In this document: positions 1-6,610 of the stretch, one piece after another
How the letters are laid out: the number at the start of each line of letters is the position of its first letter
Numbering within the stretch: the stretch's first letter is position 1
Virus record (IMG/VR): IMGVR_UViG_2706794671_000007
Length of the DNA: 6,610 nt
DNA from: a virus
Lineage: Duplodnaviria; Heunggongvirae; Uroviricota; Caudoviricetes
Direction: 5' to 3' (one strand)
Notes under the pieces: generated by a model
Seen by the model: the letters and a program-made list of their open reading frames with translations, nothing else
Databases searched by the model: none
What the model was told of the DNA's origin: nothing
Program-made: the position numbers and the translations under genes

Positions 1-102
1 GTCTGGGGAATATCTCCCCGGCAGCCTTCAGGGAAAAATATCATCAGATGGCTGCTTAAAAAAAGAACAAATGGTAGTGTCCGCTATTGCCAGTACACCT
101 CA
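1..102. repeat. Left arm of a perfect 102-bp terminal inverted repeat (reverse complement of 6509..6610)
   Basis: Base-by-base comparison: the reverse complement of 6509..6610 equals 1..102 exactly; identity breaks at position 103 versus 6508. The repeat carries open coding frame (frame 2, no stops). Confidence 0.9.
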
Positions 103-301
103 TCCATCACCGAAAAAAATTGGCTTTTACACCATTGGCGATAAAAGCATTTACCTGTATGACCTACGCCGCATGGATGAAATCATGGAGGCTCTTGATA
201 ATCGTTCGTCGATGGATTGGTGTGTTGCTGTTCATGATATGAATGCAGGGTTTGATGAAAAGATTTTGTTCCCCTCATCAGTTGAAAGCACTGCGGGTTA
301 A
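2..301 (+). CDS. Hypothetical protein, probably 5'-partial (frame open from the window edge; first ATG at 71; stop TAA 299..301)
   Basis: Frame 2 has no stop from position 2 to 298. The ATG at 71 has no Shine-Dalgarno upstream, so the gene likely starts outside the window. The stop lies 10 nt upstream of the next gene. No family recognised. Confidence 0.4.
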   Translation, partial: SGEYLPGSLQGKISSDGCLKKEQMVVSAIASTPHPSPKKIGFYTIGDKSIYLYDLRRMDEIMEALDNRSSMDWCVAVHDMNAGFDEKILFPSSVESTAG

Positions 302-311
302 GGAGTAACAC

Positions 312-479
312 ATGACCACTATTACCAAAGAACGTATTGAATTGTTCATTAAAAACCCGCTTGAAAACGGGCTTACCCGTGGTGAACAAATGGAACTGGC
401 ACGGATTGCGCTGGCATCGCTGGAAGCAGAGCCGGTTGTGTTCTGGTTTGAAAAATATCAAGAAGGGGCTACGGCATGA
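312..479 (+). CDS. Small hypothetical protein, 55 aa ([55 protein letters not shown]); paralogue of the downstream 114-aa protein
   Basis: Not in the supplied ORF track (under 60 aa). ATG 312 is preceded by a consensus SD, AGGAG at 301..305, with 6-nt spacing. The stop TGA 477..479 overlaps the ATG of the next gene (ATGA). Shares the N-terminus MTT(I/F)T(K/R)E and the motif IAL-x-SL-x-AEP with the 476..820 product. Confidence 0.55.
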
Positions 480-820
480 CGACTTTTACCAGAGAGCAGT
501 TAATAGCTCACGCAGAGGAGACTATTGAAGCACAGAGACTGTGCATACCGGGCACAATCGACCATGACATCATCCGCACATATAAGATGGATATTGCTGT
601 TCTGGAAATCGCACTGGTATCGCTGGCAGCAGAGCCAGCCGGTAAATTGCATGAATACAAACCAGTGGGATATCAGCGTCTGGTCGATGAGTTAACCATG
701 CTGGTAAAGCAGTTAACCTGGCAACTGAGGAAAGCGAAGCCAGACTGCAAATTACCGGATAAGGCGATGAGTTATCTGGAGCGGAACGGACTGATAAGCG
801 TGGAGGATATTTTACGATGA
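476..820 (+). CDS. Hypothetical phage protein, 114 aa; tandem paralogue of the 55-aa ORF
   Basis: ORF-track ORF. ATG overlaps the upstream stop (ATGA at 476..479). The N-terminus [10 protein letters not shown] and motif [12 protein letters not shown] parallel the upstream protein. Its stop TGA 818..820 overlaps the ATG 817..819 of a following mini-ORF. Confidence 0.65.
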
Positions 821-900
821 CCTGGCCTGAAGCATTAACAACGGTAGGAATTGCGATGGCGGTGGCGCTGGTGGTGTATTCGATTTGCCGCTGGGGATAA
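817..900 (+). CDS. Candidate 27-aa hydrophobic (single transmembrane-like) peptide [27 protein letters not shown]
   Basis: ATG 817 overlaps the upstream stop (ATGA). GGAGGA at 802..807 sits 9 nt upstream. The hydrophobic core [13 protein letters not shown] is followed by basic/aromatic CRWG; stop TAA 898..900. Not in the ORF track (too short). Confidence 0.4.
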
Positions 901-907
901 AAACGGT

Positions 908-935
908 TTGCGGGAAAAGGAGAGTTAAGTAGAAT
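908..935 (+). promoter_or_regulatory. Candidate sigma70 promoter for the hok mRNA (-35 TTGCGG 908..913, 16-nt spacer, -10 TAGAAT 930..935)
   Basis: Hexamers read directly. The predicted transcription start near 942 coincides with the GGGTGCTTGAGG element (942..953) that is complementary to the mRNA 3' region (see findings). Confidence 0.4.
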
Positions 936-981
936 TGCAGCGGGTGCTTGAGGCTATCTGTCTCAGGCATGAACACCAAAA

Positions 982-1063
982 GGCAGATAGAGAAAAGCCC
1001 CAGTTAACATTACGCGTCCGGCAAGACGCTTAACATTAATCTGAGGCTCAATCTATGAACGGC
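982..1063 (-). ncRNA. Candidate Sok-like antisense RNA of the hok locus (approximate ends); candidate promoter on the minus strand -35 TTGCCT (1098..1093), 17-nt spacer, -10 TAACCT (1075..1070)
   Basis: In hok/sok loci the antisense RNA is transcribed opposite to the mok leader and start region. A minus-strand promoter-like pair of hexamers lies inside the mok-like N-terminal extension and points toward the mok SD/start at 1043..1057. The 3' end is not defined by a clean terminator, so coordinates are approximate. Confidence 0.3.
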
Positions 1064-1111
1064 AAATCTAGGTTAGCCTCTTACGTGCCGAAAGGCAAGG
1101 AGAAGCAGGCT

Positions 1112-1267
1112 ATGAAGCAGCAAAAGGCGATGTTAATCGCCCTGATCGTCATCTGTTTAACCGTCATAGTGACGGCACTGGTAACGAGGAAAGACCTCTG
1201 CGAGGTACGAATTCGAACCGGCCAGACGGAGGTCGCTGTCTTCACAGCTTACGAACCTGAGGAGTAA
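1112..1267 (+). CDS. hokD: Hok-family type I toxin, 51 aa, matching HokD/RelF (MKQQKAMLIALIVICLTVIVTALVTRKDLCEVRIRTGQTEVAVFTAYEPEE); an in-frame upstream ATG at 1055 gives a 70-aa mok-like overlapping frame
   Basis: Internal Met of ORF-track ORF 1055..1267. AAGGAG at 1097..1102 sits 9 nt upstream of ATG 1112. The peptide has the Hok/Gef architecture (N-terminal transmembrane helix, conserved C-terminal region) and matches HokD of the K-12 Qin prophage as I recall it. The ATG at 1055 has its own SD (GAGG 1043..1046). Confidence 0.85.
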   Translation: MKQQKAMLIALIVICLTVIVTALVTRKDLCEVRIRTGQTEVAVFTAYEPEE

Positions 1268-1335
1268 GAGACCAGGCGGGGGAGAAATCCCTCGCCACCT
1301 CTGATGGGTCAGGCATCCTCAATGCACCCACACTT

Positions 1336-1362
1336 AACCCGCTTCGGCGGGTTTTTGTTTTT
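1336..1362 (+). terminator. Rho-independent terminator ending the hok mRNA
   Basis: Stem CCCGC (1338..1342), loop TTCG, stem GCGGG (1347..1351), followed by TTTTTGTTTTT. Confidence 0.75.
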
Positions 1363-1484
1363 ATTTTCAACGCGTTTGAAGTTTTAGATGGTGCCGGAAT
1401 AGAATCAAAAATACTTAAGTAGCGCGCAGGGAGAAGAGGGATGGACCCCGAACAGGGGAGTGCTATTTATCTGGAAGGATTCTG

Positions 1485-1769
1485 TTGATGAAAATCGAAG
1501 AATTACGTGAAATTTTTAGTGAAGATGGCCTCTATACTGTGCGCGTTGAGAATGGCGCTATTGTCAGCCACTGCCTTCCAGACTACACAATTCTGATAAT
1601 TCAGCCGTCTTTGCCAGCAGGCACGGGCGGCGCTCTCACGCATTTAAATCTGATTGGTACCAGCATCCCCCATGCACTGAAGAACAGGCCGAATGGCTCA
1701 TTCAGTGTTACCGCAGGCGCGGATGCGAGGTTAAAAAAGCCCTTAGCCTCGACTACCGTCACTGGATAA
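1485..1769 (+). CDS. Hypothetical protein, 94 aa; occupies the position of rem between hokD and ydfU in the K-12 Qin prophage
   Basis: ORF-track ORF. GGAAGGA at 1472..1478 lies upstream of ATG 1485 (or 1488). The C-terminal half is low-complexity (PSLPAGTGGALT...SFSVTAGADA), so the true stop or frame may differ. Assignment by synteny only. Confidence 0.4.
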   Translation: MMKIEELREIFSEDGLYTVRVENGAIVSHCLPDYTILIIQPSLPAGTGGALTHLNLIGTSIPHALKNRPNGSFSVTAGADARLKKPLASTTVTG

Positions 1770-1844
1770 TCTCCGTCAGGCTCCCTTACTCCGAACGGCC
1801 AACGCGTCCGTCCCGCACATTCCAGCAACGGATCTGGAGGTAAT

Positions 1845-2903
1845 GTGCGGGTATTACTTCGACCTGTTCTGGTACCGGAACTCGGTCTGGTTATCGTTAA
1901 GCCAGGCCGTGAATCAATGTCAGCATTCCATAACGGCAGAATACTGGTGGAGCCGGAACCAAAAAGCATGCGTAATCTGCCGTCCGGGGTCGTTCCTGCC
2001 GCTCGCCAGCCGCTGGTGGAAGACAAAACATTGCTGCCGTTTTTCAGTAACGCACGGGTGATTCGTGCTGCTGGTGGTGCTGGTGCATTGTCTGACTGGC
2101 TGTTGCGCCATATTAAATCCTGCCAGTGGCCACACGGCGATTATCATCACAGCGAAACCGTCATTCACCGTTATGGTACCGGCGCAATGGTGTTGTGCTG
2201 GCACTGCGACAACCAGCTGCGTGACCAGACATCCGAATCACTCGAGCAACTTGCTCATCAAAACCTGTCAGCATGGATGATTGACGTCATCGGTCACGCA
2301 ATAAGCGGTACGCAGGAGCGTGAATTATCTCTGGCTGAATTATCCTGGTGGGCGGTCCGCAATCAGGTGGCGGACGCGCTACCGGAAGCGGTATTACGTC
2401 GTTCGCTGGGGTTGCGTGCGGAAAAAATTCGCTCTGTGTACAGTGAAAGCGACATCATACCGGGAGAGCAGACAGCCACCAGCATACTGAAGCAGCGCAC
2501 AAAAAATATTGCGTTACTGCCTCACGTCCACCAGCAACAGAACCCACCACAGGAAAAGACGGTGGTCAGCATTGCCGTTGATCCGGAGTCACCGGCTCAG
2601 TATCTCCAGCGCCAGAAATCACAACGGGAAGAGATGCCTGTATACACGCGCTGGGTAAAAACGCAGAAATGCATGACGTGTGGCAATCAGGCAGATGATC
2701 CGCATCACATCATTGGTCATGGACTGGGAGGGATGGGAACAAAGGCTGATGATTTGTTTGTTATTCCGTTATGCCGTAAATGCCGTAACGAACTACATGC
2801 CGGAGTAAAAGATTTTGAAGAGAAACACGGCAGTCAGCTGTTGTTGCTGATTCGTTTTTTAATGCACGCGAGAAATTCGGGTGTTCTGAAGTGGAAAGCA
2901 TAA
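1845..2903 (+). CDS. DUF968-like (YdfU-like) prophage protein, 352 aa, with a C-terminal HNH-like Cys/His motif; putative nuclease or zinc-binding protein
   Basis: ORF-track ORF with a GTG start at 1845 preceded by GGAGG (1836..1840); alternative in-frame ATGs at 1917 and 1967. C-terminal CMTCGN...HHIIGHGLGG...CRKCRNELH resembles an HNH/zinc-finger nuclease motif; a second cluster is HHSETVIHRYGTGAMVLCWHCDNQL. Stop TAA 2901..2903 directly abuts the rusA ATG. Confidence 0.7.
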   Translation: MRVLLRPVLVPELGLVIVKPGRESMSAFHNGRILVEPEPKSMRNLPSGVVPAARQPLVEDKTLLPFFSNARVIRAAGGAGALSDWLLRHIKSCQWPHGDYHHSETVIHRYGTGAMVLCWHCDNQLRDQTSESLEQLAHQNLSAWMIDVIGHAISGTQERELSLAELSWWAVRNQVADALPEAVLRRSLGLRAEKIRSVYSESDIIPGEQTATSILKQRTKNIALLPHVHQQQNPPQEKTVVSIAVDPESPAQYLQRQKSQREEMPVYTRWVKTQKCMTCGNQADDPHHIIGHGLGGMGTKADDLFVIPLCRKCRNELHAGVKDFEEKHGSQLLLLIRFLMHARNSGVLKWKA

Positions 2904-3284
2904 ATGACCGAGCGCATAGAATTTGTTTTACCTTACCCGCCGACGGTGAACACTTACTGGCGTCGTCGTGGCAGCACATATTTTGTATCAAAAGCCGGGG
3001 AGCGTTATCGCCGGGCAGTGGCGCTTATTGTTCGCCAGCAGCGGCTGAAATTAAGCCTGTCCGGAAGGTTGGCAATAAAAATTATTGCAGAACCACCGGA
3101 TAAGCGCCGCCGTGACCTGGACAATATTCTGAAAGCGCCGCTGGATGCGCTGACGCATGCGGGGTTGCTAATGGACGATGAGCAGTTTGATGAAATCAAT
3201 ATCGTTCGTGCTCAGCCAGTATCTGGTGGACGTCTGGGGGTGAAGATTTATCCCATAATGCTTGAAGGGCAGGTCAAAAAATGA
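2904..3284 (+). CDS. rusA: RusA-family Holliday junction resolvase (crossover junction endodeoxyribonuclease), 126 aa
   Basis: The translation carries the RusA catalytic-region signature PDKRRRDLDNILKAPLDALTHAGLLMDDEQF (acidic residues in RRRDLDN and MDDEQ), closely paralleling E. coli RusA. Size and nin-region position immediately upstream of Q fit. Confidence 0.9.
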   Translation: MTERIEFVLPYPPTVNTYWRRRGSTYFVSKAGERYRRAVALIVRQQRLKLSLSGRLAIKIIAEPPDKRRRDLDNILKAPLDALTHAGLLMDDEQFDEINIVRAQPVSGGRLGVKIYPIMLEGQVKK

Positions 3285-4102
3285 AACTGGAAGATTTACC
3301 GAAATACTACTCCCCAAAATCCCCCGGCCTGACTGATGCATCGGCCTCAACGTCGAAAGATGCGCTGAGTATCACTGATGTGATGGCCGCGCAGGGCATG
3401 ACACAGAATCGGGCTGAGATGGGGGTTTCTGCGTTCCTTGGGAAAATGGGCATTAGTATGAATGACAGAGAGCGGGCAACAGAATTGCTGACAGAATATG
3501 CACTCAGTCGGTGTGATCGCGTGGCGGCGTTAAGAAAACTCCCGGCAGAAATAAAACCGGCAGTGATGCGTATTATGGCTTCGTATGCGTTTGAAGATTA
3601 TGCCCGTAGCGCGGCGAGCAAAAAACAGTGCCCCTGCTGTCACGGAAAAAAATTTATTGAAAGCGAGGTTTTTACAAACAAGATCCAGTATCCGGATGGT
3701 AAGCCGCCGGTATGGGCAAAGTGTACGAAAGGTGTGTATCCGTCTTACTGGGAAGAATGGAAAAAAGTCAGGGAGGTGGTAAAAGTTGCCTGTCCGGAGT
3801 GTGGCGGAAAGGGTGAGGTTTCCACCGCCTGTAAGGATTGCCGTGGGCGTGGTGTCGCCATTCATCGTGAAGAGTCGGTAAAACGTGGTATGCCTGTTAT
3901 CAGAGACTGCCAGCGTTGTGGTGGTCGTGGCTATGAAAGACTACCATCAACGGAGGCATTTAATGCTATATGCGAGGTGACAAACCAGATAACACGCGCG
4001 TCATGGGAAAAAACAGTTAAGAAATTTTATGATGCGCTGGTGACCCGGTTTGATATTGAAGAAGCATGGGCTGAGCGGCAGTTAAAAAAGGTAACTAGGT
4101 AA
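3281..4102 (+). CDS. Late-gene antitermination protein Q, 273 aa, Cys-rich zinc-binding type
   Basis: ATG overlaps the rusA stop (ATGA 3281..3284). Multiple CxxC pairs (CPCC, CPEC, CKDC, CQRC). The position directly upstream of a PR'-like promoter plus short-leader terminator is the canonical Q / qut / tR' arrangement. Confidence 0.75.
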   Translation: MKLEDLPKYYSPKSPGLTDASASTSKDALSITDVMAAQGMTQNRAEMGVSAFLGKMGISMNDRERATELLTEYALSRCDRVAALRKLPAEIKPAVMRIMASYAFEDYARSAASKKQCPCCHGKKFIESEVFTNKIQYPDGKPPVWAKCTKGVYPSYWEEWKKVREVVKVACPECGGKGEVSTACKDCRGRGVAIHREESVKRGMPVIRDCQRCGGRGYERLPSTEAFNAICEVTNQITRASWEKTVKKFYDALVTRFDIEEAWAERQLKKVTR

Positions 4103-4107
4103 CAAGG

Positions 4108-4135
4108 TTGATTTTTCCGGAATCTGTGGTAAATT
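4108..4135 (+). promoter_or_regulatory. PR'-like late promoter and qut region (-35 TTGATT 4108..4113; extended -10 TGgTAAATT, hexamer 4130..4135)
   Basis: Lies 6 nt after the Q stop. The -10 TAAATT and the downstream AACGATGGG (4142..4150) resemble the lambda PR' / 6S RNA start region as I recall it. Confidence 0.5.
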
Positions 4136-4182
4136 CGTCATAACGATGGGCGTTTTATGCCTGACGTTAGAAGAGTTTCTAC

Positions 4183-4208
4183 AACCCGCCGCCGAGCGGG
4201 TTTTTTAT
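4183..4208 (+). terminator. tR'-like rho-independent terminator downstream of the late promoter (target of Q antitermination)
   Basis: Stem CCCGC (4185..4189), loop CGCCGA, stem GCGGG (4196..4200), then TTTTTTAT. Lies about 60 nt downstream of the predicted PR' start. Confidence 0.6.
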
Positions 4209-4326
4209 GACTGAAATCGCGTCAGTACAGTAAACGCGCTGGTGGCGGTGAATACCTGTCTTTCAGCTTGCTGGCTTTTTCGACAAGAGTTATTGGTGTG
4301 TCACGTTAACCGGAAAAGGAAAAGAC

Positions 4327-4524
4327 ATGCTAAAACAGCAGGATATGACAGAAACCGCCAGAGTGGTGTTTAATGAATTAAGCGTTACCGAACCGGCGAC
4401 AGTCGGGGAGATAGCGCAGAATACTTACCTTTCACGCGAACGCTGCCAGTTAATACTGACCCAGCTGGTTATGGCGGGTCTGGCAGACTATCAGTTCGGT
4501 TGTTACAGACGCCTTCCGCAGTGA
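4327..4524 (+). CDS. Small putative winged-helix / HTH DNA-binding protein, 65 aa
   Basis: ORF-track ORF. SD AAGGA at 4316..4320 with 6-nt spacing. The segment TVGEIAQNTYLSRERCQLILTQLVMAGL looks like a helix-turn-helix recognition region (by eye). Followed by its own terminator. Confidence 0.55.
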   Translation: MLKQQDMTETARVVFNELSVTEPATVGEIAQNTYLSRERCQLILTQLVMAGLADYQFGCYRRLPQ

Positions 4525-4538
4525 AGGCTTTTTTATTT
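4511..4538 (+). terminator. Rho-independent terminator overlapping the stop codon of the 65-aa gene
   Basis: Stem GCCTTC (4511..4516), loop CGCAGT, stem GAAGGC (4523..4528), followed by TTTTTTATTT. Confidence 0.65.
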
Positions 4539-4674
4539 GTGGTAAATGGGCGGCTGGTGGGTGTTAGGGGCACCCACCAGCCATCTGCTCATGCGTTGGG
4601 TTCACAAGCAAACCTCAGGCCCACTGCTTTGCGCAAAAGCAGAATGAGCCTATCAGAGACAGGCTTAATGATCC

Positions 4675-5733
4675 ATGCTTAATACTGTAAAAATATCCAG
4701 TTGTGAGTTAATCAACGCCGACTGCCTGGAATTTATCCGGTCGTTACCCGAAAATTCTGTTGACCTGATAGTCACGGACCCGCCGTACTTTAAAGTGAAG
4801 CCTGAGGGCTGGGATAACCAGTGGAAGGGCGACGATGATTACCTGAAGTGGCTGGACCAGTGTCTGGCGCAGTTCTGGCGGGTGCTGAAACCTGCCGGAA
4901 GTCTTTACCTGTTCTGTGGTCATCGCCTGGCATCTGATATCGAAATCATGATGCGTGAACGCTTCAGTGTGCTGAACCATATTATCTGGGCGAAGCCGTC
5001 CGGACGCTGGAACGGATGCAACAAGGAAAGCCTGCGGGCGTATTTCCCCGCCACAGAGCGCATTCTGTTCGCGGAACATTATCAGGGGCCGTATCGTCCG
5101 AAAGATGCCGGGTATGCGGCGAAGGGCAGTGCACTGAAACAGCATGTGATGGCCCCGCTGATTTCTTACTTTCGTGATGCGCGAGCTGCCCTGGGGATAA
5201 CGGCAAAACAGATTGCAGATGCCACAGGAAAGAAAAACATGGTGTCGCACTGGTTCAGTGCCGGTCAGTGGCAGTTGCCGAATGAAAGCGATTATCTGAA
5301 ATTACAGGCGCTGTTTGCCCGGGTGGCAGAAGAGAAGCATCGGCGTGGTGAACTGGAAAAGCTCCACCACCAGCTGGTGGATACGTATACCTCACTGAAC
5401 CGGCAGTATGCGGAGCTGCTGAGTGAATATAAACATCTGCGGCGGTATTTTGGCGTGACGGTGCAGGTGCCGTATACCGATGTGTGGACGCATAAACCGG
5501 TGCAGTTCTATCCCGGGAAACATCCGTGCGAAAAACCGGCAGAAATGCTGCAGCAGATAATCAGCGCTAGCAGTCGTCCGGGTGACCTGATTGCAGATTT
5601 TTTCATGGGGTTGGGTTCGACAGTGAAAGCGGCACTGGCGCTCGGGCGTCGTGCAATTGGCGTTGAGCTGGAGACTGAACGTTTTGAGCAGACGGTTCGG
5701 GAAGTACAGGATTTAGTCAGCCAGAACGGATGA
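4675..5733 (+). CDS. Phage-encoded DNA N6-adenine methyltransferase, beta class (motif IV DPPY N-terminal, motif I FxGxG C-terminal), 352 aa; no cognate restriction enzyme visible (orphan)
   Basis: LIVTDPPYF at residues about 31..39 (catalytic motif IV typical of amino-methyltransferases) and DFFMGLGST near residue 300 (AdoMet-binding motif I). The permuted order IV then I defines the beta group. A central insert of about 250 aa is a plausible target-recognition domain. Confidence 0.85.
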   Translation: MLNTVKISSCELINADCLEFIRSLPENSVDLIVTDPPYFKVKPEGWDNQWKGDDDYLKWLDQCLAQFWRVLKPAGSLYLFCGHRLASDIEIMMRERFSVLNHIIWAKPSGRWNGCNKESLRAYFPATERILFAEHYQGPYRPKDAGYAAKGSALKQHVMAPLISYFRDARAALGITAKQIADATGKKNMVSHWFSAGQWQLPNESDYLKLQALFARVAEEKHRRGELEKLHHQLVDTYTSLNRQYAELLSEYKHLRRYFGVTVQVPYTDVWTHKPVQFYPGKHPCEKPAEMLQQIISASSRPGDLIADFFMGLGSTVKAALALGRRAIGVELETERFEQTVREVQDLVSQNG

Positions 5734-5773
5734 TATTGAAGAATTAATTACGCGTCGTTATTATGCGGCTCCC

Positions 5774-5849
5774 GGCCCTTTAGCTCAGTGGTGAGAGCGA
5801 GCGACTCATAATCGCCAGGTCGCTGGTTCAAATCCAGCAAGGGCCACCA
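5774..5849 (+). tRNA. tRNA with anticodon CAT, most likely tRNA-Ile2 (lysidine type, ileX/ileZ-like) rather than tRNA-Met; 76 nt including CCA
   Basis: Cloverleaf folded by hand: acceptor GGCCCTT / AAGGGCC, D-arm GCTC-AGTGGTGA-GAGC, anticodon arm AGCGA-CTCATAA-TCGCC (CAT at positions 34..36), T-arm GCTGG-TTCAAAT-CCAGC, discriminator A plus CCA. Closely resembles E. coli ileX as I recall it. Confidence 0.85.
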
Positions 5850-5890
5850 TCACATACCGCCATTAGCTCATCAGGAAAGAGCGCCAGCCT

Positions 5891-6176
5891 NNNNNNNNNN
5901 NNNNNNNNNNNNNNNNNNNNNNNNNNNNNNNNNNNNNNNNNNNNNNNNNNNNNNNNNNNNNNNNNNNNNNNNNNNNNNNNNNNNNNNNNNNNNNNNNNNN
6001 NNNNNNNNNNNNNNNNNNNNNNNNNNNNNNNNNNNNNNNNNNNNNNNNNNNNNNNNNNNNNNNNNNNNNNNNNNNNNNNNNNNNNNNNNNNNNNNNNNNN
6101 NNNNNNNNNNNNNNNNNNNNNNNNNNNNNNNNNNNNNNNNNNNNNNNNNNNNNNNNNNNNNNNNNNNNNNNNNNNN
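5891..6176. other. Scaffold gap: 286 consecutive N
   Basis: Unbroken run of n characters. Any ORF crossing it is an artefact and the true content and length are unknown. Confidence 0.99.
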
Positions 6177-6300
6177 GAATCCCCCTGTGCGGAGGGGCAA
6201 TCAGCGAGTAGGTATATGGGATAATCGCGGATTCAGGTGCTGGTACTGAATTCACCGGGAGGCACCCGGCATCATGCAATGGCACATAGCGCCACTCTCC

Positions 6301-6324
6301 AGCCCTCTCCGGAGGGGCTTTTCT
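6301..6324 (+). terminator. Candidate rho-independent terminator
   Basis: Stem CCCTC (6303..6307), loop TCCG, stem GAGGG (6312..6316), followed by GCTTTTCT. Confidence 0.45.
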
Positions 6325-6508
6325 GTGCCGGATACATCACAGTTTCTGGAACCTTAGGTACTACAGTATCAGTCAGGGTGCTATATTTTCAGATGTGATG
6401 AAAGCCTGTCAGCAGGCAGGGCGTATCGGAAATGACCCAGTAGAGAAAACGTTGACTCAGATACCGGTGCTGAGTTACCGGGAAACCGGCATCACATGAC
6501 CGCTATCC

Positions 6509-6610
6509 TGAGGTGTACTGGCAATAGCGGACACTACCATTTGTTCTTTTTTTAAGCAGCCATCTGATGATATTTTTCCCTGAAGGCTGCCGGGGAGATA
6601 TTCCCCAGAC
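6509..6610. repeat. Right arm of the perfect 102-bp terminal inverted repeat (reverse complement of 1..102)
   Basis: See feature 1..102. Confidence 0.9.

Follow-up and report, generated by a model that had tools for sequence, protein, structure and literature searches.

A lambdoid prophage remnant bounded by inward-facing right ends of IS600 in a scaffold matching Shigella sonnei chromosomes

Gene content of the prophage remnant

The window, that is, the whole 6,610-nt stretch of DNA analyzed here, holds a lambdoid prophage remnant (103-6508, plus strand), which was recognized as a late-regulatory module from Pfam and Rfam matches and from its colinearity with the intact E. coli prophages L002, L003 and L004. 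Two small ORFs at the start of the remnant precede hok/sok (942-1267, Rfam sok), which is followed by an ORF (1485-1769), the Pfam-assigned genes for DUF968/HNH (1845-2903), RusA (2904-3284) and antiterminator Q (3281-4102), a small ORF (4327-4524) and an N6/N4 DNA methylase gene (4675-5733, also by Pfam). Downstream lie a tRNA gene with a CAT anticodon (5774-5849, plus strand), found by ARAGORN in both the window and L005 and annotated in RefSeq as tRNA-Ile, and the first 34 nt of a tRNA-Arg(TCG) gene (plus strand, ARAGORN), which ends at 5890 where a gap cuts off the rest. At its right end the remnant has 332 bp of non-coding DNA, a stretch normally followed by the SASA esterase and lysis genes. 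Rfam matches in the window comprised sok, tRNA and STnc100. The gene order is the same as that of the Stx-type lambdoid late-regulatory module (Q, methylase, ileZ-argN-argO-like tRNAs, esterase and lysis genes), and near-identical DNA occurs in many E. coli prophages. The remnant departs from that module in the interval that separates the tRNAs from the SASA esterase gene, which is occupied by an IS600 and has no toxin genes, and compared with intact prophages its left side is truncated and rearranged.

The gap is a single run of 286 N (5891-6176), the only one in the window, in keeping with the statement of an earlier sequence-only reading that the DNA is a scaffold. The real gap sequence is 245 bp long and consists of the remainder of tRNA-Arg(TCG), tRNA-Arg(TCT) and a spacer, which brings the tRNA count of the remnant to three; masked sequence such as toxin genes was therefore rejected as the content of the N run. 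In E. coli prophages the gap flanks are separated by 243-245 bp, and in 10 of 10 S. sonnei loci by 245 bp (244 bp in L008); the order across the gap is the native prophage order. Because the contig breaks at the tRNA-Arg genes, this region must have further copies in the genome, and the join to the 434-bp right piece was thus made from read pairs, not from overlapping sequence.

IS600 at both ends of the window

A repeat search of the window returned positions 1-102 and 6509-6610 as two arms of 102 nt with 100% complementarity and a spacing of 6406 nt, and their exact reverse-complementarity was re-checked by script. The complementarity is broken at the next base, position 103 being T and the complement of 6508 being G. 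These results reproduce both the perfect inverted repeat and the sharp end of identity at 103/6508 that had been reported from the letters alone. A perfect 102-nt match in 6.6 kb cannot have originated by chance.

The arms are not phage DNA; they come from IS600, an IS3-family element of 1264 bp, and comprise the final 102 bp at its right end. From the left arm (1-102, plus strand) the element runs leftward off the scaffold, and from the right arm (6509-6610, minus strand), which begins with TGAGGTGTACTG at 6509, it runs rightward off the scaffold. The arm is 100% identical to copies annotated as 'IS3-like element IS600 family transposase' (3178 records) and maps to positions 2501-2602 of L001; there the IS600 CDS stops at 2559, and 2602 is the last position of the IS. 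Bases 3-59 translate in frame 3 to LGNISPAAFREKYHQMAA followed by a stop, which are the last 18 codons and the stop of the IS600 transposase orfB, and the right inverted repeat (IRR) lies 3' of this stop and ends with ...CAGTACACCTCA (...CACCTCA) at 102. The arm had been called coding-like because frame 2 is open; that frame is indeed open and an ORF does start inside the arm, but the genuine coding frame is frame 3, which encodes an IS3-type transposase C-terminus. IS600 has 5'-TG...CA-3' tips and imperfect terminal inverted repeats, the left one (IRL) reading TGAGGTAGCCTGAG... and the IRR, as its reverse complement, TGAGGTGTACTGGC.... Since the left and right ends of the element have only short runs in common (TGAGGT and CGGACACT), both window ends are unambiguously IS600 right ends. 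An assembler k-mer switch inside a single IS600 was rejected, because the runs common to its two ends measure 6-8 nt.

Further comparison of the full copies at the junctions with the reference IS600 (the E2865 copy) gave 1260-1263 matching positions out of 1264. At both IS600 positions the 385-aa product contains HTH and rve domains (PF01527, PF13276, PF00665 and PF13683); the RefSeq annotation of the reference copy provides the programmed orfA/orfB frameshift, and that copy is flanked by a 3-bp target duplication (CGC/CGC). In sequence identity, the ~1.26-kb structure, a frameshifted HTH and DDE (rve) transposase and the 3-bp duplication, the element conforms to IS600 of the IS3 family as expanded in Shigella and itself shows no differences from it. 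Compared with a full IS600, the window holds 102 bp per copy, as the scaffold ends inside the repeat.

The first ORF of the window (71-301, plus strand) encodes a chimeric IS600-phage product of 76 aa. Its codons 1-11 are read from the IRR, and its residues 12-76 are identical (65/65, BLASTP) to residues 23-87 of an 87-aa phage protein (L002:3936-4199), whose C-terminal 65 residues are thus kept. No Pfam family was matched by this ORF, which in databases is named as an S. sonnei hypothetical or 'prophage protein' (Q3Z0Y9_SHISS). The care advised for the first ORF was justified by this composition, and ORFs starting in such IS ends are fusion artefacts made by insertion.

The right copy is a simple IS600 insertion with a 3-bp TCC target duplication. 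At this insertion, complete genomes read ...CGCTATCC-IS600-TCCTTCCAGG, the IS being flanked by TCC to left and right, and L006 and L011 still have the empty site, ...CGCTATCC-TTCCAGG; these sequences place the inner copy of the duplication at 6506-6508 (plus strand). The left copy interrupts an 87-aa phage gene, the native uninterrupted site of which (...GATCGCTG-TCC-ATCACCG) is present in L002 and L015, and a single copy of its 3-bp target duplication, TCC, lies at 103-105 (plus strand). The other half of the interrupted gene, also TCC-ended, is displaced and inverted in S. sonnei; TCC is kept on both gene halves, which are no longer adjacent. The outer flanks of the IS600 pair read ...AATTTT on the left and TCCTTC... 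on the right, that is, TTT versus TCC, indicating that no target duplication surrounds the unit as a whole. Moreover, the duplication belonging to the right copy and its empty site in L006 and L011 indicate that the two copies arrived separately.

The left copy probably inserted at TCC in the small phage gene and subsequently lost its duplication via an older IS-associated inversion/deletion that rearranged its left flank. The displaced gene half joins the integrase-gene sequence TGTGGTGTCAT exactly after TCC with no IS between them, and 8 of 11 bases agree between this sequence and the IS600 right tip, TGAGGTGTACT. The new junction of the freed left IS end lies within a DUF977 gene in inverted orientation, and the inverted DUF977 block adjoins ompW wherever it is retained (8 of 10 S. 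sonnei loci). We consider it rather unlikely that this rearrangement records an unusual transposase-catalyzed inversion-deletion; if true, it could exemplify, in nature, the use of a surrogate end and strand-switching joints by an IS3-family transposase. Replicative inversion, Tn10-style inside-end events and figure-eight chemistry were tried as single-step models of the left rearrangement, and each was rejected as needing an extra step for the IS-less joint between TCC and the integrase sequence. In L013 the left flank beyond the IS is different, which indicates that IS600-mediated rearrangement does occur at the locus and bears out the earlier distrust of what lies past the window ends.

Finished chromosomes and the interpretation of the repeat

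The non-N bases of the window are 100% identical to complete S. sonnei chromosomes, every one of them being matched in L005, L007, L009, L010 and L012. In finished chromosomes, a full plus-strand IS600 on the left and a full minus-strand IS600 on the right enclose ~6365 bp of lambdoid remnant on a single molecule. Both junctions were found on one chromosome in at least eight cases: in L005, L007, L008, L010 and L013 the right junction is followed by a full 1264-bp minus-strand IS600, and in L009, L012 and L014 small indels inside IS600 leave it within 1-4 bp of 1264 bp. Of the 1264 positions, 0-2 distinguish the left from the right copy, and the one closest to the inner tips lies 285 nt into IS600; the perfect repeat therefore continues past the window ends. 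These data indicate that the repeat is real and about 1264 bp long. Sequence is exchanged among IS600 copies, as shown by the SNP patterns of the two copies, which are identical in L005 and hybrid in L012 and L013. In addition, the junction-spanning 76-aa ORF was found on 832 contigs named Shigella sonnei, with 83 index blocks holding contigs >1 Mb. The left and right junctions were both absent from 5426 complete RefSeq E. coli genomes, and the left junction had 0 matches in GTDB species-representative genomes. The left junction was likewise absent from 50,697 phage records and 72,556 plasmid records, where the phage part or the IS part was matched separately and the two were never joined.

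Based on these results, the window is almost certainly a short-read scaffold from Shigella sonnei that carries 6.4 kb of a defective lambdoid prophage, a segment flanked by two full IS600 copies. The copies would be opposite in orientation with their IRRs facing inward, and the presentation of the same end to the segment by both copies produces the perfect terminal inverted repeat of the scaffold. Judging from the sequence-identical finished genomes, the source isolate probably has both full copies. IS600 copies around an S. sonnei prophage remnant are known biology and ordinary for an IS-rich bacterium: of the 331 IS elements in strain 53G, 52 are IS600, for which the population median is 39 (PMC7373316, S1 Table), and the fragmentation and shuffling of S. 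sonnei prophages and genes by roughly 330 IS insertions are already well described (PMC7373316). The window adds one more such case and opens no new question. For quality control, when a short scaffold from an IS-rich genome ends in a perfect inverted repeat, the usual meaning is that two copies of one IS bracket the contig.

The sequence-only reading had offered, as its biological option, a real inverted duplication bounding an invertible or recombining prophage segment. An inverted repeat truly bounds the prophage segment, but it consists of two separate 1264-bp IS600 copies rather than a 102-bp inverted duplication of phage DNA. Inversion of the 6.4-kb module, either by homologous recombination between the 1264-bp copies or by a dedicated site-specific system, is very improbable, even though two almost identical 1.26-kb inverted repeats separated by 6.4 kb can serve as a RecA substrate and both the exchange shown by the IS600 SNP patterns and the rearranged left flank of L013 would fit it. 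The 25 long contigs read, which represent 10 distinct arrangements, all show the segment in one orientation with respect to its flanks and thus provide no flipped example. Pfam revealed no resolvase/invertase domain among the segment ORFs, and the repeats are IS ends, not the short recombinase sites of a Hin/Gin/Cin-type segment. A Q-methylase-tRNA module made recombinationally switchable by the inverted IS600 pair would be a weaker alternative to the transposase-catalyzed event considered for the left copy, and no evidence was found for transposition or inversion of the IS600-bounded unit.

The other option raised earlier was an assembly artefact in which both contig ends terminate in the same repeated phage segment entered from opposite directions. 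Indeed, both ends stop inside one repeated element with opposite entry and 102 bp is an assembly boundary, but the element is an insertion sequence. A purely artefactual adjacency, with the ends derived from different loci or from a palindromic chimera so that no molecule holds both copies, has a still slighter chance of being correct. The N gap, its estimated size of 286 against the real 245, and the break in tRNA genes common to many prophages in thousands of E. coli genomes would be expected of a faulty join. However, the junctions recur at the expected spacing in the independent finished assemblies described above, five of which are identical to the window outside the gap, and order and orientation across the gap agree with intact E. 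coli prophages. An artefact is already contradicted at the species level.

Least probable of all is a composite transposon in which the two IS600 and the 6.4-kb Q-methylase-tRNA module move as a single unit, since, although two intact inverted copies with 385-aa HTH/rve transposases bracket the segment, the outer flanks and the separate arrival of the copies oppose it, the searches of complete E. coli genomes (both junctions) and of phages and plasmids (left junction) gave no second location or replicon, and, with respect to the SASA and holin genes downstream, the segment is still in native prophage order.

Length of the terminal arms

Under the preferred reading of two full IS600 copies in S. 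sonnei, the ~40-50 near-identical copies in the genome would cause an assembler to stall in either flanking copy, and assembly would have stopped at equal depth, 102 bp into IS600, at both ends. The inner edge of the terminal repeat would then be the biological IS tip and the outer edge a mere scaffold end. An IS600 polymorphism 102 bp from the tip was rejected as the cause of this length, because 15 IS600 copies are invariant at that point, and the arm length is therefore attributed to the assembler, probably through repeat collapse. A length of 102 is not among the common default k-mer sizes; as a guess, scaffolding after a de Bruijn assembly with k = 103 (overlap k-1) could, for example, have produced it. 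The window resembles other IS-bounded contigs produced by repeat collapse in IS-rich short-read assemblies, both ends of which likewise stop equally deep in a multicopy element. It differs from the usual ones in that both neighbours show the IRR inward rather than unrelated IS ends. In public assemblies, the junction ORF is mostly on contigs of 2-10 kb (599 of 795 index blocks).

Identity of the terminal inverted repeat

The sequence-only reading had described a perfect 102-bp inverted repeat stopping sharply at 103/6508, and an exact reverse-complement check confirmed this as written: window bases 1-102 are exactly reverse-complementary to 6509-6610, and pairing breaks right after these arms, base 103 being T and the complement of base 6508 being G. 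A repeat search of the window found no comparable second repeat, the runner-up inverted pair being 26 nt at 73%. The 102-base arm had full-length matches, mostly 100% identical, in 2887 of 5426 complete E. coli genomes, at a median of 2 and a maximum of 43 places per genome on chromosomes and plasmids, and all these matches were annotated as 'IS3-like element IS600 family transposase'. The reference IS600 of E. coli E2865 (L001) is 1264 bp long, runs from TGAGGTAGCC... to ...CAGTACACCTCA and carries a 3-bp CGC duplication on both sides; the arm is its final 102 bp. Its tip lies 43 bp past the end of the transposase CDS, so that window bases 3-59 encode the OrfB C-terminus, and their translation, LGNISPAAFREKYHQMAA*, is typical of IS3-family OrfB proteins. 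Since the two ends of IS600 have only TGAGGT and CGGACACT in common, both window ends can be assigned with certainty to the right end (IRR), with the tips towards the 6.4-kb interior. The arms are thus IS600 and not phage DNA. At 103/6508, where identity breaks off, lies the biological tip of IS600, and the outer limit of the arms (1/6610) simply marks where the scaffold ends.

IS600 junctions in finished genomes

Neither IS/phage junction was present in the 5426 complete E. coli genomes, and the left junction was not found in phage or plasmid records or among GTDB species representatives. Because the ORF at 71-301 crosses the left junction, its exact 76-aa product served as a junction-specific probe. 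It was on record for 832 contigs carrying Shigella sonnei names, and UniProt Q3Z0Y9_SHISS, a 'prophage protein', is among these records; in the 795 index blocks holding it, the longest contig exceeded 1 Mb in 83 and was only 2-10 kb in 599. The window's organism is Shigella sonnei.

Ten long S. sonnei contigs (L005-L014) were fetched, and both junctions lay on one chromosome in L005, L007, L008, L009, L010, L012, L013 and L014. In these eight loci, IS600 directly adjoins the interior, on the plus strand at the left and on the minus strand at the right; window 103 corresponds to locus position 10033 and window 6508 to 16397, giving an interior of 6365 bp. The flanking IS600 measures 1264 bp exactly in most of them and comes within 1-4 bp of this in L009, L012 and L014, and all non-N window bases, arms included, are identical to L005, L007, L009, L010 and L012. 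Therefore, the inverted repeat is real and present on single molecules, and its true length is the whole IS600. Between the left and right copies, 0-2 of the 1264 positions vary, and the difference closest to the inner tips lies 285 nt in. When positions 126, 551 and 980 were compared in L005-L013, the copies differed at 126 and 980 in most strains, were identical in L005 and had mixed (hybrid) SNP patterns in L012 and L013, suggesting gene conversion among copies or polishing artefacts in those assemblies.

Two insertions and a left-hand rearrangement

The right site in finished genomes reads ...CGCTATCC|IS600|TCCTTCCAGG..., and two chromosomes, L006 and L011, carry the empty site ...CGCTATCC-TTCCAGG... 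with a single TCC (around 16640-16660). The filled and empty sites together show that the right copy is a simple insertion with a 3-bp TCC duplication, as expected for IS600, and polymorphic among strains. L006 and L011 have the left junction and lack the right IS600; their interior is ~250 bp larger, including a Rem-family ORF (PF27490; around 11200-11750), and another inverted IS600 lies ~3.5 kb further right, at 20108.

The left copy was inserted at the TCC of the native site ...GATCGCTG-TCC-ATCACCG..., inside an 87-aa phage gene, resulting in the chimeric ORF 71-301, which begins with 11 codons from the IS and continues with the gene's last 65 residues. TCC at both insertions may reflect either coincidence (1 in 64) or target preference. 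The left copy is now without a target duplication: its left end abuts ...CCCTTTAATTTT, 32 nt inside an inverted DUF977 gene, and no longer adjoins the other gene half. This displaced half (MATLTKKERAWLNELQEVLDRCP, with ...GCTGTCC as its end) is found ~1.8 kb farther to the left in minus-strand orientation, where its TCC is directly followed by the 3' part of a phage integrase gene beside ompW (coordinates for the left-hand rearrangement: L009 6963-7030, minus strand, and L005 8757-8772, relating to window 103-105). The sequence at the integrase breakpoint, TGTGGTGTCAT, agrees with the IS600 IRR tip in 8 of 11 bases. Compared with an intact relative, E. coli M16807 (L015), a ~1-kb block (DUF977, a 70-aa ORF, DUF4014 and the N-terminal gene half) is inverted in place and now also carries IS1, and the region from the integrase N-terminus through DUF1627 is lost. 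TCC is kept on both gene halves, so the original insertion reads as canonical and the rearrangement as later; no single standard transposition pathway yielding it could be derived. In L013, entirely different DNA lies left of the left IS600 (8757-8768, flank TAAGCTGATTAG, other genes upstream; one finished chromosome), which indicates a larger rearrangement with a breakpoint in that copy.

Flipping of the 6.4-kb segment by homologous recombination between the two copies is mechanistically possible. The copies here appear to exchange sequence (identical in L005, hybrid in L012 and L013), and beyond the IS the left flank of L013 is a different one. However, the segment was in no case flipped among the 25 long contigs read, and no invertase gene was found in it. 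A composite transposon, moving IS600-segment-IS600 as one unit, is not supported. Its outer flanks (TTT on one side, TCC on the other) form no duplication, the right copy sits in a duplication of its own and has an empty-site allele, and searches for the unit at other places, by either junction in complete E. coli and by the left one in phage and plasmid records, found none. A pure assembly artefact, in which the two copies never share one molecule around this segment, is contradicted by the finished S. sonnei genomes and excluded for the species.

Of the two possibilities raised from the sequence alone, the artefact was right in that a multicopy element is entered from both sides at the scaffold ends, and the real inverted duplication in that single chromosomes carry a true pair of inverted copies; the element itself, a phage segment in the artefact reading, is IS600. 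S. sonnei 53G has 52 IS600 copies among 331 IS elements, and the population median is 39 IS600 copies (PMC7373316, S1 Table). Because IS600 is so highly multicopy, a short-read assembler is unable to cross either copy and would halt, on either side of the interior, at one common node of the graph; the value of 102 would be consistent with a k-1 overlap if k was 103. The IS600-bounded arrangement is ordinary and already known, as public finished genomes have carried it from the Ss046 reference onwards, and the finding has low value beyond annotation hygiene.

The prophage interior and the scaffold gap

Window 103-6508 is the late-regulatory part of a lambdoid prophage, a module that hundreds of E. 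coli prophages share at 94-97% identity. Two small ORFs are followed by a complete type I hok/sok toxin-antitoxin locus at 942-1267 (sok RNA, 942-1117, Rfam 112 bits; Hok, ORF 1055-1267, Hok/Gef Pfam E = 3e-23), an ORF (1485-1769), a DUF968/HNH protein (1845-2903), RusA (2904-3284), antiterminator Q (3281-4102), a 65-aa ORF (4327-4524), an N6/N4 DNA methylase (4675-5733), a tRNA with a CAT anticodon (5774-5849; tRNA-Ile in RefSeq annotation) and the start of a tRNA-Arg running up to the gap at 5891. Residues 171-218 of Q gave a sub-threshold match to the DnaJ CXXCXGXG zinc finger (30.1 bits against a cutoff of 32.7). E. coli prophage alignments to the left part all start at base 103; the 332 bp 3' of the gap (6177-6508) align, again in these prophages, to the DNA immediately following the tRNA cluster, and those alignments stop at 6509-6510.

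The single N run covers 286 of the 6610 bases (5891-6176). In each of the ten S. sonnei loci the distance between its two flanks is 245 bp (244 in L008), and E. coli prophages, where the flanks keep this order and orientation, give 243-245 bp; the missing sequence consists of the remainder of tRNA-Arg(TCG), then tRNA-Arg(TCT) and a spacer. Thus, the 286 N are a read-pair size estimate, 41 bp over the true length, and not masked content, and the scaffold join is consistent with finished genomes. The remnant shares with Stx-type phages the tRNA trio (a CAT-anticodon tRNA annotated as Ile, Arg-TCG and Arg-TCT) downstream of Q and methylase but lacks the toxin genes that follow it there; the next gene in finished genomes is a SASA esterase, with IS600 inserted between. 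A match to the Rfam sRNA family STnc100 at 6148-6330 (69.8 bits, above the gathering score) starts within the N gap and spans the non-coding DNA that separates the tRNA cluster from the right IS600.

Follow-up and report, generated by a model that had tools for sequence, protein, structure and literature searches.

The three small overlapping ORFs at positions 312 to 900 of the window, by which we mean the whole 6,610-nucleotide stretch of phage DNA analysed here, are best explained as the far end of an array of early accessory genes of the ead/Ea22/Eaa/DUF551 type in a Qin/Rac-like lambdoid prophage. According to this reading, to which we assign a probability of about 0.6, the region is built from independently recombining blocks together with a 27-codon gene for a membrane microprotein. 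It offers a view of a lambdoid prophage region as an assembly of recombining sub-gene modules and, as a by-product, brings out a conserved and mostly unannotated gene for a predicted membrane peptide, found in Stx phages and in about 30% of E. coli genomes. Overall, the region shows the usual mosaicism of phages, with a single microprotein of modest interest added to it.

The layout of the region agreed with the original prediction, in which three ORFs joined by ATGA overlaps and each preceded by its own Shine-Dalgarno (SD) sequence had been described (Table 1). The overlaps lie at 476–479, between the 55-aa and 114-aa ORFs, and at 817–820, between the 114-aa and 27-aa ORFs, and such stop/start arrangements suggest that translation of the three is coupled. 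Conservation of all three ORFs goes far beyond what chance would give, and the exact sequences of the 55-aa and 114-aa ORFs were each found on at least 1000 contigs.

Table 1. Features of the trio region and of the adjoining hok locus (positions in the window).
Feature	Position	Strand	Remarks
Shine-Dalgarno-like AAGGAG	300..305	+	6 nt 5' of ATG 312 (55-aa ORF); read from sequence
55-aa ORF	312..479	+	RefSeq WP_000207997.1, hypothetical
Shine-Dalgarno-like GAAGGGG	462..468	+	7 nt 5' of ATG 476 (114-aa ORF); within the tail of the 55-aa ORF; read from sequence
114-aa ORF	476..820	+	RefSeq WP_000206826.1
Shine-Dalgarno GGAGG	802..806	+	10 nt 5' of ATG 817 (27-aa ORF); read from sequence
27-codon ORF (27 aa, 84 bp)	817..900	+	predicted single-pass hydrophobic microprotein gene
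hok/mok/sok locus	908..1370	+	adjoins the trio, not part of it
hok promoter	~908–935	+	position inferred from sequence
hok mRNA leader	from ~942	+	Rfam RF01794 942..1117, from model position 1, 112 bits
mok	1055..1267	+	within the hok/mok/sok locus
hok	1112..1267	+	Pfam HOK_GEF E=3e-23
terminator	1336–1353	+	terminator scan

The 55-aa and 114-aa products have a common N-terminus (MTTITKERI and MTTFTREQL) and a common 10-residue motif, both of which had been pointed out in the original prediction. Pairwise BLASTP aligned the two products at 33% identity over 54 aa (E=1e-5), and both matched the PHROG profiles phrog_660, phrog_60, phrog_3323, and phrog_5117. From the common N-terminus and motif, they had been taken for tandem paralogues. 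The N-terminal similarity is real, but what the two have in common is only a portable N-module of ~50 aa, which also heads many Eaa/DUF551-type proteins.

The 114-aa protein, which matched phrog_660 (a family of phage proteins with no assigned function) with E=8.2e-43, consists of the N-module (residues 1–54, nt 476–637), a short linker, and a C-module (residues 72–114, nt 689–817). This C-module of ~45 aa is nearly invariant and predicted to be helical. Aligning the protein with its relatives (alignment A1) revealed an architecture of N-module, variable middle, and C-module, with DUF551 or other domains inserted between the two modules in relatives. P0066, a protein that carries PF04448, begins with an N-module identical to that of the 114-aa protein, while neither the 55-aa nor the 114-aa ORF matched Pfam DUF551 (PF04448) or Ead_Ea22, or the NCBIfam ead/Ea22-like models, even at E<=1; what connects the ORFs with DUF551 proteins is therefore a module, not the domain. 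The AF2 model of the 114-aa protein shows a helical hairpin (residues 6–26 and 30–51, pLDDT ~90) followed by helices at 64–87, 95–103, and 109–113. A Foldseek comparison of this model with the PDB returned only generic helical hairpins, all with E>0.4, and so did PDB sequence searches. The 114-aa protein would represent a minimal form of a mosaic family, in which an N-terminal helical hairpin is joined to a C-terminal helical module. A literature search on the function of Eaa proteins found nothing.

The 55-aa ORF is the N-module alone (residues 1–41) followed by a 14-aa tail (15 codons with the stop). It matched phrog_3323 (E=1.3e-19) and phrog_60 (E=4.3e-18), its UniRef name is "Eaa protein", and over its first 41 residues it hardly differs from the N-terminus of Eaa proteins of 197 aa, P0090 being an example. 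The tail has another source: in phage ArgO145, as in 19 of 79 IMG/VR relatives, an HNH endonuclease gene closes with the same sequence. Directly 5' of the 114-aa gene we found a gene of the 55-aa type in 60 of these 79 relatives and one of the HNH type in the remaining 19, with a tail of identical type in both. The tail accompanies the 114-aa gene in all 79 and holds its ribosome-binding site. The 55-aa ORF thus probably remains from a longer Eaa-type gene, whose head would most likely have been joined to the 15-codon tail by recombination at the common motif.

It is also possible, if rather doubtful, that the 55-aa ORF is a functional stand-alone gene, whose product would be a free N-module that co-assembles with N-module proteins (the 114-aa protein as well as the Eaa and DUF551 proteins of the same prophage) and modulates their oligomeric state. 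None of the 73 full-length copies was disrupted, and they carried 9 synonymous versus 8 non-synonymous changes, a selection test that is low in power because most copies are nearly identical. The wide occurrence of the exact sequence would also fit such a role, as would the AF2 models, which predicted a helical hairpin for the N-module (in the 55-aa product, two helices at 6–14 and 23–39, pLDDT 70), and the fact that Ea22 oligomerises via its N-terminal and coiled-coil parts (PMC10834534). However, the borrowed tail is predicted to be disordered, and short N-module pieces of this kind are treated as pseudogene fragments in RefSeq. In addition, the P0031-type hybrid has lost the 55-aa ORF, seemingly at no cost, and an HNH gene stands in place of this ORF in a quarter of the relatives. 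A locus with the N-module alone (H258) gave no information, being a pseudogene truncated by IS3.

The hybrid P0031 is a 101-aa protein joined at the IALASL motif, and recombination breakpoints lie near window positions 429–436, 722, and 817. The pieces of the trio would accordingly recombine freely, and the region would not be a dedicated three-gene system. The same type of organization is known for Ea22-type proteins, described as mosaics in which a short N-terminal segment and a coiled coil are combined with C-terminal domains that vary and include DUF551 (PMC10834534). Like the Ea22/Ead/Eaa/DUF551-type proteins, those of the trio combine a short N-terminal segment with interchangeable C-terminal domains, the N-module being fused to DUF551 in P0066 and to Eaa bodies in P0090. 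The neighbourhood is also the same, with ead/Ea22-like, DUF551, and DUF7167 genes directly upstream in relatives. In contrast, the 55-aa and 114-aa ORFs lack a long coiled coil, a DUF551 domain, and a lambda-type C-terminal domain. A pro-lysogenic function has been reported for Ea22.

The third member of the trio, the 27-codon ORF, is, judging by its boundaries and contexts, a discrete and separately mobile mosaic gene unit. We found it in 1634 of 5426 complete E. coli genomes (~30%), at full length in nearly all of 3110 places, as well as in 196 plasmids and 95 phage records; its carriers include the Stx phages 933W and VT1-Sakai, phage-plasmids, and a virulent Vequintavirinae phage. Among IMG/VR copies, 110 of 126 were intact with exactly 27 codons, and ~9–13% of copies contained a frameshift or a stop codon. 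Homology begins exactly at the ATG in the 933W and DUF551 contexts and stops exactly at the stop codon in a hok-less context. On the 5' side, the genes or C-termini that the ORF follows are of at least six unrelated kinds (DUF551, Eaa, L0139-type, pyrophosphohydrolase, and others), and on the 3' side we counted more than 12 contexts, with or without hok, which adjoins the ORF in only about one-third of the sampled copies. In one lineage, the slot is filled by another small hydrophobic ORF.

The ORF is rarely annotated by RefSeq, and no family for it was present in the Pfam, NCBIfam, or PHROGs libraries searched. In PHROGs, neither the ORF itself nor N-extended versions and variants of it retrieved a real family (best E ~0.007–0.03). 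The hits of a 30-aa query against 1.84 billion representatives were limited to 21 short variants, with no relative that was larger or more distant. The ORF is carried neither by K-12 Qin nor by CPS-53 (yfdS/DUF551 region). We considered whether the peptide could be a C-terminal transmembrane tail of DUF551 proteins, with which a cluster look-up had grouped it, but this idea was dropped because the DUF551 proteins in that cluster do not contain the peptide. Programmed −1 frameshifting that would fuse upstream proteins to the peptide was likewise rejected, as no slippery heptamer precedes the stop in either main context; P0001, P0002, and P0011, which are fused proteins of this kind, appear to be rare indel variants.

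In K-12 Qin, relBE lies directly upstream of hokD, as the original prediction had stated (the order is relB-relE-hokD-rem-ydfU-ydfT), and the trio occupies the equivalent position directly upstream of hok in a syntenic backbone (hok – DUF968/ydfU – Q). A TA-like or Abi role for the trio had been put forward on these grounds as a speculation. A single addiction or defence cassette would then take the place of relBE; the 27-aa peptide would serve as its membrane toxin, counteracted by one of the larger proteins or by both. Besides synteny, such a cassette would account for the start/stop overlaps joining the three ORFs, for the TA pairs found beside this spot in other phages (for instance ArgO145), and for the finding that the 114-aa gene keeps an intact 27-aa ORF in 72 of 79 close relatives, so that the absence from close relatives that would have spoken against the original prediction was not seen. 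We nevertheless regard this explanation as extremely unlikely, since the parts are not co-conserved: the full trio is present in 409 of the 5426 complete E. coli genomes versus 1823 with pieces of it, and each ORF occurs elsewhere by itself or next to different partners, contrary to what is expected of a toxin/antitoxin pair. The 27-aa ORF is coupled to all the kinds of upstream gene listed above, the C-module gene occurs without the 27-aa ORF, and the HNH gene can replace the 55-aa ORF. Searches of Pfam, NCBIfam, and PADLOC assigned none of the three products to a TA family at E<=1, with weak non-specific transmembrane matches as the only hits, and no DNA-binding antitoxin-like domain was found, the predicted folds being only helical hairpins. 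A consensus scan, which cannot exclude a promoter, detected no promoter-like site of the trio's own before position 312. The trio differs from relBE in having neither RelB/RelE homology, nor an autoregulated promoter detectable by that scan, nor pairwise co-conservation. We conclude that a new addiction or defence cassette replacing relBE is a tempting but unsupported reading of this locus, which can be set aside.

Several lines of evidence indicate that the 27-codon ORF is a coding sequence. A GGAGG-type SD lies 5' of the ORF in nearly all its contexts, and lineages at 25–38% nucleotide divergence keep exactly 27 codons, the SD, the hydrophobic core, and the ends MxWPEA and YSICRW. In each of seven diverged lineages the frame is open and the peptide hydrophobic; simulation of random substitution gave per-lineage probabilities of 0.0000–0.15, and in two lineages amino acid changes were far fewer than expected (P=0.0014 each). 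Codon-position entropy was 0.76 at position 3, 0.48 at position 1, and 0.26 at position 2, the most conserved. The dN/dS ratio was 0.38 over codons 8–27, which were left free by the retrieval pattern. Purifying selection on the core of the peptide was only moderate, near-identical copies showing 18 synonymous and 55 non-synonymous distinct codon changes. Moreover, the antisense frame that shares its wobble positions had a dN/dS of 0.34, as low as that of the forward frame, so that the coding call rests on the conservation of start, stop, and SD, on the mosaic boundaries, and on hydrophobicity. An antisense ORF as the reason for the conservation of the 84 bp was rejected despite its low dN/dS, since antisense ORFs over this block have no consistent start or end across contexts.

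We also weighed whether the 84-bp block could be a conserved non-coding element, be it a stretch of the promoter or upstream control region of hok, a linker for recombination between phage modules, or a structured RNA, with the ORF being incidental. Its position next to hok in part of the copies, the moderate selection on the core residues together with the similarly low antisense dN/dS, and the short conserved junction sequences known to be used in lambdoid mosaics could all be read in this way. Nonetheless, this explanation is very unlikely. A role as hok promoter was rejected, since the block is found without hok, with edges exactly at the start and stop codons, and the hok promoter and leader start 3' of position 900, after the stop. 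Structured RNA was rejected as well, as no RNA structure signal was seen over the block (fold z=+0.88). The features kept by the 25–38% diverged lineages, and the erratic limits of the antisense ORFs, also favour a coding sequence.

Beyond the anatomy, mosaicism, distribution, and coding-type conservation that we observed, features of the peptide suggest that the product of the 27-codon ORF would be an early-expressed single-pass inner-membrane microprotein. In agreement with the earlier description of the third product as membrane-like, it contains a hydrophobic 19-mer whose length suffices for a membrane span and whose Kyte-Doolittle values average 2.16; the usual threshold for a transmembrane segment is 1.6. 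Given its own SD and the overlap with the stop of the preceding gene, the ORF would be translated by coupling in early transcripts. Pfam and NCBIfam searches of the peptide gave only sub-cut-off matches to DUF883_C (E=0.029) and KdpF (E=0.12), which look like generic transmembrane similarity. A literature search with peptide strings found no paper containing the 27-aa sequence, and it was not matched in the supplements of the Sakai Ribo-seq paper.

One candidate role for such a product is that of a membrane-damaging toxin, similar to type I toxins or holins, that would depolarise or permeabilise the inner membrane once the early operon is switched on. TisB, DinQ, Ibs, and ShoB are small hydrophobic peptides of comparable size, the ORF often adjoins hok, and the ORF that takes its place in one lineage is also small and hydrophobic. 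We consider a toxin unlikely, however. The peptide, although small, hydrophobic, and predicted to reside in the inner membrane like Hok/Gef and the type I toxins TisB, DinQ, and Ibs, has no match to HOK_GEF or any other toxin family, and the ORF is accompanied neither by an antisense RNA or a dedicated control element nor by a leader fold or a mok-like coupling ORF. Rfam was empty over 817–900, the sok/hok model matching only 942..1117, 3' of the ORF, where a real hok/sok locus begins. Also unlike type I toxins, the ORF would be read in an operon by ATGA overlap with ordinary early genes and is mostly found without hok. Early self-killing would be pointless for the virulent phage that carries it, and the conserved GxxxA face and ends of the peptide would suggest specific packing.

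Rather than damaging the inner membrane, the microprotein would span it as a single N-out/C-in helix, with the acidic MxWPE end on the outside and the RW(G) end on the inside. By analogy with known small membrane proteins, it may bind a larger host or phage membrane protein through the small-residue face G11xxxA15xA17. We tentatively propose, as a possibility that we hold with low confidence, that the 27-codon ORF is a portable microprotein gene able to join any early operon by stop/start overlap and that its product targets a specific host inner-membrane protein. Such targeting could, for example, keep out superinfecting phages, change transport, or shift the balance between lysis and lysogeny. 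If this were true, the gene would define a new family of phage-encoded membrane-protein modulators overlooked by standard annotation. Should the peptide indeed modulate a host membrane protein, a widespread phage effector would be added to the catalogue of small proteins; for enterobacteria, the conserved smORF families reported so far number in the tens of thousands (PMC11188072).

The analogy draws on two groups of proteins. MgrB, AcrZ, KdpF, MgtS, and CydX are bacterial small single-pass proteins that regulate larger membrane proteins. The 27-aa peptide resembles them in its size, its one predicted hydrophobic helix with short charged ends and a small-residue face, and in being often missed by annotation; it differs in showing no sequence relationship to them (the KdpF match mentioned above being below cut-off) and in being encoded by a phage-borne, mobile gene. 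T4 Imm, HK97 gp15, and P22 SieA are small membrane proteins with which phages achieve superinfection exclusion or host takeover. The 27-aa peptide is much shorter than these and has no sequence similarity to them, but like them it is predicted to be expressed early and embedded in the membrane, and its gene looks non-essential and comes from a moron-rich region.

The three small ORFs lie where the original prediction had placed them, joined by ATGA stop/start overlaps and each preceded by a purine-rich SD-like sequence (see table). The 55-aa and 114-aa products align by BLASTP with 33% identity across 54 residues (E = 1e-5) and share the motifs MTT(I/F)T(K/R)E and IAL(A/V)SL(E/A)AEP, as had been noted, and the membrane-like character proposed for the third product was borne out by a mean Kyte-Doolittle value of 2.16 in its best 19-residue window. 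We give a probability of about 60% to the account that follows, in which recombining modules precede an autonomous gene for a putative membrane microprotein with a proposed mode of action; for its structural and evolutionary part our confidence is high.

Features of the trio and its neighbourhood in the window
Feature	Position	Strand	Remarks
55-aa ORF	312..479	+	RefSeq WP_000207997.1, hypothetical protein
114-aa ORF	476..820	+	RefSeq WP_000206826.1, hypothetical protein
27-aa ORF	817..900	+	hydrophobic product
ATGA stop/start overlaps joining the trio ORFs	476-479 and 817-820		
SD-like AAGGAG	6 nt before ATG 312		55-aa ORF
SD-like GAAGGGG	7 nt before ATG 476		114-aa ORF
SD-like GGAGG	10 nt before ATG 817		27-aa ORF
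hok promoter, putative	~908-935		
sok/hok leader (Rfam)	942..1117		112 bits, match from model position 1
mok	1055..1267		
hok	1112..1267		
Terminator-like site	1336-1353		
DUF968/YdfU	1845..2903		downstream of hok
RusA	2904..3284		
Q antiterminator	3281..4102		
DNA methyltransferase	4675..5733		
tRNA-Met(CAT)	5774..5849		
Run of N	5891-6176		masked sequence

Downstream of the trio is an intact hok/mok/sok locus (Pfam HOK_GEF on ORF 1055..1267, E = 3e-23). The gene order of the K-12 Qin prophage, relB-relE-hokD-rem-ydfU-ydfT, agrees with the suggested synteny, with relBE upstream of hokD; whereas K-12 hokD sits behind relBE, the hok copy in the window seems to own a promoter. In near-identical E. 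coli prophages, the upstream genes are a repressor/Cro pair, YdaT, replication genes and DUF977, then ead/Ea22-like, DUF7167 and small hypothetical genes, an order that puts the trio last in the accessory array which, in this Qin/Rac-like lambdoid prophage, comes after the replication genes. The ORF directly upstream of the trio (71..301) encodes 76 aa in the window and matches phrog_1714 (E = 5e-37); its RefSeq homologues have 82-87 aa and variable N-termini, and a homologue precedes the N-module gene in all related prophages inspected. Homology of the window to these prophages begins only at about position 103. At the other end, an Rfam STnc100 match (6148..6330) partly overlaps the masked sequence.

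Neither the 55-aa nor the 114-aa protein matched Pfam or NCBIfam. In PHROGs, the 114-aa protein was assigned to phrog_660 (8e-43) and the 55-aa protein to phrog_3323 and phrog_60, all three families of unknown function. A search of 5.8 billion proteins and alignment of the retrieved sequences gave a three-part architecture: an N-module of about 50 residues starting with M-(T/A)-T-x-T-K-E, a variable middle that can be absent, a DUF551 domain or another body, and a nearly invariant C-module. Lacking a middle, the 114-aa protein represents the minimal form, an N-module followed by a C-module; its N-module also occurs fused to a Pfam DUF551 domain (retrieved protein P0066). The 55-aa ORF is the N-module alone. 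Its first 41 residues are near-identical to the N-terminus of 197-aa 'Eaa' proteins (such as P0090), and its last 15 codons recur at the end of an HNH endonuclease gene, which lies ahead of the 114-aa gene in phage ArgO145 as well as 19 of 79 IMG/VR relatives. These 15 codons include the SD for the 114-aa gene and accompany that gene in every case. In one hybrid of 101 aa (P0031), the head of the 55-aa protein continues into the body of the 114-aa protein, with the junction exactly at the repeated IALASL motif. The description of the two proteins as tandem paralogues thus holds for the shared N-module only, the rest being recombining modules, and the alignments identify the pair as shuffled modules. 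Instead of a remnant, the 55-aa ORF may be a free N-module with a function, a reading that we consider possible but doubtful. A crude tally of codon changes between near-identical copies (9 synonymous and 8 non-synonymous for the 55-aa ORF, 20 and 17 for the 114-aa ORF, with no disrupted copies) has little power and is compatible with purifying selection.

In rare database variants (P0001, P0002 and P0011), small indels have merged neighbouring ORFs, giving products of 167-168 aa from the 55-aa and 114-aa ORFs and of 143 aa from the 114-aa and 27-aa ORFs; a programmed frameshift is unlikely here, mutations or assembly errors being the probable source. In phage ArgO145 (2194..3616), the 114-aa and 27-aa ORFs follow the HNH endonuclease gene with the 15-codon tail, and an opposite-strand toxin/antitoxin pair takes hok's place downstream.

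AlphaFold2 predicted with confidence that the N-module of the 114-aa protein forms a helical hairpin (helices 6-26 and 30-51, pLDDT ~90) followed by three further helices, and predicted two helices with a disordered tail for the 55-aa product. Sequence searches of the PDB gave no match, and Foldseek returned generic PDB hairpins only (E>0.4). Ea22-type proteins are described as mosaics that combine a short N-terminal segment with a coiled coil and with exchangeable C-terminal domains, including DUF551, and for Ea22 a pro-lysogenic effect is reported (PMC10834534; PMC7093339). The two proteins of the window are built in the same mosaic style but fail the Ead_Ea22 and DUF551 HMM tests; both were already on record as hypothetical proteins, and their mosaic kind is known.

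Of 5426 complete E. coli genomes, 409 contain the whole trio at a coverage of at least 80%, and 1823 contain pieces of it, with breakpoints near window positions 429-436, 722 and 817. The trio does not behave as a co-inherited unit, and each part recombines separately. The suggestion of a toxin-antitoxin or abortive-infection cassette fares poorly against this lack of co-conservation and against the failure of every family test, and we regard it as highly improbable.

The 27-codon ORF behaves as an autonomous gene, a protein-coding, hydrophobic and mobile mini-gene. Across independent contexts, its start codon and its stop codon mark the limits of homology. Stx phage 933W and about 80 further Stx phage records match the DNA of the window from exactly this ATG onward; the preceding 933W gene, L0139, likewise ends in ATGA, as does the DUF551 protein gene that precedes the ORF in other E. 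coli prophages. Strain GN05652 has DUF4222-xis-int rather than hok behind the trio, and there homology stops exactly at the stop codon. On plasmids of about 95-100 kb, predicted non-mobilizable and probably phage-plasmids, the match is limited to the 84 bp (83% identity), and the gene before them is 'eaa' or DUF551. The ORF also lies upstream of xis/int in VT1-Sakai and BP-4795 and is present in the virulent Vequintavirinae phage Av-05. Its 84 bp occur in 1634 of the 5426 genomes, at 3110 places and nearly always full length. An IMG/VR scan anchored on codons 1-7 only gave 126 usable copies, 110 of them intact ORFs of exactly 27 codons. The C-termini encoded upstream of these are of at least six unrelated kinds, the downstream contexts number more than 12 (hok in about one third), and a GGAGG-type SD lies before nearly all.

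NCBI lists the identical peptide under the name 'putative prophage protein' (E. coli 042 and others), together with a 45-aa N-extended version (WP_423274943.1). The ORF was unannotated in all four inspected RefSeq E. coli genomes that carry it, no family of Pfam, NCBIfam, PHROG or PADLOC covers the peptide, and a literature search found its sequence in no paper. Among GTDB species representatives, a protein-level pattern found it only in Escherichia and Shigella; distant relatives are possible in Izhakiella and a Pseudobdellovibrionaceae MAG. These searches point to an uncharacterised, mostly unannotated and widespread microprotein family. As conserved hydrophobic smORFs are very numerous in Enterobacteriaceae (PMC11188072), a specialist would find it useful rather than surprising.

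Over codons 8-27, outside the anchor, dN/dS among the IMG/VR copies was 0.38, against values of 0.68 and 2.1 for the two remaining forward frames, and codon position 2 was the most and position 3 the least conserved. Seven lineages, diverged by up to 38% at the nucleotide level, all retain an open frame, G11, A15, A17, Y21-S-I-C-R-W26 and the hydrophobic core; the probability of an open frame with equal or greater hydrophobicity under random substitution was 0.0000-0.15 per lineage, and in two of them amino-acid changes were far below expectation (P = 0.0014 each). Near-identical copies showed 18 synonymous and 55 non-synonymous distinct changes, and about 9-13% of copies were disrupted. The antisense frame sharing wobble positions had a dN/dS as low as the sense frame (0.34), a geometric artefact that calls for caution with dN/dS alone on short GC-rich hydrophobic ORFs. 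Two minus-strand frames are open across 817..900 in many contexts; an antisense ORF was rejected, its start, end and even openness being inconsistent across contexts. No RNA-structure signal was detected over the region (z = +0.88), and the hok leader and putative promoter begin after the stop codon. That the 84-bp block is instead a non-coding element is very unlikely, given boundaries at start and stop codons, contexts without hok and conserved peptide properties.

The 27-codon ORF would be transcribed with the early operon, since the search revealed no promoter-like site belonging to it, and its translation would depend on coupling by termination and reinitiation where the ATGA overlaps. 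The peptide would insert as a single helix, with its acidic MxWPE end periplasmic and its R25 end cytoplasmic according to the positive-inside rule. MgrB, AcrZ, KdpF and similar small proteins act by binding larger membrane proteins, and by analogy the peptide might bind such a partner through its G11xxxA15xA17 face, a mode of action that we put forward tentatively. A type I-like membrane toxin would be an alternative role for the peptide, which we consider unlikely.

Several variants of the locus were also observed. In Shigella phage POCJ13 (1501-1581) and 6-7 IMG/VR copies, all of one lineage, codon 3 is amber (TGG to TAG), while the 24 codons that follow remain open and encode a very hydrophobic stretch (Kyte-Doolittle 3.08); recent inactivation could explain this, as could something else, such as suppression or an alternative start. 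Izhakiella australiensis carries two tandem small hydrophobic ORFs (locus L216, 7647..7813), both starting M(x)WP: MSMDWPEAFMIVGVAFALAWMVRGLICTGPE, which is coupled through ATGA to a gene for an 83-aa HTH protein, and MHWPGVIANLVFLAGLLVMIWLVCDRFKY; these may be distant relatives of the family outside Escherichia. Finally, in about 10 E. coli genomes (for example NZ_CP029420, locus L007, 2060-2619), an AT-rich insert of ~330 bp replaces the 27-aa ORF between the C-module gene and hokD. The insert contains an unannotated ORF (2142..2360) that encodes ~59 aa when read from an internal ATG and has two hydrophobic stretches, so that a different small membrane-protein candidate occupies the same slot.

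What the first reader, a model, noticed from the sequence alone, without database searches (positions are those of the whole stretch)
908..1362. Apparently intact hok/sok-type type I toxin-antitoxin locus with 5'-3' fold-back complementarity
Besides the Hok toxin ORF (1112..1267) the locus retains the regulatory architecture expected of a functional hok system: a promoter-like sequence at 908..935; an in-frame upstream start at 1055 with its own SD (mok-like, 70 aa); a minus-strand promoter-like element (1070..1098) positioned to make an antisense Sok-like RNA across the mok translation-initiation region; and a terminator at 1336..1362. The predicted 5' end GGGTGCTTGAGG (942..953) is complementary to CCTCAATGCACCC (1317..1329) just upstream of the terminator (12 bp with a single bulged U). 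That is the tac/fbi fold-back pairing that keeps full-length hok mRNA translationally inert. K-12 chromosomal hok loci are reported to be inactivated by rearrangement or IS insertion, so a complete copy is notable.
Basis: partly seen in the sequence, partly recalled or inferred. Interest (0 to 1): 0.5.

Follow-up and report, generated by a model that had tools for sequence, protein, structure and literature searches.

The report
Intact prophage hok/sok toxin-antitoxin locus
This is a complete copy of the well-known hok/sok killer-peptide and antisense-RNA module, sitting in a fragment of a lambda-like prophage; complete copies like it occur in about 70% of finished E. coli genomes, so it is real but ordinary.

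Summary
Window 908-1362 holds a structurally complete hok/sok-type type I toxin-antitoxin locus:
- a Hok ORF (Pfam HOK_GEF, E 3e-23; 100% identical to K-12 HokD);
- an in-frame mok leader ORF;
- a convergent Sok gene, whose promoter and 5' end align with K-12 sokC and with the experimentally validated sokW;
- a terminator.

Folding reproduces the three canonical hok mRNA states:
- tac/fbi lock with the mok SD sequestered by ucb;
- tac/ucb with SD/dcb after 3' trimming;
- the metastable 5' hairpin.

Fifty loci from several genera show the classic coupled covariation at position 945.

The claim that a complete copy is notable fails. At least 80% of the locus is present in 3824 of 5426 complete E. 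coli genomes. Of 80 IMG/VR contigs encoding the identical toxin, 74 have the full tac-to-fbi architecture. The locus is 92.8% identical to hokW-sokW of Stx2 prophage Sp5, which has been shown experimentally to be a working toxin-antitoxin pair. K-12's truncated hokD is the exception, not the rule.

Verdict: already known, low interest. Expression and killing were not testable here.

The parts
908..935 (+). hok/mok mRNA promoter: -35 TTGCGG (908-913), 16-nt spacer, -10 TAGAAT (930-935)
   Evidence: Read from the sequence. It aligns with the hokC and R1-type promoter region. It is below the scanner threshold at 8/12, which fits the weak constitutive hok promoter of the R1 model. Inferred, not shown.
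942..1362 (+). full-length hok mRNA, about 420 nt; 5' end at 942 or 943 by alignment to the R1-type 5' end GGCGCUUGAGG
   Evidence: The Rfam RF01794 match starts exactly at 942. Fold energy -169.2 kcal/mol, z = -6.6. Alignment.
942..953 (+). tac (translational activator element), the 5' arm of three alternative helices
   Evidence: Pairs with fbi in the full-length RNA, with ucb after 3' shortening, and with 961-970 in shorter RNAs. Position 945 covaries with both its fbi and its metastable partner.
961..970 (+). 3' arm of the metastable 5' hairpin that pairs with tac in nascent RNA
   Evidence: Formed in folds of 942-1310 and 942-1300. 94.8% of cells are paired in 50 loci, with U-A to C-G in 14.
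995..1002 (+). ucb (upstream complementary box, anti-SD of mok)
   Evidence: Pairs with mok SD 1042-1048 in the full-length fold and with tac 942-949 in the 942-1316 fold. Pairs are conserved in 50 loci.
987..1063 (-). Sok-like antisense RNA, about 72-77 nt: a 14-nt single-stranded 5' tail (GCCGUUCAUAGAUU), a long terminator hairpin, then UUUUCU
   Evidence: The 5' end was placed by alignment to the annotated K-12 sokC; the 3' end by GGGGCTTTTCTCTAT, which is shared with sokC. Fold -29.9 kcal/mol, z = -5.1. It carries a 15-16-nt extension of the hairpin relative to sokC and R1. Transcription was not tested.
1042..1048 (+). mok Shine-Dalgarno region (GAGG at 1043-1046)
   Evidence: Sequestered by ucb in the full-length fold and paired with dcb after shortening.
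1055..1267 (+). mok leader ORF (70 aa), in frame with hok
   Evidence: Same arrangement as K-12 mokC/hokC (shared stop) and MokW of VT2-Sakai. 89% identical to MokW.
1070..1098 (-). sok promoter: -35 TTGCCT (1098-1093), 17-nt spacer, -10 TAACCT (1075-1070)
   Evidence: Aligns with the sokC and R1-type sok promoters. 1070-1099 is identical to the hokW probe YO-597. The sokW -10 was inactivated by mutation in PMC8621323.
1075..1080 (+). dcb (downstream complementary box)
   Evidence: Pairs with mok SD 1043-1048 in the fold of 942-1316. Conserved in 50 loci.
1098..1102 (+). hok Shine-Dalgarno (AGGAG)
   Evidence: Sequence. Nearly invariant in the 50-locus alignment.
1112..1267 (+). hok toxin ORF, 51 aa, identical to K-12 HokD
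   Evidence: Pfam PF01848 E 3e-23. PHROG 251 'MokW-like host killing' E 2.8e-33. 51/51 identical to HokD.
1250..1253 (+). TACG at Tyr47: the TadA A-to-I editing motif that would recode Tyr to Cys
   Evidence: Sequence. Motif and its conservation are described in preprint 10.1101/2025.08.07.668861. Nearly invariant in the 50 loci. Editing was not tested.
1317..1329 (+). fbi (fold-back inhibitory element)
   Evidence: Pairs with tac at probability 0.90-1.00. 91.2% of cells are paired in 50 loci, with U-A to C-G in 13.
1336..1362 (+). intrinsic terminator of hok mRNA (stem-loop 1336-1353 plus T run)

Best explanation
[quoted passage not shown] It sits in the early (nin-like) region of a lambdoid prophage fragment, with the gene order hok, rem-like ORF, an unnamed ORF, DUF968/ydfU, rusA, Q.

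Most likely mechanism, taken from the R1 model; every step below is inferred here from sequence and folding, none from expression data.
1. A weak promoter (908-935) makes a stable mRNA of about 420 nt starting at 942/943.
2. During transcription, tac is held in a metastable hairpin with 961-970.
3. In the finished RNA, tac pairs with fbi (1317-1329) and ucb (996-1002) covers the mok SD. The RNA is then neither translated nor bound by Sok.
4. Slow 3' trimming removes fbi. tac then pairs with ucb and the mok SD pairs with dcb, which gives the translatable, Sok-accessible form.
5. Ribosomes that translate mok from 1055 open the hok start at 1112.
6. A short-lived antisense RNA runs from 1063 to about 990. 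It is made from a promoter at 1098-1070 on the minus strand. Its 14-nt single-stranded 5' tail covers the mok start and SD and blocks mok, and therefore hok.
7. Hok is a small inner-membrane peptide that kills or lyses the cell once Sok is lost.

The likely biological role in a prophage is to help lysis and phage release on induction, as shown for hokW-sokW, and/or to stabilise the element.
For: - Family models: Pfam HOK_GEF and Rfam RF01794 at 112 bits.
- Toxin: identical to HokD. HokD is reported toxic when expressed (preprint).
- Folding: all three alternative pairings of tac appear in thermodynamic folds of RNAs with different 3' ends.
- Covariation: position 945 covaries with both its fbi partner (U-A 32, C-G 13) and its metastable partner (U-A 33, C-G 14). 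It is the unpaired position in the tac/ucb helix. 0 of 500 shuffles reach the observed covariation scores for the tac/fbi plus ucb/SD set and for the metastable helix. The slid-partner controls give far fewer paired cells for all three structures.
- Sok: promoter, start and terminator align with the annotated sokC and with the R1-type sok. The -10 region is identical to that of sokW, whose mutation released toxicity.
- No visible defects: the window differs from the majority of 65 related loci at 18 positions. None is private, and none lies in a promoter hexamer, tac, the core of ucb, a start codon, the hok SD or the terminator.
- Precedent: hokW-sokW, 92.8% identical, is a working toxin-antitoxin pair and doubles phage release after mitomycin C.
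Against: - No expression data exist for this copy. Transcript ends, 3' processing, Sok half-life and killing are all inferred.
- Both promoters are weak by consensus and were missed by the scan.
- Native chromosomal hokA, hokB and hokC loci were reported not to give post-segregational killing or rifampicin activation (cited in the preprint). Structural completeness therefore does not guarantee activity.
- The prophage piece is bounded by IS600 ends on both sides. The element may be a non-inducible remnant, in which case the lysis-helper role would not apply.
Confidence: 0.9

Rival explanations
1. The locus is structurally complete but physiologically silent. It is kept by hitch-hiking with the prophage and never produces enough Hok to matter, as reported for native chromosomal hokA, hokB and hokC.
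For: - Chromosomal hok loci were reported not to mediate post-segregational killing and not to be activated by rifampicin (preprint citing Pedersen and Gerdes).
- Both promoters are weak by consensus.
- Tyr47 is encoded as TAC rather than Cys. By analogy with hokB, full toxicity may require TadA editing.
Against: - The three alternative tac helices are strongly conserved, with compensatory changes across genera.
- No element is damaged.
- The 92.8% identical hokW-sokW is active from its native prophage position.
- A single chromosomal copy of R1 hok is lethal without Sok (PMC9841398).
Confidence: 0.2
2. The locus acts mainly on prophage induction. Read-through from the early phage promoters runs in the hok-sense direction. 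It silences the convergent sok promoter and makes 5'-extended hok RNA that lacks a free tac end, so Hok helps lysis. Post-segregational killing would be secondary.
For: - sokW RNA vanishes and HokW appears after mitomycin C in a RecA-dependent way, by a mechanism the authors leave open.
- In the window the upstream and downstream ORFs are on the hok strand, and no terminator was found between 800 and the hok promoter.
- In 74 related viral loci the longest flanking ORF is co-oriented in 56 of 74 upstream and 68 of 70 downstream cases. This is a crude ORF-based count.
Against: - This is pure inference; there is no transcript mapping.
- The co-orientation count rests on unannotated ORFs.
- The window's prophage piece is cut by IS600 at position 103, so it may have lost its early promoters.
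Confidence: 0.3
3. The locus serves as abortive-infection defence against superinfecting lytic phages: host transcription shut-off depletes Sok and releases Hok.
For: [quoted passage not shown]
Against: The same preprint found no enrichment of hok near defence systems (section heading). The R1 effect was modest and seen at high copy number. Nothing in the window bears on this idea.
Confidence: 0.1
4. The complementarity and promoter-like motifs are chance features around a stray hok ORF.
For: The promoter scan did not call either promoter.
Against: - Chance of the tac/fbi match is 3.4e-4.
- Fold z = -6.6.
- Rfam E 9.7e-26.
- Covariation in 50 loci.
Confidence: 0.01

Closest known systems
hokW-sokW (with mokW) of Stx2 prophage Sp5 / phage VT2-Sakai, E. 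coli O157:H7 Sakai (PMC8621323)
   Same: - 92.8% nucleotide identity over window 908-1339.
- 70-aa in-frame Mok, 89% identical, and a 51-aa Hok.
- Identical sok promoter region, 1070-1099.
- The same tac, ucb, dcb and fbi elements.
- The same conserved small ORF upstream.
- Lambdoid prophage setting.
   Different: - Four of the last 7 Hok residues differ (TAYEPEE here, VDYESEK in HokW).
- The Sok 5' tail and mok-start segment differ (probe YO-592).
- Homology ends before the terminator.
- In Sp5 the locus follows ea22/DUF551-type genes near one end of the phage map. Here it lies upstream of rem, ydfU, rusA and Q.
hokD (relF) of the Qin cryptic prophage, E. coli K-12
   Same: Identical toxin. 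Near-identical coding sequence, 3' UTR, fbi and terminator. Same downstream neighbours: rem, ydfU, Q.
   Different: In K-12, homology starts only near window 1095. The hok promoter, tac, ucb, mok start and sok gene are replaced by relBE. The window keeps all of them.
hokC/mokC/sokC (gef) of E. coli K-12
   Same: Same leader architecture with an almost identical tac and 5' hairpin. mok is in frame with hok. The annotated sokC aligns with the window's minus strand.
   Different: The toxin is 50 aa and diverged. The Sok hairpin lacks the 15-16-nt extension. In K-12, IS186 lies 20 nt after the hokC stop, which removes fbi and the terminator.
hok/mok/sok (parB) of plasmid R1, the paradigm
   Same: All the named elements and the refolding pathway described in PMC9841398 have counterparts here.
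   Different: - HokW, whose 51 aa are identical to the window's Hok apart from four of its last seven residues, is reported to share 44% identity with R1 Hok.
- In R1, mok is in the +1 frame relative to hok (ATG at 116 and 174); here it is in frame.
- The 5' hairpin loop and the Sok hairpin differ in length.
- R1 hok/sok is on a plasmid; this locus is in a prophage.

Membership tests
[quoted passage not shown] | Small hydrophobic Hok/Gef toxin ORF | tested here: met
   Pfam PF01848 E 3e-23, 81.6 bits against a cut-off of 22. 100% identical to HokD.
[quoted passage not shown] | Overlapping mok leader ORF with its own SD, starting about 57 nt upstream of hok | tested here: met
   ATG at 1055 and GAGG at 1043-1046. 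The offset is 57 nt in most of the 50 related loci, and 56 or 58 in some.
[quoted passage not shown] | Conserved hok mRNA leader | tested here: met
   Rfam RF01794: 112.4 bits against a gathering score of 59, full model length, on the + strand at 942-1117.
[quoted passage not shown] | Long-range tac/fbi pairing between the 5' end and the 3' UTR | tested here: met
   Present in the minimum-free-energy fold at probability 0.90-1.00. Chance 3.4e-4. 91% of cells paired, with compensatory changes, in 50 loci.
[quoted passage not shown] | ucb/mok-SD pairing in the full-length RNA, switching to tac/ucb plus SD/dcb after 3' shortening | tested here: met
   Folds of 942-1362 and 942-1316. Pairs are 85-98% conserved per helix, with a both-sided change at two pairs of the ucb/SD helix and none in the tac/ucb and SD/dcb helices.
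[quoted passage not shown] | Metastable 5' hairpin with coupled covariation | tested here: met
   Folds of 942-1310 and 942-1300. Column 14 covaries with both of its partners.
[quoted passage not shown] | Convergent Sok gene overlapping the mok initiation region, with its own promoter and terminator | tested here: met
   Met at the sequence level only: alignment to the annotated sokC, the R1-type sok and the sokW promoter, and a hairpin fold with z = -5.1.
[quoted passage not shown] | Sok RNA is made and is unstable; hok mRNA is processed at its 3' end; loss of Sok kills the cell | not testable with these tools
   Needs Northern or RNA-seq data, a rifampicin chase and genetics. Shown for R1 and in part for hokW-sokW.
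hokD/hokW prophage branch | HokD/HokW-type toxin and leader inside a lambdoid prophage | tested here: met
   92.8% identity to the VT2-Sakai locus. Same neighbours as Qin and the GF4 prophage. RusA, Q and DUF968 domains.
isrK sRNA (Rfam RF01394) | Score at or above the family's gathering threshold | tested here: not met
   25.7 bits against 50 for 1276-1357. Only the two hairpins resemble the model.

The most novel reading that the evidence does not exclude
Among loci that encode exactly the same toxin, the only strongly variable part of the mRNA leader is 1048-1067. This segment holds the mok start and the target of the Sok 5' tail. It shows 17 alleles in 75 loci, and the window's allele is one of the recurrent ones (7 of 75).

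This could reflect diversifying selection for mutually orthogonal Sok specificities, which would keep the several hokD-type copies co-resident in one genome from cross-protecting one another. In both genomes I could check, the co-resident copies carry different alleles. That sample is far too small to test the idea.
Probability: 0.3. Interest if true: 0.4.

Novelty: already known. Interest (0 to 1): 0.1.

Why it matters
It matters little as a discovery, because this is a textbook system in its usual setting.

The practical value is for annotation:
- RefSeq labels such loci only as 'hokD' coding sequences and omits mok, Sok and the mRNA elements.
- Rfam's 'sok' model hits the sense strand.
- K-12's truncated hokD gives a misleading picture of what is normal.

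The locus also adds one more natural allele of the Sok recognition segment for anyone studying cross-talk among prophage hok/sok copies.

Tried and rejected
- The consensus promoter scan found neither the hok nor the sok promoter. Their placement rests on homology instead.
- Plasmid R1 itself (KY749247) is not in the plasmid collection. I used an IncFII plasmid that encodes a Hok identical to the R1 Hok sequence as I recalled it from memory. Its mok region differs from the R1 numbering in PMC9841398: mok is in frame there but +1 in R1. It is therefore R1-type, not R1.
- The Rfam isrK and rsmX matches to the 3' UTR are below threshold and were rejected.
- I considered whether the in-frame mok is abnormal. 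It is not: 57-nt (in-frame), 58-nt and 56-nt offsets all occur among relatives, which fits the view that translation of mok, not its product, is what matters.
- I tried to test whether co-resident copies carry different Sok-tail alleles. Only two genomes with three full copies each were available, so the test has no power.
- I checked whether the window's copy carries private defects. It has none.

Full report
**What is there**

The window is a piece of a lambdoid prophage. Its genes on the + strand are:
- three small phage ORFs of unknown function;
- the hok locus;
- a rem-like ORF and an unnamed 94-aa ORF;
- a DUF968/HNH protein (ydfU-like);
- RusA;
- an antiterminator Q;
- a DNA methylase;
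- a tRNA.

The same order (hokD, rem, DUF968, rusA, Q) is annotated in E. coli GF4. In reduced form it also occurs in the Qin prophage of K-12.

**Check of the observation**

The 51-aa ORF at 1112-1267 is a Hok/Gef toxin (Pfam E 3e-23). It is 51/51 identical to K-12 HokD.

An in-frame ATG at 1055, with GAGG 8 nt upstream, gives a 70-aa mok-type leader.

Rfam's RF01794 matches 942-1117 over its full length at 112 bits. The match is on the + strand, so it models the hok mRNA leader rather than the antisense RNA.

The terminator at 1336-1353 was called by the scan. Neither promoter was: they score 8/12 and 7/12 against consensus.

The 5'-3' complementarity is real:
- In the minimum-free-energy fold of 942-1362, positions 942-953 pair with 1329-1317, with U1323 bulged. 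Pair probabilities are 0.90-1.00.
- The RNA folds 6.6 standard deviations better than shuffles.
- A complement of that quality arises in 3.4e-4 of shuffles.

**Anatomy and mechanism**

Folding RNAs with different 3' ends reproduces the three states of the R1 model summarised in PMC9841398.
1. Full length: tac (942-953) pairs with fbi (1317-1329), and ucb (996-1002) pairs with the mok SD (1042-1048).
2. RNA ending at 1316, that is without fbi: tac (942-949) pairs with ucb (995-1001), and the mok SD (1043-1048) pairs with dcb (1075-1080).
3. Shorter RNAs: tac (944-953) pairs with 961-970, which is the metastable hairpin.

On the minus strand, TTGCCT (1098-1093), a 17-nt spacer and TAACCT (1075-1070) align with the sok promoters of K-12 sokC and of an R1-type plasmid. 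The annotated 5' end of sokC aligns with window 1063.

The predicted Sok has three parts: a 14-nt single-stranded 5' tail complementary to 1050-1063 (the mok start), a long hairpin, and GGGGCUUUUCU (z = -5.1). The hairpin is 15-16 nt longer than in sokC or R1. All close hokD-type relatives share this extension.

**Comparative evidence**

I aligned 50 distinct loci from Escherichia, Shigella, Kluyvera, Citrobacter, Pseudocitrobacter, Pantoea, Erwinia and Photorhabdus, plus the R1-type plasmid.

| Helix | Cells paired | Variation |
|---|---|---|
| tac/fbi | 91% | window 945: U-A in 32 loci, C-G in 13 |
| metastable hairpin | 95% | window 945: U-A in 33 loci, C-G in 14 |
| tac/ucb | 98% | essentially invariant; 945 is its unpaired position |
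| mok SD/dcb | 87% | essentially invariant |

This is the coupled covariation known for the hok family. From my own knowledge it was described by Gultyaev, Franch and Gerdes in 1997; I did not retrieve that paper here. Partner-sliding controls drop pairing to 27-68%.

The mok-hok offset is 57 nt (in frame) in most loci, and 58 or 56 nt in others. In R1 it is 58 nt. An in-frame mok is therefore normal for this branch. K-12 mokC/hokC and MokW have the same arrangement.

**Is this copy intact?**

Against 65 distinct related loci the window differs from the majority base at 18 positions. Each of those variants is shared with other loci. None lies in a promoter hexamer, tac, a start codon, the hok SD or the terminator. 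No defect is visible.

**Is it notable?**

No.
- At least 80% of 880-1400 is found in 3824 of 5426 complete E. coli genomes, with a median of two places per genome. The feature is annotated hokD. K-12's truncated hokD would cover only about half of that query.
- Of 80 IMG/VR contigs that encode the identical toxin, 74 carry everything from tac to fbi. Only 3 show the K-12-type break near 1093-1098.
- 74 phage records and 256 plasmid records also hold at least 80% of the locus.
- The locus is 92.8% identical to hokW-sokW of Sp5/VT2-Sakai.

For hokW-sokW, published experiments show toxicity of HokW, neutralisation by sokW from its own promoter, loss of sokW and appearance of HokW after mitomycin C in a RecA-dependent way, and a two-fold gain in released phage (PMC8621323). 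A 2026 preprint catalogues 44,248 Hok homologues and reports enrichment in prophages.

- hokD homology to the window starts near 1095, with relBE upstream.
- hokC has IS186 20 nt past its stop codon.

But K-12 is the exception.

**What remains uncertain**

Nothing here shows that this copy is expressed. Native chromosomal hokA, hokB and hokC were reported not to give post-segregational killing.

Homology to E. coli prophages runs only from 103 to about 6510. The terminal 102 nt at each end are inverted copies of an IS600 end. The element may therefore be a remnant, and a lysis-helper role would then be moot.

A plausible but untested idea concerns the unexplained loss of sokW on induction. Early-operon read-through in the hok-sense direction could silence the convergent sok promoter. 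Flanking ORFs are mostly co-oriented with hok (a crude count).

**Verdict**

The novelty claim is not supported: this is an already known system in its usual setting.

Noticed in passing
window 1-102 and 6509-6610: The two ends of the window are perfect 102-nt inverted copies of each other. They match the end of IS600, an IS3-family element. Prophage homology in complete E. coli genomes runs only from 103 to about 6510. The 6.4-kb prophage piece is thus bounded by two inverted IS600 copies, or the contig ends run into that repeat. The first ORF (71-301) is a chimera across the junction.
   Followed up: yes
window 817-900 (+): An unannotated 27-codon hydrophobic ORF ([27 protein letters not shown]) overlaps the stop of the upstream ORF (ATGA) and ends 8 nt before the hok -35. 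It keeps exactly 27 codons in 28 of 31 related loci, including diverged versions such as MNWPEAFAITGVAMAIAFLVYVICRWG. It is also present upstream of hokW in Sp5 (primer YO-432). It has no PHROG or NCBIfam match.
   Followed up: partly
window 1048-1067: The mok-start and Sok 5'-tail segment is the hypervariable part of the leader. Mean minority fraction is 0.19-0.25, against 0.11 or less elsewhere in the leader, in 65 distinct loci that encode the identical toxin. There are 17 alleles, and the window's allele occurs 7 times in 75. This may be a specificity determinant under diversifying selection; that was not tested.
   Followed up: partly
window 1250-1253: The Tyr47 codon TAC is followed by G, which forms the TadA A-to-I editing motif TACG. 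Editing would recode Tyr to Cys. The motif is nearly invariant in the 50-locus alignment, and a few loci hard-code Cys instead. It is described for hokC, hokD and hokE in the 2026 preprint.
   Followed up: partly
window 942-1117: Rfam family RF01794, named 'sok antitoxin', matches the hok-sense strand. The real Sok gene is on the other strand, at about 987-1063. Automated annotation with this model would place 'sok' on the wrong strand and make it too long.
   Followed up: yes
window 1276-1357: The hok 3' UTR (hairpin, fbi and terminator) gives a sub-threshold match to the Salmonella prophage sRNA family isrK: 25.7 bits against a gathering score of 50. Only the two hairpins align. It could be chance or distant relatedness of prophage sequences at the same map position.
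   Followed up: partly
window 5774-6330: A tRNA-Met-type gene (anticodon CAT) lies at 5774-5849. It is followed by the start of what looks by eye like a second tRNA, cut by a run of 286 N (5891-6176). An STnc100 sRNA match (69.8 bits) at 6148-6330 has its 5' part inside the N run. This region is a scaffold gap.
   Followed up: no
window 4103-4210 and 4511-4528: Intrinsic terminator-like hairpins lie just downstream of the Q gene (4183-4202) and after the 65-aa ORF (4511-4528). The first is placed like the terminator of the short late-promoter transcript on which Q acts in lambdoid phages. That reading is my inference.
   Followed up: no
L068 (phage Rac MN652886), L018-L020, L021 and other relatives: Close relatives of the locus have mok in all three frames relative to hok: offsets of 57, 58 or 56 nt, giving Mok of 64-72, 55-68 or 19 aa. 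This natural variation supports the view that translation of mok, not its product, is what matters.
   Followed up: yes

What the first reader, a model, noticed from the sequence alone, without database searches (positions are those of the whole stretch)
4327..5733. Late-operon module: small HTH-like protein, terminator, 12-bp perfect palindrome, orphan beta-class N6-adenine methyltransferase
Immediately downstream of Q/PR'/tR' the late transcript encodes a 65-aa HTH-like protein, then a terminator (4511..4538), then a GC-rich perfect inverted repeat GGCTGGTGGGTG-ttagggg-CACCCACCAGCC (4552..4582) not followed by a U-run, then two smaller hairpins (CTGCTTT/AAAGCAG and AGCCT/AGGCT), then the methyltransferase with a weak SD. 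This looks like a controller-protein / operator / methyltransferase arrangement without a restriction enzyme. The palindrome could be a dimeric operator or an RNA element gating methylase expression. Phage orphan adenine methylases are known for anti-restriction and for timing of replication or packaging, but their regulation is generally poorly defined. The specificity is not deducible from sequence.
Basis: partly seen in the sequence, partly recalled or inferred. Interest (0 to 1): 0.55.

Follow-up and report, generated by a model that had tools for sequence, protein, structure and literature searches.

The report
Structured RNA leader before phage methylase
The "palindrome" is one stem of a conserved, about 135-base folded RNA, not in Rfam, that sits directly in front of a prophage gene 93% identical to M.EcoGII, the known non-specific (and toxic when overexpressed) DNA adenine methylase, and probably limits its translation.

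Summary
Three points change the interpretation.

1. The methylase is not of unknown specificity. It is 93% identical to M.EcoGII, the characterised non-specific adenine methyltransferase.

2. The 12-bp palindrome is not an isolated operator. It is helix P2 of a five-helix RNA leader (window about 4539-4674). That leader is more conserved than the flanking genes across Enterobacteriaceae, Morganellaceae and Yersinia. It shows many compensatory base changes and G·U pairs that fit only the + strand. No Rfam family reaches its threshold. In 44 of 48 further phage-contig copies an M.EcoGII-family gene follows directly.

3. The 65-aa protein is confidently predicted as a winged helix. However, it is acidic, is not a C-protein or Com homologue, and lies within 450 nt upstream of only 32 of those 48 leaders.

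The likeliest role, which is inferred, is cis control of methylase translation. The P3 loop can pair with the start region, and an alternative helix is also possible. This would add to the Q-dependent read-through of two terminators.

Both palindrome arms contain the Chi sequence, but Chi is lost in several genera while the stem is kept.

The module itself is common and already annotated. The RNA motif appears to be undescribed.

The parts
4183..4209 (+). tR'-like intrinsic terminator downstream of Q. This is the start of the block shared among Stx2 phages that carry different Q genes.
   Evidence: Terminator scan. Phage matches begin at query position 84, which is window 4183.
4327..4524 (+). 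65-aa small protein, phrog_331, predicted winged helix, acidic, two invariant Cys (C40, C59). Function unknown.
   Evidence: ORF list. Only sub-threshold TrmB/MarR Pfam hits. AlphaFold2 pLDDT 89.8 with H-H-H plus a beta wing. Foldseek matches to MarR, IclR and SelB winged helices. phrog_331, unknown function. pI 5.1. Invariant columns in the alignment.
4511..4538 (+). Intrinsic-terminator-like hairpin plus U run, enclosing the small ORF's stop codon. An equivalent GC hairpin of variable sequence plus a U-rich tract precedes the leader in the related loci I inspected, except the Proteus/Providencia type.
   Evidence: Terminator scan. Alignments. Upstream sequences of 12 loci that lack the small ORF next to the leader.
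4539..4546 (+). Conserved single-stranded 5' flank of the leader. It reads GUGGUAAA here and UGUGAAA(A) in most relatives.
   Evidence: Near-invariant columns in A1, A3, A5 and A7.
4547..4623 (+). P1, a long-range helix UGGGC (4547-4551) : GCCCA (4619-4623) that encloses P2 and P3 in a three-way junction. The same 5' strand (AUGGGC, 4546-4551) can instead pair with GCUCAU (4587-4592).
   Evidence: RNAalifold. P1 is 100% and 99.5% paired, with one compensatory G-C to A-U change. The alternative helix is 94.7% paired with one-sided changes only.
4552..4582 (+). It contains Chi on the + strand (4553-4560) and on the - strand (4574-4581).
   Evidence: 96.8% and 96.0% of cells paired. 6 of 11 pairs show compensatory changes. 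G·U pairs fit the + strand only. Chi positions. Stem kept without Chi in Providencia, Proteus, Xenorhabdus and Yersinia.
4584..4612 (+). P3 hairpin, UCUGCUCAUG : CACAAGCAAA, with apical loop 4594-4602.
   Evidence: 4 and 5 of 10 pairs show compensatory changes, for example C-G / U-A / A-U at one position.
4599..4604 (+). GGUUCA at the 3' end of the P3 loop, candidate partner of the start region 4669-4674 (pseudoknot). It overlaps the two innermost P3 pairs.
   Evidence: 91% of cells paired across 37 leaders. The terminal pair is A-U 18, G-C 5, G·U 4. Xenorhabdus has a shifted GGAGAGU:ACUUUCC pairing. This region is the favoured partner in the thermodynamic ensemble of most of 27 leaders. It is weak or absent in several IMG/VR variants.
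4624..4642 (+). P4 hairpin, CUGCUUU : AAAGCAG, loop GCGCA.
   Evidence: 85-86.5% of cells paired, 2 pairs compensatory. Xenorhabdus flips G-C to C-G.
4645..4667 (+). P5 hairpin, UGAGCCU: AGGCUUA.
   Evidence: 78% and 72% of cells paired. 2 of 8 pairs compensatory in A5 and 7 of 8 in A7.
4669..4677 (+). Translation start region, UGAUCC followed by AUG, with no canonical Shine-Dalgarno sequence. (C)UGAUCYAUG is conserved in most genera.
   Evidence: Alignments. The region is less accessible than in shuffled-leader controls in 22 of 27 leaders.
4675..5733 (+). Orphan beta-class N6-adenine DNA methyltransferase of the M.EcoGII/M.EcoGI family.
   Evidence: PF01555 at E = 7.9e-42. 324/349 identical to M.EcoGII (sequence from the PMC11551740 supplement). 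PDB relatives are beta-class MTases.
5774..5849 (+). tRNA with anticodon CAT, annotated ileZ/tRNA-Ile in relatives. It is the first of the tRNA cluster that follows the methylase and precedes stx in Stx phages.
   Evidence: ARAGORN. Rfam tRNA at 72.5 bits. Annotation of relatives.

Best explanation
This is the M.EcoGII-type methylase module of a lambdoid prophage late operon. The gene order is Q, PR'/tR', a 65-aa winged-helix protein, a second intrinsic terminator, a structured RNA leader of about 135 nt, a non-specific adenine methyltransferase, and then tRNAs.

Shown:
- The palindrome is helix P2 of a conserved five-helix RNA: P1 closes a three-way junction with P2 and P3, and P4 and P5 follow.
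- The RNA is read on the + strand and is tightly linked to M.EcoGII-family genes across Enterobacterales.

Inferred:
- Transcription reaches the methylase only when Q-modified polymerase reads through tR' and the terminator at 4511-4538.
- The leader adds a translational layer of control. The P3 apical loop pairs with the start region (UGAUCC-AUG), and P1+P3 can trade places with an alternative AUGGGC:GCUCAU helix. Together these would keep production of an enzyme that harms the cell low or conditional.
- The trigger that opens the start region is unknown. Candidates are folding kinetics, the small protein, the methylase itself, or a ligand.
- Once made late in infection, the enzyme would methylate phage DNA at adenines in any context and protect it from restriction in the next host.
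For: Methylase identity:
- 93% identical to M.EcoGII.
- The M.EcoGII family is reported as prophage-borne, silent in lysogens and harmful when expressed (PMC5778455; PMC4659465).

Leader conservation:
- Mean column identity is 79% over about 15 genera, while the small protein falls to 53% identity and the methylase to 62%.

Structure, set A5 (37 leaders):
- 86.6% of cells paired, against 34-43% when partners are slid by 1-3 columns.
- 15 pairs with changes on both sides, against 5-7.
- Covariation score 0.136, against at most 0.076.
- 0 of 500 shuffles reach the observed values.

Structure, second set A7 (41 distinct IMG/VR leaders):
- 85.8% paired, against 33-42%.
- 20 pairs with changes on both sides, against 7-13.
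- Covariation score 0.203, against at most 0.084.

Strand:
- Frequent G·U pairs in P2 and P5 fit only the + strand. The model finds only + strand copies relative to the methylase.

Linkage:
- All 184 methylase loci with enough upstream sequence carry the leader.
- 44 of 48 leaders are followed directly by the methylase.

Start-region occlusion:
- The P3 loop: start-region helix is 91% paired.
- It is the favoured partner of positions -10 to +3 in most of 27 leaders. Accessibility is below shuffled-leader controls in 22 of the 27.
- The window's own minimum-free-energy fold pairs 4593-4603 with the start region, including the AUG.

Alternative helix:
- 94.7% paired.

Novelty of the RNA:
- No Rfam family reaches its gathering score.
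Against: - No expression or probing data exist. The regulatory role is inferred from structure and position only.
- The loop: start-region pairing is nearly invariant, so it has little covariation. It clashes with the two innermost P3 pairs. It is weak or absent in several diverged leaders (L224, L278, L231).
- The accessibility differences from controls are modest.
- Alignments A5 and A7 were fitted to my own model, which biases pair counts toward it. The plain MAFFT alignment gives weaker but same-direction support.
- Some Xenorhabdus methylases have a shorter, different leader with a normal Shine-Dalgarno sequence. One has no leader at all. The element is therefore not indispensable.
- M.EcoGII activity is assumed from 93% identity and was not measured.
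Confidence: 0.6

Rival explanations
1. Com/mom-like activation. The 65-aa winged-helix protein, translated from the same late transcript, binds the leader RNA (P2 hairpin plus the GUGAAAU flank). Binding opens the start region, so the methylase is made only when the late operon is strongly transcribed.
For: - A small gene sits directly upstream of a harmful adenine-modifying enzyme in a late operon, as in Mu com-mom and in FluMu, where a Com homologue precedes a non-specific adenine methylase (PMC6483171, PMC3299994).
- The small ORF and methylase are syntenic in 23 of 24 species loci and in Morganellaceae.
- The GUGAAA flank plus a GC hairpin is the only part shared by the long and short leader classes, and both classes follow the small ORF.
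- Some winged helices bind RNA hairpins. SelB is among the fold matches.
Against: - The small ORF was not found within 450 nt upstream of 16 of 48 leader-plus-methylase loci. It is displaced by an inserted gene in L213. It is absent in Yersinia.
- The protein is acidic (pI 4.6-5.6).
- Its wing sequence is not conserved.
- It has no Com zinc finger.
- Its helix 3 stays nearly constant while the P2 sequence changes.
Confidence: 0.15
2. The small protein is a controller (C-protein-like) DNA-binding regulator, and the 4552-4582 palindrome is its dimeric DNA operator controlling methylase transcription.
For: - The protein has a winged-helix fold.
- The repeat is a perfect inverted repeat.
- A symmetric operator would also evolve with complementary changes in both arms.
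- The small ORF and methylase are syntenic.
Against: - There is no HTH_3/Xre similarity.
- The site lies downstream of the putative regulator gene and downstream of a terminator.
- No credible sigma-70 promoter lies next to it (and my reading of the TGTGAAAT region).
- The arms differ through G·U-compatible transitions in many copies (U·G in 14-16 sequences), which breaks DNA symmetry.
- Four further helices, including a 70-nt-range pairing, covary around it.
- The protein is acidic.
- The palindrome and methylase occur without the ORF.
Confidence: 0.06
3. The leader is a ligand-sensing riboswitch-like element. The P1-P2-P3 junction would be the aptamer, and P4, P5 and the start region the expression platform. 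It would tie methylase translation to a metabolite such as SAM or SAH.
For: - Junction and flank nucleotides are nearly invariant while the stems covary.
- Two mutually exclusive pairings of the same strand are both kept.
- The element sits in the 5' UTR of a SAM-dependent enzyme.
Against: - No similarity to any Rfam riboswitch class.
- No ligand evidence.
- High sequence conservation may simply reflect recent spread among related phages.
- Distribution is narrow: every copy found came from Enterobacterales or from unassigned phage contigs.
Confidence: 0.1
4. The fold is an mRNA processing or stability element. It would be a protective 5' structure or an RNase site that uncouples the methylase (and downstream tRNA/stx) transcript from upstream RNA, with no effect on translation.
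For: - It lies immediately after a terminator and an A/U-rich single-stranded stretch.
- It has stable GC-rich stems.
- It sits upstream of a tRNA cluster that must be processed from the same transcript.
Against: - This does not explain the conserved complementarity between the P3 loop and the start region.
- It does not explain the tight linkage to the methylase specifically. Where the methylase is replaced, the leader downstream of P2 is lost.
Confidence: 0.12
5. The palindrome exists mainly as a back-to-back pair of Chi sites. It would stop RecBCD from either direction and act as a recombination hotspot and module boundary.
For: - Exact Chi in both arms. The window holds 10 Chi against 0.2 expected from shuffles.
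- Related Enterobacteriaceae loci carry 1-2 Chi per kb, with a 113:38 bias to the + strand.
- Homology breakpoints fall at the palindrome in L003, L004 and the Stx2c phages.
- A second double-Chi palindrome lies at 5367-5380.
Against: - The - strand Chi is already lost in Stx2a and Stx2c phage copies.
- Both Chi are lost in Providencia, Proteus, Xenorhabdus, Yersinia and many IMG/VR copies, while the stem is kept by compensatory changes.
- The invariance of the G-rich arm is explained by pairing. G to A breaks a pair, whereas C to U in the other arm gives G·U.
Confidence: 0.05

Closest known systems
M.EcoGII / M.EcoGI (E. coli O104:H4 C227-11 prophage non-specific adenine methyltransferases; Murray et al. 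2018, PMC5778455)
   Same: - 93% amino-acid identity.
- Beta-class motif order.
- Prophage location.
- The phage 1720a-02 homologue named in that paper is my hit H27/L007, which has the same small ORF, leader and methylase.
   Different: About 25 substitutions, some of which may be reading errors in the supplement text I used as reference. Activity of this allele is untested. The published work does not describe the upstream leader or the small ORF.
Phage Mu com-mom operon, and Com-homologue + non-specific adenine methylase operons of FluMu/Pnm1/Hia5 (PMC6483171, PMC3299994)
   Same: - A late operon in which a small protein gene directly precedes a DNA-adenine-modifying enzyme that harms the host and protects phage DNA from restriction.
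- Enzyme translation is governed by an RNA hairpin next to a structure that hides the start signals.
   Different: - Com is a CCCC zinc finger. The protein here is a winged helix with two Cys.
- The leader here is much larger (five helices).
- The enzymes are unrelated: Mom, or alpha-class methylases, against a beta-class methylase.
- The small protein is often absent next to the leader.
- RNA binding is untested.
Controller (C) proteins and C-boxes of type II restriction-modification systems
   Same: A small helix-turn-helix-type protein encoded next to a methylase, with an inverted repeat nearby.
   Different: - C-proteins are Xre-type HTH_3 proteins. Their operators lie upstream of the C gene, and they time a restriction enzyme.
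- None of these features holds here.
Start-site-sequestering 5' leaders (translational operators, riboswitch expression platforms, RNA thermometers)
   Same: A conserved structured 5' UTR whose loop can pair with the ribosome-binding region. Alternative helices share a strand.
   Different: No match to any curated family. The signal that switches it is unknown.
Chi (GCTGGTGG) recombination hotspot
   Same: Exact Chi octamers in both arms of P2 and in a second palindrome in the methylase gene. The whole region is Chi-rich.
   Different: Chi is not kept where the hairpin is kept. It is at most a secondary, lineage-specific use.

Membership tests
M.EcoGII-family beta-class N6-adenine DNA methyltransferase | N6_N4_Mtase domain with the catalytic DPPY motif N-terminal to the FxGxG SAM-binding motif | tested here: met
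   PF01555 at E = 7.9e-42. DPPY at residues 35-38 and FMGLG at residues 310-314 in the translation. PDB relatives are M.RsrI, CcrM and M.MboIIA.
M.EcoGII-family beta-class N6-adenine DNA methyltransferase | Close sequence identity to the characterised enzyme | tested here: met
   324/349 identical (93%) to the M.EcoGII sequence printed in the PMC11551740 supplement.
M.EcoGII-family beta-class N6-adenine DNA methyltransferase | Methylates adenine in any sequence context; silent in the lysogen | not testable with these tools
   Reported for M.EcoGII/M.EcoGI and for the ST131 homologue M.EcoMV (PMC5778455, PMC4659465). Not measurable here.
R-M controller (C) protein / C-box | Xre-type HTH_3 fold of about 80-100 aa | tested here: not met
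   No HTH_3 hit. Only sub-threshold TrmB/MarR/DprA winged-helix hits. The AlphaFold2 model is a winged helix, and its fold neighbours are MarR, IclR and SelB winged helices.
R-M controller (C) protein / C-box | Palindromic operator upstream of the C gene, and a linked restriction endonuclease | tested here: not met
   The palindrome lies downstream of the ORF and its terminator. No endonuclease is present in the window or in annotated relatives.
Mu Com translational activator | N-terminal CCCC zinc finger in a protein of about 62 aa | tested here: not met
   Only two invariant cysteines, C40 and C59. Winged-helix model. No Com family among the Pfam hits.
Mu Com translational activator | Binds an mRNA hairpin next to a translation-inhibiting structure of the downstream modification gene | not testable with these tools
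   A hairpin (P2) and a start-occluding pairing are predicted. Binding cannot be tested here. Co-occurrence is incomplete, 32 of 48.
Any Rfam 15 RNA family | Score at or above the family's gathering threshold | tested here: not met
   The best hit is P26 on the - strand at 24.2 bits against a threshold of 36, and it is not reproduced in L020.
Intrinsic terminator (for the 4552-4582 hairpin) | GC-rich stem followed by a U run | tested here: not met
   The hairpin is followed by AUCUGCUCAUG and is not called by the terminator scan.
Conserved structured cis-regulatory RNA | Base pairs kept through compensatory changes, above controls, on one strand | tested here: met
   paired cells 86-94% against 31-47% when slid; 15 and 20 pairs changed on both sides against 5-13; 0 of 500 shuffles reach the observed values. 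G·U pairs fit the + strand only.
Conserved structured cis-regulatory RNA | Demonstrated effect on expression of the downstream gene | not testable with these tools
   Only positional linkage and predicted start-site occlusion are available.
Chi hotspot | Exact 5'-GCTGGTGG-3', conserved where the element is conserved | tested here: inconclusive
   Exact Chi in both arms. It is kept in most Enterobacteriaceae and some Morganellaceae copies, but lost in Providencia, Proteus, Xenorhabdus, Yersinia and many IMG/VR copies.

The most novel reading that the evidence does not exclude
The leader is a new class of two-state regulatory RNA, either a riboswitch or a protein- or methylation-responsive switch. 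Its P1-P2-P3 junction would sense a signal and toggle between P1+P3 and the AUGGGC:GCUCAU helix to expose the methylase start site. If so, an undescribed sensor would control a non-specific DNA/RNA adenine methylase in about a third of E. coli genomes, and it would sit on the late transcript just upstream of stx in many Stx2 phages.
Probability: 0.13. Interest if true: 0.8.

Novelty: new variant of a known kind. Interest (0 to 1): 0.55.

Why it matters
M.EcoGII is a widely used research enzyme, and its family is among the commonest prophage genes in E. coli. Published work states that these genes are silent in lysogens and harmful when expressed, but does not explain how they are kept off.

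A conserved, covarying leader RNA placed between a dedicated terminator and the start codon gives a concrete, testable mechanism. In many Stx2 phages the same RNA lies on the late transcript that goes on to the tRNAs and stx, so it may also affect that transcript.

It is also a candidate new RNA family. Cultured phages that carry it (mEp460, SfV, phiP27, cdtI phage) are available for experiments.

Tried and rejected
- **Leader peptide (MGGWWVL from ATG 4546):** rejected. The stop position varies. The ORF is 33 codons here, 7 in many genera and 3 in L023, and the sequence differs in Providencia.
- **Own sigma-70 promoter at TGTGAAAT:** judged unlikely. The scan found none in the leader region. 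The best hexamer lacks the -11 A or the correct TG spacing, and the -35 position falls in a hairpin of variable sequence.
- **Alternative outer helix GGCCCAC:GUGAGCC:** weaker, at 78.6% paired.
- **Metagenome and first IMG/VR scans with the methylase profile:** returned only near-identical E. coli-type copies. These were useful only to show that the leader is always present.
- **Second protein search from the Xenorhabdus methylase:** did not reach beyond Enterobacterales.
- **Literature:** the paper on pR' regions of Stx phages does not mention the methylase or any hairpin. The Pas sRNA preprint places PasD/STnc100 elsewhere, near 6148-6330. I found no paper describing this leader.
- **One literature query failed on syntax**.
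Full report
**Observation.**
- The 65-aa ORF runs from 4327 to 4524.
- A terminator-like hairpin occupies 4511-4528 and is followed by a T run.
- The perfect 12-bp inverted repeat is 4552-4563 / 4571-4582, with a 7-nt loop and no U run after it.
- The two smaller hairpins are CTGCTTT/AAAGCAG at 4624-4642 and AGCCT/AGGCT at 4647-4665.
- The 352-aa methylase ORF is 4675-5733. It matches PF01555 at E = 7.9e-42, with DPPY N-terminal to FMGLG, which is the beta-class order.
- Upstream lie an antiterminator Q (PF03589, 3281-4102) and a tR'-like terminator (4183-4202).
- A tRNA follows at 5774-5849.

**How common the module is.**
- The stretch 4100-5900 matches 3392 of 5426 complete E. coli genomes and 287 phage records, mostly Stx2 phages. 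There it is annotated 'hypothetical protein, DNA methylase, tRNA-Ile, tRNA-Arg, tRNA-Arg' and is followed by stx or by lysis genes. The tRNA part of the query inflates those counts.
- The 141-nt leader alone is found in 1651 of the 5426 genomes by megablast.
- It is also found in cultured phages: phiP27, SfV, mEp460, cdtI phage, Stx2a/c/d phages, and Klebsiella, Morganella and Providencia phages.

**The methylase.**
- It is 324/349 (93%) identical to M.EcoGII. The reference sequence came from the supplement of PMC11551740 and contains a few machine-reading errors.
- Murray et al. (PMC5778455) showed that M.EcoGII methylates adenine in any context. They report that it belongs to a very large prophage family that includes a phage 1720a-02 homologue, that it is not expressed in the lysogen, and that it slows growth when expressed.
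- My hit H27/L007 is that phage, and it carries the same small ORF, leader and methylase.
- A 99%-identical M.EcoGI homologue in ST131 is also transcriptionally silent (PMC4659465).
The best prediction is context-free m6A.

**The palindrome is part of a larger RNA.**
- I fetched loci encoding relatives of the small protein from one genome per species. In 23 of 24, the methylase starts about 150 nt after the small ORF.
- The intergenic stretch is more conserved than either flanking gene.
- RNAalifold and inspection give five helices. In window coordinates:
  - P1: 4547-4551 with 4619-4623.
  - P2: the palindrome.
  - P3: 4584-4593 with 4603-4612.
  - P4: 4624-4630 with 4636-4642.
  - P5: 4645-4651 with 4661-4667.
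  - The start codon AUG is at 4675.
- On the plain MAFFT alignment, 93.7% of cells pair against 31-47% when the partners are slid. Seven pairs have changes on both sides, against 1-4.
- I added Morganellaceae and Yersinia loci found through protein searches and contig look-ups. These bring many compensatory changes:
  - Xenorhabdus P2 is GACCGAUGAGUG / CACACAUCGGUC.
  - Yersinia P2 is GGCAGAAGAGUG / CACUGCCUCUGCC.
  - Providencia P2 is GACUGUAAAGGUG / CACCCUUACAGUC.
  - Xenorhabdus P3 is UUUGCCUG / CAGGCAAA.
  - P4 flips G-C to C-G.
- A covariance model (R1) aligned 37 leaders. In that set 86.6% of cells pair against 34-43% when slid. Fifteen pairs change on both sides against 5-7. The covariation score is 0.136 against at most 0.076. 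No shuffle of 500 reaches the observed values.
- A second set came from an IMG/VR pattern scan filtered with R1, giving 41 distinct leaders. There 85.8% of cells pair against 33-42%. Twenty pairs change on both sides against 7-13. The covariation score is 0.203 against at most 0.084.
- Alignments fitted to a model lean toward that model. The slid controls and the MAFFT result argue that the signal is real.
- G·U pairs are frequent, for example U·G in 14-16 sequences in P2 and G·U in 25-32 sequences in P5. On the opposite strand they would be A·C mismatches. The RNA is therefore read in the sense of the methylase.
- No Rfam 15 family reaches its threshold.

**Linkage.**
- All 184 methylase loci with enough upstream sequence have the leader.
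- Of 48 IMG/VR leaders, 44 are followed directly by an M.EcoGII-family gene. The exceptions are contig ends or low-scoring remnants.
- L025 is a remnant in which the methylase has been deleted.
- In the related loci I inspected, a GC hairpin of variable sequence plus a U-rich tract immediately precedes the conserved UGUGAAAUGGGC. This holds whatever gene lies upstream. The Proteus/Providencia type is an exception, with no GC hairpin there.
- Four Xenorhabdus loci have a shorter leader class: GUGAAA, a covarying GC hairpin, the conserved stretch GCUUUCC...AGCGUCGA, and a normal Shine-Dalgarno sequence. One locus has no leader at all.

**Mechanism (inferred).**
- The start region has no canonical Shine-Dalgarno sequence. 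It reads (C)UGAUCYAUG in most genera.
- The 3' end of the P3 loop (RGNUCA; GGUUCA at 4599-4604 here) is complementary to the start region. That helix is 91% paired over 37 leaders, and its terminal pair varies A-U / G-C / G·U.
- Xenorhabdus, which has a different start region (ACUUUCC), has a complementary GGAGAGU in the P3 loop.
- In partition-function folds of 27 leaders, positions -10 to +3 pair preferentially with the P3 apical region in most. The start region is less accessible than with a shuffled leader in 22 of the 27, although the differences are modest.
- The window's own minimum-free-energy fold pairs 4593-4603 with the start region, including the AUG.
- An alternative helix, AUGGGC (4546-4551) with GCUCAU (4587-4592), excludes P1 and P3. 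It is 94.7% paired, and its variable positions change only in ways allowed by both partners. This is what a two-state switch would look like.
- I therefore propose layered control. Q-dependent read-through of tR' and of the 4511-4538 terminator gates transcription. The leader then gates or limits translation.
- The pseudoknot is weak in several diverged copies, and nothing here measures expression. I rate this part at roughly even odds.

**The small protein.**
- Pfam gives only sub-threshold winged-helix hits. PHROGs places it in phrog_331, of unknown function. NCBIfam gives nothing.
- AlphaFold2 with 28 homologues gives a confident winged helix: pLDDT 89.8, three helices and a beta wing.
- Foldseek neighbours are the winged helices of MarR/OhrR, IclR and O-methyltransferases, and the RNA-binding winged helix of SelB. 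All have E above 1e-3.
- It is not a C-protein and not a Com zinc finger.
- It is acidic, with pI 4.6-5.6. Its wing is not conserved. Helix 3 (RCQLILTQL) is nearly invariant while P2 changes.
- It was not found within 450 nt upstream of 16 of 48 leaders. In L213 an inserted gene separates it from the leader. It is absent in Yersinia.
- It also occurs in front of other genes in E. coli.
- A role as an RNA-binding activator, by analogy with Mu com-mom and with the FluMu Com homologue plus non-specific adenine methylase (PMC6483171, PMC3299994), remains possible. It is not favoured.

**Chi.**
- Both arms of P2 contain GCTGGTGG. The window has 10 Chi against 0.2 expected from shuffles. By my own estimate that is about seven times the E. 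coli genome average.
- Related Enterobacteriaceae loci carry 1-2 Chi per kb, with a 113:38 bias to the + strand.
- Homology breakpoints fall at the palindrome in some mosaics.
- Chi is lost in many lineages that keep the stem, so it is not the conserved function of the hairpin.

**Verdict.**
- The methylase is a known enzyme family and the module is ordinary.
- The leader RNA appears to be an undescribed conserved structured element with a plausible, testable role in keeping a harmful methylase under control.

Noticed in passing
window 1-102 and 6509-6610: The two ends of the window are a perfect 102-nt inverted repeat of each other. Homology to E. coli genomes stops at about 6509-6510. The last 102 nt therefore look like an assembly artefact (fold-back contig end) rather than biology.
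   Followed up: partly
window 5891-6176: A run of N masks the place where relatives carry two tRNA-Arg genes (argN, argO) after the tRNA-Ile.
   Followed up: partly
window 867, 2012, 2070, 4238, 4553, 5373 (+) and 2476, 2528, 4574, 5367 (-): Ten Chi octamers lie in 6.3 kb, against 0.2 expected from shuffles. Related Enterobacteriaceae loci carry 1-2 per kb with a roughly 3:1 bias to the strand of late transcription. Xenorhabdus has none. This suggests selection for RecBCD protection of the phage end nearest cos.
   Followed up: partly
window 5367-5380: A second perfect palindrome made of two overlapping Chi sites, CCACCAGCTGGTGG, lies inside the methylase gene and encodes HHQLV. The same codon choice gives Chi on the + strand in 13 of the 20 loci that keep this peptide motif. 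In 7 of those 13 (window, L006, L010, L014, L018, L020, L028) it also gives Chi on the - strand.
   Followed up: partly
window 4544-4582; L003 3256-3270; L004 3250-3290; L005 about 3000: Mosaic junctions coincide with P2. In L003, homology ends right after the Chi-containing arm. In L004, an AraC-family gene replaces the methylase just after P2. Stx2c phages share homology only from 4544 onward.
   Followed up: partly
window 942-1267: A hok/sok type I toxin-antitoxin locus. The Rfam sok match scores 112 bits (942-1117) and the Hok protein matches PF01848 (1055-1267).
   Followed up: no
window 6148-6330 and 6369-6557: An STnc100 sRNA match at 69.8 bits, above the family threshold, begins inside the N run. 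A weak second copy scores 21.8 bits. A 2026 preprint relates STnc100 to the prophage sRNAs PasD1/PasD2, which are found near PF03589 Q genes.
   Followed up: partly
window 1276-1357: A sub-threshold IsrK-like match (25.7 bits against a threshold of 50) covers the hairpins after hok. IsrK is a Gifsy-1 prophage RNA. The match may be chance.
   Followed up: no
L198, L199, L203, L204, about 1400-1500: Some Xenorhabdus prophages have a second, shorter leader class between the small ORF and the methylase. It has GUGAAA, a covarying GC hairpin, conserved GCUUUCC...AGCGUCGA, and then a normal Shine-Dalgarno sequence.
   Followed up: partly
window 3281-4102: The Q antiterminator is long (273 aa). It combines PF03589 with DnaJ-type CxxCxGxG zinc-finger repeats. 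Modules with quite different Q proteins share the same downstream block from tR' onward.
   Followed up: no
window 5774-5849: ARAGORN calls this tRNA Met (anticodon CAT). RefSeq and phage records annotate the same gene as tRNA-Ile (ileZ), which implies lysidine modification.
   Followed up: no
window 4603 region and 4669-4673; Morganellaceae loci: The start region carries a GATC (Dam site) directly before the ATG in most genera. Many copies have a second GATC in the P3 loop (GGATCAC, which is also the sequence of the 16S rRNA 3' tail just upstream of the anti-Shine-Dalgarno sequence, from my own knowledge).
   Followed up: no
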